Source of the DNA: an uncultured Pseudomonadota bacterium
Lineage (GTDB): Bacteria > Pseudomonadota > Alphaproteobacteria > UBA9219
NCBI GenBank assembly: GCA_903869345.1
Contig: CAIPYM010000024.1
Span: forward strand, 3,703 to 67,702
DNA length: 64,000 bases
Direction of reading: 5' to 3'
Part shown: positions 1 to 64,000 of the stretch, in pieces
Numbering within the stretch: position 1 is the stretch's first letter
How the letters are laid out: every line of letters begins with the position of its first letter
Notes under the pieces: generated by a model
The model's input: the letters and a program-made list of their open reading frames with translations, nothing else
Told to the model about the DNA's origin: nothing
The model's database searches: none
Made by a program: the position numbers and the translations under genes

Positions 1-487
1 GGGCGCTGTCGTGCAAGAAGTGCGGCGGCAATTCCGTGAAATCAAGGGGATCATGGACGGCAAGGCGCGACCCGAGTACGGCCGTGCGGTGGACCTTCTG
101 ACGAAGGCGGCGATTCGGGAAATGATTCTCCCCTCGCTGCTGCCCGTTGCCGCGCCCGTCGTGCTCTACTTCGTGATTTTAGCGATCAGCGGGCAGGAAG
201 ACGCCTTCTCAGCCGTCGGCGCGATGTTGCTGGGAACGATTGTCACGGGGCTTTTCGTGGCGATTTCCATGACGTCGGGCGGGGGGGCCTGGGACAACGC
301 TAAGAAGTACATCGAGGAAGGTCACTTCGGCGGCAAGGGCTCGGACGCTCACAAGGCCGCCGTCACAGGTGACACCGTGGGCGATCCGTACAAGGACACG
401 GCGGGCCCGGCGATCAACCCCCTCATCAAAATTGCCAACATCGTGGCCCTCCTCCTCCTGGCCGTCCTTGGCCACTTGGCAGCGTAA
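1..487 (+). CDS. hppA: K+-insensitive H+-translocating pyrophosphatase, C-terminal part (5' end outside window)
   Basis: ORF runs off the window start; conserved V-PPase C-terminal motifs [22 protein letters not shown] and the terminal TM helix. Confidence 0.85.
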
Positions 488-511
488 AGGTCAACGCGTT
501 GAACCTGGATC

Positions 512-549
512 GGGGGCGGTTTGGCGTAACGCTGAGCCGCCCCTTCTTT
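512..549 (+). terminator. Putative rho-independent terminator downstream of hppA
   Basis: GGGGGCGG ... CCGCCCC stem followed by TTCTTT, 25 nt after the hppA stop. Confidence 0.4.
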
Positions 550-570
550 CAGCATGAATGTTTATGGCTC

Positions 571-1095
571 TCACCCCAAATGGGTGGGTCTTCCCACCTG
601 ATAGAATGAACGAAGGGGTGAGGATTTTCGGATCAGGAGTCCTTTTGTTTCAGTGGCCGAGCCCTGGATCATCGCGATGAGCACCTTGCCGTCGAAAGTC
701 AAAGTTCTGGATGATGGCCTGCGTTGGGGAATCGAGTCGATGTTCTCGGACGTCAAATCGATGAACACAATCAGTGTGCAACGAGGACCTCGTCCTTCAA
801 ACCAAGCATGTGGACTTCCGTCGATCTGAATGAGCTCGCCGAACCTTGGGCGCCGCGCACGGCTTTGGAAAACGCGCGCCGCTCGCCGCGCTTTCGGACG
901 ATGCAACCCCAGCCGGATTTGCGTCGGCCGGATGGTCTCGCGTGAGACCCGGAGGCCGTCCAACGCCGCCAGCTTTTCCGCCGCCAACGTCGCCCCAAAG
1001 TCCGGGTATTTCTCCCGCAAAAGGTCTTCCAGACGGATCCGCTCGGCCTCGGGCATCCGGGTTCGGCGCACGCCGCCCTCGTCGCCGTGCGACAA
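571..1095 (-). mobile_element. IS remnant: N-terminal fragment of an ISNCY/IS1202-like DDE transposase (truncated or frameshifted)
   Basis: N-terminal 120 aa (LREKYPDFG...LAAEKL, FGELIQIDGSPHAWFEGRGPRCTLIVFID) resemble IS1202-group transposase HTH plus start of DDE core; the rest of the ORF is not transposase-like and no terminal inverted repeats were identified. Confidence 0.5.
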
Positions 1096-1298
1096 GCCCC
1101 TTGTCCCCCTCCTCGCGCCATCGCCTCACCAGCCGCTCTCTCGCTCCGCCGCGCTCATCACAAGCTCCCCTTCCTGCATCTCCGTCCCCCTCAAAAAGAG
1201 GACATTCCTATTTTGCGCTAACACAGGCTTGGTGGGCCGCTTGACGATCCCCGCTGAACGCGCCATGGTGCCCGCGCCTTACAGAATGCAGGAACGTC

Positions 1299-1517
1299 AT
1301 GGCCAAGGAAGACCTTATCGCCTTTGAGGGTGTCGTGCAGGAGCTCCTGCCGAACGCGACGTTTCGCGTACGCCTCGACAACGGGCACGAGATTCTCGCG
1401 CACACGTCCGGCAAAATGCGCAAGAACCGCATCCGCGTTCTCGTCGGCGACAAAGTTAACGTGGAGATGACGCCCTACGACCTGAGCAAGGGACGCATCA
1501 CGTTCCGCCACAAGTAA
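1299..1517 (+). CDS. infA: Translation initiation factor IF-1
   Basis: 72 aa, full-length match to IF-1 S1-like fold ([13 protein letters not shown]...RITFR). Confidence 0.95.
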
Positions 1518-1798
1518 CGTTGCACCGTGCCCCTCGGCGTCCGCGCACGCCTTTCACCTTCTCGCCCTTGACCTCGCGCCGCCCGTGCCCAACGTTCCTC
1601 CTCCCTCCCCTGCCGTTCCCTCCGCCCGCCGCATGTCCGCCGAGCTCGCCCGGAACGAGCGCCTCGCCAAGGCCTTGCGCGCCAACCTCACGGCCCGCAA
1701 AGCGCAAACGCGCGCACGGCAAGCGACCGAGGCCTCCTCACCCGACAATCCCCCAACGCCGACTTCTCTTCCCTAACGCCTGAACGACGAGCCGCCCC

Positions 1799-2353
1799 AT
1801 GTCCCTGATGTCCGACCGCTGGATTCGCGAACACGCCCTTGAGAACGGGATGATCACACCGTTTGAGGAAAAACTCCGCCGTCAGGGTGTCATTTCCTAT
1901 GGCTTGTCGTCTTATGGCTACGACGCCCGCCTTGCGAATGAATTCAAGATTTTCACGAACGTGGATAACGCCATCGTTGATCCCAAGCAGTTTTCTGAAG
2001 AAAGCTTTGTCTCGCGCACAACCGATGTCTGTGTCATTCCGCCGCATTCGTTCGTTCTCTCGCACACGGTCGAGTACTTTCGAATCCCGCGCGAAGTCAT
2101 GGTGATTTGCCTTGGCAAATCCACCTACGCCCGCTGCGGGCTCATCGTGAACGTCACGCCGCTGGAGCCCGAATGGGAAGGGCACGTCACGTTGGAAATC
2201 TCGAACACCACGCCCTTGCCCGCTCGCGTCTACGCGCACGAGGGCATTTGTCAGTTCATTTTTCTGAAAGCCGATGAGGTGTGCGAAACGTCGTACGCAC
2301 AACGCGACGGGAAATACATGCACCAACAGGGCGTGACTTTGCCCAAGCTTTAA
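1799..2353 (+). CDS. dcd: dCTP deaminase
   Basis: 184 aa; Dcd motifs ([36 protein letters not shown]). Confidence 0.9.
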
Positions 2354-2416
2354 CGCACCCTTAGGGAACCGTTCTCCCGACTCCACCGAAAGAAGCGGGA
2401 AGGATGACATCCGGAG

Positions 2417-4276
2417 TTGGGGATGAACGCTCTTGAACGCGGCGCGGCGGTGATCCGCGAGCAGGTCCGGCGTATGCCGGGGCGTCCGGGCGTGTACCGC
2501 ATGCTCGGGGCGAAGGGAGCCGTTCTGTACGTCGGCAAGGCGAAGAACCTTCGCAACCGCGTGGCCAACTACACCCATAGCCAAACGCTGCCGCACCGCC
2601 TGCAACGCATGGTCGCGCAGGTGGTGGGGCTGGAGATTGTCGTGACGCGCACCGAGGCCGAGGCGCTTTTGCTCGAAGCCTCGCTCATTCAACGGTTTTT
2701 GCCGCCGTTCAACATTCTGCTGCGCGACGACAAGAGCTACCCGTTTATCGTGCTGACTCGTGATCACCCGTTTCCGCAAATCACGAAACACCGGGGGGCT
2801 AAGACACGACCCGGCTGGTACTACGGGCCGTTTGTGTCGGCGAGCGCGGTCGCGGAGACCCTCACCCTCCTTCAGCGCGGATTCCTGTTGCGCTCGTGCG
2901 CGGACAGCTTTTTCGCACACCGCACGCGTCCGTGTTTGCAGTACCACATCAAACGGTGCTCGGCCCCGTGCGTCGGAAAAATCACCGCCGAGGCGTATGC
3001 CCAGCAGGTGGACGAAGCGCGGGCGTTCCTGGCGGGGCGCGGCACGGCGTTGCAACAGGCGCTCGCGGCTGACATGCAGGCCGCAAGCGGGGCGCAGGCG
3101 TTTGAACGTGCGGCGGTTTTGCGCGATCGGATCAAAGCTCTGACGGCGATTCAGGCGCGGCAGGACCTTCAAGCCCCGCCGGGCGCGGAGGAATCCGACA
3201 TCATCGCCGTTCACCAAGAAGGGGGCCGAACTGCCGTTCACCTGCTGGCCTTTCGGGGGGGGCGGCCTTACGGAACGCGGAGTTTTTTCCCATTGAACGA
3301 TGAAGGGGCCACGCCCGAGGCGATTCTGGCGGCGTTTCTGAGTCACCATTACGCTGACCAGCCCGCTCCGCCTCTGGTGTTGCTGAGCCATACGCCGGAC
3401 GAGGCGGCGATGTTGGAATCAGCCCTCACGCCTGCCGAGGGGCCGCGGACGCGGCTGCTCGTGCCCGCGCGAGGGGCCAAGAAAAATCTTGTGGAGCATG
3501 CCGCCCGCAACGCGGCCGTGGCACTCGGGCGTAAGGTGGCCGAGGGGACCGAGCAGGCCAAGCTGCTCGCGCGGTTTGCGGAAACCTTCGGCTTGCCTGC
3601 CCCACCCAACCGGATCGAGGTTTACGACAACTCACATCTGGGGGGCGGCCATGCCGTCGGCGGCATGATTGCCGCCGGACCCGAGGGGTTTTTAAAAAAG
3701 ACGTACCGCCTTTTCACGATTCACGACGCGCCGGGTGACGACGTGGGCATGATGCGCGAGGTTCTCACACGCCGATTCAGGCGTCTGCTGGCCGAAGATC
3801 CCGAACGCCGCGCGGAGCTTTGGCCGGACGTTCTGCTGATGGACGGCGGGCAAGGGCAGGTGAACGCGACGGTTGCAACGCTGGAATCGCTCGGCGTTGA
3901 GGATGTTCGCGTCATCGGCATCGCCAAGGGTCCCGACCGCAACGCGGGGCGGGAACATTTCTTCATGCCGGGACGTGCGCCGTTTGCGCTCCCGTTTGAG
4001 GACCCGCTTTTGTATTACCTGCAGCGCCTTCGCGACGAGGCGCATCGGTTTGCGATTGGGGCGCACCGTGCCAAGCGGACTCGCGCGATCGGGCATTCGG
4101 GGCTGGAGGAAATCCCCGGTGTCGGCGCGGTGCGCAAAAAGGCGCTGTTGCTCCACTTCGGTTCGGCCCGCGCCGTCTCTGCGGCGGGCATCGAGGACAT
4201 CGCCCGCGCCCCCGGCCTCAGCCCCGCCCTCGCCCAAGTGATTTACGCGCACTTTCACCCGGAGACGGGGAGGTGA
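2417..4276 (+). CDS. uvrC: Excinuclease ABC subunit C
   Basis: 619 aa; N-terminal GIY-YIG (GVYRMLGAKGAVLYVGKAKNLRNRV), UvrBC domain, C-terminal RNaseH-like and HhH regions. Confidence 0.95.
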   Translation: MGMNALERGAAVIREQVRRMPGRPGVYRMLGAKGAVLYVGKAKNLRNRVANYTHSQTLPHRLQRMVAQVVGLEIVVTRTEAEALLLEASLIQRFLPPFNILLRDDKSYPFIVLTRDHPFPQITKHRGAKTRPGWYYGPFVSASAVAETLTLLQRGFLLRSCADSFFAHRTRPCLQYHIKRCSAPCVGKITAEAYAQQVDEARAFLAGRGTALQQALAADMQAASGAQAFERAAVLRDRIKALTAIQARQDLQAPPGAEESDIIAVHQEGGRTAVHLLAFRGGRPYGTRSFFPLNDEGATPEAILAAFLSHHYADQPAPPLVLLSHTPDEAAMLESALTPAEGPRTRLLVPARGAKKNLVEHAARNAAVALGRKVAEGTEQAKLLARFAETFGLPAPPNRIEVYDNSHLGGGHAVGGMIAAGPEGFLKKTYRLFTIHDAPGDDVGMMREVLTRRFRRLLAEDPERRAELWPDVLLMDGGQGQVNATVATLESLGVEDVRVIGIAKGPDRNAGREHFFMPGRAPFALPFEDPLLYYLQRLRDEAHRFAIGAHRAKRTRAIGHSGLEEIPGVGAVRKKALLLHFGSARAVSAAGIEDIARAPGLSPALAQVIYAHFHPETGR

Positions 4277-4639
4277 GCTCCCCGGCTCCGAGACCCAGGG
4301 CCCCCAAACGAATTCTCAAGCCCAGCATCATGGACAGGGGACGTGGGCTATCCTGCGACACGAGGCCCTGCAGGGGGCGCGACCCTCCATCTCCGGCTCT
4401 TTCCGGTAGTCCGAGAGTCTGTGAACTGGATCGCTTCGCTCGCGATGCCGACGGAGAGGACAGGATAAAAAGGAGAGCCCAATCCCTTTCTCGCGCCCGC
4501 CTTTGCAATCACGCGCACGGCAAGGACTGGAAGAACGCCATCGATCATGCCAGGAGCCCTATTATAGTCCATCCAGGTAAGATCCCTACATCCTGAAACG
4601 TTGGTTTTGAGAGGCGACGGTGAAGCGAACGCAGCGGGA

Positions 4640-4775
4640 CTCCTTCCCCCCTTGAGGGGGAAGGTTGGGAGGGGGGGTCCGCGAGGCGGAGCCGAGTGTC
4701 AACAAAAAGCTTGTTTTTGGAGAGTTTCAAGCCCCCTCACCCTAACCCTCTCCCTCGAGGGGAGAGGGAATCCCG
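4640..4775. repeat. Family B palindromic repeat element (MITE/REP-like), diverged left arm
   Basis: CTCCTTCCCCCCTTGAGGGGGAAGG... and CCCCCTCACCCTAACCCTCTCCCTCGAGGGGAGAGGGAATCCC; same arm sequence recurs at 23701-23830. Confidence 0.6.
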
Positions 4776-4804
4776 CCGTGCAAGGAGGAGAGGACATCCT
4801 CAAC

Positions 4805-4836
4805 TTTTAGGCAGATGGTTTTTTAGGCAGATGGTT
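4805..4836. repeat. Perfect tandem direct repeat 2 x 16 bp (TTTTAGGCAGATGGTT)
   Basis: Read directly from the sequence, about 105 bp upstream of the csoR start. Confidence 0.8.
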
Positions 4837-4921
4837 CCTCATCACCCCTGCAAGACATGTCGAGTTCTTGTTTGGATTGACGATAGAGATCGGCCCATCA
4901 GATCGACAGGGGGCTTGCTTG

Positions 4922-4943
4922 ATCCTATCCAGGTGGATAGGAT
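4922..4943. promoter_or_regulatory. Perfect 22-bp palindrome ATCCTATCCA-GG-TGGATAGGAT overlapping the RBS/start codon of the CsoR/RcnR gene; candidate operator
   Basis: 10+2+10 perfect inverted repeat; CsoR/RcnR repressors bind GC-tract-centred palindromes at their own promoters. Confidence 0.5.
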
Positions 4944-5202
4944 GCGATTCATGCAGCATCGCTCTCACCCTGCCATTGCCGTACGCCTCAAACGAGCCGA
5001 GGGGCATCTACGGTCGCTTATCACCATGATTGAAGAAGGCCGGAACTGCCTGGAGCTGGCCCAACAGCTTCATGCGGTCGAACGCGCCCTTAGCAATGCC
5101 AAGCATGAACTCATCCATGATCATATCGATCATTGCCTGGGCGATGGCGGCACAACAGGCGACGACCTCAAGGACATCAAGCAGCTCACCAAATACCTTT
5201 GA
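4942..5202 (+). CDS. CsoR/RcnR-family metal-sensing transcriptional repressor (DUF156)
   Basis: 86 aa from ATG 4942 (RBS AGGTGGA); RSLITMIEEGRNCLELAQQLHAVERALSNAKHELIHDHIDHCL carries the Cys/His metal ligands; the longer track ORF from 4696 reads through a repeat. Confidence 0.8.
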   Translation: MRFMQHRSHPAIAVRLKRAEGHLRSLITMIEEGRNCLELAQQLHAVERALSNAKHELIHDHIDHCLGDGGTTGDDLKDIKQLTKYL

Positions 5203-5219
5203 CGAGCAGGAGATTCATC

Positions 5220-6191
5220 ATGGGAAAAAGCAAGGTTCTGCGGCAGGCCCATCGCCACGGATGGATCTTTGGTGTGATCGGCCTTCTCGCGGGGGGCTTT
5301 TTGATGGTGTTCGTGCCGAGTCTCACCCCTGTTGCCAACTCTCTGTTTCTTTTTGCTGGCTTTCACATCGTCGGCGCGATTGTGATTCTGGCGACCCTTT
5401 GGTACGGCGGTCTGCGTGACCATTTTCGCCACACCTCGCCCCTCACTCCTCAGTTGAACTTCGGTTGGGACCGAGGATGGACGGTGGGGCTCGCGATTGC
5501 GGCCCTTATTGCCACGGCGTTCGCGGTGGTCCTTCAAGTATCGGCTCCAGAGTGGTGGATTCTGGCCTGTGGGATGCTCCTCATGGGCGCTTCATGGGGG
5601 GTCGGCTTTATCCTGATGTCAGGGTACCGTCATGCCGACCATGCTGTTCTCCCGATGGTTGACCTTCTTTCCGGGGATTCGGACGTCGTCTTGGATGCCG
5701 GATGTGGCGCAGGCCGAACCACACTTGCGCTGGCCGGCGCCTTACGGCACGGCCGAATCGTGGCCTTTGATCGCTTTGATGCAGCCTACATTGAAGACGG
5801 AGGAAGGGCCCTTCTGGAGCACAATCTCACTCTCGCAGGCCTCAAAGATCGCGTCCAGATTGAGACGGGAGACCTCGCGGTTCTGCCGTTTATGGACGCG
5901 AGCTTTAACAGCGTCGTGAGCACGAACGTTTACGACCACCTTGGATCCCAACGCGATCAAGCGATGCGCGAGACGTTTCGCGTCATGGTACCGGGGGGAC
6001 GTTTCCTGCTTGGCATTTCGGTGTGGAGTTGGGCGATGTTCGCCGTCGCTAGTTTTCTGTCTTTCGTTGTCCTGTCGCGTCGCCGCACCTGGCGTAAGCT
6101 GGCCGAGCGAATCGGCTTTACGGTCGACGGCGAATGGATGGTGAACGGCACCTGGTTCGTTCTTCTCAGAAAACCAGAAAGAATCGCATGA
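5220..6191 (+). CDS. Membrane-anchored class I SAM-dependent methyltransferase
   Basis: Start ATG 5220 with GGAG RBS; 4 N-terminal TM helices, then MTase motifs VLDAGCGAGRTTLALA, VAFD, PGGRFLL, then a C-terminal TM helix; stop overlaps the next gene start (ATGA). Confidence 0.7.
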   Translation: MGKSKVLRQAHRHGWIFGVIGLLAGGFLMVFVPSLTPVANSLFLFAGFHIVGAIVILATLWYGGLRDHFRHTSPLTPQLNFGWDRGWTVGLAIAALIATAFAVVLQVSAPEWWILACGMLLMGASWGVGFILMSGYRHADHAVLPMVDLLSGDSDVVLDAGCGAGRTTLALAGALRHGRIVAFDRFDAAYIEDGGRALLEHNLTLAGLKDRVQIETGDLAVLPFMDASFNSVVSTNVYDHLGSQRDQAMRETFRVMVPGGRFLLGISVWSWAMFAVASFLSFVVLSRRRTWRKLAERIGFTVDGEWMVNGTWFVLLRKPERIA

Positions 6192-6931
6192 ACATCCTTT
6201 CGCCTGAAGTTCTGCAGCAGGAAACTCTTTGGCTCCTGCTGCCCACAGCGCTGGTGTTGGGTGCGTTGCACGGACTGGAGCCCGGACACTCCAAAACCGT
6301 CATGGCCGCGTTTATCGTGGCCATACGCGGGACGGCCCGGCAAGCGCTTCTGTTGGCGTTGTCCGCCACCCTCTCGCACACGGCTCTGGTATGGCTCGTT
6401 GTTGCGGTTGGACTGGCCTTCAGCAAAACCTGGCTTACGCCCGAATCCGAACCTTATTTTCAGCTTGTTGCAGCGGTCCTGATGATCGGGATCGGAGTGT
6501 GGATGCTCGTGCGCCGTTTGCATGACCATCATGGGCATGAGCATGCGCATCAGCACGACGACGCCCACCAAGCGGCTCACACCCACAGCCTGAAACAGCA
6601 GCTTCAGGACCAAACAGTCACAAACGGACAGATTATTCTTTTCGGATTAACAGGGGGGCTGATTCCTTGCCCGGCGGCCATTACGGTTCTTTTGCTCTGC
6701 CTTCAGACCCATCGATTCGGACAGGGCATGGCGCTTGTCCTTTCGTTCAGTGTGGGGCTTGGGTTGACCCTGATGGCGAGCGGCCTTGTCGCGGCCTATG
6801 GCCTCCGCTACGCGGTCAAGCATGTACCCCGGCTTGAGGCCATCCTGAAAAAAGCACCGTACGCGGCCAGCCTCATCACCCTCGCCCTGGGGGTGTACAT
6901 GGGCGTTCTGGCGGTCAGAGCCTTCGGGTAA
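6188..6931 (+). CDS. rcnA: Nickel/cobalt efflux permease, RcnA/NicO family
   Basis: 6 TM helices with a His-rich loop HDHHGHEHAHQHDDAHQAAHTH and GLIPCP motif; translationally coupled to the upstream methyltransferase. Confidence 0.8.
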   Translation: MNILSPEVLQQETLWLLLPTALVLGALHGLEPGHSKTVMAAFIVAIRGTARQALLLALSATLSHTALVWLVVAVGLAFSKTWLTPESEPYFQLVAAVLMIGIGVWMLVRRLHDHHGHEHAHQHDDAHQAAHTHSLKQQLQDQTVTNGQIILFGLTGGLIPCPAAITVLLLCLQTHRFGQGMALVLSFSVGLGLTLMASGLVAAYGLRYAVKHVPRLEAILKKAPYAASLITLALGVYMGVLAVRAFG

Positions 6932-6938
6932 GAGGGAG

Positions 6939-6969
6939 CGTTAAGGCCCCTCCCCGCCTTAACGATTTG
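6939..6969 (+). terminator. Putative terminator hairpin after rcnA
   Basis: CGTTAAGGC-CCCTCCCC-GCCTTAACG perfect 9-bp stem; weak T tract. Confidence 0.35.
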
Positions 6970-6998
6970 AAAGAGCAGTGACAGGTCTCAAAAAGGAT

Positions 6999-7126
6999 CG
7001 TCACCCCGGCGAAAGCCGGGGTCCCTGGTTCAGCCGCCCCCGAAAAACGGCTCTGGATCCCGGCTTTCGCCGGGATGACGCGGGAGGGACAGAGCTAAAA
7101 AAAGGGCATTTTGTGCCGTGTCGCAG
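6999..7126. repeat. Family A palindromic element (MITE-like) with conserved tail
   Basis: CGTCACCCCGGCGAAAGCCGGGGTCC ... GGATCCCGGCTTTCGCCGGGATGACG, then GGGAGGGACAGAGCTAAAAAAAGGGCATTTTGTGCCGTGTCGCAG; related copies at 10728, 30530, 53290, 62094. Confidence 0.7.
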
Positions 7127-7167
7127 GATCGCAAGTTCTCGGCTGTCGTTTCTGTCACGAAGGCCGC

Positions 7168-8727
7168 TTACTCCCACTCGATCGTGCCGGGGGGTTTGCT
7201 GGTGATGTCGTAGACGACGCGGTTGATGCCCCGAACCTCCCCCACCAGGCGCGTGGCGACGCGGGCCAAGAAGTCATGCGGGAAGGGGTACGTGTCGGCG
7301 GTCATGCCATCCACCGAAGTCACGGCGCGAAGGGCCAGGACGTTGTCGTAGGACCTCTCGTCGCCCATGACACCGACGGTGCGGACGGGCAACAGGACCG
7401 CGAACGCTTGCCAGATGGAATCGTACAGACCGGCCTGGCGGATTTCGTCGAGGTAAACGGTATCGGCCCGGCGCAAAATGGCGACACGCTCCTCCGTCAC
7501 TTCGCCGAGAACGCGGATCGCCAACCCAGGGCCGGGAAAGGGGTGGCGGTTCACAAACGAATCCGGCAACCCCAATTCGCGCCCGAGGTCGCGCACCTCG
7601 TCCTTGAACAACTCGCGCAAGGGCTCCACGAGCTTGAGGTTCATGCGTGCGGGCAACCCACCGACGTTGTGGTGCGATTTGATCGTGGAGGCCGGGCCGC
7701 CATGCACCGCGACACTTTCGATCACGTCGGGATAAAGGGTCCCCTGGGCCAGGAACGTCGCCCCCGGAATCGTCTTGGCCTCGGCCTCAAACACGTCAAT
7801 GAACAAATGGCCGATGATCTTGCGTTTGCGCTCCGGGTCCGTGACGCCCTTCAGGGCCGCGAGGAACGTTTCACCTGCCCGAACGACGCGCAGAGGAATG
7901 GCATAGTGTTTCCCAAACAAGTCGGAAATCGCGTCGGCTTCGCCTTCACGCAAAAGCCCGGTGTCCACCAAAACGCAGGTCAGACGATCACCGATAGCCT
8001 CGTGAATGAGTGCGGCAGCCACGGCGCTGTCCACGCCGCCGGACAGACCGCAGAGGACTTTGGCCGTGGGGCCGATGAAGGTGCGAAGGCGCTCGACCTC
8101 GGTGGTGCGAAACGTGCCCATGGTCCAGGAAGGCGACAGACCGCACACATCGTGCGCGAAGGCCGCGAGGAGCGCCGCGCCGTCGGGCGTGTGGACGACT
8201 TCCGGATGGAATTGCACGCCGTAAAATTGGCGCTTTTCATCCGCGATGAACGCAAACGGCGCGCCGGAACTGGTGGCGATAACCTTGAAGCCGTCGGGCG
8301 CACGTGTAACGCGATCGCCGTGGCTCATCCACACGGTGGGGTGGCTGCCCACGGGCCAAACGTTCGCGCACAGGGCGCAAGACTCCGTGACAGCAAGCTC
8401 CGCGCGACCAAACTCCCGCGCATGGCCGGATTCAACCGCTCCCCCCAGTTGAGCGCACATCGTCTGTTGGCCGTAGCAAATGCCAAGGACGGGCACGCCC
8501 AGGGTCCAGACGGCGTCGGGGGCGCGGGGGCTTCCTTCGGCCACGACCGAGGTCGGCCCGCCCGAGAGGATGATTCCCCCCGGCCGGAACGCCCGCACAG
8601 CCTCGTCGCCGCAGTGATAAGGCAGGATGGCCGCATAGACGCCCGCTTCCCGCGCGCGTCGCGCAATCAGCTGGGTGACTTGCGAGCCGAAATCGAGGAT
8701 CAGAAGGCGGTCGTTGGGAGGCGTCAT
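7168..8727 (-). CDS. guaA: GMP synthase (glutamine-hydrolysing)
   Basis: 520 aa from ATG at 8727; GATase ([15 protein letters not shown]), ATP-PPase SGGVDSAV, C-terminal dimerisation domain ending IEWE. Confidence 0.95.
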
Positions 8728-8935
8728 GCGCCGTTCTTGGCCTCTTTCCGAAGATCGGTCAAGCAGGACATGCGTTCGGCCAAAGAAAGGGCGTTGGCGA
8801 TGTTGGGGGGGTGTTGACGCGAAGGATGTAGAGCCGACCTCCGATAGAAGGCGCCGAACATCAGGCGTCGAAGGAGGCACAGAAAGGCTCCCTCGCCCTC
8901 CCCCACGGAAGAGAGGGAATCCTTCGGCGTCTCGC

Positions 8936-9256
8936 CTAAAGCGGCAGTTTCATACCCGGCGGAAGTTTGATCCCGCCCATCATTTTCTCGGTCTCGGAAG
9001 CTTTATAAGCTTCCAGCTTGGCGAGGGCGTCACCCAGGGCTGCCGCAACGAGGTCTTCCAGATCCTCGGGCGATTCAGGAGTCATGGCTCCGGGAGCGAT
9101 GACCACTTTGCGAACCGTCGGGACTCCCGACAGAACGATCCGAACCGCGCCGCCGCCCGCCTGACCTTCAATGTCCACCTGGCTCAACTGTTCTTGAAAA
9201 CGCGTGACTTTCGCCTGCATCTCTTGCACTTGGCGCATCATGGCAACGGGATTCAT
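8936..9256 (-). CDS. ybaB: Nucleoid-associated protein YbaB/EbfC
   Basis: 106 aa; [12 protein letters not shown]...[11 protein letters not shown] pattern of the YbaB family. Confidence 0.9.
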
Positions 9257-9306
9257 GGGAACACTCCGGAATCAAGGGAGGACGACAGGACGAAGGGACG
9301 CGGCGA

Positions 9307-10170
9307 CTAACCGCCGTTGCCCCGGTTGGCAAAGGAGGTCAAAAGCTCGGCAAGCGCAGGGGCTTCGTCGGTCGCCATCATCCCGACGGCGTGGTAGCCC
9401 GCGTCCACGTGCAGCACCTCGCCCGTGACGCCCGCCCCAAGCCCGCTGAGCAGGTAAAGGGCGCTGTGCCCGACATCCAGCGTCGTGACGTTGCGCTTGA
9501 GCGGCGCGTTGATCTCGTTCCACCGCAAGATGTAGCGAAAATCGCCGATCCCGCTCGCGGCCAACGTCTTGATGGGCCCCGCCGACAGAGCGTTGACGCG
9601 GATCCCCTTGCCCCCGAGGTCAACGGCCAAGTAGCGCACGCTGGCTTCCAGCGCGGCTTTGGCCACGCCCATGACGTTGTAATGCGGCATCACGCGTTCG
9701 GCCCCGATGTAGCTCAGGGTCAGCAGGCTGCCGCCCTCGGACATGAGGGGCGCGGCGCGGCGGCACATGTCGGTGAACGAGAAGCACGAGATGTCCATCG
9801 TGCGTGCAAAGTTCTCCCGCGTCGTGTTCACGTACTCGCCGTCCAGCTCGTTCTTGTCGGAAAACGCGATGGCATGGACCACAAAGTCCAAACGGCCCCA
9901 TGTGTCGCCCAGGGTTTTGAAAAGGTCGTCCAAACTGGCCGGGTCCGTCACGTCGCACGGCAGGACCAGAGGCGCTTTCAGGGTCTCGGCCAACGGCAGA
10001 ACACGCCGACGGAGCGCCTCGCCCTGGTAGGTCAAGGCGATCTCGGCCCCGTGCGCGGCGGCGACTTGGGCGATGCCCCAAGCCAGCGATCGGTCGTTCG
10101 CAACGCCCGTGATCAGGCCGCGTTTCCCGGCCAAAAGAGAGCCCGTCAGGGGCGCAGCGTCATGGGTCAT
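9307..10170 (-). CDS. fabI: Enoyl-[acyl-carrier-protein] reductase (NADH)
   Basis: GKRGLITGVANDRSLAWGIA nucleotide-binding motif and SYIGAERVMPHYNVMGVAKAALEA catalytic Tyr/Lys region; ATG at 10170 (a TTG 18 nt upstream is also possible). Confidence 0.9.
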   Translation of the reverse strand: MTHDAAPLTGSLLAGKRGLITGVANDRSLAWGIAQVAAAHGAEIALTYQGEALRRRVLPLAETLKAPLVLPCDVTDPASLDDLFKTLGDTWGRLDFVVHAIAFSDKNELDGEYVNTTRENFARTMDISCFSFTDMCRRAAPLMSEGGSLLTLSYIGAERVMPHYNVMGVAKAALEASVRYLAVDLGGKGIRVNALSAGPIKTLAASGIGDFRYILRWNEINAPLKRNVTTLDVGHSALYLLSGLGAGVTGEVLHVDAGYHAVGMMATDEAPALAELLTSFANRGNGG

Positions 10171-10399
10171 GGATGTTGATCCCTGCAAAAAAGAACCCGC
10201 TTTCCCAAAGGGCGGGCGAGCGCACCTTACACGAGGCCCCAGGGTCTTTCCAGGCTGTTTGTTGCCGCTTGCGTCCGCGTCCCCTTGTGGGAGATTGTCA
10301 GGGGGAGGGTCGGGGTGGGGGGATCAGACAAAAAGGCTCGTCATGGCGAGGCTCCGCTCGCGATTGTCGGGGAAGAAGAAGGCAGAAAGGACTGAATCG

Positions 10400-11224
10400 A
10401 TGATCGCCCTTGTTGACAGTGGCGTTGCGAATCTGACCTCCGTGAGGCTGGCGCTGTTGCGCCTCGGGGCGGAGGTGACGGTTACGGCAGACCCGGACAT
10501 CGTGCGCGGCGCGAGTCACGTTGTGCTGCCGGGGGTTGGCTCGGCGGGGCCCGCGATGGCCAAACTGCGGGAACGCGGGTTGATTGAGGTCCTTCAGGGC
10601 CTCACGCAGCCGCTCCTCGGCATTTGCCTCGGCATGCAGTTGTTGTTCGAGGATTCGGAGGAGGGCGCAGCGGGGGGCGGCGCAACATGCGGGGCAGGAG
10701 TTTGCGCGGCGGCGTGTTCACCCCCTTCCGTCACCCCGGCAAAGGCCGGGGTCCAGAGGGGAAACTCCCTCGCGTTCGAAAAAGAGGCCCTGGATTCCGG
10801 CTTTCCCCGGAAGGGCACCGAGGAGATTTTTCACGAACCGTCCTCCCGGCGAAAGCCGGGATCCAGGGAAACGGACGGGGGGGCGGTTGGGAACAGGGGG
10901 ACACGGACCTGCCTTGGGCTGATCCCTGGGCGGGTGGAGCTCCTCCCCGCCGCGCCCGAAACCCCCGTGCCGCACATGGGGTGGAGCCGCCTGACGTTGG
11001 AGCGCCCGGACCATCCCCTGCTTCACGCCATCCCCGCCGACGGGTACGTTTACTTTGTCCACAGCTACGCCGTGGTTCCAGGCCCCTTCACGCTCGCGAC
11101 GGCCCACCACGGAGTCCCCTTCACCGCCATCGCCGGGCGCGACAACGTCATGGGCTGCCAGTTCCACCCCGAACGCTCCGGCCCCCTCGGAGCCCAGGTG
11201 CTGCGGAATTTTGTGGGGATGTAG
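10400..11224 (+). CDS. hisH: Imidazole glycerol phosphate synthase glutaminase subunit HisH carrying an in-frame insertion of about 75 aa derived from a family A repeat
   Basis: MIALVDSGVANL, catalytic GICLGMQLLFE and C-terminal CQFHPERSG are all in one frame; between EEG and GLIPGRV the frame reads through repeat-derived sequence (SVTPAKAGVQ...SFPRKGT...SSRRKPGSRE). Confidence 0.8.
   Translation: MIALVDSGVANLTSVRLALLRLGAEVTVTADPDIVRGASHVVLPGVGSAGPAMAKLRERGLIEVLQGLTQPLLGICLGMQLLFEDSEEGAAGGGATCGAGVCAAACSPPSVTPAKAGVQRGNSLAFEKEALDSGFPRKGTEEIFHEPSSRRKPGSRETDGGAVGNRGTRTCLGLIPGRVELLPAAPETPVPHMGWSRLTLERPDHPLLHAIPADGYVYFVHSYAVVPGPFTLATAHHGVPFTAIAGRDNVMGCQFHPERSGPLGAQVLRNFVGM
10728..10868. repeat. 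Family A palindromic element inserted inside the hisH coding sequence
   Basis: CGTCACCCCGGCAAAGGCCGGGGTCC ... TGGATTCCGGCTTTCCCCGGAAGG ... TCCTCCCGGCGAAAGCCGGGATCCAGG; same hairpin modules as intergenic copies. Confidence 0.7.
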
Positions 11225-11281
11225 GTCCAATTGTCCCCATCGTAAAAAACATTTGTTATTTGCATGAATTTCTGCTTCTAT

Positions 11282-11329
11282 ATCCTGCCGTGGACAATTT
11301 GCCACATCCTGCCGTGGACAATTTGCCAC
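11282..11329. repeat. Perfect tandem direct repeat 2 x 24 bp (ATCCTGCCGTGGACAATTTGCCAC)
   Basis: Read directly; lies in an AT-rich intergenic stretch 30 bp upstream of the ORF at 11359; iteron/operator-like. Confidence 0.8.
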
Positions 11330-11358
11330 ATTGGAGCGGGAACACAAAAGAAAAAGGG

Positions 11359-12066
11359 ATGAACATGCAAAATTCGTTTACACAACGAAACAGCCAGCGA
11401 CGTGATATCAGCATGCTGGCCGTTAGAAAAATGACGCTTTTCGAACAAAGCATCGTGCGTCTCGTGGAGTCCTTAGCAGCAAAAGGTTTAACCCCCATCG
11501 TGCGTGAACAGGCCCAGCCTGTTATAAACGATCCGAAGCACGCACTTCTCTTTCCTCACAGTCTGTCCCTCACAGGATGGACCGTTGGCTCAGGCCCCCA
11601 ATGTTCTTCGGAGACTCAACAAAACTGCGACTTTAGATTGCAACATTTTGCTACAAGAAATACTGGGCTTATGTCTTCTAGCACTCGAGGGCGTTGGGGG
11701 CAGTTTCTTGTCGTAAGTGTAATGGATGGTTTTGATGATCAAGGGCCTATGGGCCTACCGTACCCCCCAGATCGCAGCCAATCCAGACCTGCAAACGGAC
11801 ACCTCATCCTGCTTTCAACAAGACCTCCTGCAGACCATATACCGAAGAAGAGAACGCTTCACGAAGACCGGCGACCAGCGTCCGTGCGGGTTATACTGCC
11901 AACCGGACACGTCCACACTCTTCCGCATTCCCATCAATGGGGAAACCCGCAGACGTTGCCCGATCTCTTACTGGCGGCAAACGAAGTGTTGAAGCGAGCA
12001 CGCACTCAAAGTCTAGGGCACGCTTTAAATCGAAGGGAATTCTTGACTGAACTTGAGTTGATTTAA
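11359..12066 (+). CDS. Hypothetical protein in AT-rich islet; faint, frame-split GGDEF-like C-terminal signature (possibly a decayed gene)
   Basis: 235-aa ORF at about 45% GC against a 65% backbone; weak resemblance of RRPASVRVILPTG...LLLAANEVLKRARTQ to the GGDEF C-terminal half; no intact GG(D/E)EF motif. Confidence 0.35.
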   Translation: MNMQNSFTQRNSQRRDISMLAVRKMTLFEQSIVRLVESLAAKGLTPIVREQAQPVINDPKHALLFPHSLSLTGWTVGSGPQCSSETQQNCDFRLQHFATRNTGLMSSSTRGRWGQFLVVSVMDGFDDQGPMGLPYPPDRSQSRPANGHLILLSTRPPADHIPKKRTLHEDRRPASVRVILPTGHVHTLPHSHQWGNPQTLPDLLLAANEVLKRARTQSLGHALNRREFLTELELI

Positions 12067-12178
12067 AGCACGAGAACACAACAAGAAACATCTGTCTTCA
12101 GAACAGTCTCCCAACATCCCCGCCCGCATCTTTTATAAGCCCCCACTCCCCGCCTGTTTCGTGTAGAATGCCCGAGCC

Positions 12179-13042
12179 ATGACCTCTGCCTTGCCCCCCG
12201 CGTCCTCGGACGATCACCCCGCCCTGGCCCCTGCCCCGGACCCCTCGCGGGACCTGCCCACCGACGCCAAGGGGGAGCGCGTGGCCAAGCGTCTGGCGCG
12301 GGCGGGCGTGGCCTCTCGCCGGGAGATCGAGCGCATGATCGCCGACGGGCGCGTGAGCGTGGACGGTGAAATCCTCACCTCGCCCGCGCGGAACGTGACC
12401 GCCAGCAACCGCCTCGCGGTGGATGGCCAACCCGTTGGCGAGGCCGCGCCCGCGCGCCTCTGGCGGTTTCACAAAACCCGAGGCACGCTGACCACGAACC
12501 GCGACCCGCAAGGCCGTCCCACGATTTTCGACAAACTGCCTCCGGAGCTTCCGCGCGTCGTGACGATCGGGCGGCTGGATTTCACGACCGAGGGCCTTTT
12601 GCTGCTGACGAACGACGGGGGCGTGGCCCGCGCCCTGGAATTGCCGCAGAACGGCTGGCTTCGGCACTACCGCGCCCGTGCGCACGGCGACGTGGACCCC
12701 CGCAAACTCGCGGAGCTGGCCGAGGGCGTCACCGTCGAGGGCGTCCACTACGAACCCATCCGCGCCGTGCTGGAGCCTCAGCAAGCCGCCGGGACGAACC
12801 GGTGGATTTTCATCAGCCTGCGCGAAGGCAAGAACCGCGAAATCCGCAAAGTCATGCTGCACTTAAAGCTGGATGTGACGCGCCTGATCCGCATCGCGTT
12901 CGGACCCTTTCAGCTTGGCAAGCTCGCCCCCGGCGCGGTCGAGGAAGTCCCGCCCACCGTCGCGCGGTCGCTCTTGGGCCCCCTGATGGGCCCCACGCCC
13001 CACCAACAACGTGCCGACGCGAAAGCACGCGGGCGGACGTAG
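12179..13042 (+). CDS. Pseudouridine synthase, RsuA/RluB family (S4 domain plus catalytic domain)
   Basis: S4 motif RLAKRLARAGVASRREIERMIADGRVSVDG and catalytic GRLDFTTEGLLLLTNDG; disordered N-terminal extension. Confidence 0.85.
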   Translation: MTSALPPASSDDHPALAPAPDPSRDLPTDAKGERVAKRLARAGVASRREIERMIADGRVSVDGEILTSPARNVTASNRLAVDGQPVGEAAPARLWRFHKTRGTLTTNRDPQGRPTIFDKLPPELPRVVTIGRLDFTTEGLLLLTNDGGVARALELPQNGWLRHYRARAHGDVDPRKLAELAEGVTVEGVHYEPIRAVLEPQQAAGTNRWIFISLREGKNREIRKVMLHLKLDVTRLIRIAFGPFQLGKLAPGAVEEVPPTVARSLLGPLMGPTPHQQRADAKARGRT

Positions 13043-13057
13043 AGTCCCCCTCCCCTC

Positions 13058-13372
13058 TTACCGCACGACAAGGTCATCCTTGACATCTTTGACGCCGGGG
13101 ACATGACGGGCGATGCCGACGGCGCGGTGCTCATTCTTCCACGAGTCAACGAATCCGCTCAGTTGCACGGTGCCCTGCATCGTTTCCACGTTGACTTGAA
13201 GAACCTTGAGGTGGGGATCGCCGAGAATCTCGGATTTGACGCGGCTGGTGATGGTCGCATCGTCCACGTACTCGCCGGGGGTCTCACGGCCCTCGAACAT
13301 CGCGCACGAGGCGAGCGCAACCAAGAACACAGGAAGAATCAGAAACGAGGTGATCGTAGGACAGGGCTTCAT
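13058..13372 (-). CDS. BON-domain lipoprotein (OsmY-like)
   Basis: Lipobox LVALASC, then a BON domain (VKSEILGDPHLKVLQVNVETMQGTVQLSGFVDS). Confidence 0.75.
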   Translation of the reverse strand: MKPCPTITSFLILPVFLVALASCAMFEGRETPGEYVDDATITSRVKSEILGDPHLKVLQVNVETMQGTVQLSGFVDSWKNEHRAVGIARHVPGVKDVKDDLVVR

Positions 13373-13409
13373 GGTGGTTCTCCTTGAAGGTTAAAGGGGA
13401 AATGGACGC

Positions 13410-13658
13410 TTATTTTCCGAGATCAATTTGTTGATCGCTGGTGAGCGCTCCGGCGGCAGCGCCCACGGCGCCCCCGACAACGGCGCCACACGCCACGCAA
13501 CCTCCTGTCAGCAGAGTCCCTGCAACGCCGACGCCCGCTCCGATTCCGCCGCCACTCAGGGCCCGCTCACCGGTCCCATGGCCGCACGCGGCCAGAGACA
13601 GCGCCAACGCAAGTCCGAGAAGAAACGTTTTTGTCCGTTGAGATGAAGACGTTTTCAT
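13410..13658 (-). CDS. Glycine-zipper lipoprotein (OsmB / 17-kDa antigen-like)
   Basis: ATG at 13658 with GAGG RBS; lipobox LSLAAC; Gly-zipper GIGAGVGVAGTLLTGG...GAVVGGAVGAAAGAL. Confidence 0.6.
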   Translation of the reverse strand: MKTSSSQRTKTFLLGLALALSLAACGHGTGERALSGGGIGAGVGVAGTLLTGGCVACGAVVGGAVGAAAGALTSDQQIDLGK

Positions 13659-13687
13659 GGTCGTAACCTCCCGAATCGGCGTTCGTT

Positions 13688-13840
13688 TCAAACACGCCGG
13701 AGAATGATATAAATAACGAGAATGGCCAAAAGGACTCCAACGCCGCTGCTGGGGTAGTAGCCCCAGTGGATACTGTGCGGCCAGACCGGAACCGTTCCGA
13801 CAAGAAGCAGGGCGAGGATAATGGCAAGGACGAGAGTCAC
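13688..13840 (-). CDS. DUF3309-family small membrane protein (50 aa; below the 60-aa ORF track cutoff)
   Basis: Manual translation: VTLVLAIILALLLVGTVPVWPHSIHWGYYPSSGVGVLLAILVIYIILRRV; GTG start preceded by AAAAGGAGA; family hallmark (P.WP.S..WGY.PSGG flanked by two TM stretches). Confidence 0.55.
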   Translation of the reverse strand: MTLVLAIILALLLVGTVPVWPHSIHWGYYPSSGVGVLLAILVIYIILRRV

Positions 13841-14214
13841 AGGGAGTCTCCTTTTAAGCACATGAAAAGAACGTGGTTGAAGGAAGGCCTTTCGGCCCCC
13901 CTTCGCACGAAAGACTAGACCTTCTTGGTCGTGTCACAGGTTCCGGGTGTCGTTCCACATGCGGCCTTCTTGTCGGCATCATGCACAGGAGCCCCAGCCT
14001 TCATGTCCGGCTTGGGAGCATTGGTGTTCGACATCGGGGTTTGGGGGGTGGATTGAGTCATGGGACGAACCTTTCAAAGGGGGGCAAGGATTTGCCTCCG
14101 TCCAAGAGGTAGGTCTTTTAAAACCCTTTACAAGGGGCTCCTTCAATAAAAGGATAGTTATTCCTGAAACATCAATCACTTATATTTTAGTAGACCGTTC
14201 CGTTCTTGTTTGGA

Positions 14215-15474
14215 TTAACGATCTTCCCGTTCCACAAAATCGAGATCAACTCCATACGTCTCGCGGGTGCGCCAGAGGGCAAAAAGGGCGAGGACCAGGA
14301 TGACCGCGCCGACAATTCCGGCAGCATAGGCTGAGCCCGTGCTTTCCTTCAAATAACGAAAAGCGAGCAGAGCCGGGATAGCAATCCCGCGCATGAAGTT
14401 GGTGATCGACACTGTGGCCGTAGCCCGCAGGTTGGTGCCGAACTGTTCGGCAAGAGTCGTGGCATACACAGCCGAATAGCCGACCCCAAAACCGCAAAGC
14501 GCTACCAAACCGTAATAAAACGTCGTTCCTTGTCCCTTACCAAGCGTCAACAGCGTTCCAATCCCGAGAAGCGTGCAGAAAACCCCTGTCGCCATGACTT
14601 TGCGTCTGTTCTTGAACGTCAGGCTCATCGCCCCAAAGAAAACATCGCCCAATGAAATCGCCACGTAGTGAACGATCATCGTCGTTCCAACCGTCACGGT
14701 TCCAACAATGCCGATGTCGCGGGCAATTTCAGGCGAAAACGTATCGAACACACCCGTCACAAACCACACGGGCCAGCTCATAAAAACGCACAAAAAATAC
14801 CGTTTCAGGCGATCCTTGGAACGGAAAAGCAAAAGAAGGCTGCCCCGCGAAACGTGCTCGGCTTTTTTTAAAACCGTGAACATCATCGACTCGGCCACCG
14901 AGAGGCGAAGCACAAGAAGCGCGAGCCCCATCCCTCCCCCCACCAGGAAGGCCGTCTTCCAAAAAAACAGCGTACCCACGAGGCTCGCCGCCAAGCCTCC
15001 CAACATGCCGGAACAGGTAAGGATCATAATCCCGAGGCCCCGGCCATTGCGCGACATCAGCTCGGAAACGAGCGTGACGCACGCCCCCAGTTCACCGGCC
15101 AGCCCAAGCCCCGCAAAGAACCGACAGATGGCGTAGGTGGGTACATCCCCCACGAAGGCGTTCGCGATGGTCGCGAGGGAATAGAGCGCGATGGAGCCAA
15201 ACAGCGCCCGGACTCGACCGATTTTGTCTCCGAGAATCCCCCAGAGGAATCCGCCAATCAGCATGCCCACGAGCTGAACGTTGAGCAGAAAAACGCCCTC
15301 GTTCAGCAAAGATTCACCGCTCACGCCCAGGTTTTGCAAGCTGGGCACACGCAGAACACTGAACAGCATCATGTCGTAGATGTCGACGAAATACCCAAGC
15401 GCAGACACAAGAACGGCGAACAGAACCTTACGGTCTGAAGTCAGCTCTCGGAAGGCAGCAGCGAGAGTTGTCAT
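14215..15474 (-). CDS. MFS transporter
   Basis: 419 aa, 12 predicted TM helices, MFS loop motif GDKIGRVRAL. Confidence 0.85.
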   Translation of the reverse strand: MTTLAAAFRELTSDRKVLFAVLVSALGYFVDIYDMMLFSVLRVPSLQNLGVSGESLLNEGVFLLNVQLVGMLIGGFLWGILGDKIGRVRALFGSIALYSLATIANAFVGDVPTYAICRFFAGLGLAGELGACVTLVSELMSRNGRGLGIMILTCSGMLGGLAASLVGTLFFWKTAFLVGGGMGLALLVLRLSVAESMMFTVLKKAEHVSRGSLLLLFRSKDRLKRYFLCVFMSWPVWFVTGVFDTFSPEIARDIGIVGTVTVGTTMIVHYVAISLGDVFFGAMSLTFKNRRKVMATGVFCTLLGIGTLLTLGKGQGTTFYYGLVALCGFGVGYSAVYATTLAEQFGTNLRATATVSITNFMRGIAIPALLAFRYLKESTGSAYAAGIVGAVILVLALFALWRTRETYGVDLDFVEREDR

Positions 15475-15512
15475 GGGGATTCTCTGCGGAAGGCTGAAGA
15501 GAGACCCGACGC

Positions 15513-16322
15513 TTAGTCCGGTCGTTCGCCACTCTGACGAGGAGGCTGGCAGAGCGCTCGGCTTCCGCGCTCCCGAATGAACCCCAGGACATGCTGAACC
15601 GCTTGGGAATCCGGGTAGAGCCCCGCCGCGTCGTCCACGCGTTCGGCCAGGGTGCCCTCGTCGGAAAACAAGAGGCGGTAGACGGCCCGCAGAATGTGAA
15701 CGTCCTCCCGTCCAAATCCGCGCCGCTCCAGCCCCACGAGGTTCAACCCCGCAAGATGCGCCCGCTCGCCCTTCACAAGCCCGTAAGGGATCACGTCGTG
15801 CTCAACGCCCGACATGCCGCCGATCATCGCGTGGTCGCCGATGCGCACGAACTGGTGAACGGCGGACAGGCCCCCGAGAATGGCGTAATCGCCGATCGTC
15901 ACGTGCCCCGCCAGCGTCGCGTTGTTGGCCAGGATCACGTGGTCGCCCACCTGACAATCATGCGCGACATGGGCCCCGACCATGAACAAGCCATGGTCGC
16001 CCACCCGAGTCACCATGCCCCCGCCTTCGGTGCCGGGATTCATCGTGACGTGTTCGCGGATCTGGTTGTCCGCGCCGATGACCAGCCGGGAGGACTCGCC
16101 GTGGTATTTCAAATCCTGCGGCCGCTGGCCAAGCGAGGCGAAAGGATACACCGTCGTGCGGGCCCCGATCTCGGTCCGTCCGTCCACGACCACGTGCGCG
16201 ACGAGCCGGACCCCTTCACCCAGCGTGACGTTCTCGCCCACCACGCAATAGGGGCCGATGACAACCCCTTCGCCCAGGTGCGCGCCCGGATGGATGACGG
16301 CCGTGGCGTGAACGTCACCCAT
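15513..16322 (-). CDS. lpxA: Acyl-[ACP]--UDP-N-acetylglucosamine O-acyltransferase
   Basis: Start at [29 protein letters not shown]; left-handed beta-helix hexapeptide repeats and LpxA C-terminal helical domain; 8-bp overlap with fabZ. Confidence 0.9.
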
Positions 16323-16821
16323 GGGACAGCCGCGCCGCACGGTCGGGGTCGGGCACCAACATCGCCGTGTAAAGGGCTTCGGCGCACAAGCGATCACCCA
16401 CAAACGCCTCGCCACGGAACTTCCAGACCTCGCCACGTTGCCGCTCACGGTTGACGTGAATGCGCATTTGGTCGCCCGGCACAACAGGGTGACGGAACCG
16501 CGCACTGTCGATGCCCATGAAATAGACGACGTGCGAGGCGGCCGTCACGCCCTCCAGCGAGGCGACGACAAGCGTCGCCGAGGTCTGCGCCATGGCCTCG
16601 ATGATGAGCACCCCCGGCATGATGGGATGCCCCGGAAAATGCCCTTGAAAGAACGGCTCGTTGGCCGAGACGTTCTTGAGCCCCACGCAGCTTTCCCCGC
16701 GCACGATGTCCACGACGCGGTCAATGAGCAACATCGGGTAACGGTGCGGGATTCGCTCCATGATCCCGATGATGTCCAACGTTTCAAGCGGACGCGGAGC
16801 GGAAGGCGAATCGCTGGTCAT
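16315..16821 (-). CDS. fabZ: 3-hydroxyacyl-[ACP] dehydratase
   Basis: LPHRYP-type motif ([13 protein letters not shown]), catalytic [20 protein letters not shown]. Confidence 0.9.
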
Positions 16822-16914
16822 GGGAAAAGAGCCCTTGGTTGTTACACGAACGAGTCTCTTCCTGCCCGGATTCGACGAAAGTTTCAACCGCCCCGTGTTG
16901 TGCAGGGTTGCCCC

Positions 16915-17730
16915 CTAGCGCACACGTCCCAAAACAGGCGTGCCCTTTTCGTACTTTTTCAGAATCGAGTCGATCACGCCCGTTGTCTGAAGCGTGAGGA
17001 TCGCCGTGTCCAGCACATGCAGAAGGGCGAGGTCCTTGGGGCCGACAGCAAAGCCATGGGGACGACTTTCTAAAACACCCGGCAAAAGAGGTTTGATTTT
17101 GTCCCCGTTGCTTTGGGCGTACATCGCCATAAGCAAGGGATCATGAATAATGGCATCGGCTTTTTTGTCCGCCACATCCACAAAAAGCTGGCCCGGTGGG
17201 GTCATGTTCGGCAGGTTGTATTCGTGGGCGTGAGGGAGATACAACCGCGTCACGAACTGAAAGGCTTCGCCATCCACCGTGGCGACCGTCACGCTGGGTT
17301 GGTTGATATCGGACAGCGCATGGAATCGCTGTTCATCCTTTCGACCGTACACCCGGTAGGGAACGTAAAAGAGCGGCGAGGTGAAGGCGGCCACGCGTGC
17401 ACGGGGCGGCGTGATGGTCAACGCGCCACAAAAGGCGTCGTAGCGCCCCGTTCGGAAGCCTTCGGCAAAGTCGGCAAAGCCAACCTCGGCCGCCCATTCG
17501 AGGGTCAGGTGGAGCGCTTTGGCAACCTCGTTCGCGATCTCAATCGAGAGCCCCGCCATCTCCCCTGTTTGGAGGTCCTTGTAGGCATAAGGTGCCGTCG
17601 TCACATACGCGCAGCGCAGCGTGTTCGTCCGCATGACGCGGTCATAGGCGGACTCGGGCTCCGCCGCATGAAGCGAGGTGCCCGCGAGCAGGAACAAAGA
17701 CAAACCCAGCACGAACAGGGACCGGAGCAT
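16915..17730 (-). CDS. ABC transporter substrate-binding protein, family 3 (polar amino acid type)
   Basis: Signal peptide plus SBP_bac_3-like layout (LRCAYVTTAPYAY...GEMAGLSIEIANEVAK). Confidence 0.8.
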   Translation of the reverse strand: MLRSLFVLGLSLFLLAGTSLHAAEPESAYDRVMRTNTLRCAYVTTAPYAYKDLQTGEMAGLSIEIANEVAKALHLTLEWAAEVGFADFAEGFRTGRYDAFCGALTITPPRARVAAFTSPLFYVPYRVYGRKDEQRFHALSDINQPSVTVATVDGEAFQFVTRLYLPHAHEYNLPNMTPPGQLFVDVADKKADAIIHDPLLMAMYAQSNGDKIKPLLPGVLESRPHGFAVGPKDLALLHVLDTAILTLQTTGVIDSILKKYEKGTPVLGRVR

Positions 17731-17975
17731 AGGAGACCTCCTTCAACGACCACGGGGGACCTTGGGCGCTCGCGCATCGGGTTGAATCGGAAGGTGCACG
17801 ATCACTTTGGCTTCCTTTCGCCTGTATAATCCGAGGGGTCGGAGGACAACAAGGCCTGTGCAATCTCCTTGTCGCGTCCCTTGTCGCTCGGACCACGCCT
17901 GTGGCACGTTGCCCCAACGACCTGGGACAGGAGAAAGTCCAGGCGTTCAACCTCTGACGATCAAGGCCAACGCTC

Positions 17976-18956
17976 GTGCCGCCTTTTGATGCTCCCTTCG
18001 TTCCCTTCAACCGCGTCGCCCTGATCGGGTGCGGGCTGATCGGCGCGTCCATCGCCCTTGACGTGCGCGCCAAGGGCCTCGCGCACACCATCGTCGTGGG
18101 CGATCGCAACCCCGAGCATCGAAACGAGGCCCTGGAGCTTGGCCTCTGCGACGAAGCGTTTGAATCCAACGGCGAAGCCGTGCGCGGCGCGGACCTTGTG
18201 ATCCTGGCAACGCCCGTCGGAGTCATGGGCGCGGCAGCGGAAAGTCTTGCGGCCGACCTTGCGCCCGGATGCCTCGTGACGGACGTGGGCTCTGTCAAGG
18301 AGGCTGTCATTCGGGACGTCGCGCCGCACATCCCTCCGCACGCGACGTTCATCCCCGGCCACCCCATCGCGGGCACCGAGCATTCAGGGCCCAAGGCGGG
18401 GCTTCAGGGGCTTTTTGTGAATCGTTGGTGGATTCTGACGCCCCTGCCCCATACCCCGCCCGAAGCGGTTGCGCGTCTGCAAGGGCTGATCGAGCGCCTC
18501 GGGGCCAAGATTGCGGTGATGGAGGACCCCGCTAACCACGACCGCACGCTGGCGATCACCTCGCACCTGCCCCAGCTGATCGCCTACACCATCGTCGCAA
18601 CCGCCGACACCTTGGCCGAGGACATGAAACAGGCCGTGATCCGTTACTCGGCCAGTGGGTTTCACGACTTCACGCGCATTGCGGCCAGCGACCCCGTCAT
18701 GTGGCGCGATATTTTTCTAAACAACCGCGAGGCGGTCCTGGACATGCTGCAAAGGTTCATCGAAGACCTGATGGGCCTGCAGAAATCCATTCGGCGGGGC
18801 GAGGGCGAACGCCTGGAAGAGCTGTTCACCCGCAGCCGTGCGATCCGCCGTGGGATCGTCAAAGCGGGCCAAGCCGAACCCTTGGCCGAGCCGACGACAG
18901 CCCACCTGCGTCTTTCCCAACAACCACCGGGTCTCGTCAATCCCACCAAAAAATAG
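17976..18956 (+). CDS. tyrC: Prephenate/cyclohexadienyl (arogenate) dehydrogenase
   Basis: Rossmann IGCGLIGASIAL and TyrA catalytic region HPIAGTEHSGP. Confidence 0.85.
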   Translation: MPPFDAPFVPFNRVALIGCGLIGASIALDVRAKGLAHTIVVGDRNPEHRNEALELGLCDEAFESNGEAVRGADLVILATPVGVMGAAAESLAADLAPGCLVTDVGSVKEAVIRDVAPHIPPHATFIPGHPIAGTEHSGPKAGLQGLFVNRWWILTPLPHTPPEAVARLQGLIERLGAKIAVMEDPANHDRTLAITSHLPQLIAYTIVATADTLAEDMKQAVIRYSASGFHDFTRIAASDPVMWRDIFLNNREAVLDMLQRFIEDLMGLQKSIRRGEGERLEELFTRSRAIRRGIVKAGQAEPLAEPTTAHLRLSQQPPGLVNPTKK

Positions 18957-19159
18957 ACATGTCCCGTGGAGGCACTGAGGAACGATCTGCCAAAAAGGAA
19001 AACCTAGGCCGTGCCACCGTGTAACAGTTGAAAATCGTGGCGTGTTGGGACCGCCAAGCGCCCTGAAGGATTGGCCGTTGATACGCGAGCCGTCGATCCG
19101 GTAAAGTCAGCGTCCCAAGGGCGTCATCTTCGTCCGTCTCTGTTGTCGCGGGTTGTCGC

Positions 19160-20407
19160 GTGTCCATGCCTGATTCTTTCTTACCGCGCGGAACCCCGGA
19201 TTCAGCGCGGAGGGTCTCCCCGCGTGATTCGCGGGCCGCTCATCAGGGGGTTCTGCACCTTGCGCCCAGCTTGGCGGCCTCTGCGTCGGCCCGCGAAGTC
19301 GTGGATCTGGCCGTGCATGTCAACCGCGCGGGGTGGCGGTCAGTCATCGCCTCGGCGGGAGGGCCTTTGGTGCTGGAGGTGGAACGCGCTGCGGTCCGCC
19401 ACCGTCGTTTGCCTTTGGAGACCCGAGGATTCGTGCGGCGATTCCTGAACGGGGCGCGGCTTCGACGGCTTGCGAAGATCGAGCACTTCGCGCTTGTTCA
19501 CGCGCACGGCTGGAGCTTGGCCGCTGCGGGCCTAAGGCTCGCCCGTGCCTCGTCGCTGCCCTGGATTCTGGATATCGTTGAGCCGTTTCCGGTAACCGCG
19601 CGGGCGCAGCGACTTGCGCGGGCGGTTCAAGGGTCGCAAGCGCTTTTCCGCGTTCCCTCTGTTTTCCTCGCCGATTTTCTGGTGCGGGATGTGGGCATCG
19701 CGGCCGAGCGAATCAGGCGCGTTCCTCCCGGCGTGGATCTCGTCACGTACAACGCCCCGCGCGTGACGCCTGAGCGCCTTCAGAAACTCACAGCCCTTTG
19801 GCGTATCCCTGAACAAGGGTCGGTGATTCTGGTGGGGGCCCCGATGGAGCCGGGGCAGGGGCACGAGACTCTTTTGGAGGCTGTGAAGGCCCTGGGTCGG
19901 GCTGATGTGTTTGTCGTGATCGTGGGCGGCGATTCGTCGACGTCCCCCGCGTTGAAGGTGCGCCTGGAGCGTCTTGTGGCCGCGAACGCGATGCAGGGGC
20001 AGGTGGTGATGCCCGACCAATGCCCGGATTGGCCCGCCGCGCTGTGGCTTGCAAGTGTGGTGGTGTCGGTTGGTGAAGCCCCTCGGGGTCAAACGCCCGA
20101 GATTCTGGCGGCTCAAGCTCTTGGCCGCCCGGTGATTGTGAGCCGCTCGGGGGCGCGTCCCGAGATGGTGCGGGAAGGGATGACGGCTTGGGTTGTCCCC
20201 CCCGATGATCGTTCGGCATTGGAGGCCGCCCTGACGGAGGCGGTGCAGACGACCGCCGAGCAGCGCATTAGCCTTGCGCATCTGACGCGGGCCTTCGTGA
20301 GCGAGACGTTTCCTCTGGACACCTGGTGCCAACGCATGATGACTCTTTACGCTGAACGAGTCAGTCGGCCCTCGGACGTGACGTGTCCAGGAGAGGCGCG
20401 GTCATGA
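19160..20407 (+). CDS. Glycosyltransferase family 4 (GT-B fold)
   Basis: C-terminal half carries the GT4 signature (GQGHETLLEAV..., EILAAQALGRPVIVSRSGARPEMVREG); N-terminal start uncertain. Confidence 0.8.
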   Translation: MSMPDSFLPRGTPDSARRVSPRDSRAAHQGVLHLAPSLAASASAREVVDLAVHVNRAGWRSVIASAGGPLVLEVERAAVRHRRLPLETRGFVRRFLNGARLRRLAKIEHFALVHAHGWSLAAAGLRLARASSLPWILDIVEPFPVTARAQRLARAVQGSQALFRVPSVFLADFLVRDVGIAAERIRRVPPGVDLVTYNAPRVTPERLQKLTALWRIPEQGSVILVGAPMEPGQGHETLLEAVKALGRADVFVVIVGGDSSTSPALKVRLERLVAANAMQGQVVMPDQCPDWPAALWLASVVVSVGEAPRGQTPEILAAQALGRPVIVSRSGARPEMVREGMTAWVVPPDDRSALEAALTEAVQTTAEQRISLAHLTRAFVSETFPLDTWCQRMMTLYAERVSRPSDVTCPGEARS

Positions 20408-21195
20408 GGTCGGGGGGCACGCAGCGCGACCAGGAATCGCGGTGGTTCGGGTTTGAGGAAGTCACCCCGGACGAAAAGACCTCGCGCGTGCGGGGCGTCT
20501 TTGACTCGGTCGCTTCGCGCTATGACCTGATGAACGACCTGATGTCCGGTGGGCTGCATCGTCTTTGGAAAGACGCCCTTCTGCAGGACCTGGCCCCTCG
20601 GTCCGGTGAGCTGGTCGTGGACGTTGCGGGGGGCACGGGGGATATCGCTCGGCGGGTTTTAGAAACCACGCAAGGGGGGGGCCGCGTTCTGGTGTGCGAC
20701 CTCACCGAATCCATGGTGAGGCAAGGGCGCGAGAAGACACTGGATCGGGGATGGCTTGAAGAAGACGGTCCCCTGTGGACGGTTGGCAATGCGGAATCGT
20801 TGCCCTTGCCCGCGAACACGGCGGACGCGGTGACCATCGCCTTTGGGCTTCGCAACGTGACGCACATGGACCAGGCTCTTGAAGAGTTTGTGCGTGTCCT
20901 GAAACCCGGCGGGCGTTTTTTGTGCCTGGAGTTCAGCCCCGGCGTTTCGCCGTTGTTGCGGGCCGCGCACAAGCGGTACTGTTTCACGGTTTTGCCCTTG
21001 CTGGGGCGCTGGGTCGCGCGGGATGCGCCCTCGTACGCTTATTTAGCCGAGAGCATTCAGCAATTCCCCGCGCAAGCTGATTTGGCCCAGCGACTCGAAT
21101 CGGCGGGCTTGCGCGAGGTTTGTTGGCGTGACTTGATGGGGGGCCTCGCGGTCATCCATGGAGGGCGCAAGCCTTCGGGGACTTCGCCCTTGTAG
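20404..21195 (+). CDS. ubiE: Ubiquinone/menaquinone biosynthesis C-methyltransferase
   Basis: VFDSVASRYDLMNDLMSGGLHRLWK and VLDVAGGTGD motifs; ATGA overlap with the upstream glycosyltransferase. Confidence 0.9.
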   Translation: MRSGGTQRDQESRWFGFEEVTPDEKTSRVRGVFDSVASRYDLMNDLMSGGLHRLWKDALLQDLAPRSGELVVDVAGGTGDIARRVLETTQGGGRVLVCDLTESMVRQGREKTLDRGWLEEDGPLWTVGNAESLPLPANTADAVTIAFGLRNVTHMDQALEEFVRVLKPGGRFLCLEFSPGVSPLLRAAHKRYCFTVLPLLGRWVARDAPSYAYLAESIQQFPAQADLAQRLESAGLREVCWRDLMGGLAVIHGGRKPSGTSPL

Positions 21196-21254
21196 CCGCG
21201 CGGCGGCCCCGTGTGGATGTTTCCGCGCGTTTTTTCCAGGAGTTAGGACGTTTC

Positions 21255-22403
21255 ATGCCCGTGATCACGACAACCGACGAGCTTGCCCGTTTTTGCGCGG
21301 CGCAAGCCGAGGCCGATTTTATCACCGTGGACACCGAGTTCATGCGCGAGCGTACCTACTGGTCGCGGCTCTGCTTGGCGCAAATTGGGGGACCGATGGA
21401 GGCCGTCGCGGTGGACCCTTTGGCCGAGGGCATTGACCTCGCGCCGTTGCATGCGTTGTTGGAGAACCCTCGCGTCCTCAAGGTTTTTCACGCGGCGCGG
21501 CAGGACGTGGAGATTTTTGTGCACGCAACGGGGCGCGTACCGATGCCCATGGTGGACACGCAAGTCATGGCGATGGTGTGCGGGTTTGGCGATTCAGCAA
21601 GTTACGAGACTCTGGTCGCGCAACTCACGGGGGAACGGCTCGATAAGGGCAGCCGCTTCACGGACTGGGCGCGACGCCCCCTGACGCCGCGCCAGGTGGA
21701 GTACGCCTTGGGGGATGTCACGCACCTTCGCCGCGTGTACGTGGAACTGGCCGCCCGGATCGCTCGCTTGGGCCGCGAAACGTGGCTTCAGGACGACATG
21801 GCAGCGCTCACCGATCCCCGGACGTACACCTCGGACCCGGAGGAAATTTGGAAACGTCTGAAGTTTAAAGCCGACAAGCCGCGCGCGCTGGCGCTTATTC
21901 GTGCGCTCGCGATTTGGCGCGAACGTGAGGCGCAGCGGCTGAATGTTCCGCGTGGGCGTGTGCTGAAAGATGAGGCGTTGATGGAAATTGTCCACCATGC
22001 GCCGAAGACGGTGGACGAACTCGCCCATGTGCGGGGTCTGAACGGTGGCTTCGCGGAAGGTCGTGCAGGAGCGACGGTTCTGGAGGTTCTGGCCGAGGCG
22101 CAAGCCTTGCCGTCCTCCGCCTGCCCGCCGCGTGAGCCGCGTCGCGTTCTCCCGCAAGGTGCAGCGGCGACGTTGGATCTGTTGAAGGTGCTCCTTCACC
22201 ACGTGAGCGACGAAAAGGGCGTTGCCGCGCGGCTGATTGCTTCGTCCGATGATCTGGAGGCTTTTGTGGCCGACGCGAGCGACGTGCGCTTTCTGACGGG
22301 TTGGCGTCGGGAGATGTTCGGGGAGCAAGCCCTGGCCCTGAAGAGCGGTGCCTTGGCGGTCTCTGTCCGCGATGGCCGTATCGTAACCTGTCCGGTGGGG
22401 TAG
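21255..22403 (+). CDS. rnd: Ribonuclease D
   Basis: DEDDy 3'-5' exonuclease (ITVDTEFMRE...YALGDVTHL) plus HRDC domain. Confidence 0.9.
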   Translation: MPVITTTDELARFCAAQAEADFITVDTEFMRERTYWSRLCLAQIGGPMEAVAVDPLAEGIDLAPLHALLENPRVLKVFHAARQDVEIFVHATGRVPMPMVDTQVMAMVCGFGDSASYETLVAQLTGERLDKGSRFTDWARRPLTPRQVEYALGDVTHLRRVYVELAARIARLGRETWLQDDMAALTDPRTYTSDPEEIWKRLKFKADKPRALALIRALAIWREREAQRLNVPRGRVLKDEALMEIVHHAPKTVDELAHVRGLNGGFAEGRAGATVLEVLAEAQALPSSACPPREPRRVLPQGAAATLDLLKVLLHHVSDEKGVAARLIASSDDLEAFVADASDVRFLTGWRREMFGEQALALKSGALAVSVRDGRIVTCPVG

Positions 22404-22449
22404 ACGCTTCTCTGCGTCCGTCATCAACCGGGAGAAAAAAGAACGCCGC

Positions 22450-23523
22450 GTGATGACACCTCCCCGTGCCTTGGGTATTCTGCGCACGGCCCTGACGGTC
22501 AAGGAGGAACGCATGGAGGGAAGCCCAGACGTTTGGAGTTGGTTAGGGCAAGACACTCTGAAAGAGGGTGTGTCGAATGTTGTTCTGATGGGCTCAGGAA
22601 TCGTTTTTGGGATCGGAGCCCTGTGGAAGGGCTACCTGCACCTTTCGAAGAAGGGGCACGATTCTCAAGCTCTCCGAGTGATGAGCCCGATAAGCGCGGG
22701 GGGTGACTCCAACGCCCAAGGCTCCATCGTTCAGAGCCCCGGCGCCAGGATTGAAAATCATTTTCATGGTGTGCCTTTTGAAGAATATGAAAAAGTTCGT
22801 TCGGCGCTCAAGACGGCCGAGGAAACCCTCGCGGAGCTGACCTCCCAAATGGCCGCCTTGCGGACAGACGATCAAAACACCGCCCTTGTGAAGCGACACA
22901 TCCGGGAGGCTCTTCAGCGTGGGGACCTCGATAGGGCGGCCGAACTTCTGAACCATGCGAGCGATCACGATCTGCACGTGGCACAAGCGTCCCAGGAAAG
23001 GGCCAACAAGCCTTCCTGTCCCCCGACAAAGAAAGGAGATTTGGCCCCTTACCGGTCGGCCTCTGCAGAGGCTTCCTTGTTCAAGGAACAAAAGTTTCAA
23101 CCAAACCGCCTGATGAGACGTGCACCTGAACCAGCTACCAGCGATCTGGAAGAGGCGCACAGGCTCTTCCTTTCCGCCGCCGCGTCCAAGGCAAAAGCGG
23201 GCGATGTCAAATACATCCAAGCGGCTTATCAGGACTCCGCCGCCTGTTATCAGCAAGCCGCCGCCCTTGTCCCCCCCGAGGAGCCCGCCATCCTCGCGGG
23301 GTACCTGAACAAGCAAGGGCTCGCCCTCCTCGCTGAGGGGGAGCTTGTGCAAGCGCAAGCGATTCTTGAACGGGCCCTTGATCTTCGGAAAAAATCGCTT
23401 GGCCCCCATCATCGGGATGTTGCGGAGAGTTTGAACAACTTGGCGATCCTTGACCGCATCCAGGGCCAACAAAATCGCCCCTTATCCTGCTCGATCCCGG
23501 CCGACGATCGTCAATCCAGGTAA
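22450..23523 (+). CDS. TPR-repeat protein (TPR_10/12-like), N-terminal TM segment; C-terminus ends abruptly next to a repeat element
   Basis: AYQDSAACYQQAAAL..., LNKQGLALLAEGELVQAQAILERALDLRKKSLGPHHRDVAESLNNLAIL are TPR_12-type repeats; the last repeat is incomplete. Confidence 0.5.
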   Translation: MMTPPRALGILRTALTVKEERMEGSPDVWSWLGQDTLKEGVSNVVLMGSGIVFGIGALWKGYLHLSKKGHDSQALRVMSPISAGGDSNAQGSIVQSPGARIENHFHGVPFEEYEKVRSALKTAEETLAELTSQMAALRTDDQNTALVKRHIREALQRGDLDRAAELLNHASDHDLHVAQASQERANKPSCPPTKKGDLAPYRSASAEASLFKEQKFQPNRLMRRAPEPATSDLEEAHRLFLSAAASKAKAGDVKYIQAAYQDSAACYQQAAALVPPEEPAILAGYLNKQGLALLAEGELVQAQAILERALDLRKKSLGPHHRDVAESLNNLAILDRIQGQQNRPLSCSIPADDRQSR

Positions 23524-23700
23524 GGTCCCCATTTCGCGGGCAAGGCGATTTCCGATTTCAGCCGCGACATCGAACCGAAGTTCCTCCGCGAGGTTGCTCC
23601 GGAAAAGGTGACGTTGCCGTGAGAATTCCTTTCTCTATAATCGGTCTCCAATAAAATGATCATGGATTTTTTGGGCAGACAGTTGAGAGAGGCACGGCGG

Positions 23701-23830
23701 GATTCCCTCTCCCCTTGAGGGAGAGGGTTAGGGTGAGGGGTCGTAAAAAGCAAGGGATTCGTAGGAGTTCAACACGCTTTTTGTTCAGGAACCCCTCACC
23801 CCGGCCCTCTCCCTCAAGGGGAGAGGGAGT
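23701..23830. repeat. Family B MITE with about 40-bp terminal inverted repeats
   Basis: GATTCCCTCTCCCCTTGAGGGAGAGGGTTAGGGTGAGGGG ... CCCCTCACCCCGGCCCTCTCCCTCAAGGGGAGAGGGAGTC. Confidence 0.7.
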
Positions 23831-23899
23831 CGCACCGCACCTCCTTCGAGGTCGGTCCTTCATCTGATTCCATGCTCATTTTATGTGAGTCGAGCTAGA

Positions 23900-24010
23900 A
23901 CGGAAAGAGCCGGGGATGAATCGCCGCGCCCCCTTCGGGGGGGCCTCGCGATGACAGCGAAGGGGACAGGCCTGAGAAAAAGGCCCTTGTGTGCCACGTC
24001 GCAGCACATC
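23900..24010. repeat. Degenerate family A tail copy
   Basis: GATGACAGCGAAGGGGACAGGCCTGAGAAAAAGGCCCTTGTGTGCCACGTCGCAG matches the tail found at 7081-7126 and 53404-53460. Confidence 0.5.
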
Positions 24011-24114
24011 ATCGGCTTCACAAAAAAACCGCCATCCCGAGAGGGACGGCGGCTTCTTGGGTGTCCAGACATCCAGGGCCCGCGCCAAGCGCGGACCCTG
24101 GAAGATTGTGAACC

Positions 24115-24618
24115 TTACTGCACCACCACGGTGACGGCGCGACGGTTCTGAGTCCAAGCAGCTTCGTTGCTGCCAAGAACAGCCGGACGCTCCTTACCGT
24201 AGCTAAGGGTCTGAAGACGCGAGGCGGAAATGCCCGCTGCTTCCAGGTAATCCTTAGCCGCCGTCGCACGACGCTCGCCGAGCGCGAGGTTGTATTCCCG
24301 CGTTCCGCGCTCGTCGCAATGGCCTTCAACCACCGCCTTCAGAGACGGATACTTTTTCAGCCAAGCGGCCTGGCGATCCAGGGTCGCACGAGCTTCGGCG
24401 GACAGGTTGGCCTTGTCGAGCGCAAAGAAAACGCGATCGCCAACATTGACGACCAGGTCTTCCTGGCTACCAGGACGGGCGGGACCGTTCATGCCACCGC
24501 TCCCAGCACCGCCAGCGCCATAACCGCCAGCGCCGCCGGTTCCAGCCTCATTGCCCGTGGTGTCACAGGCGGCCACCAACACGAGAGTCGCGGCCAAACA
24601 AAGAAACTTCTTGATCAT
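24115..24618 (-). CDS. pal: OmpA-family peptidoglycan-associated lipoprotein (Pal-like)
   Basis: ATG at 24618; lipobox LVLVAAC, Gly-rich linker, OmpA C-terminal domain (HCDERGTREYNLALGERRA). Confidence 0.85.
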   Translation of the reverse strand: MIKKFLCLAATLVLVAACDTTGNEAGTGGAGGYGAGGAGSGGMNGPARPGSQEDLVVNVGDRVFFALDKANLSAEARATLDRQAAWLKKYPSLKAVVEGHCDERGTREYNLALGERRATAAKDYLEAAGISASRLQTLSYGKERPAVLGSNEAAWTQNRRAVTVVVQ

Positions 24619-24979
24619 GGTATGTGCCTCCTTTGGAGCGTTGAACACTGGAACGCCTGATCTCACCTGACACCCGGCTCCAGCCTTGATCGAATGCGAA
24701 CAAACCCTAGAGACACGCTCCCCTCTTTCCCGTCCAGCGAGACGAATCACCGAAGGACAAGTTAAGCAACGCATCCGGCCAGGAAGGTAGAGAGGGGCGT
24801 CACGAGAATCAAGCCCTTAATCGCACCCTTAATCGCTCAACGCCGGATCAAAGAAGCCGACGGATGAATCACAGTCTGATGAATCACAGTCTTGTGGAGA
24901 ATCGGGAATCTGCGTAGGGTCACGGGGTGTTCCCTGGGTCGACAGGCTTGTCGCCGTGTTTCTAGGATCTTTTAAGGAG

Positions 24980-25702
24980 ATGCCCATCATGTCCGGTTTT
25001 TCACCCCTCCTTCGAAACCTGCTCATTCTTGTCTTTCTTTTAGCGGCTGGCTTGGCCGCCATCGCCGTCAGCGGAATCTGGGTGAGCCGCGTGGAACAGC
25101 CGACTTACCAAGCGCTTGCGTCCGAGGGGCCGCTTGAGCTGCGCGACTACCCCGCGCTTATCGTCGCCGAAACGCGCACAACCGGCACACGCCGTGAAGC
25201 TCTTGAAAAAGGCTTTCGGCTTTTGGCGGATTTCATCTTTGGAGCCAACACCCCGTCCGCCGTTGAGCCCGCGACACAAACTCCGGCGGGGACCGAGACG
25301 GCACCTACCGATCTCAAGACGAGCGCGATGGAAGCCACCTCGGTCCAGGTTTCCGCAAAAAGTGTGCGGATTCCCATGACGGCTCCCGTCATCCAACAAG
25401 CTGACGGCGCAGAAGGATGGCTCGTGCGATTCGTGCTTCCCCGAACCTTGACGCTGGAAACCCTCCCCCGCCCCCTCAGTGCGCAAGTGCGCCTGATGGC
25501 CTTGCCGCCCGCACGTTATGTTGCGTTCCGGTTCACGGGCTTTGTGGACGAACAAAAGGTCAAGGACGCGACAGCCGCTGCTGAGGCTTACGCAAAATCC
25601 CTTGGAAAAACGCCGCGCGGTGAGCCCCTGGTCGCCTTCTATAACCCCCCGTGGACCCTTCCCTTCATGCGGCGGAACGAGGTCCTGATCGAAGTGGATT
25701 GA
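24980..25702 (+). CDS. SOUL/HBP-family heme-binding protein
   Basis: ATG 24980 with AAGGAGA RBS; N-terminal TM helix, then SOUL-like core (EQPTYQ...GPLELRDYPALIVAET). Confidence 0.7.
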   Translation: MPIMSGFSPLLRNLLILVFLLAAGLAAIAVSGIWVSRVEQPTYQALASEGPLELRDYPALIVAETRTTGTRREALEKGFRLLADFIFGANTPSAVEPATQTPAGTETAPTDLKTSAMEATSVQVSAKSVRIPMTAPVIQQADGAEGWLVRFVLPRTLTLETLPRPLSAQVRLMALPPARYVAFRFTGFVDEQKVKDATAAAEAYAKSLGKTPRGEPLVAFYNPPWTLPFMRRNEVLIEVD

Positions 25703-25773
25703 GGGTCTCCCCTCACCTCCCCGTCCCGGATCAGCCTGGTTAAGGACCGTGGGCGCATGCGCAGGTCTCCCCC

Positions 25774-26718
25774 ATGCTGTCTTTTTTCACCCGATCGCAC
25801 GCCTTGATCGTCACCGCGAGTGTTCTCTGGGCGTTGATGTACGTCGTGCGAACGGTCCTTGTGCATCATGTGAACATCCTCGTTTTGACGAGTGTGTCAC
25901 TGGGGTTGGGGGCGCTGTTTCTGGCCTGTTGGGTGAGGCCCTCCCCCCGGCGACTCGGGGCCTTTTTGCGCCGTTACCCCTGGCACGTGCCCCTGATGAG
26001 CGTTGCCATGATGACGGGGTCCGTTTCCATGATGCTCGCGCTCACCCACCTGGGAGTCGGCGTGGCGACCGTGTTGGGTCGAATCGAGACGTTGGCTGTT
26101 TTGGTCTTGGCCGTGATTTTCCTGGGTGAAAAGCTCTCCCTGAAAGCTCTGCCCTGGGGAGCCTTGGCGCTAGGAGCCGCCTGTTGGGTCGCCTCCCCCC
26201 ATCCGCTGACGATTGATTGGGCGGGGAGTGATGGCCTGGGGTTGTTGGGGATTTCAGCGACGATTCTTTGCTACGGCATTTCGTCCATCATGGGGCGGTT
26301 TCTGATTTCGTCGTCGGGCATTGCCGCACCGGACCTCGCGTTTCTCCGATGCAGCATGGGAAGCCTTGCCGCCCTCCCCCTTCTGGTGTTTGTGCCAACG
26401 GGTGAGCTGGTGGTTCATCTGACGCCCCTGCACTGGGGGATGTTGATCGTCTCCAGCACGTTCTGTTTGGGGCTTGCGACGATTTTCTATTACAAGGGTC
26501 TCAGGAACGTGGACGCGCCAACCGCGAGTTTTTTGGAAATGACCACCCCCGCCTTTTGTGTCGTGCTCGGATGCCTTTTTTTGGGCGAGCACCTTGCACC
26601 CACGCAGTGGATCGCCATGCCTATCCTTCTCGGCGCGGTCCTCCAGATTGTGCGCGTCGGAGCCAACCAGCGACGCCTCAAAAAACTTGCGAAAGAAAGT
26701 CTGATCGTGAATGTCTAA
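25774..26718 (+). CDS. EamA/DMT-family transporter
   Basis: 314 aa, 10 TM helices in two EamA-like halves. Confidence 0.8.
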   Translation: MLSFFTRSHALIVTASVLWALMYVVRTVLVHHVNILVLTSVSLGLGALFLACWVRPSPRRLGAFLRRYPWHVPLMSVAMMTGSVSMMLALTHLGVGVATVLGRIETLAVLVLAVIFLGEKLSLKALPWGALALGAACWVASPHPLTIDWAGSDGLGLLGISATILCYGISSIMGRFLISSSGIAAPDLAFLRCSMGSLAALPLLVFVPTGELVVHLTPLHWGMLIVSSTFCLGLATIFYYKGLRNVDAPTASFLEMTTPAFCVVLGCLFLGEHLAPTQWIAMPILLGAVLQIVRVGANQRRLKKLAKESLIVNV

Positions 26719-26751
26719 CCCGTTGGTCTGAAAATCCAGCAGAAAGGACCC

Positions 26752-28365
26752 GTGCGCGTGCAATTTCCTTGGCTTCCCTTCGGCTGGGACAAAGGCGGCC
26801 CCTGGGCGCTGGCGACGCGCGTGGCGCTTGTTGGGCTGGCGATTGTCGCGGCTTGGACGTTCCGCGATTACGGCATGAGCTGGGACGAGGAATACCAAAG
26901 CCAATACGGTCAAGCCGTCCTCGACTATTACGTGTCGGGGTTTCAGGATCACCGTTACCGCGAGATTTTCAACCTCTACCTCTACGGCGGAATGTTCGAC
27001 GGCCTTGCCAATGCCCTTGCAGCGGGTTGGCCGCAGGTGGACCTCTACACGTTCCGACATGGCCTGAATGCCCTGTGCGGCCTTTTGGGGCTCTGGGGCG
27101 TTTGGCGTCTGGGGCGCTTGGCCGGAGGCCCCGCGACGGGATTTACCGCGCTTGCGCTTTTGGCCCTGACGCCGATGTACCTGGGGCACATGTTCAACAA
27201 CCCGAAGGACATTCCCTTCGCGGCGGGTGTGACGTGGACCCTGTATTACATGGGCCGCAACTTACGCGCTTTCCCCGACATTCCTCCGCGCCTTATTTTG
27301 AAACTTGGAGCCCTGCTGGGGCTCACGCTTGGAGTGCGCGTGGGGGGCGTTTTGCTGCTTGTTGCATGGGGGGCGGCTCTGGTCGTGCGAGTCATGCCTC
27401 TTTTGGCACAAAGCGCCCCTCCCCTACGCTGGACCCGTGCGGAACATCTGCTGAAAGCCTTCTTGCGGCTTGTTGTCCCCACCACCGTGATCGCCTACGT
27501 CGTGATGCTGGCCTGCTGGCCCTGGGCGCAAGAATCCCCCCTCATTCATCCCTGGCAAGCGCTCTGGCAGTTCAGTCACTTTCCCCAAGACGTTGAGGTC
27601 CTGCTCAACGGCGTCACCCTGCATTCGACAAACCTTCCCTGGTTTTACGCGCCCCTCTATTTGGGCGTGCAGCTCCCGTTGCCCCAGCTGGTCTTGATGA
27701 CCCTCGGGCTTGGGGCCGGACCCTGGTTTCTGGCCCGCGCGACATCCGCCGCCGAACGCGGCCTTGCGACGCTGCTCGTTGTCACGGCCCTGACCCCCGT
27801 TCTGGTCGCTGTCCTCGCACACTCCGCCCTCTATGACGCTGTACGGCACTTTCTGTTCATCTTGCCGCCTCTGGCTGTTTTAGGGGCCCTGACGCTGACC
27901 AAAACGCTCGCGCGGTTGCCCCGTGCGGCGGTTGCTCTGGTTTTGGCCGCCGTTCTTGGGGGGCTTCTTGAGCCCATCGCGGCGATGGTCCGTCTGCACC
28001 CCTATGAATACATTTACGCCAACCCGCTGATAGGAGGCGTTCGGGGTGCGTTCGGACGGTTTGATCTGGATTACTGGGGCAGCTCGTTCCGTGAGGCCGC
28101 CGAGGAGCTGCAACGCTACGTCGCCCGTGAAGGCGGCGTGCCCGAAGGCCACATCACGCAAGTGGCGATTTGCGGCCCGTGGTCCGCCGCGCTGATCTAC
28201 CTCCCACCCGATTACGAAGCCGTCGAAGCCACCGACCCCGACGCCGACTTTTTCCTGTCCACCACGCGCTGGATGTGTTCGTCCCTCCGTCCTGGACGCG
28301 AAATCGTCCGTATCACCCGTGACGGGGTCCCCCTCAGCGTCATCAAAGACCTGCGCGTCCCCTAG
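26752..28365 (+). CDS. Membrane glycosyltransferase, GT39/GT83-like (ArnT/PMT family)
   Basis: 11-13 TM helices and N-terminal loop with DE-type motif (FRDYGMSWDEEYQSQYGQAVLDYY); C-terminal periplasmic domain. Confidence 0.7.
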   Translation: MRVQFPWLPFGWDKGGPWALATRVALVGLAIVAAWTFRDYGMSWDEEYQSQYGQAVLDYYVSGFQDHRYREIFNLYLYGGMFDGLANALAAGWPQVDLYTFRHGLNALCGLLGLWGVWRLGRLAGGPATGFTALALLALTPMYLGHMFNNPKDIPFAAGVTWTLYYMGRNLRAFPDIPPRLILKLGALLGLTLGVRVGGVLLLVAWGAALVVRVMPLLAQSAPPLRWTRAEHLLKAFLRLVVPTTVIAYVVMLACWPWAQESPLIHPWQALWQFSHFPQDVEVLLNGVTLHSTNLPWFYAPLYLGVQLPLPQLVLMTLGLGAGPWFLARATSAAERGLATLLVVTALTPVLVAVLAHSALYDAVRHFLFILPPLAVLGALTLTKTLARLPRAAVALVLAAVLGGLLEPIAAMVRLHPYEYIYANPLIGGVRGAFGRFDLDYWGSSFREAAEELQRYVAREGGVPEGHITQVAICGPWSAALIYLPPDYEAVEATDPDADFFLSTTRWMCSSLRPGREIVRITRDGVPLSVIKDLRVP

Positions 28366-28484
28366 AATTGAGCAGCCGTTAGGCAAGAACGTGCAACGGC
28401 CGCATTGCGTTCGGGCAGGCCCTCACGATAAGGTTTTGCCCTGTACGGTGAATCTTTGCAGCGAATCTAAGAGAGGGTCCCCCC

Positions 28485-30458
28485 GTGAACATGACCGGGA
28501 AAAACATCGCGCTCGTTGTGATCATCGGGCTTTTGCTGGTGACGCTCTGGAACGTGTTCCAAAGCGCCGAGAATCCTGCGGCTCAGAACGTTCTGCCCTT
28601 CAGCGATTTTGTCGCGCGCGTGGACGAGGGCAAGGTCACGGATGTTGTCATCCGGGGCAACATTGTGACGGGCCACCTGGCCGAGGGCGGCACGCCGTTC
28701 GCGACGTACCTTCCCCCGAATCCCGGCATTGTGGACAAGCTGCTGGCCAAAAACGTGCGCGTGGTCGCACGGCCCGACGATTCGGGCTCCCCGACGTTTT
28801 GGGGAGTTCTGTTGTCATGGCTGCCGATGATTATCTTGGTCGGCGTTTACATCTTTTTCATGCGCCAAATGCAGGCGGGCGGCGGCAAGGCCATGGGCTT
28901 CGGGCGCAGCCGCGCACGGCTTTTGACCGAGAAGACCGGCAAAGTCACGTTCGAGGATGTGGCGGGCGTCGAGGAGGCCAAACAGGACCTGGAAGAAGTC
29001 GTGGAGTTCCTCCGCAACCCGCAGAAGTTTCAAAAACTGGGAGGGCGGATTCCGAAAGGGCTGCTGCTCGTGGGACCTCCCGGCACGGGTAAAACGCTGA
29101 TTGCGCGGGCCGTGGCGGGCGAGGCGGGCGTGCCGTTCTTTACCATCTCGGGATCGGATTTCGTGGAGATGTTCGTGGGCGTGGGCGCAAGCCGCGTGCG
29201 CGACATGTTCGAGCAGGGCAAGAAGAACGCGCCCTGCATCATCTTCATTGACGAAATCGACGCCGTGGGACGGCACCGGGGCGCGGGCCTCGGCGGAGGT
29301 AACGACGAGCGTGAACAAACCCTGAATCAGCTGCTTGTCGAGATGGACGGGTTCGAGGCCAACGAGGGCGTGATTCTGATCGCGGCCACCAACCGGCCCG
29401 ACGTTTTGGACCCCGCGCTCTTGCGGCCCGGACGGTTCGATCGGCAGGTCGTCGTGCCCAACCCGGATATCGCGGGACGGGAAAAAATCCTCCGCGTCCA
29501 CATGCGGAAAATCCCTCTGGCGACGGATGTGGATGCCCGCACCGTCGCGCGCGGCACGCCGGGGTTCTCGGGCGCGGACCTCGCGAATCTTGTGAACGAG
29601 GCCGCGCTTTTGGCCGCGCGGGCCGACAAAGAAGCCGTGGGCATGGAGGACCTGGAGGCCGCCAAGGACAAGGTGATGATGGGGGCCGAGCGCCGATCCA
29701 TGGTGATGACCGAAAAGGAGCGTTCGCTCACGGCGTACCACGAGGCGGGACATGCACTGGTGAGTCTGCACGTGCCGCAAAGCGACCCCTTGCATAAAAT
29801 CACGATTATTCCGCGCGGGCGGGCGCTGGGCATGACGATGAACCTGCCGGAGCGCGATAAGTACAGTCAGACGAAGACGGAACTGGAATCACGTCTGGCG
29901 ATTCTCTTTGGGGGGCGCATCGCCGAGGAAATCATCTTTGGCCCTGCCGAAGTCACGACGGGCGCCAGCAGCGACATCCAGCAAGCGACAGGTCTCGCGC
30001 GGCGCATGGTGGGGGAGTTCGGCATGTCCGACAAACTCGGGCGCGTGCGTTACCACGCCAACGAGCAAGAGGTTTTTCTGGGCCACGCGGTGACACAACA
30101 ACAGAACGTCTCGGAAGCGACGGCGGAGGTGATTGACGCCGAGATTCGGCGGCTGATCGAGGAGGCCGAATCGTCTGCACGAAAAGTTCTAACAGCGAGC
30201 CTGGAGGACCTGCACCGGCTGGCCAAAGCGCTTTTGGAATTTGAGACCCTTTCGGGCGACGACGTCGCGGCGCTTTTGCGGGGTGAGAGCCTCGCGCAAC
30301 GCGACGATCTGCCCTCGGCATCCAAGGCCGCCGCGTCGCTCACGGGATCGCGCCACGGGTCCGTGCCCTCCGCGTCGTCCCCTCCCCCGCCCACGTTGCC
30401 GCCACCCTCCGAATCCGGGGGCGACGACACGTCCCACGGCGAAGGATTCTCGGTGTGA
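28485..30458 (+). CDS. ftsH: ATP-dependent zinc metalloprotease FtsH
   Basis: AAA+ Walker A GPPGTGKT, second region of homology, HEAGHAL zinc motif. Confidence 0.95.
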
Positions 30459-30529
30459 AAGGGGGTGCGCGTTTCCGATCGTCTCCTGCAAAACGACCCG
30501 AGATGATTTTTTCAACCCCCTTTCCCTCT

Positions 30530-30612
30530 CGTCATTCCGGCGAAAGCCGGAATCCAGGGCCACTTTCCGTGTCAAAATAAAAATGGACCCCGGCTTTCGC
30601 CGGGGTGACGAG
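30530..30612. repeat. Family A palindromic element (MITE-like)
   Basis: TCGTCATTCCGGCGAAAGCCGGAATCCAGGG ... GACCCCGGCTTTCGCCGGGGTGACGAGG. Confidence 0.7.
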
Positions 30613-30682
30613 GAGACGAGACAAAAAAGAAAATCTGTACCGTTGTAAGTGCTGTCTTCTCCAAAACCCCGAGGTTCTTGCC

Positions 30683-31357
30683 ATGCCGTCCGTCACCATC
30701 ACCTCCCTTGAGGGCCCTACGTTTGAGGCTTACGCCGCGTTTCCCTCCGGCCCCGGAGGTCCGGGACTCGTCGTGCTGCACCCGCAGGAGGGAATCACGC
30801 CCGCGATTCGCGCAGCGTGCGATACCTTCGCCGCCGAGGGGTACATGGTCCTTTGCCCCAACCTGTTCTGGCGCCTGAAGGCGGGCACCCCCGTAACGGA
30901 TTTGGCGTTTGATGTCGAAGGCGGAGCGCGGGACGTGTTAGCAACCGTGGCGTATGTACGTCGGTTGCCGGGGTATGCGGGCAAGACGGGGGTTGTCGGC
31001 TACGGCCTCGGAGGACGGCTCGCGTGGCTTGCGGCCTCACGCAGTGATGTCGAGGCCGTGGTCAGCTACGAAGGGCACGGACTGGAGACGTTGCTTCACG
31101 AGGTCCACGATATCCGCATGCCGTTTCTTGTGCACATCGCGGGACGCGACCCCGCGATTCCTCCGGCAACACAGGCGCGAATCCTGAAAAAATGCACCTT
31201 GAATCCGGTGCTGCGCCCGCATGTGCTCCCTGAGGCCGAGGCGGGATTCATCGGACAAGGAACCCCCGCTTACAACGCAGCCCTGGCCGACGAAGCCGTC
31301 GCCCTCACCCGCACCTTTCTGGCCGAAGAACTCAAGGACTCACCCACCCGTTTGTAA
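30683..31357 (+). CDS. Dienelactone hydrolase family protein
   Basis: DLH fold with nucleophile motif GVVGYGLGGRLAWL; ATG at 30683. Confidence 0.8.
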   Translation: MPSVTITSLEGPTFEAYAAFPSGPGGPGLVVLHPQEGITPAIRAACDTFAAEGYMVLCPNLFWRLKAGTPVTDLAFDVEGGARDVLATVAYVRRLPGYAGKTGVVGYGLGGRLAWLAASRSDVEAVVSYEGHGLETLLHEVHDIRMPFLVHIAGRDPAIPPATQARILKKCTLNPVLRPHVLPEAEAGFIGQGTPAYNAALADEAVALTRTFLAEELKDSPTRL

Positions 31358-31364
31358 CCGCACC

Positions 31365-31760
31365 TCACCCCCCTTTCATCGGGGTGTGAACGTGAGGAGG
31401 GCCGCGTACTGCAAGCCCCTCAGAGGGCAGCCCCTCCCCCAACGCGGCCATCGCCTCAAAAACCGTTTGAAGGCGCTGTCCGAGCTCCGTGAGCGTATAG
31501 TCGGTATGGGGCGACGCTGATGCATAGCGCGTTTTGACCACCAAACCGTTGCGTTCAAGAAGCTGGAGACGTGCCGCCAAGACTTTCGCACTAAGCCCTG
31601 GCCATGCCGCCAACAATTCGGTAGGGCGCTTGCGGCCCGACAGAAGACTGCGCACAATTTGCGAGGTCCATTTTCCCTTGAGCAGATGGGCTGCGCGACG
31701 AACAGGGCACGACTCGTTGCACGGAGCCGATGCCTCAAAGGATGAAGAGAACAGAACCAT
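31365..31760 (-). CDS. HxlR-family transcriptional regulator
   Basis: CPVRRAAHLLKGKWTSQIVRSL...ELL wHTH pattern of HxlR/MarR-like DUF24. Confidence 0.8.
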   Translation of the reverse strand: MVLFSSSFEASAPCNESCPVRRAAHLLKGKWTSQIVRSLLSGRKRPTELLAAWPGLSAKVLAARLQLLERNGLVVKTRYASASPHTDYTLTELGQRLQTVFEAMAALGEGLPSEGLAVRGPPHVHTPMKGG

Positions 31761-31864
31761 GGCGGGAGGTTACCAAAAAGTGCCTACTTGTCCACATTTT
31801 TCAAACCGTTAAGTAAGGGGACATAACCTGCCCTTGTTCCCTGTCTTGAAGGAGGACCCTTCCC

Positions 31865-32257
31865 ATGCATTCACGTTACCCTCGCCTTTTAGCCTTCACA
31901 CTCCGTTTTATCGCGTGTGTCCAGATCGTTCTCGGCTGTGGATTCTTCATCGCCCCGGCGGGCATGGCGACTGTTCTGGGGTTGGTTCCCGCCCCTGGCT
32001 GGGCCAACTGGTTGTTTGGGATGATGGCCGCACGGTTCCTCGGTTTTGGGTATGGCCTGTTCATCGCGGCGCGTGACCCCGTGGCCCATTTGCCGTGGGT
32101 GCGGGCCATGGTTGGCATTCAGATTCTGGATTGGATTGTAACGGTTCAGCACCTGCACGCCGGAGACGTCACGCTTGCTCAAGTGAACACGGCGTCCTTT
32201 TTGCCGCTGGTGTTTTTAGGACTTTTGGCAGCATCTTGGCCACGTCGGGCCTCGTAA
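31865..32257 (+). CDS. Hypothetical membrane protein (4 TM), divergent from hxlR
   Basis: 130-aa hydrophobic ORF with backbone-like codon usage; no recognisable domain. Confidence 0.5.
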   Translation: MHSRYPRLLAFTLRFIACVQIVLGCGFFIAPAGMATVLGLVPAPGWANWLFGMMAARFLGFGYGLFIAARDPVAHLPWVRAMVGIQILDWIVTVQHLHAGDVTLAQVNTASFLPLVFLGLLAASWPRRAS

Positions 32258-32273
32258 GGTCAAGGAGACACGT

Positions 32274-32921
32274 ATGGGTTTTTTTGCGGCCCGCTTTTTC
32301 GCCTACGTGCAAGGAGCAGCGTTCTACCAACAAATTCACCGTGAAGCGGTCGCCCTTTTGCCGCCAGGGGCCGGTAAAACCTGGTTCGATATCGGGTGTG
32401 GACCTGGGCTCGTTGCACGTCTTGCCGCCGAGAGGGGCTACCGTGTGATGGGTTTCGATTCGAACGCCGATGCGGTGGAGATCGCAACGCGCCATTCAGG
32501 AACGGTGGATTCGCCTCGGTTTGCCTGTGTTGCCCTTGAAAGCATTGCTGAAGATGACGGAACGGCCGATGTGGTGTCCGCTGCCTCGCTGCTGAGGGTG
32601 GTCAAGGATCGTCCGCTCGCCTTGCGCCAGCTGCTGAAAACCCTGGCTCCGAAGGGTGTTCTTCTGGTGGTGGAAACAGGTCACGCCCTTGCTTGGCGCA
32701 AACTCACGATCAATCATCTGACAGCGGCAAGAGGACGAAGAAGCTGGATTCTGGGTCTCTTGGTCCTGAGCCGTATGGGAGCCCCCCCCCTCGACGTCAA
32801 AGCCCTCTGTCCCGAGGGGTACACCGTTGCCTGTCATGCGTTGGGAGGAGGCCTTGTTAACGCTTGGATTCTCCGCCGTGACACCGACGATTCCATGAAG
32901 AACCCTTTTGTGAATGCGTAA
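32274..32921 (+). CDS. Class I SAM-dependent methyltransferase
   Basis: Motif I FDIGCGPGLVARLAA and motif post-I VMGFDSN. Confidence 0.75.
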   Translation: MGFFAARFFAYVQGAAFYQQIHREAVALLPPGAGKTWFDIGCGPGLVARLAAERGYRVMGFDSNADAVEIATRHSGTVDSPRFACVALESIAEDDGTADVVSAASLLRVVKDRPLALRQLLKTLAPKGVLLVVETGHALAWRKLTINHLTAARGRRSWILGLLVLSRMGAPPLDVKALCPEGYTVACHALGGGLVNAWILRRDTDDSMKNPFVNA

Positions 32922-33017
32922 AGCCGGGGGCTCGCAAAGGCGGGCAAAAAGGCGCACCCTGCACACCTGTCGCGTTGTTCAGCAAAAGGGCGGTGCGCGC
33001 GGGGGAGATCATCGACC

Positions 33018-34085
33018 ATGGCCCGTGTTGTTCCCCTTGATCCCCTGCGCCGGGCCAAGCGTGCGCAAGCCTCAAGCGCAGAAAACCCCTCGCGCCTGCG
33101 GGGGGACGGTTCGGCACTCACCCGCTTGACCGCACTGGTTGAGGACGATCTGACTGCCGTTAACAACCTTGTTCTTCAACGTCTTCTGAGTCGCGTTCCG
33201 CTCGTGCCCCAGCTGGCACGTCACGTCATTGCCGCTGGGGGCAAACGCCTTCGGCCTCTTTTGACGCTCGCAGGGGCTCGGCTTTGCGGTTACGAGGGAA
33301 CGCGGCATCACGCGCTGGCCGCCTGCGTGGAGTTCATGCACACGGCGACGTTGCTGCACGACGACGTTGTGGACGCCAGCACCGTGCGACGCGGCGTGCC
33401 TTCCGCCAATGCCCTTTTCGGCAATGCGTCGAGCGTCCTGGTCGGCGATTTTCTCATCAGCCGCGCGTTTCAGATGATGGTGGAGGACGGCTCGCTGGAT
33501 GTTTTGCGCATCCTCGCGGACACGGGGGCTGTCATCGCGGAAGGTGAGGTTCGCCAGCTGGAGGCGGCCCGTACCAGCACGCTCAGCGAACAGACCTACC
33601 TCGACATTATCCGCGCCAAAACCGCCGAGCTTTTCGCGGCGTCGTGCCAAATTGGAGCGGTTGTTGCGGGGCGGCCCGCGCCCGAGGAAGAAGCGCTCCG
33701 GACGTTCGGCCTGAACCTGGGGATTGCGTTTCAGATCGCGGACGACGTGTTGGATTACGGCGGTGAGCAAACGTTGCTTGGCAAAACGGTCGGGGACGAC
33801 TTCCGCGAAGGCAAGGTGACCCTGCCCGTCATTCTGGCCATTCACCGGGGCAACGAGGCCGAGCGCGCCTTTTGGCGGCGAACGATGGAAGAGCAAGACC
33901 GACGGCCCGAAGACTTGCTCCACGCGCAACGACTCTTGCAGGCGCGGGAGGCGTTGCGCGATTCCTTGGAGCGTGCCCACCACTACGGCGCGATGGCGCG
34001 GGATGCACTCGGGCTTTTTCCGGACACGCCCCTCCGCCGCGTGCTGCTCGATCTCGTGGACTTCGCCGTCGACCGGGATTTCTGA
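33018..34085 (+). CDS. ispB: Polyprenyl (octaprenyl) diphosphate synthase
   Basis: FARM LLHDDVVDAS and SARM GIAFQIADDVLDY motifs. Confidence 0.9.
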   Translation: MARVVPLDPLRRAKRAQASSAENPSRLRGDGSALTRLTALVEDDLTAVNNLVLQRLLSRVPLVPQLARHVIAAGGKRLRPLLTLAGARLCGYEGTRHHALAACVEFMHTATLLHDDVVDASTVRRGVPSANALFGNASSVLVGDFLISRAFQMMVEDGSLDVLRILADTGAVIAEGEVRQLEAARTSTLSEQTYLDIIRAKTAELFAASCQIGAVVAGRPAPEEEALRTFGLNLGIAFQIADDVLDYGGEQTLLGKTVGDDFREGKVTLPVILAIHRGNEAERAFWRRTMEEQDRRPEDLLHAQRLLQAREALRDSLERAHHYGAMARDALGLFPDTPLRRVLLDLVDFAVDRDF

Positions 34086-34236
34086 AGGCACGGGGTTTCC
34101 GGGAAGGCGTTGACGGTACGCGGCGGAGAATCCGCCCCGAATCGTCGACGTTCATCTGGCACCCCCACGTTTTGATCACGACATGACGCGGCGCGAGGAC
34201 GCCTTCGGGAGGAGAGGATTTTTTCTGGATTTTTTT

Positions 34237-34317
34237 CTTGACTCGGCGGGTTCAAAGGGGTATTGACAAACCCATGGCGTAGTGTACCCGCGTTTTGGCC
34301 GAATCGCGGGTTTTTTT
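34237..34317 (+). promoter_or_regulatory. Candidate sigma70-like promoter (TTGACT-N17-TATTGA) followed within about 45 nt by a terminator hairpin (ACCCGCG-N12-CGCGGGT plus T7): possible tiny transcript/attenuator
   Basis: Read directly from the sequence in the ispB/phosphoesterase intergenic region; contains a mini-ORF ATG-GCG-TAG. Confidence 0.3.
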
Positions 34318-34574
34318 GTGCCCAAACGGTGGAAAAAGCCCTGTTTTCCGCCCGTGTGTCGTCCGTTTTTGACCATCCCCGATAGAGGACCAGATCCCCG
34401 CTGGGGTCCGAGGGATGAGGGACCCCGCCCTCGCATCCTCCCCCCAAAACGGCGCTCCAGGATTGATGGAGATTTTGGCGGAGAAACAAAGGCCGATCCG
34501 CCTTTTTGACTTTTCAAAACGACCTCGCTATTGAGCGCCCGTGTTGGTGTCGGGACGACCTCGTGAGAGAACAC

Positions 34575-36074
34575 ATGTTTAAAAAACAAGAAAGAACCAA
34601 GATTAAAACGGGCGACGTTCGCACGATTGAGATTCAGGGACTTGATTTTAAGCTGCAATTTATTCGTCGTGCCGATGGCACGGATGCTCTCTGTCATGAC
34701 ATGTCTATTTCAGACCTGCATTTGGGCACCTTCATGGCCTATGCCGGGGAACAAGCACATATGCTGTCCCACGTGCAGCCCCGGCGCCTATGGCTTGTGG
34801 GCGACATCGTCGATCTGGAGGCGATGAAGGGGAAAAGGCGTTTCAAATTCCCCGATAATCATTGGCTCGTTCTCGCCTCTCTTTTCAAGCTGGCCCATCA
34901 GGGAGCAGACGTCACCTATATTCCGGGCAATCACGAAGCTGAAAGGGTGCGCGGCAAAACAATTCAACAGGTTACAGGCACGGACAAGCATCATCGCCGC
35001 GCAACGGGGAGAACGCTCTTCGGGGTCAAGATCGAACACACGGCGGAATATATAACGGCTGACGGAAAAAAAGGCTTGGTTGAACATGGCGACGCCCGCG
35101 ATCCTCCGAGGATTAAGGCGCTTTATGGTATCGGGAACGCCGCCTACGAGCTTGTGGCGCGGCTTGATAAGGTCATTCATCATCAATTTGTTCAGACCGT
35201 CCTGCAGTGCATTTCCCCACCCCTCGCGGAACGCGCGAAGCATTTTTCGCCTGCACGCGCGGCGAAGCACCTCATTAAAGATTTCATCAACAAACACATG
35301 GGCGTCCTATCGGGCCTGGAAACGTGGCTGCGAGACTCGCCATATACTTTTATCCTCTATGGCCATACCCATATGCCGGGCATTGTCAAAGTTGTTACGG
35401 AGGGCGGCACAAAATACATCATCAACGACGGTTGTGGCACGGAGGGGGTTAGCGCGGCTCTGTTTGATGCCGATGGCAAGCCTGCCATCATGCGTTGGTG
35501 TTCGGATCGTATCGAGGTGACGGATGCAGACGGCACGACCAAAACGGTCGTCTTTGCCGACTATGGCATCAAGATCGACCCGACGCATCACCCGATCACC
35601 CGGGACGTGAACACTGGGCAGGCAAGCCACCCGTTCGTTCAACCAGAGTATTTTGATCGAACAGCGCGTGTTCTGCGTGTGATCCGGCAGATTGTGCCTG
35701 GGAAAGAGCGACTCCACCTGCTTGCTCAATACCGTCAGGCACGACGTGAGGTGGGATGGAGACAAAAGCAAAGCGCGTCAACACCCCAGGATTCACAACG
35801 TGTGATCAATCTCAGGATAAGACTTCGGCAAGAAGCCGAACGCACGATGCCAACCTATCCTGAGCCCCACCGTGCGGCGCAGGTGAAATGGCGTAAAGCG
35901 AGAGGGCGGATGCGGGCGAGGCGGAACAGAGTCGCGGGGGTTATTGCTTTATTTGACCCAACTGCTGCAGAAGTATTCCGAACCTCAGTAATAAGACGAC
36001 CGTCGTTCAAGCGTGTCTTACCCCCAGGTGCTTTTCAACACCCCCCCCCTTCGATGGGCGAGCTCACCCTCTAA
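34575..36074 (+). CDS. Calcineurin-like metallophosphoesterase with a long basic C-terminal extension, in an AT-richer islet
   Basis: Metallophosphatase motifs ISDLHLG, GDIVD, GNHE, GHTH; C-terminal 170 aa Arg/Lys-rich (RQARREVGWRQK...WRKARGRMRARRNR) without recognisable domain; GC about 52%. Confidence 0.65.
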   Translation: MFKKQERTKIKTGDVRTIEIQGLDFKLQFIRRADGTDALCHDMSISDLHLGTFMAYAGEQAHMLSHVQPRRLWLVGDIVDLEAMKGKRRFKFPDNHWLVLASLFKLAHQGADVTYIPGNHEAERVRGKTIQQVTGTDKHHRRATGRTLFGVKIEHTAEYITADGKKGLVEHGDARDPPRIKALYGIGNAAYELVARLDKVIHHQFVQTVLQCISPPLAERAKHFSPARAAKHLIKDFINKHMGVLSGLETWLRDSPYTFILYGHTHMPGIVKVVTEGGTKYIINDGCGTEGVSAALFDADGKPAIMRWCSDRIEVTDADGTTKTVVFADYGIKIDPTHHPITRDVNTGQASHPFVQPEYFDRTARVLRVIRQIVPGKERLHLLAQYRQARREVGWRQKQSASTPQDSQRVINLRIRLRQEAERTMPTYPEPHRAAQVKWRKARGRMRARRNRVAGVIALFDPTAAEVFRTSVIRRPSFKRVLPPGAFQHPPPSMGELTL

Positions 36075-36112
36075 CCCGACGTCACAAAAACCCCACATCA
36101 ACTGCTTCCCCC

Positions 36113-38125
36113 CTACGCATCCACGTCCTTCACGTACGGCGCGTTGTCTTGGATGAATCGGAACCGGGCTTCGGCCTTGCGTCCCATGAGGCTTTCGACG
36201 AGGGCCTCGGTCGTGCGGCGCTCCTCGGCGGGGTTGGGCTCGTCGGGCAGGGCCACGCGCACGCGCAAGAGGGAGCGTGATGCAGTGGCCATCGTCGTCT
36301 CGCGCAGTTGGGCGGGCATCATCTCGCCGAGGCCTTTAAAGCGGCTGATCTCCACCTTGGAGTTGCCCTTGAACGCGGTTTCCAAAAGCCTGTCGCGGTG
36401 GGCCTCGTCGCGGGCATAAAGCGTCTGGCCCTTGGAGCTGAGTCGGTAGAGCGGCGGCTGCGCCAGGTAAAGGTGCCCGCTGTCCACGAGCCCCGGCATC
36501 TCGCGGTAAAAGAACGTCATGAGCAGCGAAGCGATGTGCGCCCCGTCCACGTCGGCGTCGGTCATGATGATGACGCGCTCGTAGCGCAGCTTAGCCCCGT
36601 CAAACGCGCTGCCCAGGCCGCACCCCAGCGCTTGCGTGAGGTCCGCGATTTCCTGGTTGGCGCGGAGTTTTTCAACGCTGGCGCTGGCGACGTTGAGAAT
36701 CTTGCCGCGCAAGGGGAGGATGGCTTGCGTTTCCCGGTCCCGCGCTTGTTTAGCCGACCCGCCTGCCGAATCACCTTCGACCAGGAAAATCTCGGTGCCC
36801 TCGGGCGCAGTGCGGGCGCAATCGGCCAGTTTGCCAGGTAAGCGCAGCCGCCGCGTGGCGGTCTTGCGGGCCATGTCGCGGGCTTGGGAGAGGCGCAGGC
36901 GCTCCTCGGCCCGCAGAATCAGGCGCTCCAACAGCACGCTGCTACCCGCAGGATCGGCGGCGAGCCAATGGTCCAGGTGGTCTTTCACAACCTGGTCCAC
37001 AAGCCGCAGAGCCTCGGCGTTGGAAAGCCGCTCCTTGGTCTGGCCTTGAAATTGCGGCTCCCGCAGGAAGAGCGACAAGAGGGCGCTAGCCCCGCTGAAA
37101 ACATCCTCGCCCGCAAGAACACCCGCGCGGCGGTTGCCCGTCATCTCGCCGTACCCGCGCAGCCCCCGCACGAGCGCCGAGCGCAGCCCCGATTCGTGCG
37201 TGCCGCCCTGAGGGGTCGGAACCGTGTTGCAGTACGAATGGCAAAAGCCTTCGCTGTCCTCGGGCCAAGCCACGGCCCATTCAACACGGCCCTGGCCCTC
37301 GGGCAGGTCGGCAAGCCCTGTAAAGAGCGTCGGCGTGAGGGTCGCGCGTTCGCCGAGCGCGGAGGCCAAGTAGTCCGAAAGCCCGCCGGGAAAGTGAAGC
37401 TCGGCCTCGGTGGGGGTGGGGTCGTCCGCGCCATTCAGCAACGCCGGGTCGCACGTCCACCGGATCGTGACGCCGCGAAACAGGTACGCCTTGGACCGGG
37501 CGAGGCGAAACAGCGTCGCGGGCTTGAACCGCGCCTTGGTGCCGAAGATTTGCGGGTCGGGCGAAAACGTCACGCTCGTTCCCCGGCGCGAGGTTGCGCC
37601 TGAAGCCTTCACGGGGCCCTCGGGGACGCCGCGATGGTAGGTCTGGACGTGAAGGCGTTTGTCCCGCGCGACTTCGACAACCAGGGTTTCCGCCAACGCG
37701 TTGACGACGGAAACACCCACGCCGTGCAAGCCGCCCGCCGTCTCGTAGACTTTGTTCGAAAACTTTCCGCCCGAGTGCAGGGTCGTCAGAATAATCTGCA
37801 AGGCCGAAATGCCCGGAAACTTGGGGTGCGGGTCCACGGGGATTCCGCGCCCGTTGTCGTGCACCGTGACGCTGGTGGCCGAGTTCAGCACCATCTCGAT
37901 CCGGCTCGCGTAGCCCGCGACGGCTTCGTCCATGGCGTTGTCCAGAACTTCGGCCACAAGGTGATGCAGCGCGGCTTCGTCCGTGCCGCCGATGTACATG
38001 CCGGGGCGACGACGGACGGGCTCCAGGCCTTCCAGAACCTCAATGTCGTGGGCGCTGTACGAATCACTTTTGCCCCGCGAAGAGGGGACGGCGGGGGGCA
38101 GCAAAAAGGTGTCGCTTGGGGTCAT
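36113..38125 (-). CDS. parE: DNA topoisomerase IV subunit B
   Basis: GHKL ATPase (EVLDNAMDEA, GLHGVGVSVVNAL) plus TOPRIM; 670 aa without the long GyrB-specific insertion. Confidence 0.85.
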   Translation of the reverse strand: MTPSDTFLLPPAVPSSRGKSDSYSAHDIEVLEGLEPVRRRPGMYIGGTDEAALHHLVAEVLDNAMDEAVAGYASRIEMVLNSATSVTVHDNGRGIPVDPHPKFPGISALQIILTTLHSGGKFSNKVYETAGGLHGVGVSVVNALAETLVVEVARDKRLHVQTYHRGVPEGPVKASGATSRRGTSVTFSPDPQIFGTKARFKPATLFRLARSKAYLFRGVTIRWTCDPALLNGADDPTPTEAELHFPGGLSDYLASALGERATLTPTLFTGLADLPEGQGRVEWAVAWPEDSEGFCHSYCNTVPTPQGGTHESGLRSALVRGLRGYGEMTGNRRAGVLAGEDVFSGASALLSLFLREPQFQGQTKERLSNAEALRLVDQVVKDHLDHWLAADPAGSSVLLERLILRAEERLRLSQARDMARKTATRRLRLPGKLADCARTAPEGTEIFLVEGDSAGGSAKQARDRETQAILPLRGKILNVASASVEKLRANQEIADLTQALGCGLGSAFDGAKLRYERVIIMTDADVDGAHIASLLMTFFYREMPGLVDSGHLYLAQPPLYRLSSKGQTLYARDEAHRDRLLETAFKGNSKVEISRFKGLGEMMPAQLRETTMATASRSLLRVRVALPDEPNPAEERRTTEALVESLMGRKAEARFRFIQDNAPYVKDVDA

Positions 38126-38327
38126 CGTCCGAGACGCTCAGTAAACGGAGTTCGGGAAAGGCTGGACTATGGAGCACAGGCAAGAGCGAGAGCAAGAGGA
38201 TAGACAAATTGAGAGGTTAAGAGGCAAACTCTCTCCCCGGAAGAAGGAAGAGCTCCACGGGCAGGTTAGCCTTGGTGGGGGAAGTCTTCCGTTGCAACGG
38301 CTTGTTGAGTGAGGGCGGAGTTCTCCC

Positions 38328-40040
38328 ATGCGGTTTGCGACGAATCTTAAGATCGTCTTGTGCCGGGTCTGTATGGCGTGGTGCCTGAGTATCATCGTAT
38401 CGTCAGGGAGCTGGGCCGCCGTTTTGCTGGGCCCCGCCGACGCGGGACGCATCGGGGAACGTGAGGAGAATCAGCAACCGACTCTCCCCCTTGTCACGGC
38501 TCCCCTCGAAAAGCCCCGCGAGATGTCTCCTCCTGGTCAGGCTCCGGAGGGAAGTGAGCGCACAACGATTCATGTGCGCAGCGTGTCCATCCTTGGCACA
38601 CGTGTTTTTTCAAAAGCCGAGCTTCACGACCTTTACGCCGCCTACCTTGACCATGACATCACGGCGAACAAGGTGTGGACCCTTGCCGAGCAGGTGACCG
38701 AGAAGTACCGCAAGGCGGGGTATTTTCTCTCGCGGGCGTATGTCCCTCAGCAGGATATGAAAAACGGAAACATCCTCCTTCGTGTGGTGGAAGGCTTCAT
38801 TGGAGAGGTCCGTTGCGATGATGCCTTGGCCAAAAACCATCTTATCAAACAAGGAACCGATAAGCTCCTTTCGTTCCGCCCCCTGAAGGCCGATCAGATT
38901 GAGAATGTTCTCTTGCTGTTGAACGATCTGCCGGGCGTTAGCCTGCAGGCGATTATGGAGGAAATGCCCTCGGGCACCGGTGCTGAAGGCGCTGTGCGGC
39001 TTGTTTTGAAAAACAGGCCTGAGCCGCGTGTCACGGGGTCCGTCGGTGTCGACAATTTGGGTTCGCGTTTTCTGGGACCTTATGAGGGCCAGGCCCAAAC
39101 GCAGGTTGTCGTCTTTCCCAATCAACGAACGACGCTCAACGTGTTTTCTTCTCTGCCTTGGAATGAGGTTAAATATGGCAGCCTCAAGCACGAGGCTACG
39201 CTGGTGCCCGGCGGGACGCTGACCGTTTACGGCTCACGCACGGCGGCAGCTCCCGGCTACACCCTGAAGCCTGAGGAGATCAAAAGCCGATCGACCGCCG
39301 TGGGAACCGCCTTTGAGTACAGTTTCATCCGACAGCGGGATGAGAACGTCAGAGGGCGCGTGGCATTAGAGGGGCGAGACACGTCGTCGGACACGCTGGG
39401 AAGCCCCCTGACACGGGATCGTGTCCGCACAGCAAGCATCGGGATGAGCTATCAAAACGCTGACCGATTCAGCGGACAAAATTTCGCAAGTGCCACGGTG
39501 ACGCAAGGGCTTCCGGTCTTGGGTTCCAATCGACCGGGCCAACTCAATCTTTCTCGCGCCGATGCAAGGCCGGATTTTACGAAAATGGGGCTGAAGGCCT
39601 CTCGGGTCCAAGCCCTTCCCAACACCTGGGAGGTTTCAACCGCGGTTGCTGCGCAGGTCGCCTCCGGGACTCTCTACTCGTCCGAGCAATTTGGGCATGG
39701 CGGCCAAGCGTTTGGTCGTGCCTATGACGATTCTGAGATCATGGGGGATCACGGAGTCGCGTTCTCTGCAGAAGTCCGCTACGGCGGTGCGCCAGCGTGG
39801 GGCGGGTTTCTCCTCATCCCGTACGGGTTTTATGACCGAGGTACGGTCTGGAACACAGCGAGCACGGCCCAAAAATCCGAATCGGGCAGTTCGGCAGGGG
39901 TGGGGTTCCGCGTGGCGTCGGATTATGGCGTCTCAGGGAGCTTTGGCCTTGCCTTTCCCTTAACCCGCCGAATCACGACACCTGTGTACGGGAATGGGGA
40001 AAACCCTCGCTATTTCTTTCAGATTGAGCATCAGTTCTGA
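38328..40040 (+). CDS. Two-partner secretion transporter TpsB (ShlB/FhaC/HecB family), orphan
   Basis: Signal peptide, POTRA region (IHVRSVSILGTRVFSKAELHDLYAAYL), 16-strand barrel ending in aromatic F; no TpsA-like large exoprotein adjacent. Confidence 0.8.
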   Translation: MRFATNLKIVLCRVCMAWCLSIIVSSGSWAAVLLGPADAGRIGEREENQQPTLPLVTAPLEKPREMSPPGQAPEGSERTTIHVRSVSILGTRVFSKAELHDLYAAYLDHDITANKVWTLAEQVTEKYRKAGYFLSRAYVPQQDMKNGNILLRVVEGFIGEVRCDDALAKNHLIKQGTDKLLSFRPLKADQIENVLLLLNDLPGVSLQAIMEEMPSGTGAEGAVRLVLKNRPEPRVTGSVGVDNLGSRFLGPYEGQAQTQVVVFPNQRTTLNVFSSLPWNEVKYGSLKHEATLVPGGTLTVYGSRTAAAPGYTLKPEEIKSRSTAVGTAFEYSFIRQRDENVRGRVALEGRDTSSDTLGSPLTRDRVRTASIGMSYQNADRFSGQNFASATVTQGLPVLGSNRPGQLNLSRADARPDFTKMGLKASRVQALPNTWEVSTAVAAQVASGTLYSSEQFGHGGQAFGRAYDDSEIMGDHGVAFSAEVRYGGAPAWGGFLLIPYGFYDRGTVWNTASTAQKSESGSSAGVGFRVASDYGVSGSFGLAFPLTRRITTPVYGNGENPRYFFQIEHQF

Positions 40041-40154
40041 GAAAGGGAGGGAACGAAATCTCCGCGGGGCTTTGGTCCTCACAACAACCTGACATCGTCA
40101 ACCGACCCGCTCTTTCCATAGCCCCTTCCCTCTTGCCGCAAGGCTTCCCGCGCC

Positions 40155-40958
40155 ATGCTGTCCTTCCCCCCCTTGGACCCCGTCGCGTTGAGCTTAGGCC
40201 CGTTTCAGGTGCGATGGTACGCCTTGGCCTACGTCGTGGCCTTTCTGGTGGGAGGCCTCTACTGCCGCCGTTTGGCACGAAACGCCCCGCCGGGAAGCCC
40301 TCAGCCCAAGGATTACGATGACCTGTTAACGTGGATCATTTTGGGGACTGTGCTGGGCGGACGGATCGGGTATGTTCTGTTCTACAATCTGCCCTTCTAC
40401 CTCGCTGATCCGTTGGAAGCGCTTTACGTGTGGCACGGCGGCATGTCGTTCCATGGTGGGCTCGCGGGCGTTTTGATCAGCGCGGCCCTGTTTGCCCGAA
40501 CGCGGAATCTCCCCCTTCTGGTCCTCAGCGATACCGTGGCCCAGGCCGTCCCTATCGGGCTGTTTCTGGGGCGGCTCGCGAATTTCGTGAACGGCGAGCT
40601 CTACGGACGTGTGACCGACGTTCCATGGAGCGTTATCTTTCCCCATGCGGGCGATGCGCCGCGCCATCCCAGCCAACTGTACGAGGCCGGACTGGAGGGC
40701 CTCCTCCTCTTTTTGCTGCTCGCGGTTCTCGCGCGGTCTCCTCCCCTTCGGGCGCGGCACGGCTTTTTGGCAGGCGCCTTCCTGACCGGGTATGCCCTCG
40801 CGCGTCTGGTGGTGGAGCTGTTCCGGGAACCCGACCCGCAACTCGGGTTCCTCTGGGAGGGTGTCACGATGGGGCAAGTCTTGTCCTTGCCGGTCCTCGT
40901 CGCGGGTCTTTTCCTGATGGGACGGACCTTCCGCCGTGTTTCTCGGGAGAAAGCCTGA
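40155..40958 (+). CDS. lgt: Prolipoprotein diacylglyceryl transferase
   Basis: Lgt signature (HGGMSFHGGLAGV, GRLANFVNGELYGR). Confidence 0.9.
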   Translation: MLSFPPLDPVALSLGPFQVRWYALAYVVAFLVGGLYCRRLARNAPPGSPQPKDYDDLLTWIILGTVLGGRIGYVLFYNLPFYLADPLEALYVWHGGMSFHGGLAGVLISAALFARTRNLPLLVLSDTVAQAVPIGLFLGRLANFVNGELYGRVTDVPWSVIFPHAGDAPRHPSQLYEAGLEGLLLFLLLAVLARSPPLRARHGFLAGAFLTGYALARLVVELFREPDPQLGFLWEGVTMGQVLSLPVLVAGLFLMGRTFRRVSREKA

Positions 40959-42040
40959 TGACTCGTCTGTTCCGCGTTTTGCAGAAGCTCATCACGGCCA
41001 ACGGACCTTTAACCGTCGCGCAGTACATGCGGCTTGCCCTTCAACACCCCACCTACGGGTACTACCGCCAGGGCGAACGGTTGGGGGCGGAGGGCGATTT
41101 CATCACGGCCCCCGAGATGAGCCAAATGTTCGGCGAGATGGTGGGCCTCTGGTTCGCGGACCTGTGGCGGCTTTTGGGCAGGCCCCCCAAAATCGCCTTT
41201 CTGGAACTGGGCCCAGGTCGCGGCAAGCTTTTGGAGGACGTGCTGCGCGCAACCGCCAAGGTTGAGGGATTCCACAAAGCGCTGTCCCTCTATCTGCTGG
41301 AAAGCAACGAATCCTTCCGCGTGCGCCTGCATCGTCAGTTCAGCGCGTGGCACCCCGTTTTTCCAGATTCCCTGGACGACTTGCCCTCCTGTCCCCTGTT
41401 CGTGCTCGCCAACGAGTTTTTTGACGCGCTGCCCGCTCGACAATTTGTCCGCACAGACGAAGGATGGTGCGAGCGCTTGGTGACAACAGGCCCCGAAGAC
41501 ACGTTGGTCTGGACACAATCCCCCCCCAACCCCGCTTTTTCCGCGCTGATCCCTGCCCCGTTGCGCGAGGCTCCCCCGAGCACGATCGCTGAAGTCTCCA
41601 CCGAACGGTCCCTGATTCTCCGCACCCTGGCCGAGCGCGTGGCGCGACGATCGGGAGGCGGGCTCGTCATGGACTACGGCGCAACCGCGCCCACGGGACG
41701 TGACACGCTGCATGCCCTCTCCCAACATCAGCTCGTTGACTTTCTTGAGCGCCCAGGGGACGTGGACGTTTCGGCGGACGTGGATTTCAGCCTCCTCACG
41801 GAGGAGATCACCCGTGCAGGTCTTCGAGTCCTTGGTCCCAAGGGCCAGGGCGCTTTTCTGGACGACCTGGGGATTGGCCTCCGCGCCGCCCACCTGAAAC
41901 GTAACGCGACCCCGGAGGAAGCAACCGCCGTGGACGGGGCTTTGCGTTTTCTCACATCCCCCGACGAAACCGGCGTACGATTCAAGGCGATGGGGTTCGT
42001 GCCCGCTTCCTTGACGGACGAGATCGCAGGCTTCGCATGA
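40958..42040 (+). CDS. Class I SAM-dependent methyltransferase, MidA/NDUFAF7 family (DUF185)
   Basis: ATG overlaps the lgt stop (TGATG); YYRQGERLGAEGDFITAPEMSQMFGEMVGLW and LELGPGRGKL motifs; conserved lgt-midA-pgeF arrangement. Confidence 0.8.
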   Translation: MTRLFRVLQKLITANGPLTVAQYMRLALQHPTYGYYRQGERLGAEGDFITAPEMSQMFGEMVGLWFADLWRLLGRPPKIAFLELGPGRGKLLEDVLRATAKVEGFHKALSLYLLESNESFRVRLHRQFSAWHPVFPDSLDDLPSCPLFVLANEFFDALPARQFVRTDEGWCERLVTTGPEDTLVWTQSPPNPAFSALIPAPLREAPPSTIAEVSTERSLILRTLAERVARRSGGGLVMDYGATAPTGRDTLHALSQHQLVDFLERPGDVDVSADVDFSLLTEEITRAGLRVLGPKGQGAFLDDLGIGLRAAHLKRNATPEEATAVDGALRFLTSPDETGVRFKAMGFVPASLTDEIAGFA

Positions 42041-42849
42041 CGGGTGCACAAGCAGGCCCCCTCGAGGTGATCCAAGCCCCTCGGTTGAAGGAGTGCCCTA
42101 CCGTGCGGCACGCCTTTTTCACGCGTCTCGGCGGCGTCAGCGAGGGGCCGTACGCGTCCCTGAACGGTGGAAGCTCAACGGGGGGCGATACCCCCGAACG
42201 CATCGCCGAGAACCGCCGCCGCGCCGCCGAATTTCTGGGCCTTGACCCCACGCGCCTCCTTCGGGTCCGCCAAGTCCATGGCACCCGGACCGTCACGGTC
42301 ACGGAGCCCTGGGGGATCGAAGGCCCTCCCGAAGCGGACGCTCTCGTGACGCGCTCGCCGGGACTGGGTCTGATGATCCTCACCGCCGATTGCGCCCCCG
42401 TCCTGTTGGCGGATCCCACGGCCGGCATCGTGGGCGCGGCGCATGCAGGCTGGCGAGGTGCCCTCGCGGGGATTCTGGAAAGCGTCCTGGAGGCCATGGA
42501 ACATCTCGGGGCCCACCGCACCCGTATCCTCGCCGCCATAGGCCCTTGCATCGCTCAAAATTCTTACGAAGTGGGACCCGAGGTGCGTGAGGCGTTCGTG
42601 CATCAAGCCCCGTCTTCGGAACGCTTTTTCCGCCCATCCCTCAACACCGAAGGGCGGAGTTTGTTCGACCTGCCGGGGTATGTCGCGGCGCGCCTGTCAG
42701 CAGCAGGGGTTACCGCCGTGGACCCTTCTTCGGCCGATACGTACGCTGATGAACGGCGATTTTTCAGTTACCGTCGCACAACGCTTCGCGGAGAATCCGA
42801 TCGAGGAAACTTGATGTCCGCGATGATGTTGAATCCAGAGGGTTGTTAG
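42037..42849 (+). CDS. pgeF: Peptidoglycan editing factor PgeF (YfiH/DUF152 laccase-domain protein)
   Basis: YfiH family His/Cys motifs (ILTADCAPVLL, AAHAGWRG). Confidence 0.85.
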   Translation: MTGAQAGPLEVIQAPRLKECPTVRHAFFTRLGGVSEGPYASLNGGSSTGGDTPERIAENRRRAAEFLGLDPTRLLRVRQVHGTRTVTVTEPWGIEGPPEADALVTRSPGLGLMILTADCAPVLLADPTAGIVGAAHAGWRGALAGILESVLEAMEHLGAHRTRILAAIGPCIAQNSYEVGPEVREAFVHQAPSSERFFRPSLNTEGRSLFDLPGYVAARLSAAGVTAVDPSSADTYADERRFFSYRRTTLRGESDRGNLMSAMMLNPEGC

Positions 42850-42930
42850 TTTTGGTGACGCAAAACTTTGTGGGCTCGCAAAAGGCCCGGAATTTTGTCC
42901 CCCTCCAACACATCCCCCTTCATCTTTCGT

Positions 42931-43761
42931 TCACCCACCCGTTCGCTCTGCCCTCTCCTCCCCCATCACCCCGCCGCAACGGAAGGGGGTGATGCGCTTG
43001 GCAAGGCCGGTTGAATCGTCGGTTTCCAGAAACACACCGCAGACGGTGGCCTCACCCTCGGCAGGCGCGAGACGCTCGCCGGGGATCTTGCGCGTGAACC
43101 GCCAGACCGCCGCGTCTTTTTGGTTGCCAATCACACTGTCGTAATCACCGCACATCCCGGCATCGGTCAGGTAAGCAGTCCCGCGCGGCAGGATCCGCGC
43201 GTCCGCCGTGGGGACGTGCGTGTGCGTTCCCACAACCGCCGACACGCGCCCATCCAGGACGTTCGCCAAGGCCATTTTCTCGGCCGTTGTCTCGGCGTGA
43301 AAGTCCACGAAAATCGCGTTCACACCCGAAGTGCCGAGGGATTGCCGCGCGAGCACGGCCTCGGTTGCCGCAAACGGATCATCGATAAGGTGACCCGTGA
43401 ACAAACGCCCGAGGGGGTTCAGAACCAAGAGTCCCCGCCCGTCCGGGAGTTTGTGCCAATAGAGCCCCCGCCCCGGCGTGCCTTCGGGATAGTTGAGGGG
43501 ACGGAGGAGCCGGGGCTCGCTGTCAATCGTTCCCACCAGTTCCCGTTGATCCCAGACGTGATTGCCCGTCGTGAAGACATGGATGCCCAGCTCGGTCAGT
43601 TCGCGCACGATTTTCAGCGTCACGCCAAACCCCCTCGCCGCGTTCTCAACGTTCGCGATCACAACCTCGGGGTGAAACCGATCCCGCAGCACGGGCACAT
43701 GCCGCGCAAGTCCGTCGCGCCCGCTGCGGCCTACGACATCGCCAAAAAACACAAGACGCAT
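42931..43761 (-). CDS. YmdB-family metallophosphoesterase
   Basis: ATG 43761 with AGGAG RBS; MRLVFFGDVVGRSGR..., GNHVWD, GTHTHVPTADARIL motifs. Confidence 0.8.
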   Translation of the reverse strand: MRLVFFGDVVGRSGRDGLARHVPVLRDRFHPEVVIANVENAARGFGVTLKIVRELTELGIHVFTTGNHVWDQRELVGTIDSEPRLLRPLNYPEGTPGRGLYWHKLPDGRGLLVLNPLGRLFTGHLIDDPFAATEAVLARQSLGTSGVNAIFVDFHAETTAEKMALANVLDGRVSAVVGTHTHVPTADARILPRGTAYLTDAGMCGDYDSVIGNQKDAAVWRFTRKIPGERLAPAEGEATVCGVFLETDDSTGLAKRITPFRCGGVMGEERAERTGG

Positions 43762-43948
43762 GATGCTCCTCTTGATCCGGATTTGAACGGCCCAGGCTAG
43801 CACAGGAACGCGCGAATGTTCCTCCTGGAGATGAAAGAGGCTCGGCGTGGAACCAAGCCCGAAGGAACCAGCCAGAAGCGTTCTGTGGTAGACTGCCGCG
43901 AGACTCGACACAGGGCCCCGCCCCCGCCCCCCTTGTCCGAAGGCCCCT

Positions 43949-44959
43949 ATGTCCCCTGCCCGAGTCCCCGCGCCGCCGTCTTCCCCCAACCCCCTGCGTC
44001 TTCAGGGACCCGATCCGCGCTCCAGGGGGCTGATTGAGGCGTTTCTGGACCGCATGCGCGCCGAACGCAACGCGGCGGTCAACACATGCCTTGCGTACGC
44101 CCGCGATCTTCACGCTGCGGGAGGTTTTCTCCAAACCAACCTTGCGCGAACGAGCTTGGCGGACGCGGGAGAGGACGACCTGCGCGGGTACATCGAAACG
44201 CTTGCCACCGCCGCGTCCCGCACGCAGGCACGGCATCTGTCAGCGCTGCGGCAGTTTTTTCGGTTTCTCGTCTCCGAGGGAATCCGCTCCGACGATCCGA
44301 CGCAAGGCCTGGCAAGCCCACGCCTTGGCAAGCCCTTGCCCAAAGCTCTCACGGAAACAGAAGTGCAGGCGCTGCTCACCGCCGCGATGCACGAGCCCGG
44401 CGCGGCGGGGGCACGCCTTCGCGCCCTCTTGGAAGTCCTTTACGCAGCGGGTCTGCGCATTAGCGAACTTGTGAATCTCACAACCACCTCCGTTCAGCCC
44501 CAACGCGGGATGGTCCGTGTTCTGGGCAAAGGGGGCAAGGAACGCTGCATTCCCCTGGGTGAGCCCGCGCTCAAGGCGCTTGCAACCTGGATCCACCACC
44601 GTGACACCCTCTTGGGGCCACGTCGCGCAACGTGCCCGTGGCTCTTTCCCTCGCCCGCCCATGGAGGCCAACGGCCCCTGACCCGCCAGCGGTTTTTCCA
44701 GCTCGTCCGCGAGGCCGGGATCGCGGCGGGCCTTGCGCCCGACCGCCTCAGCCCGCACGTCCTCCGGCACAGTTTCGCAACACACCTTGTGGAGCACGGA
44801 GCCGATCTGCGCAGCGTGCAAGTGTTTCTCGGTCACGCGGACCTCGGCACGACGCAGATTTACACGCGCGTCGCCTCGGACCACCTGGCCCGCGCCCTGG
44901 CCGAACATCATCCTCTCGGACGCCGCGCCTGCCTCAAGGGTCCAACGCCCGAAGAATGA
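43949..44959 (+). CDS. xerD: Site-specific tyrosine recombinase XerD (XerC not excluded)
   Basis: N-terminal SAM-like domain plus catalytic R...HxxR...Y (RHSFATHLVEHGADLRSVQVFLGHADLGTTQIYTRV). Confidence 0.75.
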   Translation: MSPARVPAPPSSPNPLRLQGPDPRSRGLIEAFLDRMRAERNAAVNTCLAYARDLHAAGGFLQTNLARTSLADAGEDDLRGYIETLATAASRTQARHLSALRQFFRFLVSEGIRSDDPTQGLASPRLGKPLPKALTETEVQALLTAAMHEPGAAGARLRALLEVLYAAGLRISELVNLTTTSVQPQRGMVRVLGKGGKERCIPLGEPALKALATWIHHRDTLLGPRRATCPWLFPSPAHGGQRPLTRQRFFQLVREAGIAAGLAPDRLSPHVLRHSFATHLVEHGADLRSVQVFLGHADLGTTQIYTRVASDHLARALAEHHPLGRRACLKGPTPEE

Positions 44960-45302
44960 GTCAGGAATCTCCGCAAGGCTTTTCAACGCCCGAAGGCGAG
45001 GCGGCTCGCTTTCCCCTCCGTACTTTCGTCAAGACCTGCATACGGCCTAATGTTCAGCTCATTTTATCAAAGGTTGGCTATCAAACGGGTGAGCAAAAAC
45101 AGGTCCTTGATCGTTCACAGGAGACTGGGGAAAGCATGAAACTAATAGACAAACAATCCTTACTCTGCTAGGATGACAAACATTGCGTTTCAATTAACTC
45201 AAAAAGCGCCCCGACACCATGCAAAGCCCTGAACAGCCTTCCTTGAACGCATTTGTACCGCGATCGGGTTTAAAACGCACATGAATAGCTTCCTGGGCTA
45301 TT

Positions 45303-46130
45303 TTGAACCCGAGACGCTTCATGTACAACAGTCAAGCTGCAACATATTGCACACCAGCATATGTTAATGAAAAGATGGGCCAAACCGTCTTGCCGCATAC
45401 AAACGAAATAATAATCCCAACCCCCGACGGGAAAAACCTTGTTGCTTGGCAGACACCATCTTCGCATAACAATGGACCCGTCGTTCTCTTGCTGCCTGGA
45501 CGATCAAAAAATCTGGCTTTTTGTACAAGCACCATCCGACTTCTTTCACAGTGGGGGATTAGCTCTCTCGTCCTGGGCTGGCGCGGCTTCAGCGGCTCAA
45601 GTGGCACGCCAAGCCAACGGGGTCTGATCCTTGATGCAAGGACAGCTTATAACGTGTTAACGGGACGCCAGGAACACACCAGTATCAAACCGATTGATCC
45701 TCAAAAACTTGTCATTATGGCTGCATCCCTTGGAACCTTACCTGCCACGTTTCTCTGCGCTCAAGAGGGTGTCAACCCGCAAGCGCTGGTCTTGATCGCG
45801 TCCATGTCTTCGATAGTGGACGTCGCACAACATCATCTCCCTTGGCTTCGCGTGATACATCCGCAACTCGCCGCGTGGATCGTGCGGGACCCGTGGCAAG
45901 CTGACGAAGTAGCTCACCGTGTCACGTGTCACGTTCTTCAGATTCACGGCAACAAGGATGAAATCATCCCTGAGCGATTTGCTCGCGCTCTACACGATCG
46001 GTTCCCCTCTGGGAAAGCCGAGATGCATGTCATCCCAGGAGGACACTTGCCTTCTTCACCCGAATTTATTCCTTGTCTGACTCAATTCTTGGGGCAAAGA
46101 TTCCCCAACCACCCTTTTCCTCGGCCTTAA
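45303..46130 (+). CDS. Alpha/beta hydrolase in an AT-rich islet
   Basis: GC about 47%; nucleophile-elbow-like AASLG, acid HGNKDEIIP, His PGGH; hydrolase_4 / S33-like architecture. Confidence 0.6.
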   Translation: MNPRRFMYNSQAATYCTPAYVNEKMGQTVLPHTNEIIIPTPDGKNLVAWQTPSSHNNGPVVLLLPGRSKNLAFCTSTIRLLSQWGISSLVLGWRGFSGSSGTPSQRGLILDARTAYNVLTGRQEHTSIKPIDPQKLVIMAASLGTLPATFLCAQEGVNPQALVLIASMSSIVDVAQHHLPWLRVIHPQLAAWIVRDPWQADEVAHRVTCHVLQIHGNKDEIIPERFARALHDRFPSGKAEMHVIPGGHLPSSPEFIPCLTQFLGQRFPNHPFPRP

Positions 46131-46146
46131 CCGTGCCTTGGCCCCC

Positions 46147-47352
46147 TTACAGGCTGCCGATAAGCCGTCGATCTTCCTTGCGGGCGAATCGGTCGGTCAT
46201 GCCCGCAATGTAATCGGCAACCACGCGCATGCGGGCCGATTCCCCGCCCGCGATCTCGGCGGCTTTCGACCTTGCCGCCCAATCGGTGGGCAACGCGGCG
46301 GGGTCCTCCCGAAAGCGGGTAAAGAGCCCACGCACGATTCGGTCGGCCTCCGCGCAGGCTTCCTCCACCCGAGGGTGGCGGTAGACACGGCCTTGCAGAA
46401 AGGCGCGGATCACTTCTTCGTGTTGGCGCATGCCAAAGCTGAACTTCGCGAGCGGTTGCCGCGCGTGGCGAATGTCCGCCGCCGTCATGGGCCGCAGCGT
46501 GGTGAGGGCCGCCCGTGTTGAATCCAACAAATCCGTCACCATCGTCCCGATGACTTGGCGGACAACGGCGTGCATCAAGCGATCGTCCTCCACATCGGGA
46601 TGATGGCGGCGCGTGTCCTCCAGGATGGGGCCGAACAAGGGAAGGCTCCCCACGTCCTGCAGGCTAAAGAACCCCGCGCGGTACCCATCGTCCACGTCGT
46701 GCGTGTTGTAAGCGATATCGTCCGCAGCAGCGGCGATCTGGGCTTCGGGACCCGCAAAGCTGCCGACCTCCAGGTCCCAGACTTCTTGAAACGCCGCCAC
46801 GGTCGGCGAGAGTTGGCCGGGTCCTTCGGCGGTCAGGGGGCCGTTGTGCTTGGCCACCCCCTCCAGCGTCTCCCACGTCAGATTCAGGCCGTTAAATCCG
46901 ATGTAGCGCCGCTCGAGATTGGTCAGGATTCGGAAGGTCTGCTCGTTGTGGTCAAACCCACCCCACGGCTTCATCGCGGCATCCAGCGCTTGCTCGCCCG
47001 CGTGACCGAAACACGTGTGCCCCAGGTCATGGGCAAGAGCAATCGTCTCGGTCAGGTCCTCGTTGAGCCCCAGCGCATGCGCCAGAACGCGCGCGATTTG
47101 CGCGACTTCGAGGGAATGCGTCAGCCGCGTGCGGTAATAATCCCCTTCGCTTTCGATGAACACTTGAGTCTTGTTGCGCAGCTTGCGGAATGCACCCGCG
47201 TGAATGATGCGGTCGCGGTCGCGCTGGAACGACGTGCGCGTCGCGCTGGGCGGCTCAGGGACAAGCCGTCCACGGCTTTCCGAGGCTTTCGTGGCGTAGG
47301 GCGCGAGAAGGGATTCAAACGCCTCTTCCCGTGACAAGAGCGTGTCGGTCAT
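46147..47352 (-). CDS. dgt: Deoxyguanosinetriphosphate triphosphohydrolase-like protein (HD domain)
   Basis: [18 protein letters not shown]...[16 protein letters not shown] motif. Confidence 0.85.
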
Positions 47353-48203
47353 CCAAAAACCTTTCCTGATTTCGTGAGGGCATCATACGCCATAAGCGTT
47401 TCGATGAGCGCAGGCACATCGCGTAAGGGGACCATGTTCGGCCCGTCGGAGGGCGCACGGTCCGGGTCCTCGTGCGTTTCCATAAACACGGCGGCAACGC
47501 CAACGGCGATCGCGGCGCGGGCCAACGGCGCAACAAAGCGGCGATCCCCCCCTGTCGAGGTCCCCTGTCCGCCCGGTTGCTGAACCGAGTGCGTCGCGTC
47601 AAACACGACCGGATACCCGGTTTCGGCCATGATGGGCAGGGCGCGAAAATCATTCACGAGCGCGTTGTACCCGAACGAAGTCCCACGTTCGCACAAAAGG
47701 ATCTTGGTGTTCCCCGTGGACGCTAGCTTGTCCGCGACGTTTTTCATGTCCCAGGGCGCAAGGAACTGGCCCTTTTTGACGTTGACCGCCTTGCCCGTCT
47801 GCGCGGCCGCCAGCAGCAAATCCGTCTGACGGCAGAGGAACGCGGGGATCTGCAGAACATCCACCACCTCCGCCACGCGAGCGCACTGTTCGCGCTCGTG
47901 AACATCGGTGATGACAGGAAGGCCCGTTGTCGCACGCACCTCGGCCAAAATGGGCAGACTTTCCTCCATCCCAAGCCCGCGCTTGGCGCTGAGCGAGGTC
48001 CGGTTTGCCTTGTCAAACGACGTTTTGTAAATCACCCCAATCTTGAAACGGTCCCGGATCGCGGCCAGCGCAGCGCTCATCTCCAGCGCATGGCTGCGCG
48101 ATTCCAACTGGCACGGCCCCGCGATCAGGACAAACGGCAGGTGATTGCCGATGGACAGAACGCCTCGGTTACCGGGCAGAGGGATATCAACCGTCAGAGG
48201 CAT
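47349..48203 (-). CDS. kdsA: 3-deoxy-8-phosphooctulonate synthase
   Basis: Full-length KdsA ([37 protein letters not shown]). Confidence 0.95.
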
Positions 48204-48215
48204 ACCGAAAACTCC

Positions 48216-49025
48216 TTAGGGTGTGAGCGAGGCTTTCTCATCCTGACGCTCGCGGCGACGATAAAGGAACCACGCATAGGGCAACGAGGCGAGGTACAGC
48301 CCCCCGCTCACCGTCATCGTCAACCACGTGTTCGTGATCAGCGCGGCAAAAAAGAGCCCCATGCCGACCATAAACGGCGCAACCCAGAGGGACGAAATCC
48401 GCCGCCCTTTCAAGGACAACGTCGGCAAACGGCTAATCAGCAGGCCCCCCACGACGAGCAGCCACACCGCCACAAAAACCGACGGCACATGCGCCGATTC
48501 GCCCCACTGCAGAAAGACAATCAGCGGAATCAGCGCAAGACCAGCGCCCGAGGGCGCGGGCACTCCGTTGAAAAAACTTTTTGTCCAGGCGGGAGCGGTC
48601 TGGTCCTCCAGCATCGTGTTGAAACGCGCCAGACGAAGCGCCATGCAGACCGTGTAGGCTAAAACGACCAACCATCCGAATCGTCCGATGTCTTGAAGCG
48701 CCCAGAAATAGATTGTCAGCGCAGGGGCAACGCCAAAGGCCACCAGGTCCGCGAGGCTATCGAGCTCGGCGCCAAACCGACTGGCCAAGCCCATCATGCG
48801 GGCCACACGCCCGTCCAGAACATCGAAAATCGCGGCCGCAACGATGGCGAGAACCGCCTTGTCCCACTGCTCGGCCAGCGCAAACCGTACGGCAGTGAGG
48901 CCCGAGCAGAGCGCCATCAGCGTCAGCATGTTCGGAATGAGTCGGGCAAGCGGCAGCTCCCGCACCGGGCGGCGTTCGCGGGCGGAGGGCGTGCCCGAAG
49001 GCGGCAAAGACGGCAGGGGCGACAT
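48216..49025 (-). CDS. pssA: CDP-diacylglycerol--serine O-phosphatidyltransferase (CDP-alcohol phosphatidyltransferase family)
   Basis: DVLDGRVARMMGLASRFGAELDSLADLVAFG CAPT motif; 6-7 TM helices. Confidence 0.8.
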   Translation of the reverse strand: MSPLPSLPPSGTPSARERRPVRELPLARLIPNMLTLMALCSGLTAVRFALAEQWDKAVLAIVAAAIFDVLDGRVARMMGLASRFGAELDSLADLVAFGVAPALTIYFWALQDIGRFGWLVVLAYTVCMALRLARFNTMLEDQTAPAWTKSFFNGVPAPSGAGLALIPLIVFLQWGESAHVPSVFVAVWLLVVGGLLISRLPTLSLKGRRISSLWVAPFMVGMGLFFAALITNTWLTMTVSGGLYLASLPYAWFLYRRRERQDEKASLTP

Positions 49026-49267
49026 GCGCGAAACACCTCAGGTTCATCGACGCGCCCAAGATACGGCCCGAACCGATCCCCTGGCAACCGGGAGGGGAAA
49101 GGGCACCAAAAACCAACTGACATAACCGCTCACCGCTAAGCTCTATGTAAATTGACGCTATGAAAAAACTGGCACACTATCCCCCCATTCTGGAGCATAC
49201 CCGGAAGTCCCCAGCGGCTTTCCTGTTGTTTCTTAATGAACGTCGGTAGGAACATTGGGGGTCAACA

Positions 49268-50017
49268 ATGACTGCAGAAGAGATAGGGAAAGCCCGCATC
49301 CAATCGGCAAAAAAATTGGCAGAAACTCACGGCATCGATGTGATGGGTTGGAATGACAAAAGGGGCAAAGAATTTATAAGCGTGTTCAATGCAAGCGGTG
49401 ACAATGAAAAGCTTCAAGTGCTCCAAAAAGAAATGGAGAAAAATGGGTGGATTGCTCACCCCGTTGAGGAGAAAAACGAAGGATATTACATGGATTTTGG
49501 CATGCAAAAACCACCAACTGATTTAAAAAGGCAGAAACAGGCGGACATTCATGGCATTGAACCTGTCGTTTTTTATATGAAGGAACGTTTCCGATACAGT
49601 GGTGTAAAAACAGGATATGTGAACTCTGTCATTTACATCAGTCTTATGGTTCTCTTTCTCGTTCCAACCCATCTGTCCTCTCTAAATTCGAAACATATGA
49701 TTCTCATCATGGTCGCAAGCACAATTCTGCTCTCTATAGTTGTTGCGCTCTTTCATTGGATCATCGTCACCGCTGATGCGTCGAATCTGATTATCCGCAT
49801 GCCCTTTTGGTTTGACATTCAATCATTTCCCATATCAGACATCAAAAAAGCAACATTATACAGAGACAATGATTCTTGGTACGCCAACGTAAAAGGGGCT
49901 GTTTTCCTTTCAGTAAAATTAAAATCAGGCAAAAGTTTCGATATTTATATCCCAAAACGAGCGCGCGGTGAACTATTATCGTTCCTCAAAGGCAAGCTTC
50001 CCATCTCATCCTCCTAA
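49268..50017 (+). CDS. Hypothetical two-TM membrane protein in a strongly AT-rich islet (possible membrane-anchored bPH-like C-terminal domain)
   Basis: GC about 40% against 65% background; soluble N-domain, two central TM helices, C-terminal 80-aa domain; good ORF integrity. Confidence 0.5.
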   Translation: MTAEEIGKARIQSAKKLAETHGIDVMGWNDKRGKEFISVFNASGDNEKLQVLQKEMEKNGWIAHPVEEKNEGYYMDFGMQKPPTDLKRQKQADIHGIEPVVFYMKERFRYSGVKTGYVNSVIYISLMVLFLVPTHLSSLNSKHMILIMVASTILLSIVVALFHWIIVTADASNLIIRMPFWFDIQSFPISDIKKATLYRDNDSWYANVKGAVFLSVKLKSGKSFDIYIPKRARGELLSFLKGKLPISSS

Positions 50018-50143
50018 TAATTTTGCTTCATCCTCTTGGGGAATCAATGGTACAAGATTCGCCACACCCTCGACGGATCGGCGGGGATGTGGCAAGAATC
50101 TCCCGACGGCACGTCGAAACCTCTCCCGCGAGGACAAACCCGG

Positions 50144-50614
50144 ATGATCACACTTCTTTGGTGGCATTGGGCTCTGGTCGGTCTGGTGCTGATCCTGGCC
50201 GAGTTGATCGTGCCCTCATTTTTTATCCTGTGGTTCGGCCTCGGCGGTCTACTCGTTGCGCTCCTTTTGGCCATCGTGCCGGACATGAGCCTCGCCGCGC
50301 AGTTCTTGCTGTGGTCCCTCTCCTCGCTTCTGATGGTCGCGGGGTGGTTTCTCGTGTTCAAACGCGGTGCGCACAAAAGCCTCATCGGGCGCGCCTCCGC
50401 CCAGTTGGAGGGCGAAGTCGGCATGATCGTGGAAGCGGTTCAGCCGTTTCGTAACGGCCGGGTCCGCTTTCAGCGCCCCATCTTGGGATCCGAGGTGTGG
50501 GAATGCCTAGCCGATGAGCCGTACATGCTCGGCGACCGTGTAAAGGTTGTGAGCATTGAAGGCAGTCGCGTTAAAGTCGCTCGTGTTGTACCCCTCCCCT
50601 CGGAAGGAACTTGA
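50144..50614 (+). CDS. NfeD-family membrane protein (stomatin-operon partner)
   Basis: ATG 50144; N-terminal TM helices and C-terminal OB-fold (GDRVKVVSIEGSRVKV); immediately upstream of the SPFH gene. Confidence 0.75.
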   Translation: MITLLWWHWALVGLVLILAELIVPSFFILWFGLGGLLVALLLAIVPDMSLAAQFLLWSLSSLLMVAGWFLVFKRGAHKSLIGRASAQLEGEVGMIVEAVQPFRNGRVRFQRPILGSEVWECLADEPYMLGDRVKVVSIEGSRVKVARVVPLPSEGT

Positions 50615-50617
50615 TCC

Positions 50618-51475
50618 ATGCCTGTTTCTCTTATTCTGGCGCTCGTCCTCTTTTTGGTTGTCCTGGTGACAATCGCCAAAAGCGTCCGCATCGTGCCCCA
50701 AGGGGAAGAGTGGGTGGTGGAACGCCTCGGCAAATACAACTCCACCTTCGCCCCCGGCCTCAACCTGATGATCCCTTACCTGGACCGGGTCAGCCAACGG
50801 ATTGTCACCAAGGACATGCTGCTGGATGTGCAGGAGCAAGAGGTCATCACCCGCGACAATGCGGTGATCCTCACGAACGCCATTGCCTTCGTGAAAGTCA
50901 CGGACCCCGTGAAGGCCGTTTACGGCGTCGTGAACTTCTCGGACGCGATTCGCAATTTGATCATGACGACGTTGCGCTCCATCGTGGGCGAGATGGATCT
51001 GGATCAGGCCCTCTCCTCCCGCGATAAAATCAAGGCGCGGCTACGTGAGAGCATTGCGGATGAAGTTTTAGACTGGGGCCTGACGGTCAAATCCGTGGAG
51101 ATTCAGGACATCAAGCCCTCGTTGACGATGCAAAAAGCGATGGAGCTGCAAGCCTCAGCCGAACGCGAACGAAAAGCCGCTGTCACCCGCGCCGAAGGGG
51201 AGAAGCAAGCCGCCATCCTGCAAGCGGAAGCACGTCTGGAATCTGCCAAACGCGACGCAGAAGCCCAGGTGATGCTGGCCCAGGCGTCCGCCGAGGCTAT
51301 TCAGAAAGTGATGGGAGCCGCCGCCGGCGCGGATACGTCGCTTCTGTACCTTTTGGGTGAAAAATACATCAAGGCGCTCTCGCAGCTTTCGGCCTCACCG
51401 AATGCCAAAACGATTCTTTTACCCGCCGATTTGCAGGAAACGCTCCGAGGCGTTTTGGGGAAGATGAAAGTTTAA
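50618..51475 (+). CDS. SPFH/band-7 stomatin-like protein
   Basis: N-terminal TM, then stomatin core (IVPQGEEWVVERLGKY...ITRDNAVI) and coiled-coil tail. Confidence 0.9.
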   Translation: MPVSLILALVLFLVVLVTIAKSVRIVPQGEEWVVERLGKYNSTFAPGLNLMIPYLDRVSQRIVTKDMLLDVQEQEVITRDNAVILTNAIAFVKVTDPVKAVYGVVNFSDAIRNLIMTTLRSIVGEMDLDQALSSRDKIKARLRESIADEVLDWGLTVKSVEIQDIKPSLTMQKAMELQASAERERKAAVTRAEGEKQAAILQAEARLESAKRDAEAQVMLAQASAEAIQKVMGAAAGADTSLLYLLGEKYIKALSQLSASPNAKTILLPADLQETLRGVLGKMKV

Positions 51476-51595
51476 ATCGGAAAATGGCGGTGAGGGGGAT
51501 GACGAGACAGGAAGAGAAAACGGCGTAGCGTGCCGAAATCGCGTGTGGTAGGCAAAAGGCCTTCTCTTGCTGCGTTCCTTCACGAGGCTTGACCC

Positions 51596-52816
51596 ATGTC
51601 GTTTTTCGCGCCGCGCCTTGCCCGCGTCCTCCCCTCCCCCACCCTGGAAATGACGCGCCTCGCGCTGGAGATGAAAGCGGCGGGGCACGACGTCATCGGC
51701 CTCAGCGCGGGAGAGCCCGATTTCGACACCCCCGATTTCATCAAACAAGCGGCGATCGAAGGCCTGCGGCGCGGGGCCACCAAGTACACCGCCGTGGACG
51801 GGACGCCCTCCCTCAAAAAAGCTATTGCGGCCAAGTTCGCGCGCGAGAATGGCCTGACGTACACCCCGCAGGAAATCTCCGTCGGTGCGGGCGGAAAACA
51901 GGTTATTTTCAACGCGTTGGTTGCAACCGTTGGCCCCGGCGATGAAGTTGTCATCCCCACGCCCTACTGGGTCTCGTACCCCGACATGGTGCGCCTGGCG
52001 GAGGGCGAGCCCGTCTTTTGTCCAACCGCCCCGGAGCGCGGATTCAAGATGCGCCCCGAGGACCTGGACCGGGTGCTCTCCCCGCGCACGAAGTGGCTGA
52101 TCCTGAACGCGCCCTCCAACCCCTCGGGCGTCACGTACACGGCGGACGAGCTCCGCGCGTTCGCGGACGTTCTGCGCAAGTACCCGGACGTTTGGGTCCT
52201 CAGCGACGATATTTACGAGCACATCCTTTACACCGACGCGCCCTTTTCCACGCTGGCCCAGGTCGCGCCGGATTTGAAGGACCGCGTGCTGACCGTGAAC
52301 GGCGTCTCCAAAGCCTACGCCATGACCGGGTGGCGCATCGGGTACGCGGGCGGGCCCGCCGCGCTCATCAAGAAAATGGGCGAGATTCAGGGGCATTCGA
52401 CCAGCAACCCCGCCACCGTCAGCCAGGTCGCGGCCGAAGCCGCGCTCACCGGGCCTCAAGATTTTCTGATCCAGCAACGCGCCGCTTTTCGGGAACGCCG
52501 CGATAGTCTGGTCGCGGGGTTGAACGCGATTCCCGGCCTTCGCTGCCCCCTGCCCGAGGGCGCGTTTTACGTTTTCCCCTCGTGCGCGGGACTGATCGGC
52601 ACCCAGACGGCCGACGGCGCGACGCTGGATTCCGACACGGCGGTTGTGAAGTACCTTTTGACCGAGGCGCTTGTGGCAACGGTCCCAGGTTCCGGCTTCG
52701 GCCTCGGCCCGCACGTGCGGCTGTCGTACGCGGTCTCCGGCGATGTCCTGCGGAAAGCCTGCGCGCGCATCCACGCCGCCGTGGACAAGCTGAAGGGCGT
52801 GCGAACCGACGTTTGA
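51596..52816 (+). CDS. aspC: Aspartate/aromatic aminotransferase (PLP fold type I)
   Basis: NPSGVTY and PLP-Lys SKAYAMTGWRIGY motifs. Confidence 0.9.
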   Translation: MSFFAPRLARVLPSPTLEMTRLALEMKAAGHDVIGLSAGEPDFDTPDFIKQAAIEGLRRGATKYTAVDGTPSLKKAIAAKFARENGLTYTPQEISVGAGGKQVIFNALVATVGPGDEVVIPTPYWVSYPDMVRLAEGEPVFCPTAPERGFKMRPEDLDRVLSPRTKWLILNAPSNPSGVTYTADELRAFADVLRKYPDVWVLSDDIYEHILYTDAPFSTLAQVAPDLKDRVLTVNGVSKAYAMTGWRIGYAGGPAALIKKMGEIQGHSTSNPATVSQVAAEAALTGPQDFLIQQRAAFRERRDSLVAGLNAIPGLRCPLPEGAFYVFPSCAGLIGTQTADGATLDSDTAVVKYLLTEALVATVPGSGFGLGPHVRLSYAVSGDVLRKACARIHAAVDKLKGVRTDV

Positions 52817-52978
52817 AAACCGACCCACGAGGGCAATGCCTGGCCTTTATCGGCGAGACAACGCGGCACCCCACAATGTTCTCGTGTCGCTTGACCAATC
52901 GTATAGGAATTGCGTATGAGGGAGGGGCTATGCTTCCCGCAAGGGATTCTGGAAAGACAATTGGAAGGAGTTTTCACC

Positions 52979-53257
52979 ATGGCCTCGCATCCCTCAGCCG
53001 CCAAGCGCGCGCGTCAGAACGCAAATCGTAACGTTCTTAACCGTGCCCGTCGTTCGCGGGTTCATACCTTCGCCACCGTGGTCGAAAAGGCCCTGACGGG
53101 TGGTACGATTGATCAGGCGAAAACCGCTCTGCGCACGGCCGAATCCGCCATTGCCAAGGCTGTTAGCCAGAAGATTCTGCATTGGCGCACGGCGGCCCGC
53201 AAAACCTCGCGCCTCGCTAAAAAAGTGGCGGCCAAGTCCACGGGGGCCAAGGGCTAA
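52979..53257 (+). CDS. rpsT: 30S ribosomal protein S20
   Basis: ATG 52979 with GGAAGGAG RBS; MASHPSAAKRARQNANRNVLNRA... typical S20. Confidence 0.9.
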   Translation: MASHPSAAKRARQNANRNVLNRARRSRVHTFATVVEKALTGGTIDQAKTALRTAESAIAKAVSQKILHWRTAARKTSRLAKKVAAKSTGAKG

Positions 53258-53289
53258 CGTTTCCCGCGACGTCATTCCCTCGCCCCACA

Positions 53290-53462
53290 CGTGGGGAGAA
53301 GAGGGTTAGGGTTGAGGCCTGTTCCTACCGTCCCGACGAAAGCCGGATCCCTTTTCCTATTTTCACGAAAAAACGGCTCGGGATCCCGGCTTTCGCCGGG
53401 ATGACGGTGGGGGAGAGGGGACAGGACTGAGAAAAAGGTCCTTTTGTGCCGTGTCGCAGTCT
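53290..53462. repeat. Composite repeat: family B fragment plus family A element plus conserved tail
   Basis: GGGGAGAAGAGGGTTAGGGTTGAGG; CCGTCCCGACGAAAGCCGGATCCC ... GGATCCCGGCTTTCGCCGGGATGACGG; GGGGAGAGGGGACAGGACTGAGAAAAAGGTCCTTTTGTGCCGTGTCGCAG. Confidence 0.7.
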
Positions 53463-53471
53463 AGAAAGACG

Positions 53472-54998
53472 CTAGAGCGTTTCCGCTGTCCTTGAGGGGG
53501 CCATCATCCGCGCGTCGGTGGATTTCTCCCGACGGCGCTGGCTGGACGTTGGAATGCGGAGAGCCTCCCGGTATTTCGCCACCGTTCGCCGCGCAACAAT
53601 CATGCCCTCGGTGCGCAGCAGCGCCGCGAGGTGATCGTCCGACAAAACCTCCTCGGGACGTTCAGAAGCAATAAGCCCCCGGATCCGTGCACGCACTGCC
53701 GCCGCCGCAACGCTGTCCTCTGCGTGCATGGAGGTTGTGGCGAGCGCGTTGGTGAACAGCGACCGCAGCGCGATAACGCCGCGTGGCGTTGCCAGGTATT
53801 TATTCTGCGTGACACGGCTCACCGTGGATTCGTGCATGGCCACCGTCTCGGCGACCTCGCGCAACGACAAGGGCCGCAGCCCCGCGATGCCTTGCGTAAA
53901 AAAGGCCTCTTGGTGGCGTACAACTTCCGCCGTCACCGTCACAAGTGTCGTCAGGCGTTGATGCAGGGCTTTCACAAGCCACGTCGCCCGTTGCCACCTC
54001 TCCCCCAGATAGGCCCGATCTTCAACGGAACGCGCCGCGCGGCGCACGTCCACGTAATAGGACTCGTTGGCGAGAACGCGCGGGACCGTCTCGGGGTTGA
54101 CCTCCAGACGCCACCCCCCAGCTTGCGGGTACACAAAAACGTCCGGCACGATGGGCGTCGCGGCTGTCGCCGTAAACCGCGTGGCCGGTTTAGGGTCGAG
54201 CCTGCGCAACGTCGCCAAAAGATCGGATAACCCTTCCGCATCCACGTTGCAGAGTTTCATCAGCGCCGCCCGTTCACGCCGCGCGACAAGATCCAAACGG
54301 CTCAGCAAAATCTGCATCGGAGCCGTCAGCTTGCCCTGATCCTCCACCTGAAGGGTCAGGCATTCTTCCAGCGAGCGCGCGAAAATCCCCGGAGGATCGA
54401 GTTTTTGGAGCCGCTCGACAACATGGTCCACGACCTCCAGCGAAACACCACCTTGAGCAGCCAGGGCCGAAAGGTCGGTGGGCAAGTACCCCGCCTCATC
54501 CAGGTGATCCATCAAGGCCTCGGCGAGAATCCGCTCGCCCGGATCGGGAAAGTCCAGGGCAATCTGGTCCCCGAGGTGCTCCCGCAAGGTGGGGGGCGAG
54601 GTCAGGCGATGAAGGGCCTCAAACGCATCATCGTCATCGTCCCCAAAACCGCCGCCGCCCCGACTGCCAAACGCCTCGCCGTACATCGGCCCCTCGTCGG
54701 AATGGAGACCCGTCAATGGCCCTGGGCCCTCGGTCGTGCCTTCCGTTCCCGACGATGGCCCCGAAACCGTCGGTGCGGCGGAAGAGCCCCCACTCCCCGC
54801 AACAACCACGCGGCTGAGGATATGAGTCTCGGGCTCAGCCTCCGGACGATCTAAAAGGGGATTCGTTTCCACCTCGCCCGCCACAAACGCTTCGACGTCT
54901 TGGTGCGCCATCGGCAAAAGCTCAATCGCTTGCCGCAACGCAGGCGTCATCACCAGCGTTTGTGTCGTCCGAAGGTCAAGGCGTTGCGCGAGATGCAT
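53472..54998 (-). CDS. rpoN: RNA polymerase sigma-54 factor
   Basis: ATG at 54998; N-terminal region I (LRTTQTLVMTPALRQAIELL), core-binding domain, C-terminal RpoN box ARRTVAKYREAL. Confidence 0.9.
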   Translation of the reverse strand: MHLAQRLDLRTTQTLVMTPALRQAIELLPMAHQDVEAFVAGEVETNPLLDRPEAEPETHILSRVVVAGSGGSSAAPTVSGPSSGTEGTTEGPGPLTGLHSDEGPMYGEAFGSRGGGGFGDDDDDAFEALHRLTSPPTLREHLGDQIALDFPDPGERILAEALMDHLDEAGYLPTDLSALAAQGGVSLEVVDHVVERLQKLDPPGIFARSLEECLTLQVEDQGKLTAPMQILLSRLDLVARRERAALMKLCNVDAEGLSDLLATLRRLDPKPATRFTATAATPIVPDVFVYPQAGGWRLEVNPETVPRVLANESYYVDVRRAARSVEDRAYLGERWQRATWLVKALHQRLTTLVTVTAEVVRHQEAFFTQGIAGLRPLSLREVAETVAMHESTVSRVTQNKYLATPRGVIALRSLFTNALATTSMHAEDSVAAAAVRARIRGLIASERPEEVLSDDHLAALLRTEGMIVARRTVAKYREALRIPTSSQRRREKSTDARMMAPSRTAETL

Positions 54999-55376
54999 TG
55001 GTGGCCATGATTCGCAGAAAAGCGTCCCGGCTTTATAGCACACCCTTCCTCCTCGTGCTCCACGACGTGTGTGTCCGCGCGTGGACAAACGCGGGAAAGA
55101 CATGCTACCCAGAGGGCCTTCGAGGACGCTTTCTGATTCGTTCCCGGCTTTCGCCCGCTTCGGTTATTTGGACGTTCCGCCATGGCCCTTTCCGGTCCCT
55201 CCACCGTTTCCGAGAGCTCGTCGCGCAGCACCATATCCCCCCTGCGGGGGACACGTGGAGCCTACGCGGGACGGGGCACTGAATCCGTCGAAGCGGCTCC
55301 GTCAGGGACAACGGGCGGATCGTCGGGGTCGTCAAACGGCCGAGCCGATTCACGTGCCCTCACGATGGATGCGGTC

Positions 55377-55970
55377 TCAAGTGGTGCCGGGACCCTGCGG
55401 GGTAGCGTCCCTCGGGGCACGTACGTCGATCTCCTTGTGTAAAGACCGCAGAGGCTTCGGTTGCGCGATCGGAAGGCCGTACCACCGCACAAGAGCAGCA
55501 AGCCCGTCGGTCAGAATCGGCAAGGTCCTTAAAAGCGGCATTTGATTCTCACAAGCAACGCTGATCACCCGGTCCCGTCCAGCGACGGGAACAGCCTGAA
55601 CAGCTTTGCACCACCGTTGATAAGCCGCTTCTTGGGCGTCGGTTCGGTCGTCCCCGTCGAACGGGTTGAAGGCTCCGCGGAGGGGCGAATAGCTGCCCCC
55701 CACGCGGGCGGCGAGTCCGGCCCCGCGGTAATCAGCAGCAAGACGCAAGCCCGCCGTGCGCTGCTCGTCGCTGACCAAACGACGCGCGTTCAGAAAGTCC
55801 AGGACGTGCTCGTCCATCACGCACGCCACAACAACGCCAGGACATTCCGTTGCCTTCAAGAGGCGCCCCGAGTGCTGCCAACGCTCCCGAGGCCCCGTGT
55901 CGATCCCGGCCTTGGGGGTCCGCTGACCGACCCGCCTGTTTGATCCGTGGAAAGAAGAACCGACTGCCAT
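55377..55970 (-). CDS. Hypothetical protein divergent from the CI/LexA-like repressor
   Basis: 197-aa ORF with backbone-like GC; no confidently recognisable domain; shares the palindrome-containing intergenic region with the repressor gene. Confidence 0.45.
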   Translation of the reverse strand: MAVGSSFHGSNRRVGQRTPKAGIDTGPRERWQHSGRLLKATECPGVVVACVMDEHVLDFLNARRLVSDEQRTAGLRLAADYRGAGLAARVGGSYSPLRGAFNPFDGDDRTDAQEAAYQRWCKAVQAVPVAGRDRVISVACENQMPLLRTLPILTDGLAALVRWYGLPIAQPKPLRSLHKEIDVRAPRDATPQGPGTT

Positions 55971-56015
55971 CGTTTCACCTCTGCTGTTAGACCCCGTTGA
56001 TCCGGGAGGCGCAAA

Positions 56016-56032
56016 GTATCCAAAATGGATAC
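56016..56032. promoter_or_regulatory. Perfect 17-bp palindrome GTATCCA-AAA-TGGATAC between divergent genes; candidate operator
   Basis: 7+3+7 perfect inverted repeat, 100 bp upstream of the repressor start codon. Confidence 0.45.
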
Positions 56033-56131
56033 GGTTGTCGAGAAAAATTCTGGCCCTCGTTTGGAAGGGTACCGATGCATGCAGAAGACCCTCTGGGCAA
56101 ACGCTCCGGGACAGGGTAGCGTCGCGGCGCT

Positions 56132-56767
56132 ATGGAAACTTCCGTGAACCGAATCAGGGCATGGCGTATTGCGCGAGGCTGGAGCCTCCAGCGCTTGGCC
56201 GAGGCGTGTGGGACCAGCAAAAGCCAAGTGGATAAGTTGGAGCGGGGTGCACGTCGGCTGACCGTGGATTGGATGGTACGTCTGGCCAAACCTCTCGCTT
56301 GTGATCCTCGGGATCTTTTGGGGCTGACCGACGCCCCCCCCTCCCCCTCGGGGGCTGAAGGCCTGGGGGGACTCGGCCCCCTTCCCGTTCGCGGCCTCGC
56401 CCCCCTGGGACCAAGCCCCGAATCAGGTTTTAGAATGACCGATTCGGTTGTGGATGAAATCCCCCGCCCCTTCGCCCTGGCGCATGTCAAGGACGCCTAC
56501 GCCTTGTATGTCCTGACCACCGACATGGTCCCCATGTACAGGCTTCGGCAGGTCCTTTTGGTGCACCCTCATAAACCCCCCGTGACCGACGGCGGTGTCG
56601 TGTTGATGGCTCCCGACGGCACCGTGCGAATCCGAGCGTTCGTCCGCGCCAAAACGGGCGGAGGTCTTGTCGTGCGGCTTTATCAGCCGAAAGTCCGCGA
56701 CGAGACGTTGACGGCCAAAACCTTGGCCGCCGTTCACACCATTGTTGGCAGTCTGGAACCCGCCTAA
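56132..56767 (+). CDS. XRE-family HTH regulator with C-terminal S24 (LexA/CI-like) peptidase domain; nucleophile Ser apparently not conserved
   Basis: HTH IRAWRIARGWSLQRLAEACGTSKSQVDKLERG; Pro/Gly-rich linker; S24-like beta domain, but the G-D-S-M position reads T-T-D-M-V. Confidence 0.75.
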   Translation: METSVNRIRAWRIARGWSLQRLAEACGTSKSQVDKLERGARRLTVDWMVRLAKPLACDPRDLLGLTDAPPSPSGAEGLGGLGPLPVRGLAPLGPSPESGFRMTDSVVDEIPRPFALAHVKDAYALYVLTTDMVPMYRLRQVLLVHPHKPPVTDGGVVLMAPDGTVRIRAFVRAKTGGGLVVRLYQPKVRDETLTAKTLAAVHTIVGSLEPA

Positions 56768-56807
56768 CGCTGAAAAATCCCCCTGGGAAGGGGCGCTTCC
56801 AAATTGG

Positions 56808-58112
56808 TTACGTTTTGTCCGCGAATCGACAGGCTTCCGCTCGGCAATCCTCCCGCGTCGGCTGAAAATCACGGGCTCGCCACCACGCTTCAACAGCACG
56901 AAGAACAAGGCCCATCTCGGGCCCTTCCTCCCAGCCAAGCTTCCGCATGTCCTCGCCGTTTAAGGGAAACATCGGCGAGGTCCAGCCGTTGATCACTTCG
57001 CGCACCCCAACTTCGTCCAGCGTGAGCCCCTCCTCCGCCGTCCGCAAAAGAGCTGCCCCGAGAGCGACCTCCTCACCTTCGTCGTACAAGGCTTGCCGCA
57101 AAGCCGCTTGAAAAACCTTGGCCGTGTGGCCTGACGGAAGGTGGGCAGCAAGCCGTCCCCACGATTCCACCAGCCGTCCCTCGGCGCGGGACAGACGCAA
57201 CGCTTCGGTCACCCGTTGCGCGGATTCGGGGGTCGGGGGCGTTAAGGCCGTGAGGCGCAAGAGTCCCGTACGGCGAAGGTTCTCCCCCCTCCCGGCGAAA
57301 GTCTCGTCGGCCGCAAGCTGGGCAGCCACCAGCCGAACCCAACGCTCCTCGGTTGGCGGGACCGGGAGAATCCGTGCCGTTGCGCCGCACGCGGTCATCA
57401 AAGCCCAGGCGGAACGCGGGTCCGGCGCGGCCAGAAGCTTCAGGATCTCGTGCCCCACGCGCTCACGCGAAAGCCCACCCAGAAGCGGCGAAAAGCGTCG
57501 GCAAGCGTCCACCGCTTCGGGGTCAGGCTCCCCTTGTCCCAGCCACGCCGTGAAGCGAAAGAATCGCAGAAGACGAAGTGAATCCTCCCGCACACGGTCC
57601 TCGGCCCGTCCGATAAAACGCACGAGGCCCCGCGCGAGGTCCCGTCGCCCTTCCGTGAAATCGCGAATCGTCCCGTCCTCGTCCGCGTAAAGCGCGTTGA
57701 ACGTAAAATCGCGCCGCGTGGCATCGGTTTCCCAGTCGTCGCTAAAGGCGACTTCCGCCCGCCGTCCGAACGTCCGCACATCGCGCCGAAGCGTCGTGAT
57801 CTCGTACCCCTTGCCGTCCGCAACCGCCGTGATGGTGCCGTGCGCCATGCCGGTTGGGATTCCTTTCAGGCCCGCACGCTGCAGGGCGTCTAAAACCCCC
57901 TCGGGCTGCAGGGTGGTCGCGAAATCCACCTCGTTCACCGGGCGGCCTATCAGGGCGTCACGCACCGCCCCCCCCACAAACCGTGTGATTCCTCCGCAGG
58001 GCCTGAGAGCGTCCAAGACCGTCCGCACACCCGGCGCGACAAGCCAAAGGTGCGCTGCGGGGTCCAAACGATCCCCGAGCGAGGATTCCGAAAACAGGCC
58101 GTTCGTGGTCAT
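56808..58112 (-). CDS. cca: CCA tRNA nucleotidyltransferase / poly(A) polymerase family
   Basis: Head domain GGAVRD...DFATT...RRDFTFNALY; ATG at 58112 (a TTG at 58136 is also possible). Confidence 0.85.
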   Translation of the reverse strand: MTTNGLFSESSLGDRLDPAAHLWLVAPGVRTVLDALRPCGGITRFVGGAVRDALIGRPVNEVDFATTLQPEGVLDALQRAGLKGIPTGMAHGTITAVADGKGYEITTLRRDVRTFGRRAEVAFSDDWETDATRRDFTFNALYADEDGTIRDFTEGRRDLARGLVRFIGRAEDRVREDSLRLLRFFRFTAWLGQGEPDPEAVDACRRFSPLLGGLSRERVGHEILKLLAAPDPRSAWALMTACGATARILPVPPTEERWVRLVAAQLAADETFAGRGENLRRTGLLRLTALTPPTPESAQRVTEALRLSRAEGRLVESWGRLAAHLPSGHTAKVFQAALRQALYDEGEEVALGAALLRTAEEGLTLDEVGVREVINGWTSPMFPLNGEDMRKLGWEEGPEMGLVLRAVEAWWRARDFQPTREDCRAEACRFADKT

Positions 58113-58400
58113 GGTGGGAGCATCCGAAAGAAACAACGTGCACCCAGTGTGCGGCGGAGGCGCGTTCGGTGCAATTCCTAACGTCCTATAGGTTGCAGGA
58201 GATACGGCGGTGTTCCTTCGCCCCTTAAAGCGTCATGGACCTCACGACGACACGTCGTCTCCGCCAGAACGCAACCGAGGCTAAACGGGTTCTTTGGAGA
58301 GCCTTCAGCCACACGTCAACGATCGGGCGCTGAATCCCCAGTTGACCCTTCCCATTTTTTAAGGCACGCCCTTTCTTGCTGAAAGAAGGGGGGGTCGACC

Positions 58401-59045
58401 ATGACCGCTTTTACAGACGACGACGTGGATTGGACCAAGGGTGGGGGGCTTGTGCCCGCCATTGTGCAAGACGCGGCTTCGCTGAGAGTCCTGATGCTCG
58501 GCTACATGAACCGTGAGGCCTTGGCCGCCACGCGCCAAACGAAGCTCGTCACGTTCTACAGCCGCGACCGGAAAAAGCTTTGGCAAAAGGGTGAAACCTC
58601 CGGCAACACGTTGCACCTTGTGGGACTCGAACTGGATTGTGACCGGGACACGCTGCTGGTTCGCGCGACCCCGGCAGGGCCGACGTGCCACACCGGAGAG
58701 AGGACCTGCTTCGGGCCGGAGGATACCTGCGCGAACCTGGCCGTCCTCGCGGACCTGGAATCCGTCATTCGCCAACGCCGCGCCGAGGGCGCAACGGGAA
58801 CGAGCTACACGGCGCGTCTGTTTGCGGCGGGCCTTCCGCGCATGGCACAAAAAGTCGGGGAGGAAGGCGTGGAAGTCGCGCTGGCCGCCGTCACGCAAAG
58901 CTCAACGCTCGCGGACGAATCGGCGGACCTTCTCTATCACCTGCTTGTCGTGTTGGAGGCTCGCGGTGCAAATCTGTCCGACGTCTTGAACGTCCTTCAC
59001 GCCCGAGCGCATCCAAGCGCCGCACCGTCGGGGTCCACCCCATGA
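58401..59045 (+). CDS. hisIE: Bifunctional phosphoribosyl-AMP cyclohydrolase / phosphoribosyl-ATP pyrophosphatase
   Basis: HisI motifs (GLVPAIVQD, ETSGNTLHL...CDRDTLL, CHTGERTCF) and HisE C-terminal (EEGVEVALAA...ADLLYHLLV). Confidence 0.9.
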   Translation: MTAFTDDDVDWTKGGGLVPAIVQDAASLRVLMLGYMNREALAATRQTKLVTFYSRDRKKLWQKGETSGNTLHLVGLELDCDRDTLLVRATPAGPTCHTGERTCFGPEDTCANLAVLADLESVIRQRRAEGATGTSYTARLFAAGLPRMAQKVGEEGVEVALAAVTQSSTLADESADLLYHLLVVLEARGANLSDVLNVLHARAHPSAAPSGSTP

Positions 59046-59353
59046 GGCACGTCGTTTTTTACGCGATGCTTGTGGGAGCCGTTAGCGTCGTTGGAGGAGT
59101 GAGCGCGGCCCATGCGGGAATCTGGGATGTGCGTGAGCTGGCGCGGAACAACAACTGCCCCCCGACGTCCATCACGCCCACGCAGCAAACGTTGGGGTCC
59201 TTGGGCCAAACAACCTACCGCGTGGCTTGTTCCCTGGTGAAGACACAAGGCAGCGAGGCCCCCACCGCCGAGGCCCTGCTGATTCAGTGTTCCTCCAGTG
59301 GGCTCTGCACCCTCGTTCGCCCCCTTCCCGCCAAAGAGGAAAAGGGGGAGTGA
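59042..59353 (+). CDS. Small secreted Cys-containing hypothetical protein (103 aa), ATGA-coupled to hisIE
   Basis: Signal-peptide-like [25 protein letters not shown], four Cys; no known family recognised. Confidence 0.4.
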
Positions 59354-59447
59354 GCCCTTTTTAAGAGAGGACGGGGGCCTCAACAGCCCCCCAAGAAGGG
59401 CCTTGAGAAAAAGGGCGCGGGCAGGCACAACAGGGAGGCGAGGCCCC

Positions 59448-60026
59448 ATGCTGCTTTTAATTGATAACTACGACAGCTTTACCTACAACCTCGTTCACTA
59501 CCTGGGGACACTCGGGGCCGAGGTGGACGTGCGCCGAAACGACACCTTGTCGGCGACGGAAGCGTTGGCGTTGAAGCCCTCGCACATTGTCCTTTCGCCG
59601 GGACCTTGCGGGCCCGAACAGGCAGGGATTTGCCTGGATCTTTTGAGGCTTGTCGCGGCGGAGGGGAACGTGCCCCTCTTGGGCGTGTGCCTCGGGCATC
59701 AATGCCTCGGCCATGGGTTCGGGGGCGTTGTCGAGCGCGGGCCCGTGCCGGTTCACGGCAAGGTCAGCGCCGTTTATCATGAAGGGCAAGGGATTTTCCG
59801 GGGGATTCCCTCCCCGTTTGAGGCCACGCGCTACCATTCGCTGATTGTGCGGCGGGAGGGTTTGCCGGAGGACCTGACCGTGACAGCCACAACCGAGGAC
59901 GGGATTGTGATGGGCCTTCAGCACCGGACAAAACCTCTGCACGGCGTTCAGTTTCACCCGGAGAGCATCGCAACCCAGCACGGATTCGCGCTGCTCAAGA
60001 ACTTTCTTGAGGAAGGACGCACCTAA
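59448..60026 (+). CDS. trpG: Anthranilate synthase component II (glutamine amidotransferase)
   Basis: [26 protein letters not shown] triad motifs. Confidence 0.9.
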
Positions 60027-60029
60027 CCG

Positions 60030-61046
60030 ATGAGCCTCGCTTCGTTGCTCGCCAAACTGACGGCCAAACAAGACCTGACGCCCGAGGAGACCGAGGCCGT
60101 CTTTGATCTGATCTTCGCGGGTGACGTGCCCGACGAAGATTTGGCGGCTTTCCTCTTGGGCCTTCGGACCAAGGGCGAGGGCCCTGGCGAAATCTTGGGG
60201 GCTGCGCGGTCCATGCGTGCGCGGATGATCACGGTCGATGCGCCGCCGGGGACGATTGACATCGTGGGGACGGGCGGCGACGGCCTTGGCTTTCAGAATA
60301 TTTCCACCGCGACCGCGCTTGTTGTTGCTGCGTGCGGGGTGCCCGTGGCCAAGCACGGCAACCGTGCGAGCACGAGTCTTTCGGGCTCCTCGGATGTGCT
60401 GAGCGCCCTCGGCGTTGAAATTCACCAAGACCCTGCGCGTCTGTCCGAGGGGCTGGAGCGGCTGGGGATCGCGTTTCTGTTTGCACCTCAGCACCATCCG
60501 GCCATGCGCCACGTGGCCGCCGTGCGGCGACGGCTGGGGGTGCGAACGATTTTCAACCTGCTGGGGCCTCTGACAAACCCCGCGCAGGTGAAGCATCACG
60601 TGATCGGCGTTGCGGACGGGACGTGGCTAACGCCGTTGGTCGAGGTTCTGCGAAACCTGGGCAGTGCTCGGGCGTGGGTGGTCCACGGCCAGGATGGGCT
60701 GGACGAAATCACGACAACGGCCGCAACCGAAGGGGTGGAGTTGAACGGCGGAATGTTGCGCTCGTTCTCGTTCCAACCGGAAGATGTCGGCCTTCCGCGA
60801 GCCTTGCCCGAGGCCCTGCAGGGCGGGACACCGGATGAAAACGCCAAGGCGCTCGTGCGCCTTTTGGAAGGAGAGGTCGGGCCCTACCGCGACATTGTGG
60901 CGGTGAATGCGGCGGCGGCTTTGTACGTGGCCGAGCGTGCACCAAACCTTCGCGCAGGGCTTGGCCTCGCGACAGAGGCGCTGGTCCGTGGGGCGGCGCG
61001 GGCCAAGCTCGCGGCGCTTGTGGACTTTACGAATGAGAATCGCTGA
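60030..61046 (+). CDS. trpD: Anthranilate phosphoribosyltransferase
   Basis: DIVGTGGDG and KHGNRA motifs. Confidence 0.95.
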   Translation: MSLASLLAKLTAKQDLTPEETEAVFDLIFAGDVPDEDLAAFLLGLRTKGEGPGEILGAARSMRARMITVDAPPGTIDIVGTGGDGLGFQNISTATALVVAACGVPVAKHGNRASTSLSGSSDVLSALGVEIHQDPARLSEGLERLGIAFLFAPQHHPAMRHVAAVRRRLGVRTIFNLLGPLTNPAQVKHHVIGVADGTWLTPLVEVLRNLGSARAWVVHGQDGLDEITTTAATEGVELNGGMLRSFSFQPEDVGLPRALPEALQGGTPDENAKALVRLLEGEVGPYRDIVAVNAAAALYVAERAPNLRAGLGLATEALVRGAARAKLAALVDFTNENR

Positions 61047-61843
61047 TGCCGAACAAACTGGATGAAATCTGCGCCCGCAAACGTGAAGAGGTCGCCGTGC
61101 GCAAGGCAGCGATGCCTCTCTCGGTGTTACGCCACCAAGCGCTTGGGATTCCTCCGCCGCGTGGATTTGCGGACGCGCTGCGCCGTCGCGTGGCGCGGGA
61201 CGAGGTTGCCCTCATCGCCGAAATTAAACGATCCTCGCCCTCGGCCGGACCTTTGCGTCCGAACCTGTCCGTGCGTGAGGTGGCGCAAGCCTATGAAGCG
61301 GGTGGGGCCGCGTGCCTATCGGTCCTAACGGACGCGCCTTTTTTTGGAGGCCGCGCGGAGGATCTGACCGATGCGGTCTCGGCGTGTTCTCTGCCCGTGT
61401 TGCGCAAGGACTTTCTGGTGGACCCTTGGCAGGTGATTGAATCGCGGACCCTGGGTGCGGACGCCGTTCTGTTGATCCTCGCGGCGCTGGAGGAAAGCGA
61501 CGCGCGAGCCATCCATGAAGCGGCGCGCTCTTACGGTATGGATGTGCTGATCGAGATTCATACGTCCGCCGAGCTGAATCTTGCGCTCACGTTCCCGCCG
61601 GGGCTTCTCGGGATCAACAACCGCGACCTTAAAACGCTGACGACGCGTCTCACGACAACCGAGGAACTTGCGCCGCTTGTTCCTCCGGGGTGGCTGACGG
61701 TGAGCGAGAGCGGGGTGAAGGGACCCGAGGACATCGCGCGGTTGCGGGACATCGGCATTGGCGCTTTTCTGGTGGGGGAATCCCTGTTGCGTCAGGCCGA
61801 TTTGACCCTTGCGACACGGGATCTTGTGACCCCCAAGATATAG
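61046..61843 (+). CDS. trpC: Indole-3-glycerol phosphate synthase
   Basis: TIM-barrel IGPS motifs (IAEIKRSSPS, LRKDF, INNRDL). Confidence 0.95.
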   Translation: MPNKLDEICARKREEVAVRKAAMPLSVLRHQALGIPPPRGFADALRRRVARDEVALIAEIKRSSPSAGPLRPNLSVREVAQAYEAGGAACLSVLTDAPFFGGRAEDLTDAVSACSLPVLRKDFLVDPWQVIESRTLGADAVLLILAALEESDARAIHEAARSYGMDVLIEIHTSAELNLALTFPPGLLGINNRDLKTLTTRLTTTEELAPLVPPGWLTVSESGVKGPEDIARLRDIGIGAFLVGESLLRQADLTLATRDLVTPKI

Positions 61844-62093
61844 AATCTCCTTATAAAACAAGCGGTTAGTTTTTGGTTCGGTCGGGGAAAGGCCCGTATC
61901 GTTACGCTTTGTTGCGTTGACTTGCCCCAAAGCCCGAGTCTAGCCTTGGTGGGCCTAGAGAGAGAAAGGTGGGTTCGACCTCCGACCCCACCTTAGGCTT
62001 TTGGAGCCGGGACGGAACCCAGATGCGCACATGACGCTCCGGATTCCGTCCCGCTCCTTTTTTTATAAACCAATCACGTTTCAACACCACCAC

Positions 62094-62240
62094 CGTCGTC
62101 CCGGCGAAGGCCGGGACCTCGAGACGTTAGGAGAGCGCGTGGAGGACTCCCATCGGGATCCCGACTTTCGTCGGGATGACGCTGAAAGGGAAGGGTGGGA
62201 CAGAAAGGCCCTCTCACGTTTTGGAGAATCCCTCGCCCCC
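62094..62240. repeat. Family A palindromic element plus tail
   Basis: CGTCGTCCCGGCGAAGGCCGGGACC ... GGGATCCCGACTTTCGTCGGGATGACG, then AAAGGGAAGGGTGGGACAGAAAGGCCCTCTCACG. Confidence 0.65.
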
Positions 62241-62241
62241 C

Positions 62242-62580
62242 TTACGCCACAGGCGTGAGGAAGCTCTTGATCCATGTTTCCAAATCTTGGCGAGGAAGAG
62301 AGCCCGTCTTGGTGCCGACCACTTTCCCCTCTTTGAACACGATGAGCGTCGGGATGCTGCGGATACCGTATTGGCCCGGCATCTTGGGGTTGGCGTCCAC
62401 GTTCATTTTAAGAACCGCGACCGTGTCCCCAAGCGCCGTGGCGATCTCCTCGAGAACGGGACCCAGCATGCGGCACGGGCTGCACCACTCGGCCCAGAAA
62501 TCAACAACAACGACGCCCTTCGCTTGAAGAACATCGGCTTCAAACGTGGCATCGGTGACGGGACGTGTGGCCTGGCCCAT
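62242..62580 (-). CDS. trxA: Thioredoxin
   Basis: ATG at 62580 with GGAGG RBS; WCSPC active site; 112 aa. Confidence 0.9.
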   Translation of the reverse strand: MGQATRPVTDATFEADVLQAKGVVVVDFWAEWCSPCRMLGPVLEEIATALGDTVAVLKMNVDANPKMPGQYGIRSIPTLIVFKEGKVVGTKTGSLPRQDLETWIKSFLTPVA

Positions 62581-62758
62581 GAGATCCTCCTTGGGGGGTT
62601 GGGGCGATGACAAAAACACCTCGGCTCACGCGACCGAACACCGAAGCTCACGCCTGTTATCTAGGGCCCACGCGAGCCGTGATCAAGGGGGCACTCACGC
62701 TTCTTCGATCCTGCAGAGGGGAGCAGCCTTAAAATTCACGCACCCTCTTCCGCTACGC

Positions 62759-64000
62759 TCACCCACCCCCGACCACAAGCTCACCGTCCTGTATCCCCAC
62801 CGTCACGGCCGCACCGTCGGGGATATTACCGGCCAGGCGCTTTTCGGCCAAGGCGTTTTGCAACGACCGTTGGAGGACTCGGCGCAAGGGGCGAGCGCCG
62901 TAAACGGGATCGTACCCGGCCTCGGCCAACCACGCGCGGGCCTCGGGCGTCAGGGTGATCGTGATCGACATCGGCGCGAGAAGACGGCGAAGGTCGTCCA
63001 TTTGCGTGTCCACAATCGCCACCATGTCGGTGCGGCTGAGGCGACGGAAGACCAAGATTTCATCCAGCCGATTCAGAAACTCGGGCGGGAAGTGGTGGCG
63101 GGCGGATTCCAGGACACGCTCTCGCGTGGCGACGCTGAGGGTCTCCCCCTCGTCGTGCGCGAGAAACTCGGCCCCGAGGTTCGAGGTCAGCACGATCAGC
63201 GTGTTCGTGAAATCCACAACGCGCCCCTGGCCGTCCGTGAGCCGCCCGTCGTCCAAGACCTGCAAGAGGACGTTGAAAACGTCGGGGTGCGCTTTTTCGA
63301 CTTCATCGAACAGGATCACCCGATAGGGACGGCGGCGAACGGCCTCGGTCAGAGCCCCGCCTTCTTCGTACCCGACATACCCCGGAGGCGCGCCGATCAT
63401 CCGCGCCACGGCGTGTTTTTCCATGTACTCGGACATGTCGATTCGTAAGAGCGCGCGTTCATCGTCGAACAGAAACGCGGCCAAGGCCTTGGTGAGCTCG
63501 GTCTTGCCAACGCCCGTCGGCCCCAGGAACAGGAACGAACCGATGGGACGATTCGGCGCTTGGAGGCCCGCGCGGGCGCGACGCACGGCTTGAGCCACGG
63601 CGCTGACGGCCTCTTCCTGGCCAATGACGCGGCGACGCAAGTGCGCTTCCATACCCAAGAGTCGTTCGCGCTCACCCTGCATCATTTTCTCAACCGGGAT
63701 CCCGGTCCATCGGCTGACGATCGAGGCAATGTCAGATTCTTTCACCACTTCGTTCAGAAGGCGATGATCGGCCTGCTCTTGCGCACTTTTCAGGTCGCGT
63801 TCCAATCCGGGGATGACACTGTAAGCCAGCTCACCCGCCCGCGTGAACGCTCCGCCCCGCTGGGCTTTTTCGAGCTCGCCCCGTGCGGCTTCCAGCCGTT
63901 CTTTCAGCTTTTGCGCAACGTCCAGGTTGGCTTTCTCGGCTTTCCAACGCCCCAGGAGGACCGAGGCTTGCTCTTCCAAATTGGCCAGCTCGCCCTGCAG
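62759..64000 (-). CDS. clpB: ClpB chaperone, C-terminal part (N-terminus beyond the window end)
   Basis: Second AAA+ domain (GPTGVGKTEL, sensor and ClpB C-terminal D2-small domain); ORF runs off the window at 64000. Confidence 0.9.
   Translation of the reverse strand: MQGELANLEEQASVLLGRWKAEKANLDVAQKLKERLEAARGELEKAQRGGAFTRAGELAYSVIPGLERDLKSAQEQADHRLLNEVVKESDIASIVSRWTGIPVEKMMQGERERLLGMEAHLRRRVIGQEEAVSAVAQAVRRARAGLQAPNRPIGSFLFLGPTGVGKTELTKALAAFLFDDERALLRIDMSEYMEKHAVARMIGAPPGYVGYEEGGALTEAVRRRPYRVILFDEVEKAHPDVFNVLLQVLDDGRLTDGQGRVVDFTNTLIVLTSNLGAEFLAHDEGETLSVATRERVLESARHHFPPEFLNRLDEILVFRRLSRTDMVAIVDTQMDDLRRLLAPMSITITLTPEARAWLAEAGYDPVYGARPLRRVLQRSLQNALAEKRLAGNIPDGAAVTVGIQDGELVVGGG

Follow-up and report, generated by a model that had tools for sequence, protein, structure and literature searches.

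The segment at positions 6999-7126 of the DNA analysed here (the window: 64,000 nucleotides from an uncultured Pseudomonadota bacterium, GCA_903869345.1, CAIPYM010000024.1:3703-67702) raises the question of whether two inverted palindromes and the conserved sequence behind them form one mobile element or a combination of separate repeats. Read from left to right, the segment opens with CGTCACCCCGGCGAAAGCCGGGGTCC; after a spacer of about 28 nt come GGATCCCGGCTTTCGCCGGGATGACG and a 46-nt stretch finishing in TTGTGCCGTGTCGCAG. The initial annotation had assigned it to the first of two families of MITE/REP-like palindromes (families A and B below) and had proposed that family A together with its conserved tail makes up a larger non-autonomous element. 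The reading preferred here, with a probability of roughly 0.8, is that short interspersed repeats of three kinds form a mosaic: REPs of the CGTC-1 family, BoxC elements and a lineage-specific tail.

Results and Discussion

Family A: units and pairs

Matches to the pattern GTCAYCCCGGCGAAAGCCGGGRTCC were counted with up to three mismatches allowed, and eight were obtained in the window against 0.00 expected from shuffles. Degenerate units were added to the pattern matches by a hairpin scan and by direct reading of the sequence, which brought the family to 11 units at five window loci; all five had been correctly located in the initial annotation (6999, 10728, 30530, 53329 and 62094). The units begin at 6999 (+) and 7054 (−); at 10729 (+), 10789 (−, degenerate) and 10839 (+) within hisH; at 30530 (+) and 30584 (−) beside ftsH; at 53329 (+, truncated) and 53380 (−) between rpsT and rpoN; and at 62094 (+) and 62155 (−) between trpC and trxA. 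Recurrence past the window was also observed: a sixth pair lies beyond the window end on the same contig (L125, 17375-17459, equivalent to window positions 68420-68504). Six family A loci in about 75 kb suggest a high density.

A well-formed unit is composed of CGTC, an 8-bp stem, a 4-nt loop and the tail CC(A/C). The CGTC start was present in all nine units recovered by the hairpin scan, the remaining two units being degenerate or truncated. Loops are GAAA, GAAG or AAAG, and tails are CCA, CCC or CTC. The 8-bp stem occurs in every unit, and its first two positions are AT in units of the alpha type, AC in those of the beta type and GT in one unit. Stem variation is of the compensated kind only, each of the stems ACCCCGGC, ATCCCGGC, ATTCCGGC, GTCCCGGC and ATCCCGAC being accompanied by its exact complement. 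When 15 units were aligned, changes on both sides were found at four of the eight stem pairs, and the covariation score was matched by none of 500 shuffles; one-sided changes (e.g., G-C to G-U) were not found among the 15. The lack of one-sided changes gives a weak hint that the constraint on the stems may act on DNA rather than on RNA.

Head-out (HH) pairs were found at five of the six loci, with partly conserved spacers of 27-38 nt. The pair at 6999-7080 combines a beta unit (6999-7025, +, stem ACCCCGGC) with an alpha unit (7054-7080, −, stem ATCCCGGC), the CGTC ends pointing outward, and the whole folds into a single hairpin (−57.4 kcal/mol, z −8.8). The pair at 30530-30610 (alpha at 30530, +; beta at 30584, −) gave −47.1 kcal/mol and z −7.5, and the pair at 62094-62181 (stems GTCCCGGC and ATCCCGAC) gave −52.4 kcal/mol and z −4.6; the pairs thus fold as single long hairpins of 80-90 nt, with energies from −47 to −57 kcal/mol and z from −4.6 to −8.8. 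At 53329-53406 a truncated unit (53329, +) is joined to an alpha unit (53380-53406, −). The alpha member, present in four pairs, has the stem AT(C/T)CCGGC and follows a conserved inner flank, GAAAA(A)nGGCyCkGG; at 53380, unit and inner flank are 97% identical to 7043-7080 (38 nt). The beta member, which forms the other half of the alpha pairs, carries the stem ACCCCGGC. Because alpha and beta units are paired in this way and the inner flank is shared, the copied unit appears to be the whole pair of about 82 nt, as in REPINs. Target-site duplications, for which the initial annotation had proposed a check, were absent: no direct repeats were seen beside the family A pairs when the flanks were read directly. 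A G-rich tract often follows the GACG of the units, and it is also found in Niveispirillum and Sphingobium.

Family A: identity and distribution

Judged by its sequence, family A is the CGTC-1 REP family, which has already been described and is not new; it was matched feature by feature to the definition given in PMC3733652. There, CGTC-1 REPs have an 8-bp stem whose first two positions are A and T, a 4-nt loop, a short tail near CCA, and a CGTC head that is sometimes TGTC or CCTC; they occur mostly as HH pairs with the tagged ends outside and spacers of 20-100 bp, their hosts are mostly alphaproteobacterial, and they are equated with Neisseria dRS3 and Rickettsia conorii RPE-6 (Di Nocera, De Gregorio and Rocco 2013, PMC3733652). 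The window units share with CGTC-1 the head, the 8-bp length of the stem, the loop and the tail, the HH pairs, the pairing of units with different stems, the positions downstream of genes, the occasional in-frame intragenic copies and the lack of a linked transposase. They depart from the description in that the beta units open the stem with AC instead of AT, some units bear a lineage-specific flank of 44 nt, and the host belongs to an undescribed uncultured lineage.

Among plasmids, near-identical A units and the full pair were found only in alphaproteobacterial megaplasmids, the hosts of similar units being Sphingobium, Novosphingobium, Sphingopyxis, Niveispirillum and Tistrella. The exact alpha 26-mer was present in at least 120 metagenome contigs from soil, rhizosphere and freshwater (loci L133-L252) and in only four viral contigs. 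An HH partner was found for 66 of the 132 metagenomic alpha copies listed, mostly 26-38 nt away and most commonly across a spacer of 31 nt. Many compensated stem variants were noted among the partners at these loci, several of which also contain short tandem GGGATGACG remnants after the alpha unit.

Search for a mobilising enzyme

In the REPIN-RAYT system, two inverted REPs and their spacer form one repeated unit that folds into a long hairpin (Bertels and Rainey 2011, PMC3116915), and the family A pairs are alike in this respect. It is nevertheless considered unlikely that they are REPINs moved by a RAYT whose gene lies in another part of the genome. The build would suit such a system (paired inverted REPs around a conserved spacer, with compensatory stems and without target duplication), and the visible DNA corresponds to about 2-3% of a typical genome, so that a single-copy RAYT gene could easily lie outside it. 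The tag, however, is CGTC and not the GTAG of REPIN-RAYT systems. The autonomous partner anticipated in the initial annotation (RAYT, or a transposase of the IS200/IS605 type) was not encountered either: genes for Y1/RAYT, IS200 or IS605 proteins were absent among the Pfam-annotated genes of the window with its extensions (−2.8 kb to +7.8 kb) and of the sister contig, a search that covered about 80 kb and is of low power. With E. coli RayT as the query, tblastn found no match, whether in the window and its extensions or in 668 kb of metagenome loci that carry the REP. The result agrees with the published lack of a transposase for CGTC REPs, since in CGTC-positive species the tyrosine-transposase genes are not flanked by CGTC repeats and no dedicated transposase was found (Di Nocera et al., PMC3733652). 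No later open-access paper that reports such a transposase was found.

Family B: BoxC elements

By comparison with the published consensus, family B is the intrastrand-triplex motif known as BoxC, later as PIT and later as TM_ECO (PMC4666352), and it too has already been described. The TM_ECO consensus, CCCTCNCCC N3-6 GGGNGAGGG N3 GGGNGAGGG with second loops of the types TTA and CCG (Holder et al. 2015, PMC4666352), was matched exactly at 23705-23739 (+), 23793-23827 (−) and 4734-4768 (−), and not once in 200 shuffles. The two palindrome families that had been proposed are therefore both far above chance.

The B pairs initially placed at 4640-4775 and 23701-23830 were confirmed, with limits of 4634-4781 and 23692-23843, and their arms are 93-98% alike. 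In the pair at 23692-23843 (−102.9 kcal/mol, z −11.2), the second loop is TTA in the (+) unit and CCG in the (−) unit. The pair at 4634-4781 joins the consensus unit at 4734-4768 (−) to a variant unit at 4643-4678 (+), in which all three blocks are altered together (CCTTCCCCC / GGGGGAAGG / GGAGGGGGG). The third block mirrors the purine block, GGGAGAGGG by GGGTGAGGG in the usual form and GGGGGAAGG by GGAGGGGGG, with one mismatch, in the variant. Under a triplex-type constraint, the pyrimidine, purine and mirror blocks would be expected to change jointly in this way, and the BoxC units of the window would have triplex potential. Holder et al. report motifs of the TM_ECO type from over 260 genomes, with triplex formation in vitro (PMC4666352).

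Two further B copies, initially placed at 53290 and 8880, turned out to be degenerate yet recognisable. The first, a BoxC-like unit at 53262-53320 (+) with a CGTCATT head, begins 5 nt past the rpsT stop codon; the second, at 8886-8925 (−), is partly deleted and lies upstream of guaA. A B-like match at 59802, inside the trpG coding sequence, was rejected as a chance match.

When the B pair was compared with plasmids by blastn, 435 records were obtained, including Klebsiella, E. coli, Aeromonas, Azospirillum, Sinorhizobium and Sphingobium; an E. coli BoxC copy is about 94% identical (CCCCTCTCCCTTGAGGGAGAGGGTTAGGGTGAGGG...CCCTCACCCCGGCCCTCTCCCACAGGGAGAGGG), and the full pair is present in Azospirillum lipoferum. 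Around the pair at 23692-23843 there are outer inverted flanks, ATAAAATGA..CATGGA, at 23650-23668 and 23866-23890. The same outer flank precedes an IS-interrupted BoxC unit in the sister contig L129 (4472-4546; 78% over 76 nt), so that the repeated BoxC element of this lineage appears to be longer than the published motif. With the E. coli BoxC/TM_ECO elements the window copies have in common the exact consensus, both loop types, the intergenic location and the inverted pairs; unlike the cases of Holder et al., they occur in an alphaproteobacterium-like MAG, include a three-block variant and have outer flanks.

The tail module and the one-element question

The tail is a module of 44 nt with three full copies (7083-7126, 23961-24004 and 53416-53459), in agreement with the three that had been placed at 7081, 23941 and 53404. 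Taken with its linker, the first copy (7081-7126, +) is composed of a G-rich linker, GGGACAGAGCT, an A-tract and TTGTGCCGTGTCGCAG, and it ends sharply at 7126. The second (53407-53459, +) ends 13 nt from the rpoN stop codon. The third (23958-24004, +) is situated beyond the pal terminator, directly after a TGTC-tagged hairpin with a long stem (23915-23957, −) that is a CGTC-like variant. The degenerate copy noted at 62185 is real and is a truncated remnant (62182-62215, +; GGGTGGGACAGAAAGGCCC). Two mosaic remnants were also recognised: 4354-4405 (−) is the counterpart of 23901-24004 minus the middle of the tail and includes a partial tail at 4354-4363 (−), and 4425-4475 (+) is a short REP variant to which the first half of the tail is attached (GGACAGGATAAAAAGG, 4449-4475). 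The first half of the tail gave two matches against 0.01 expected; its last 16-mer, taken alone, is not significant (three matches against 0.89 expected). Some A units run on into GGGACAGGmCTGAGAAAAAGGyCC, and three such sequences reach TTGTGCCGTGTCGCAG, after which similarity ends abruptly. The full tails adjoin the alpha units at 7054 and 53380 as well as the different hairpin at 23915-23957.

It is improbable that an A pair plus tail constitutes a single larger non-autonomous transposable element, i.e., a MITE of about 128 nt. The loci at 7 kb and 53 kb do agree, with order and orientation preserved, in the alpha unit plus inner flank (97% identity, 38 nt) and in the end of the tail (93%, 28 nt); three tail copies stop sharply at GTCGCAG, and partial tail starts adjoin other REP heads at 62182 and 4449. 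The tail, however, is missing from three of the six A pairs (10729, 30530 and window-equivalent 68420) and from all 132 listed metagenomic copies of the identical REP unit; it also stands after a different hairpin (23915-23957). REP and tail are separated by linkers of 5 to 22 nt, and conservation is far lower in the middle of the composite than at its ends. For the A-plus-tail composite, neither target-site duplications nor a matching left end was found, and the tail pattern had no matches in the metagenome contigs, viral contigs or plasmids scanned. Because the tail is missing from half of the pairs and from the metagenomic copies, and because it follows a different hairpin as well, it is best read as a lineage-specific extra-REP motif in a mosaic and not as the end of one composite transposon; given just three full copies, it may still have a role of its own, for example as a small RNA or a protein-binding site. 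Of the larger element that had been proposed, one part stands, in that the inverted A pairs exceed single REPs; the union of A and tail does not. The MITE-like designation was likewise abandoned, given that both families are known (CGTC-1, and BoxC, which is not known as a MITE) and that target duplications are absent; in addition, the only IS seen, of the IS110 family in L129, has ends unrelated to the repeats.

Several other identities for the tail were considered and rejected. It is unstructured, with z from −0.05 to −2.6 over either strand (copy 1: −1.4 on the (+) strand and −1.1 on the (−) strand), and a role as structured RNA was discarded on the basis of these values. No convincing match to a sigma-54 or sigma-70 promoter or to an IHF site was seen by eye, and there is no similarity to the ends of the IS110 element of L129. 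A search of a 596 Gb genome collection with a 17-nt tail pattern gave 120 loci, all of them single chance matches lacking extended similarity, the pattern being too short for a collection of this size.

The BIMEs of E. coli consist of REP palindromes interleaved with other short conserved motifs. The present arrangement is comparable to these and to the intergenic mosaics of Neisseria, the motifs interleaved with REP palindromes here being the tail, G-rich tracts and BoxC fragments. It differs from both in that the motif sequences are unrelated and that no protein-binding site (e.g., for IHF) was recognised.

Gene context and function

The elements neighbour genes for an RcnA-like nickel/cobalt efflux transporter, FtsH, S20 and TrpC, and the partner genes encode GuaA, a DLH-family hydrolase, RpoN, TrxA, UvrC, a repressor of the RicR/CsoR family (RcnR-like) and Pal. 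Convergent gene pairs enclose four of the loci (rcnA-like/guaA, rpsT/rpoN, trpC/trxA and TPR/pal), co-directional pairs enclose three (ftsH/DLH-family hydrolase, uvrC/RicR-family repressor and SBP/permease), and one locus is internal to a gene (hisH). The siting at gene ends after rcnA, ftsH, rpsT and trpC is thus borne out in the main, the elements being mainly found at 3′ ends, with the locus inside hisH as an exception. The pair in L125 separates the gene of an amino-acid-binding protein from that of its ABC permease, which is the classical hisJ-hisQ position of REPs; in one gene call the permease starts at an ATG in the REP head GGGATGACG, and the resulting N-terminal extension is probably spurious. 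Upstream of the gene for the RicR/CsoR-family (RcnR-like) repressor, a perfect tandem duplication was noted at 4805-4836 (16 nt x2, TTTTAGGCAGATGGTT). The Pal protein, when taken from the first ATG of its reading frame, matched no recorded entry.

No Rfam family was found at gathering threshold in the window or by E-value at the elements, and tRNA, tmRNA and rRNA genes are absent from the window; the repeats are therefore not flanks of RNA genes, the explanation that the initial annotation had named as one that would overturn its reading. A promoter scan of the three tail-bearing loci gave a single promoter-like match, outside the elements.

The initial annotation had also proposed that the elements serve as terminators. 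As transcription terminators of the adjacent genes they would be well placed, 5-250 nt downstream of stop codons, and their hairpins are very stable, but this function is held to be very unlikely. A scan for hairpins followed by T-runs gave no terminator-like sites at the three tail-bearing loci. By direct reading, a separate hairpin was found just past the stop codon of the rcnA-like gene, and pal proved to be followed by a GC hairpin and T-run; the pal hairpin had not been flagged, which means that the scan misses some sites. One A cluster is translated within hisH. PIT/BoxC elements are reported to have neither promoter nor terminator activity and never to stand beside mobility genes (PMC4666352).

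In enterobacteria, the REPs of hisJ-hisQ and malE-malF, which the SBP/permease pair resembles in position, shield the upstream mRNA from 3′ exonucleases. By analogy, the pairs that are transcribed would most plausibly act as hairpin barriers to 3′ exonucleases and not as intrinsic terminators.

The hisH insertion

Peptides derived from the repeats were found in open reading frames (VTPAKAGVQ, LDSGFPRKG, SSRRKPGSR and SFRRKPESR), as the initial annotation had expected. The gene hisH (10400-11224) encodes a protein of 274 aa, compared with 193-215 aa in the best 120 homologues, and contains an in-frame insertion of 231 nt (10664-10894, +) with three A units (10729-10755, +; 10789-10815, −, degenerate; 10839-10865, +) and G-rich flanks. 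The 77 extra residues follow the conserved SEEG motif and are absent from the best 120 homologues. Cys76, His256 and Glu258, the conserved residues of the catalytic site, do not vary among the aligned sequences. In the AlphaFold model, pLDDT exceeds 90 for 173 residues and is below 50 for residues 96-162; in view of these low values, the insertion is predicted to form a disordered surface loop on a confident core. In-frame REP clusters that encode 43-82 aa have been reported previously. A second perfect tandem duplication (11282-11331, 24 nt x2.1) was noted just past hisH.

IS110 insertion and assembly breaks at BoxC

The window is 100% identical to overlapping contigs of several ENA and Logan assemblies. 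Wherever they overlap it, sister contigs are 100% or 99.99% identical to it (a single gap or mismatch), so that no empty sites were available among them for comparison; one contig of 10.4 kb differs by a single gap. L129 matches the window only from 23714 rightwards; to the left of this point the gene content differs and an IS110-family element (about 1.4 kb, 4548-5950) is present, with a DEDD transposase (4753-5709; PF01548, PF02371). The element is inserted exactly in the BoxC loop, ...CCCTCTCCCCT | IS | TGTGGGAGAGGGTTAGGGTGAGGGG, with CT at both junctions, and the uninterrupted counterpart of this BoxC unit is window 23705-23739. The hairpin loop of BoxC is thus shown to serve as a target for insertion of an IS110-family element in the sister contig.

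IS110 elements are known to target REPs (Tobes and Pareja 2006, PMC1525189), and a palindrome whose loop holds a DEDD element of about 1.4 kb is in line with the REP-targeting IS110/IS1111 elements (PMC1525189; bridge RNA/seekRNA, PMC11208160, PMC11187229); the target here, unlike theirs, is a BoxC unit and not a classical REP. The presence of an IS110-family element in the hairpin loop also contrasts with the absence of adjacent mobility genes in PMC4666352. It is highly improbable that the alpha REP and tail are the conserved end of a separate, lineage-specific element or small-RNA gene and that CGTC REPs and BoxC are moved or maintained by RNA-guided IS110-type recombinases that target hairpin loops, a scheme under which an IS110-type recombinase would be the mobilising enzyme of CGTC REPs that the 2013 survey did not find.

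Two further assemblies break in or at the BoxC pair: k141_413137 ends at about 23781 (by coordinate mapping), and the Logan contig L130 starts at 23842. The breaks at the pair (23714-23842) reflect either rearrangement or assembly ambiguity, including a possible mis-join in the window contig. They fit the reported instability of TM loci and the reported link between triplexes and rearrangement.

Conclusions

Under the preferred reading, that of a mosaic of CGTC-1 REPs, BoxC elements and a lineage-specific tail, family A would be made up of head-out alpha/beta pairs copied as a REPIN-like (non-autonomous mobile) unit of about 82 nt. Family B combines a polypyrimidine block with the purine complement of that block and with a G-rich third block in mirror order, and its units form inverted pairs. 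The tail, which adjoins the CGTC head in certain units, can be compared with the non-REP motifs of BIMEs and Neisseria mosaics. The pairs may spread as non-autonomous palindromes, recognised as single-strand DNA hairpins by an enzyme encoded elsewhere, and would persist where they are tolerated, which here means behind genes, in the gaps between cistrons and, once, within a surface loop of HisH.

The host is an uncultured lineage that is probably alphaproteobacterial, as judged from the names of distant HisH homologues and from the hosts of similar REPs. The nearest HisH homologues with organism names (55-60% identity) come from Alphaproteobacteria, Pseudomonadota or Bdellovibrionales MAGs, and GuaA and HisH each stand alone in their clusters when about 15 billion proteins are grouped at 90% identity.

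The outcome is mostly a correction: the repeats are to be masked or annotated as REP and BoxC, and not as hypothetical proteins or a new class of element. The use of BoxC as an insertion site by an IS110-family element, together with the assembly breaks, may be of specialist interest. The 26-nt CGTC REP unit is very widespread in environmental metagenomes, yet no enzyme that mobilises it has been reported. For the organism itself, hisH, which is apparently intact by its sequence, would seem to tolerate a REP-derived loop of 77 residues.

Follow-up and report, generated by a model that had tools for sequence, protein, structure and literature searches.

In the window, i.e. the whole 64-kb stretch of DNA analysed here, a phosphoesterase gene has ispB, parE, a TpsB gene and lgt as its neighbours, with the convergent parE coming next after it. 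The following features were assigned to this gene, its product and the region upstream of it:

34092..34165, + strand: very stable imperfect 74-nt hairpin starting 7 nt past the ispB stop (dG -44.9 kcal/mol, z -3.69, equal stability in none of 200 shuffled sequences)
34238..34266, + strand: promoter-like element P1, TTGACT-N17-TATTGA (motif match, not called in the sigma-70 scan)
34286..34317, + strand: intrinsic-terminator-like hairpin followed by U7 (arms 34286-34292 and 34305-34311, 7 bp, plus 3 inner bp; dG -13.1 kcal/mol; T7 at 34311-34317)
34506..34534, + strand: promoter-like element P2, TTGACT-N17-TATTGA, an exact second copy of the P1 motif and candidate promoter of the gene, 40 nt before the ATG
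34575..36074 (stop codon included), + strand: gene for a 499-aa protein, probably a divergent PlcP/LpxH2-type binuclear metallophosphoesterase (ORF, identical gene call P0001 in MAG GCA_903958145.1, PF00149, AF2 model with mean pLDDT 77.5)
34575..34706, + strand: N-terminal 44-residue beta extension common to the close homologue, predicted strands 15-19, 26-31 and 37-39 (pLDDT 89-95 over residues 11-40)
34707..35504, + strand: predicted catalytic metallophosphoesterase core, residues 45-310, with ligands D47, H49, D77, N119, H171, H264 and H266 and general-acid H120 (invariant columns, LpxH as top fold matches)
34935..35024, + strand: basic loop specific to this clade and following GNHE (residues 121-150), predicted disordered (gap in all PlcP-like proteins; pLDDT 49-60)
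35106..35336, + strand: helical insertion or putative lid domain, residues 178-254, at the site that the lipid-binding HI domain takes in LpxH (helices 178-213, 215-221, 226-241 and 244-254, pLDDT 77-90)
35481..35573, + strand: extra beta hairpins, residues 303-333, extending the core and forming the last confidently folded part (pLDDT 94-95; conserved with P0002/P0121)
35574..36071, + strand: strongly basic orphan tail with a predicted disordered linker 334-357, helices 358-373, 378-400, 404-424, 431-460 and 462-470, and disordered residues 472-499 (AF2 model, charge, HMM search, no Pfam match)

The phosphoesterase gene is real. The ORF is listed from a TTG at 34506 to 36074, and the ATG at 34575 yields the 499-aa form that is exactly the public MAG gene and whose N-terminus aligns with the N-terminus of the sole close homologue. 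An earlier note on this DNA had described a calcineurin-like phosphoesterase of about 500 aa, in agreement with this ORF and with its match to Pfam Metallophos (26.5 bits versus a gathering cut-off of 21.5). The gene has a GC content of 54.3% and a GC3 of 0.58, while the window as a whole has 61.3% GC, and in 400-nt windows the GC fraction was 0.53-0.57 across 34200-36199 and 0.63-0.69 on either side. The AT-rich islet of the earlier note is thus present, while its value of about 52% GC was slightly overstated. Three other ORFs in the window have a GC3 below that of the phosphoesterase gene, and two of these three are also lower in overall GC.

The bipartite motif TTGACT-N17-TATTGA occurred twice in the 64 kb versus 0.04 expected occurrences, and sites of the form TTGAC-N18/19-TANNN[AT] were limited to three in the window, including P2 and all intergenic. 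Outside the hexamers, P1 and P2 share no similarity. TTGACT matches 5/6, the spacer is N17 and TATTGA matches 3/6. Judged by -35/-10 hexamers 16-18 nt apart with A2 and T6 in the -10, the motif was not called as a sigma-70 promoter, TATTGA having no T at its sixth position, and the scan called 0 sites in 33800-36400. The hairpin with its U7 lies 19 nt beyond P1, ranked 18th of 168 among runs of at least five T on both strands with a fold z-score of -1.58, and escaped the terminator scanner solely on account of an outer loop longer than 8 nt. Of the proposed promoter followed by a strong hairpin and T7, the sequence elements were recovered; the sigma-70 promoter call was not. With its 7-bp GC-rich stem and the U7 behind it, both on the sense strand beyond ispB, the hairpin resembles Rho-independent terminators and 3'-UTR-derived small RNAs, but differs from these in lying 200 nt past the ispB stop, behind the separate 74-nt hairpin and right after a promoter-like motif. 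A function as terminator is plausible on these features.

The same elements could instead form a tiny independent sRNA of about 45 nt, running from P1 to U7, or a leader or attenuator that governs read-through into the phosphoesterase gene. The short distance between P1 and the terminator would fit such a unit, as would the repetition of the motif at the start of the gene itself, and this recurrence suggests that P1 and P2 are perhaps recognised by one factor. We nevertheless consider this explanation unlikely, given the lack of a sigma-70 call, the modest fold z-score of the hairpin and the absence of unusual structure in the 257-nt leader (z -0.43). Rfam scans returned no credible family (best OmrA-B, 18.8 bits versus a gathering threshold of 40, E 0.68), the region upstream of the close homologue carries no such promoter-hairpin unit, and DNA similar to the upstream intergenic region was not present in any fetched locus. 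No tRNAs were found.

All active-site motifs named in the earlier note (D-x-H, GDIVD, GNHE and GHTH) were found. They correspond to D47-x-H49 (ISDLHLG), G76-D77-IVD80, G118-N119-H120-E121, H171-GD and G263-H264-T-H266, which complete the five-block metallophosphoesterase signature D-x-H / GD / GNH(D/E) / H / GHxH, and their columns are invariant in an alignment of 84 sequences. The AF2 model is confident over residues 11-333. In a Foldseek comparison with the PDB the best 25 matches were all LpxH (E 4e-9 to 1e-7, TM(target) 0.50-0.61), and a PDB profile search retrieved LpxH at E 3e-12, with Rv0805 and Mre11-like PolD subunits in lower places of the fold and PDB match lists. These results do not bear out the suggestion that the architecture is unlike that of housekeeping LpxH, particularly as the helical insertion is present; the canonical ymdB mentioned for comparison at 42931 was verified by a PF13277 match. 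The HI domain of LpxH, whose position the insertion occupies, has been described previously (PMC5016852). In the window protein this insertion spans 79 residues versus 70-74 in PlcP-like proteins, and the loop following GNHE is about 16-21 residues longer than theirs, the GNH-to-HGD segment measuring 52 residues versus a median of 36. Within the N-terminal extension, RT(I/L)x(I/V)xGLDF(K/E)L is kept in the close homologue, and the beta hairpins at residues 303-333 show a weak resemblance to the Ig-like repeats of P0122. The full motif set and intact metal ligands argue for the activity that had been proposed, and the window protein is probably a catalytically competent phosphoesterase of the LpxH fold that depends on Mn or another metal.

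PlcP/LpxH2 is an intracellular, Mn-dependent phospholipase C that releases diacylglycerol when lipids are remodelled under phosphate starvation, and it is usually paired with an agt glycosyltransferase. We take LpxH2 and PlcP to be the same, based on gene context and published work. The closest sequence relatives of the window protein, at about 29% identity, are proteins of about 280 aa (260-313 aa) that are annotated as LpxH. They reach only 25-44 bits on the NCBIfam LpxH equivalogs versus cut-offs of 134 and 190, and the three checked for gene context (P0173, P0044 and Sphingomonas H1) are all encoded directly upstream of a GT4/GT1 glycosyltransferase. These relatives are members of the PlcP/LpxH2 family misnamed 'LpxH'. 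The plcP-agt gene arrangement has been reported repeatedly (PMC4796936, PMC8528852, PMC9239053), and linkage to agt/GT4 or btaAB is a feature of many but not all plcP loci.

This family, which includes S. meliloti PlcP, Phaeobacter MED193_17359 and P. aeruginosa PA3219, is the nearest to the window protein in sequence, with 29-34% of positions identical across residues 45-310 (E 1e-16 for the sequence by itself, 1e-37 with profile), and has in common with it a GNH(D/E) block 3, all metal ligands and a helical insertion of about 70-80 residues at the equivalent site. The window protein differs in its length of 499 versus 260-313 aa, in the basic tail of about 170 aa, the 44-aa N-terminal beta extension and the longer post-GNHE loop, as well as in its gene having no adjacent agt, btaAB or other glycosyltransferase, no Pho box match upstream and a GC content 7 points under that of its host. 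Neither an agt homologue nor a second plcP was present in the 64-kb window. The Pho box CTGTCAT-N4-CTGTCAT gave three matches at up to three mismatches versus 2.4 expected and none upstream of the gene, for a consensus that may differ in the host lineage.

The window protein shares with LpxH (PDB 5K8K, 5B49, 6PH9 and 8QJZ), its best match among solved structures, the core with helical insertion and the identical seven metal ligands. It is distinguished from LpxH by its extra N- and C-terminal parts and by a His in place of the GNRD Arg. This Arg in block 3 binds the phosphate of lipid X and is conserved in all LpxH (PMC5016852, PMC3087551). Block 3 of the window protein reads GNHE, as in LpxH2, with His120 aligning with Arg80 of E. 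coli LpxH, so that an LpxH-type GNR is missing. It retained 48 of 72 near-invariant PlcP positions versus 25 of 72 in E. coli LpxH, and its mean identity was 29% to PlcP-like proteins versus 16% to E. coli LpxH, while neither NCBIfam LpxH equivalog (TIGR01854, cut-off 190; NF003743, cut-off 134) was listed for it at E<=1. Its identity to any of 81 PlcP-like proteins was at most 32%, compared with about 51% among these proteins themselves and a published mutual identity of 46-51% for characterised PlcPs, and in an NJ tree it was placed on a long branch of 0.52. The window protein is thus probably a fast-evolving, long-branch offshoot of the PlcP/LpxH2 family, at an identity of 29% that makes homology a weak guide to its substrate.

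Since 236 residues follow GHxH in the window protein versus a median of 67 (maximum 116) in the nearest family, the tail amounts to an extension of about 170 aa, as the earlier note had stated. The Arg/Lys-rich character also held, with a pI of 12.0, 29 R/K and a net charge of +20 for residues 366-499 in a protein of overall pI 10.0, and so did the lack of a recognisable domain, as Pfam gave no match to the tail even at E<=10. Its first helix is amphipathic (muH 0.61) and an Arg-rich stretch, RKARGRMRARRNR, near the C-terminus precedes the disordered end. Structure prediction of the tail, which the note had proposed as a check, gave helices at low confidence (tail-only AF2 model, pLDDT 52, pTM 0.25). 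An exhaustive HMM search with the tail against 1.84 billion protein representatives returned only itself, P0002 and a weak Ig-repeat match to the beta hairpin. A Pin1 fragment found by PDB phmmer (E 0.04) was judged a chance match.

The close homologue P0002/P0121 aligns through the tail to the C-terminus, with the conserved blocks LRVIxxxVPG, SQR and SFKR...PG. Its tail has a pI of 10.9 and a net charge of +9, so the strong charge is only partly conserved, and that of the extreme C-terminus is not. Beyond this clade, only one more PlcP-like protein was found to extend at its C-terminus into a long, basic and helical region. This protein, P0093, is LpxH2-like, has 456 aa and comes from an uncultured alphaproteobacterium, in which it is encoded beside dnaX-ybaB, GtrA and PEBP genes. 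Its extension opens with the helix motif R-x-I/L-R-x-x-x-x-L/V-x-P-G/A-R/K also seen here, and the NJ tree joins P0093 to the window clade as its sister, but it is only 27-30% identical in the alignment, the remaining tail is unrelated and both the N-terminal extension and the post-GNH insertion are missing. A basic tail (pI 10-12) is common to the three extended proteins, and a profile search seeded by them retrieved no more long members. As judged from these searches, the extra basic tail is known from almost no other organism.

Among 5.8 billion clusters, P0002/P0121 (49% identical) was the only homologue above 35% identity, while the neighbouring ParE had hundreds of homologues at 60-73% identity, in keeping with an AT-rich, poorly conserved and probably non-core gene. 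The gene of the close homologue likewise lies about 10 GC points under its own neighbours. Neither the phosphoesterase nor the ispB-parE adjacency was present at any of 80 parE loci taken from the species representatives of GTDB (identity up to 73%) or at any of 80 ispB metagenome loci (identity up to 74% in a partial match and <=66% in the others), and the neighbours at the closest parE locus were unrelated to those in the window. ParE, IspB and ShlB were each singletons at 90% identity, and an empty ispB-parE site was not found in the fetched loci because there is no close genome relative. Around the gene, neither flanking direct repeats nor mobile-element signatures were found, and viral contigs and plasmids contained only distant, core-only PlcP-like matches. 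On the basis solely of composition and rarity, the gene was probably acquired horizontally.

The earlier note had also seen a resemblance to effectors or anti-phage nucleases, which the searches did not uphold. PADLOC returned no families for the window protein or P0121, PHROG gave no match for the window protein, an N-terminal signal peptide is absent and no defence, secretion or mobile-element genes adjoin the phosphoesterase, the neighbours being housekeeping genes. There is no indication that the protein serves as a nuclease, in defence or as a secreted effector.

An unlikely alternative is nevertheless a phosphodiesterase directed at nucleic acids or nucleotides. Its basic tail and loops would bind DNA or RNA, and its activity would be that of a nuclease or of a phosphodiesterase for cyclic nucleotides, perhaps with a part in defence. 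The high pI and tail charge, the isolated, AT-rich and sporadic gene and the presence of nucleases and cyclic-nucleotide phosphodiesterases in the superfamily, with Rv0805 and the PolD subunits among the lower matches, are compatible with it. Against it speak the defence and phage family searches, neighbours (ispB, parE, TpsB and lgt) that are not defence genes, a tail matching no known nucleic-acid-binding domain and the closest sequences and structures being lipid enzymes with a helical lid that is kept here.

It is quite improbable that the tail is non-functional protein, formed when the loss of a stop codon let a PlcP-like gene of the usual kind run on into DNA that had been non-coding, its Arg/Pro richness being translated GC-rich sequence. 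The low-confidence structure, the orphan status among 1.84 billion proteins and a weaker codon-position GC periodicity in the tail (0.66/0.51/0.54 versus 0.60/0.40/0.59) would agree with such an origin, but P0002/P0121 aligns with conserved blocks up to the C-terminus and the more distant P0093 also has a long basic extension with the same starting helix motif.

VirB/D4 substrates carry positively charged C-terminal signals, and the Arg-rich RKARGRMRARRNR followed by a disordered end could by analogy be a type IV-like secretion signal of a PlcP-like phospholipase sent to other cells as a translocated effector or toxin, encoded by a sporadic, AT-rich gene. We regard this as very unlikely, as no secretion-system, chaperone or immunity gene lies alongside in the window or at the close homologue's locus, an N-terminal signal peptide is lacking, the adjacent TpsB requires a TPS-domain partner, which the phosphoesterase is not, and in P0121 the extreme C-terminus has not kept this charge. 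There is scarcely any likelihood of a true UDP-2,3-diacylglucosamine hydrolase, i.e. a functional LpxH analogue of a lineage without lpxI, for which the LpxH fold with lid, a window lpxA-like gene without lpxI-lpxB behind it and kdsB near the close homologue (locus L003) might speak, given GNH instead of the GNR of all LpxH, 16% identity to E. coli LpxH, no equivalog match, the failure of P. aeruginosa LpxH2 to complement lpxH and the rarity and foreign composition not expected of an essential lipid A gene.

The explanation we prefer, and to which we give about an even chance, is a catalytically competent PlcP/LpxH2 offshoot with a lipid-type substrate and a tail for anionic surfaces, acquired as a single gene with its own promoter-like element. 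By analogy with PlcP and LpxH, the enzyme would work on the cytoplasmic side of the inner membrane, cleaving a phosphodiester or pyrophosphate bond of an amphipathic substrate, with the helical insertion predicted to sit where the acyl chains of the lipid substrate are bound in LpxH. This substrate has probably moved away from that of canonical PlcP, because one third of the near-invariant positions are changed, a glycosyltransferase partner is missing and no Pho box match lies upstream. More tentatively, the basic tail and the basic post-GNHE loop may hold the enzyme at, or guide it to, an anionic surface, for which acidic phospholipids are the simplest candidate. Together with 490 nt of AT-richer DNA upstream, the gene would represent a single-gene acquisition between ispB and parE, probably transcribed from P2, while the hairpin with U7 at 34286-34317 would most simply end the ispB transcription unit.

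Several observations run counter to this preferred explanation, namely the 29% identity to PlcP-like proteins, the lack of agt or a second plcP in 64 kb, Pho box matches at chance level, a tail with partly conserved charge and no confident fold, and TATTGA being a poor -10 hexamer.

A bolder and rather doubtful extension of the preferred explanation is that the window protein and its single homologue form a new subfamily of lipid phosphodiesterases with the LpxH fold, one that moves horizontally and is under unusual duplicated TTGACT-N17-TATTGA control. The orphan basic tail and the active-site-proximal loop would then retarget a PlcP-like core to a new substrate or compartment, e.g. cardiolipin, a lipid-linked sugar nucleotide or, as a translocated phospholipase, the membrane of another cell.

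In itself the window gene is one more poorly understood accessory enzyme and opens no new question. Public 'LpxH' annotations are misleading both for the proteins of about 280 aa and for the window protein. LpxH is an antibiotic target, and PlcP/LpxH2 enzymes drive the exchange of phospholipids for glycolipids under phosphorus stress in abundant bacteria of the sea and soil and in abundant pathogens. How this fold can be turned to other uses would be illustrated by a member that combines an intact active site with an altered lid, additional insertions and a long basic tail.

The protein encoded in the AT-rich islet between ispB and parE is an LpxH-fold phosphoesterase of the PlcP/LpxH2 clade, probably of lipid type. 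Its gene is the single ORF between these two neighbors and, together with the elements of the 489-nt spacer that separates it from ispB, is arranged as follows.

33018-34085, + strand: ispB (polyprenyl synthetase), upstream neighbor
34092-34165: imperfect hairpin of 74 nt, its start 7 nt past the stop codon of ispB
Between the 74-nt hairpin and P1: T-rich stretch
34238-34266, + strand: P1, the TTGACT-N17-TATTGA element of the earlier note
34286-34311: hairpin followed by U7 (dG -13.1), 19 nt past P1
257 nt after the hairpin and U7: no unusual structure (z -0.43)
34506-34534, + strand: P2, exact TTGACT-N17-TATTGA, separated from the ATG by 40 nt
34575-36074, + strand: phosphoesterase gene
36113-38125, - strand: parE (topoisomerase IV subunit B domains), convergent neighbor

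The ORF listing gives a TTG start at 34506, and the ATG at 34575 yields a 499-aa product that is exactly the protein called in the public MAG GCA_903958145.1 (P0001), a contig of which is 100% identical to the window, as is a Logan contig. The first 44 residues match the N-terminus of the sole close homologue (P0002/P0121) in the alignment (RT(I/L)x(I/V)xGLDF(K/E)L). The ORF, the islet and the basic tail had all been correctly observed in the earlier note. With 54.3% GC (GC3 0.58) for the gene versus 61.3% for the whole window, and 0.53-0.57 in 400-nt windows across 34200-36199 versus 0.63-0.69 on either side, the islet is real but moderate; GC3 is lower still in three other ORFs of the window, two of which are also lower in overall GC. 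The most AT-rich ORF of the window (49268-50017, 249 aa, 41% GC), directly upstream of an NfeD/SPFH (Band 7) pair and with a sub-threshold EbsA-like match as its sole match, is a candidate for another foreign gene. A canonical ymdB is indeed located at 42931.

The metallophosphoesterase motifs D47xH49, GD77IVD80, GN119H120E, H171GD and GH264TH266, including all those named earlier, are intact and occupy invariant columns in an alignment of 84 sequences, and Pfam PF00149 matches with 26.5 bits (threshold 21.5). AlphaFold2 (mean pLDDT 77.5) models a metallophosphoesterase sandwich into which a helical domain is inserted (residues 178-254), with pLDDT mostly above 85 at residues 11-120, 141-180 and 241-333, 77-84 in the insertion and 49-60 in the loop after GNHE. 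The alignment and the model show a core that is predicted to be catalytically competent. The architecture had been described as unlike LpxH; for the core this does not hold, as the best 25 Foldseek matches in the PDB were LpxH structures without exception (E 4e-9 to 1e-7; TM normalized to target 0.50-0.61), and the family profile matched LpxH chains in the PDB at E 3e-12. In LpxH, the insertion domain holds both acyl chains of lipid X and touches the membrane (PMC5016852).

At the sequence level, the next-nearest relatives after the close homologue are hundreds of proteins of 260-313 aa that carry the source name "UDP-2,3-diacylglucosamine diphosphatase/LpxH". We rejected these as true LpxH, since seven of them (two long ones included) reached no more than 25-44 bits against NCBIfam LpxH equivalogs that have cut-offs of 134 and 190 bits. 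The window protein itself had no match to either model at E<=1. Block 3 distinguishes LpxH (Arg, GNRD) from its paralogue LpxH2 (GNH(D/E)), which fails to rescue an E. coli lpxH mutant (PMC3087551, PMC5016852). His120 of the window protein aligns with Arg80 of E. coli LpxH. We take LpxH2-type proteins to be the same family as PlcP. PlcP is a Mn-dependent intracellular phospholipase C that generates diacylglycerol from phospholipids in phosphate starvation, typically encoded in a plcP-agt operon (PMC4796936, PMC8528852, PMC9239053). Among the relatives, the Methylocystis gene (P0173) is followed by a GT4 glycosyltransferase with zero intergenic gap, the SAR116 gene (P0044) by an agt homologue that shares 53% identity with the Methylocystis glycosyltransferase, and a plcP-like copy on a Sphingomonas megaplasmid by a family-1 glycosyltransferase 19 nt downstream. 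The agt homologue directly after plcP on the SAR116 MAG contig L168 (5840-6697) is absent from the contig's called gene list.

Within this clade the window protein is distant from PlcP. Its identity to 81 PlcP-like proteins averages 29% (maximum 32%), compared to 51% among themselves, and is 16% to E. coli LpxH; 48 of the 72 positions conserved in at least 90% of PlcP-like proteins are retained, versus 25 of 72 in E. coli LpxH. In a neighbor-joining tree rooted with LpxH, where long-branch artefacts are possible, the protein and its homologue share a long branch (0.52) whose sister is P0093, a 456-aa LpxH2-like alphaproteobacterial protein. Relative to the PlcP-like medians, 46 residues versus 28 precede DxH, 52 versus 36 separate GNH from HGD (a basic loop with pLDDT 49-60), 93 versus 84 separate HGD from GHxH (the lid having 79 versus 70-74) and 236 versus 67 follow GHxH. 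Neither an agt homologue nor a second plcP was detected in the 64-kb window, and Pho-box-like matches were at chance level in the window and zero upstream of the gene.

The tail is preceded by two extra beta hairpins (residues 303-326, pLDDT 94-95) and was modeled by AlphaFold2 as a disordered linker (334-357), five helices (358-470, pLDDT 55-81), the first of which is amphipathic (muH 0.61), and a disordered end (472-499); modeled by itself it reached pLDDT 52 and pTM 0.25. Residues 366-499 have a pI of 12.0, 29 Arg/Lys and a net charge of +20, peaking at RKARGRMRARRNR. That the tail lacks a recognizable domain was corroborated: Pfam returned nothing even at E<=10, and a tail HMM run against all 1.84 billion cluster representatives found the window protein, its homologue and a single weak match (E 1.5e-5), which aligns a beta hairpin with Ig-like repeats in the surface protein of a Gram-positive bacterium. 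A resemblance of residues 380-429 (35712-35861) to the start of a Pin1 parvulin domain (HLL..H/Y.Q.RR...WRQ.Q; PDB, E 0.04) is probably due to chance, because a Pfam rotamase match is absent. The homologue aligns with the tail through to its end, the blocks LRVIxxxVPG, SQR and SFKR...PG being conserved, and the distant P0093 has a long basic extension that opens with the same helix motif; judged from such comparisons, the tail is probably translated protein. A search with a profile built on all three extended proteins revealed no fourth, bit scores falling from 584 to 146.

Among 5.8 billion protein clusters, the homologue, found on an ENA metagenome contig, was the one relative above 35% identity (49%). 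Its gene has 44-50% GC versus 52-60% in the neighboring pheA, kdsB and cytochrome c genes and is bordered by AT-rich spacers. Hundreds of ParE homologues reach 60-73% identity, so the phosphoesterase stands much more alone than the housekeeping genes do. The host is a Rhodospirillales-like alphaproteobacterium without sampled close relatives: among ~15 billion proteins, ParE, IspB and ShlB (33018-40040) are each singletons at 90% identity, and of 185,579 species representatives the one with the closest ParE reaches 73%. The ispB-parE adjacency occurred in none of 160 related parE or ispB loci. With no integrase, tRNA or flanking repeats found around the gene, it is composition and rarity that suggest horizontal acquisition.

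In the spacer, the 74-nt hairpin (dG -44.9 kcal/mol, z -3.69, equaled by 0 of 200 shuffles) is unique in the window, lacks a U-run after it and could be an mRNA 3' stabilizer, a Rho-related element or a palindromic repeat. The promoter-like element and hairpin-T7 reported earlier are both present, but a sigma-70 scan called no promoter, and TATTGA is a poor -10 hexamer. Allowing one mismatch, TTGACT-N17-TATTGA occurs in the 64 kb solely as P1 and P2 (0.04 expected; two in no shuffle), and the looser TTGAC-N18/19-TANNN[AT] at three sites, all intergenic. Similarity between P1 and P2 is limited to the hexamers, which favors a common recognition factor over duplication. We read P2 as the putative promoter of the phosphoesterase gene, while the hairpin with U7 most simply terminates the ispB unit. 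That it instead belongs to an sRNA of ~45 nt or an attenuator is improbable, given no credible Rfam match in the unit and no comparable unit upstream of the homologue gene. None of the loci compared contains DNA related to the unit on which covariation might show. Elsewhere, a REP-like GC-rich palindrome, (GTCA)CCCGGCGAAAGCCGGG(GTCC), is present in seven mostly intergenic copies in both orientations (7005, 7059, 10735, 10845, 30589, 53385 and 62100). ORF 10624-12066 (480 aa) lacks a Pfam match, has a GC3 of 0.50 and carries two of these palindromes close to the 5' end, so that in its drawn form it is probably no genuine gene.

The chemistry would be compatible with the nuclease, defense or effector role suggested in the earlier note, but nothing found supports it, since PADLOC matched neither it nor its homologue, a signal peptide is absent and the neighborhoods (window, homologue locus L003 and around P0093) are housekeeping rather than defense islands. 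PHROGs gave no match for the window protein and generic metallophosphoesterase matches for the homologue (E ~1e-4). Viral contigs and plasmids carry solely core-only PlcP-like genes, 25-31% identical. In IMG/VR, at least 278 contig stretches (including L171-L250) encode PlcP-like proteins with 25-31% identity to the core, possibly phage auxiliary lipid-remodeling genes or host sequence contaminating the viral set. A ShlB/FhaC-type two-partner-secretion transporter (38328-40040; POTRA_2 and ShlB, 58% GC) adjoins parE and lgt with no TpsA-like exoprotein gene beside it; as exporter it would require a TPS-domain partner, and the phosphoesterase has no TPS domain.

The earlier interpretation thus stands for a predicted active, non-core enzyme with an orphan tail and gives way to an LpxH-fold protein of the PlcP/LpxH2 clade with no sign of defense or secretion. 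As to substrate class, location and tail role, we infer that this phosphoesterase most likely works at the inner membrane, where it would cleave a lipid phosphodiester or pyrophosphate in a metal-dependent reaction while its basic tail would tether it to an anionic surface.

Alphaproteobacteria usually have an lpxD-fabZ-lpxA-lpxI-lpxB cluster. The window encodes an LpxA-like acyltransferase (15513-16505, - strand; Hexapep and Acetyltransf_11) outside any such cluster, between MFS transporter and solute-binding protein genes, and this isolated setting bears on the lineage's choice of UDP-diacylglucosamine hydrolase.

Follow-up and report, generated by a model that had tools for sequence, protein, structure and literature searches.

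We identify, in the 64-kb stretch of DNA analysed here (the window), a divergent gene pair that is probably the master switch of an RcGTA-like gene transfer agent (GTA), in a lineage-specific form in which repressor and activator are linked in cis. GTAs are domesticated phages that ship host DNA, and to our knowledge the control of GTAs has been elucidated for just two models, Rhodobacter with GafA and Caulobacter with RogA/GafYZ. What is already known is a non-cleavable repressor set over GTA activators; the variant here is a cis-linked pair, which in the window stands apart from particle genes. The original prediction of a domesticated, phage-derived regulatory module is supported by the DUF6456 domain of one partner and by the GTA head genes that accompany the pair in relatives.

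A divergent pair around a conserved operator

The pair consists of a DUF6456 gene (197 aa; 55377-55970, minus strand), which encodes a putative GTA activator or antiterminator of the GafZ or GafA-C-terminal type, and a repressor gene (211 aa; 56132-56767, plus strand), which encodes an XRE-type helix-turn-helix (HTH) followed by a LexA/CI (S24) fold. Both ORFs are seen as originally described, with a 161-bp spacer between them, and both are intact and keep every invariant column of their families. The flanking genes had also been named correctly: one is rpoN, with Sigma54_AID, CBD and DBD domains, and the other is a cca / poly(A) polymerase-family gene (56808-58136, minus strand; Pfam PolyA_pol, CCA-type nucleotidyltransferase), which serves as an anchor of synteny.

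Within the spacer lies a putative operator, O1 (GTATCCAAAATGGATAC, 56016-56032, assigned to neither strand), with the consensus GTATCC-N5-GGATAC, to which a dimer of the 211-aa repressor may bind. It had been called a perfect 17-bp palindrome, but is really a 7-3-7 arrangement, GTATCCA-AAA-TGGATAC, in which positions 8 and 10 are both A. The motif occurs a single time in the 64 kb and in none of 100 shuffles. When up to two mismatches are allowed there is one further match, at 13757, with 0.85 expected and thus at chance level; it sits inside a small membrane-protein ORF and was rejected as a second operator. Comparative conservation is stronger evidence than such single-window statistics: each of the nine distinct relatives has the motif, with zero to two mismatches, in its corresponding intergenic region, and it is missing in L004, the locus that has no repressor gene.

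O1 fills the 17-bp spacer between the two hexamers of what is probably the core promoter of the DUF6456 gene (56013-56041, minus strand), namely a -35-like TCGACA (56041-56036) and a -10-like TACTTT (56018-56013). This register is fixed across ten of ten loci: a T[TCG]GAC[AG]-like hexamer stands 3-4 bp from O1 (the weakest being TTGCAT in L046), and in nine of the ten the terminal TAC of O1 begins the -10-like hexamer, the best one in L019 being one base off. Being intergenic in every relative and lying inside a -35/-10-like pair, the inverted repeat is a likely operator, as had been proposed. Some features of the region count against a GTA switch. The promoter hexamers of the window are weak (8 of 12, with 7-10 of 12 over the ten loci), a consensus sigma-70 scanner called no promoter in either the DUF6456 intergenic region or the region around 34237 discussed below, and a second operator-like site of the relatives (O2-like) is degenerate here. 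The intergenic region is longer than in the relatives.

A CI/LexA-like repressor that has lost its catalytic dyad

The CI/LexA-like architecture claimed for the 211-aa protein is borne out by domain, structure and fold comparisons. Its XRE-type HTH spans residues 7-62 (Pfam HTH_3, 41.2 bits; HTH_31, 42.3 bits) and is followed by a linker and a C-terminal LexA/CI fold, in which Peptidase_S24 (PF00717) reaches 22.9 bits, just below the cut-off of 23.3 that most homologues do pass. The AF2 model has a pLDDT of 92, and its best Foldseek matches are lambda and 186 CI and LexA (3bdn, lambda CI, E 7e-6; 3k2z, LexA, E 1.5e-5; 2ho0, TMt 0.76); the 186 CI structures among the top matches are 2fjr and 7jvt. 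A PDB sequence search with the repressor or its family profile gave matches to the HTH only (C.AhdI, SinR, ClgR). The protein has 84 homologues, the closest about 55% identical.

The residues T-T-D-M-V, from which the loss of the nucleophile had been predicted, are real (positions 129-133), and the prediction is upheld by alignment to LexA, CI and UmuD. In MAFFT, and independently in hhalign, Asp131 falls in the column of LexA Ser119 and Arg168 in that of LexA Lys156, so that the general-base Lys is gone as well and no intact Ser-Lys dyad is present. With Asp131 and Arg168 in place of Ser and Lys, RecA-stimulated self-cleavage should not be available as a route to derepression, and self-cleavage of the protein is not expected. 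Where LexA has its Ala84-Gly85 cleavage site, the aligned residues are Leu-Gly in the 211-aa protein and mostly Gly-Gly in relatives, the alignment of the linker being uncertain; a conserved LPVRG motif is retained in the linker.

Among the 76 family members, both dyad residues are present in 36, only Ser in 12, only Lys in three and neither in 25, and the roughly half with an intact dyad show G-x-S-M and K contexts. Since 36 of the 76 keep Ser-Lys, the ancestral mode was probably self-cleavage. Loss of the dyad is also common in relatives that have an adjoining GTA cluster (P0030/L018 and P0067/L019) and is seen in the functional RogA of Caulobacter, and it is therefore no sign of decay.

A divergent DUF6456 protein as partner

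The 197-aa protein is a borderline, divergent member of DUF6456. It scores 26.3 bits, which is exactly the gathering cut-off (E 9e-6) and counts against our reading, while PF20057 is found in 22 of its 24 homologues; a profile-profile comparison of the partner family with GafZ gives an hhalign E-value of 5.6e-5, with a probability of only 66%. Its C-terminal helical module resembles sigma region 4, i.e. it has a sigma-factor-like HTH, followed by about 30 C-terminal residues that are not conserved. The DUF6456-type activators of the family are single proteins of 160-200 aa. DUF6456 is the GafA family (PMC9638019, PMC9765227), and Caulobacter GafZ, retrieved with the help of primers from the literature, reaches 146.6 bits against it. 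Thus the partner belongs with GafA/GafZ and is not a housekeeping protein, and the comparison with a CI/Cro-type switch fails on this side, for a DUF6456 protein with a sigma-region-4-like fold is not a Cro-like repressor. A PDB sequence search with the protein gave no match, and Foldseek of its model against the PDB no significant one.

We also considered whether the 197-aa protein is GafY-like, and dropped the idea, because GafY is a Bac_DnaA_C protein while DUF6456 resides in GafZ; Pfam finds no Bac_DnaA_C domain in the 197-aa protein. Nor is there a GafY-like (DnaA domain IV) partner in the window, where the best tblastn hit of GafY has an E-value of 1.5, and this too counts against our reading. 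L021 and L045 carry an additional gene that shows no relationship to GafY, and the gafY primer had no match in IMG/VR. Two weak tblastn matches were rejected as chance: one of GafZ at about 49.1 kb, within a pssA-like ORF, and one near 18.9 kb, of the DUF6456 protein from the relatives, within a prephenate-dehydrogenase-like ORF.

In relatives the pair adjoins a GTA cluster

The repressor gene is divergent from the DUF6456 gene in all nine distinct relatives fetched, and in eight of them the DUF6456 gene is followed by a GTA-type promoter and, where the sequence extends far enough, by RcGTA-like head genes. In L006, L017, L018, L019 and L044 these are a TerS-like g1, TerL, portal, S78 protease and capsid; in L045 two extra genes accompany this set, L021 has the promoter motif, and the cluster of L046 has diverged or decayed so far that TerL alone can be recognised. 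L043 represents another lineage that retains the pair with no adjoining cluster. The cca gene also flanks the repressor gene in L006/L007, L017 and L046, and in L004 it directly abuts the DUF6456 gene. The structural set of the relatives is compact (terminase, portal, S78 protease, capsid, adaptor, DUF2460, BR0599), and no integrase, replication or lysis genes were called in the fetched stretches. A compact structural set at a conserved chromosomal site, here by cca, is typical of RcGTA-like elements.

In the window itself rpoN occupies the position where the relatives have their GTA cluster, and no GTA structural genes were found in the whole 64 kb, which counts against a GTA switch. The statement that no phage genes lie nearby therefore holds for structural genes throughout the window, but it overlooks a GTA-type promoter motif at 34237-34268.

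One more gene travels with the pair. A small convergent ORF of 62-96 aa, starting with MVD and ending with NLPRGSLVDILV, is syntenic in all relatives, and its family comprises 99 "hypothetical" proteins from the same contigs as the repressor family. A possible remnant of it lies at 55365-55442 (plus strand), in which only the C-terminal ...VPRGTYVDLLV is recognisable; the similarity is weak (hmmsearch E 0.11), though it is at the top of the six-frame set.

An exact GTA-type promoter at 34 kb

The sole promoter of the GTA type in the window lies 21 kb from the pair, at 34237-34290 (plus strand), and reads CTTGAC-N17-GTATTGACA, followed by aacCCATGGCGTAGTG. Its core (34237-34268) has no mismatches to the motif of the relatives, and its downstream box (CCACGGCG; the motif can also be written CTTGAC-N17-GTATTGAC[AT]) has one. 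In the promoter region the window matches 26 of the 36 columns that are conserved in at least 80% of relatives. The same motif stands immediately 5' of the first GTA gene in L006, L017, L018, L019, L021, L044, L045, L046, L073, L091 and L134. Exact matches to the motif in IMG/VR (88) are mostly due to chance, and only four of them (L073, L091, L109 and L134) head GTA clusters of this lineage, three with the downstream box. The copy at 34237 is a candidate target of the DUF6456 protein. The leader following it forms no hairpin stabler than those of shuffled sequences (z = -0.7), and an Rfam scan of the window gave no match. That rpoN had inherited the GTA promoter was considered and rejected, as no motif lies upstream of it.

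Downstream of the motif lies an ORF for a calcineurin-like metallophosphoesterase (499 aa; 34575-36074, plus strand; Pfam Metallophos, 26.5 bits), in an island of low GC content (53-57%, vs 63-68% in the flanks). It has no PHROG match, and no homologue in the fetched related loci or in IMG/VR. The phosphoesterase is a possible regulon member.

A model of the switch and its alternatives

We propose that the repressor dimerises via its LexA/CI-fold C-terminal domain and that its XRE helix-turn-helix would bind GTATCC-N5-GGATAC, so covering, to judge from the anatomy of the promoter, the spacer and the first -10 bases of the DUF6456 promoter. Since O1 is inside that promoter, the bound repressor should exclude RNA polymerase, and the DUF6456 protein would stay off. 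As the repressor does not appear to be self-cleavable, some other input must act in derepression, be it turnover, an antirepressor or a ligand. Once made, the DUF6456 protein would activate or antiterminate promoters of the CTTGAC-N17-GTATTGACA type, which in relatives head the adjoining GTA structural cluster. In the window there is no adjoining cluster and the only such promoter is at 34.2 kb, so the switch either acts on targets at a distance, among which there may be a GTA cluster in another part of the genome, or survives as a relic.

The latter scenario, i.e. that the GTA cluster was lost or relocated and the pair left behind is decaying and now regulates nothing, we consider unlikely. 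It would read the loss of the dyad, the degenerate O2, the truncated small ORF and the non-conserved tail of the DUF6456 protein as relaxed selection, and it fits a window that has no GTA genes, with rpoN standing where relatives carry the cluster and with the longer intergenic region. Yet one would not then expect both ORFs to be intact with all family-invariant columns kept, O1 to match perfectly with a -35-like hexamer in register, or an exact GTA-type promoter to persist at 34237; moreover, the loss of the dyad is shared by relatives with adjoining clusters and by functional RogA, and the lineage of L043 likewise keeps the pair with no cluster beside it. A repressor that is still inactivated by proteolysis upon DNA damage, through an alternative nucleophile or a partner protease (cf. 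ImmA/ImmR and IrrE/DdrO), is very improbable. Probable ancestral self-cleavage, still encoded in 36 of 76 family members, and the LPVRG motif in the linker would be in keeping with it, but Asp131 and Arg168 cannot make a Ser-Lys dyad, Leu-Gly stands at the LexA Ala84-Gly85 columns (in an uncertain part of the alignment) and no protease gene adjoins the pair.

Two further explanations would separate the pair from GTAs altogether. That it is a remnant of generic prophage immunity, with a CI-like repressor and a Cro- or Q-like partner, has very little probability in our view: the partner is a DUF6456 protein, neither Cro nor Q, the region of the pair in the window showed neither an integrase nor att-like features, and the relatives carry a compact RcGTA-like set by cca with no integrase, replication or lysis genes in the fetched stretches. 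These observations outweigh the match of the 211-aa protein to the PHROG family phrog_4 ("transcriptional repressor", E 1.4e-16), its structural similarity to lambda and 186 CI and the general resemblance of divergent genes around an operator to a phage switch. A toxin-antitoxin or anti-phage defence pair, in which an XRE-HTH antitoxin or CapH-like regulator would be joined to a 197-aa effector, we regard as barely credible, and the earlier suggestion of a toxin-like module is abandoned. The repressor does show weak similarity to HipB, HigA and CapH-type models, but these matches span the generic HTH only, and a PADLOC scan gave generic HTH matches only; no PADLOC, toxin or enzyme domain occurs in the partner, the genes are divergent rather than co-transcribed, and their conserved context is a GTA head cluster.

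A broader reading of the GTA switch can be offered tentatively, as possible but somewhat doubtful: the pair may belong to an undescribed compact GTA immunity region, made up of a CI-like repressor, a sigma-region-4-like DUF6456 protein that activates or antiterminates by itself, independently of GafY, and the conserved 62-96-aa protein, and here uncoupled from the particle genes. If so, the region would be an evolutionary intermediate between the lysis-lysogeny switch of a prophage and the RogA/GafYZ circuit with its dispersed loci, with regulators that relatives keep fused to the GTA head genes, and the 62-96-aa protein might serve as a signal or as an antirepressor. RecA/SOS cleavage would then still operate in about half of the lineages, which would have DNA-damage-inducible GTAs, while others, this one included, would have become non-cleavable independently, by the same Ser-to-Asp and Lys-to-Arg changes as Caulobacter RogA, and in the window the switch may have been co-opted for a horizontally acquired phosphoesterase via the retained GTA promoter.

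The pair bears on how GTA control evolved from a phage switch, and on the signal that relieves RogA. In this family repressor and activator are linked in cis around a well-defined putative operator of 17 bp, the GTA promoter is sharply conserved and an unstudied small protein accompanies the switch. Members with and without the dyad occur naturally, so that SOS induction of some GTAs can be tested directly. For annotation, a "LexA family regulator" next to a "DUF6456 protein" by cca would mark a GTA control locus, even where no phage-like genes are near.

Comparison with known systems

Like LexA, lambda CI and UmuD, the 211-aa protein combines an HTH with a beta-rich C-terminal fold and a palindromic operator, here putative, over a promoter. 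Those proteins self-cleave, whereas in the 211-aa protein the dyad positions are taken by Asp and Arg and the aligned site lacks Ala-Gly; and while LexA is the global SOS regulator, the single exact operator in 64 kb argues against such a role here. A parallel in this respect is coliphage 186, where a non-cleavable CI-type repressor is relieved by an antirepressor, Tum. The 211-aa protein likewise has a CI fold with no SOS self-cleavage expected, so derepression must come from another factor; 186 has Tum, and here the linked small-ORF family is a candidate.

On the activator side, Rhodobacter capsulatus GafA, a direct activator of the GTA cluster (PMC6363796, PMC9638019), shares the DUF6456 / sigma-like C-terminal module with the 197-aa protein. 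In GafA this module is reported to bind the gafA promoter and to be better conserved across orders than any other part of the protein (Fogg 2019, PMC6363796; Sherlock & Fogg 2022, PMC9638019). GafA is, however, a fusion protein of 42 kDa, in which a DnaA-like HTH forms the N-terminal part and a central region binds RNAP omega; neither part is recognisable in the 197-aa protein. The divergent neighbour of gafA, rcc01866, has no assigned function and is not described as an HTH/S24 repressor (PMC6363796, PMC9638019).

The closest system is the RogA-GafYZ circuit of Caulobacter crescentus (Gozzi et al. 2022, PMC9632790; Tran et al. 2024, PMC11150451), and the original view of the module as uncharacterised has to be revised, since a non-cleavable LexA-like repressor that silences GTA activators is already published there. 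RogA has been shown experimentally to repress gafYZ by binding the core promoter (PMC9632790), which is also where the putative operator lies in our case. Like the 211-aa protein, RogA (213 aa) has an HTH and a LexA/CI-like C-terminal domain that lacks the catalytic residues, with Asp replacing the Ser and Arg the Lys; the activator side likewise includes a DUF6456 protein with a sigma-like HTH, GafZ; and in the relatives of the window the output is an RcGTA-like cluster, as in Caulobacter. Several differences remain. BLASTP aligns RogA (CCNA_00080) with the 211-aa protein at 35% identity over 66 aa (E 2e-4, against nine sequences), and hhalign (96.8%, E 2e-10, 96 columns) in the C-terminal domain only, which counts against our reading, as does the operator, one 17-bp GTATCC-N5-GGATAC here vs two GGAA-N4-TTCC repeats for RogA, none of which occur in the intergenic sequence. 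The HTH is a classical XRE HTH_3 rather than the Xre-like-HTH of RogA, and the activator differs from GafZ in its N-terminal region and has no adjacent DnaA-like GafY gene; Caulobacter needs GafY plus IHF, whereas the window has no GafY-like partner. The conserved small ORF linked to the pair is extra relative to the Caulobacter circuit. Finally, repressor and activator genes are adjacent and divergent here, and joined to the GTA cluster in relatives, whereas in Caulobacter repressor, activators and cluster lie at three dispersed loci. Thus, given the conserved pair, operator and GTA context, the switch appears to be a cis-linked analogue of the Caulobacter RogA-GafYZ circuit.

Genomic context of the divergent gene pair

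The predicted pair consists of two divergent ORFs separated by 161 bp, one encoding a 197-aa protein (55377..55970, minus strand) and the other a putative repressor of 211 aa (56132..56767, plus strand). The only family match of the 197-aa protein is DUF6456, at 26.3 bits, which is exactly the gathering score (E 9e-6), and the same domain is present in 22 of its 24 database homologues. DUF6456 is a domain of GafA, which in Rhodobacter capsulatus directly activates the gene transfer agent (GTA; PMC9638019, PMC9765227); in Caulobacter the function of GafA is divided between GafY and GafZ. By means of the published Table S3 primer sequences we retrieved the Caulobacter genes, rogA from genome contigs and both gafY and gafZ from metagenome contigs; according to Pfam, RogA combines an Xre-like HTH with Peptidase_S24, GafZ carries DUF6456 at 146.6 bits and GafY has DnaA domain IV. 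Since DUF6456 sits in GafZ, GafY being of the DnaA domain IV type, the 197-aa protein is by its domain content of the GafZ or GafA C-terminal type and not a GafY. Its family profile aligned with residues 130-242 of GafZ (E 5.6e-5, probability 66%).

The contigs of nine distinct repressor relatives (35-55% identity) were inspected for context, and all nine have a DUF6456 gene that diverges from the repressor gene. A compact RcGTA-like head set (a small TerS-like ORF, Terminase_6, portal, S78 protease, capsid, adaptor, head-closure protein, DUF2460 and BR0599) lies 3' of the DUF6456 gene in loci L006/L007, L017, L018 (identical in sequence to L020), L019, L044 and L045, and L046 has a divergent or decayed version of it. 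As originally predicted, rpoN (three Sigma54 domain matches) and a PolyA_pol/CCA-type nucleotidyltransferase gene (cca) border the pair in the window and phage structural genes are missing nearby, no homologues of GTA structural proteins having been found in the window; in locus L043, too, the pair lacks a neighbouring GTA cluster. The repressor gene has cca as its neighbour in the window and in L006/L007, L017 and L046, and the order in the ancestor was therefore cca - repressor - DUF6456 - GTA cluster. The L004/L005 lineage represents a natural repressor-less state of the module: the DUF6456 gene directly follows cca, these two and the conserved small ORF described below are kept (L004 4702-6734), and there is no repressor gene, no operator and no GTA gene within 6 kb.

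In L019 (48-1604) and L017 (1-1418) genes of the DUF2460 and BR0599 types come straight after the Phage_HCP head-closure gene, with no tail-tube or tape-measure genes in between, which differs from the canonical RcGTA order; reduction or splitting of the GTA clusters in these relatives is possible. In one sub-lineage an additional conserved gene of 112-123 aa lies between the repressor and DUF6456 genes, in an operon with the latter (L021 3456-3828 and L045 6486-6824, both minus strand), whose product had no Pfam match and no similarity to GafY or GafZ.

A conserved small ORF lies directly downstream of, and convergent to, the DUF6456 gene in every relative (L017 7116-7352; L018 7027-7263; L043 6027-6263; L006 6512-6760; L004 6519-6734; L046 6211-6405). 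It encodes 62-96 aa, with an MVD start, a variable Q/S/A-rich middle and a NLPRGSLVDILV end; all that is recognisable of it in the window is the C-terminal motif (55365-55442, plus strand). Database members of the family number 99, each annotated as "hypothetical", without a Pfam domain and on contigs shared with the repressor family; the small protein is a candidate third component, e.g. an antirepressor or signal.

Some public annotations of these loci differ from ours. Homologues match the 211-aa ORF from its first residue onwards, which makes the ATG at 56132 the better repressor start; a public record (P0001) gives 190 aa from an internal TTG, by which the first HTH helix would be lost. 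In L044 the annotated start of the DUF6456 gene engulfs its own operator. A 94-aa ORF annotated between the DUF6456 gene and rpoN (54950-55234, minus strand) has no family match, overlaps the rpoN ORF in its long upstream extension, and is probably spurious; rpoN likely starts at the Met at 54998.

The repressor and its catalytic dyad

The N-terminus of the 211-aa protein is a classical XRE HTH (HTH_3, 41 bits; HTH_31, 42 bits), while Peptidase_S24 in the C-terminal half falls just short of its cut-off (22.9 vs 23.3 bits). An AlphaFold2 model built with 31 homologues as input (mean pLDDT 92) had lambda CI, a 186 CI hybrid, Thermotoga LexA and E. coli LexA as its top structural matches, with a target-normalised TM-score of 0.76 to the lambda CI C-terminal fragment 2ho0.

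For the dyad we aligned the protein with E. coli LexA, lambda CI and UmuD; their GMSM/GNSM/GDSM and VKRL/FKKL/VKKL motifs fell in the expected columns. Asp131 (context L-T-T-D-M-V) occupies the column of LexA Ser119 and Arg168 that of Lys156, and hhalign of the repressor-family profile against LexA and CI gave the identical register. Because both approaches agree, the suspected loss of the catalytic Ser was correct, and the Lys is replaced as well. Among 76 members of the family, Ser and Lys are both present in 36, Ser only in 12, Lys only in three and neither in 25; the family thus mixes repressors that are apparently cleavable with others that apparently are not. The replacements vary (Ser to A/D/N/T/G/K; Lys to R/G/A/Y; P0002-P0077), and the dyad-less repressors include members adjoining an intact GTA cluster.

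Operator and promoter elements

The repeat between the two genes (GTATCCAAAATGGATAC, 56016-56032) had been described as a perfect 17-bp palindrome; it is instead a 7-3-7 inverted repeat, since its 7-bp arms flank a central AAA. Its consensus, GTATCC-N5-GGATAC, has a single occurrence in the window and none in 100 shuffles. With 0-2 mismatches it is found in the intergenic region of 10/10 loci and almost nowhere else across 5-17 kb per locus, and it is absent from the repressor-less L004. Across the family the repressor varies hardly at all in its recognition-helix region, consistent with a conserved operator. A one-mismatch site at 13757, within a small membrane-protein ORF, is at chance level and was rejected.

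The operator stands in a fixed register with promoter-like hexamers. On the DUF6456-gene strand a -35-like hexamer (TTGACA, TCGACA, TGGACA etc.) lies 3-4 bp upstream of the operator; the operator occupies the 17-bp spacer, and its terminal TAC opens a -10-like hexamer in 9/10 loci (in L019 the top-scoring -10 is shifted by one base). Scores are 7-10 out of 12; the window pair, TCGACA-17-TACTTT, scores 8/12 and was too weak for a call by a consensus promoter scanner. About 16 bp nearer the repressor gene, a weaker second site resembling the operator is present in most relatives and suggests autoregulation; in the window it is degenerate. L017 has another operator-like site at the repressor-gene stop codon (8631-8647, GTATCCGTATTGGTTAC, one mismatch). 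By eye, the repressor genes of relatives (e.g. L019, L006, L017, L018) lack a Shine-Dalgarno sequence and have a TAnAnT-like hexamer ending about 6-7 nt before the ATG, which together suggest leaderless mRNAs; the window counterpart, TAGCGT, looks weaker and is 3 nt farther from the ATG.

[quoted passage not shown] The window has a single exact copy at 34237-34268 (plus strand), followed by aacCCATGGCGTAGTG; of 36 columns showing at least 80% conservation among relatives, this stretch of the window matches 26. By a rough hand estimate, about 1e-4 exact matches are expected by chance in 64 kb; in very large collections the motif by itself turns up repeatedly, IMG/VR having 88 exact matches, mostly by chance.

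This region (34237-36074; CTTGAC-N17-GTATTGACA with a downstream CCAyGGCG box) lies 21 kb from the switch, on the strand opposite the DUF6456 gene. Downstream of the motif is a 1.9-kb island of 53-57% GC (63-68% in the flanks), which codes only for a 499-aa calcineurin-like phosphoesterase with no relative in the GTA loci examined and no PHROG match. The leader contains a GC-rich hairpin, not more stable than shuffles, and then U7. Possibly, a GTA promoter was co-opted here for an acquired phosphoesterase gene.

Proposed mechanism and alternative explanations

In the proposed switch, a dimer of the 211-aa repressor would bind the operator and occlude the promoter of the DUF6456 gene, in the manner of RogA at PgafYZ; derepression in this organism would have to proceed without RecA-stimulated self-cleavage, and the DUF6456 protein would then activate or antiterminate at GTA-type promoters. 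In this genome the switch may control the phosphoesterase gene, a GTA cluster located on a different contig, or no target at all.

The main alternative is that the pair is a functionless relic. We regard this as rather improbable, roughly a one-in-six prospect: both ORFs are intact, both proteins keep all family-invariant residues, the operator is perfect and the GTA-type promoter is retained. It is also unlikely that the pair is the remnant of an ordinary prophage immunity region, for all the CI-like fold of the repressor, or that it is a toxin-antitoxin or defence pair; the divergent synteny with GTA clusters is conserved. Nor is the repressor likely to be still cleavable, as many members of its family apparently are, with both dyad residues replaced.

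Relation to known GTA regulators

In the literature, of which our coverage was incomplete, we found no prior description of a classical XRE-HTH/S24 repressor linked in cis to, and divergent from, a stand-alone DUF6456 gene heading a GTA cluster, nor of the operator GTATCC-N5-GGATAC, the promoter motif at the GTA head, the mixture of dyad states among the repressors or the co-travelling small ORF. The paradigm of a non-cleavable repressor of GTA activators is already known, and Gozzi et al. earlier suggested that in other orders, too, homologues of gafA or gafYZ may be controlled by RogA homologues (PMC9632790). The similarity of Caulobacter RogA to the 211-aa protein is real but confined to the C-terminal domain (BLASTP, 35% over 66 residues; hhalign, 96.8% probability, E 2e-10, 96 columns). 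Like the window repressor, RogA carries Asp and Arg at the dyad columns, whereas the nearest relatives of the window repressor have Ser and Lys; judging from the sequences, this looks like convergent loss.
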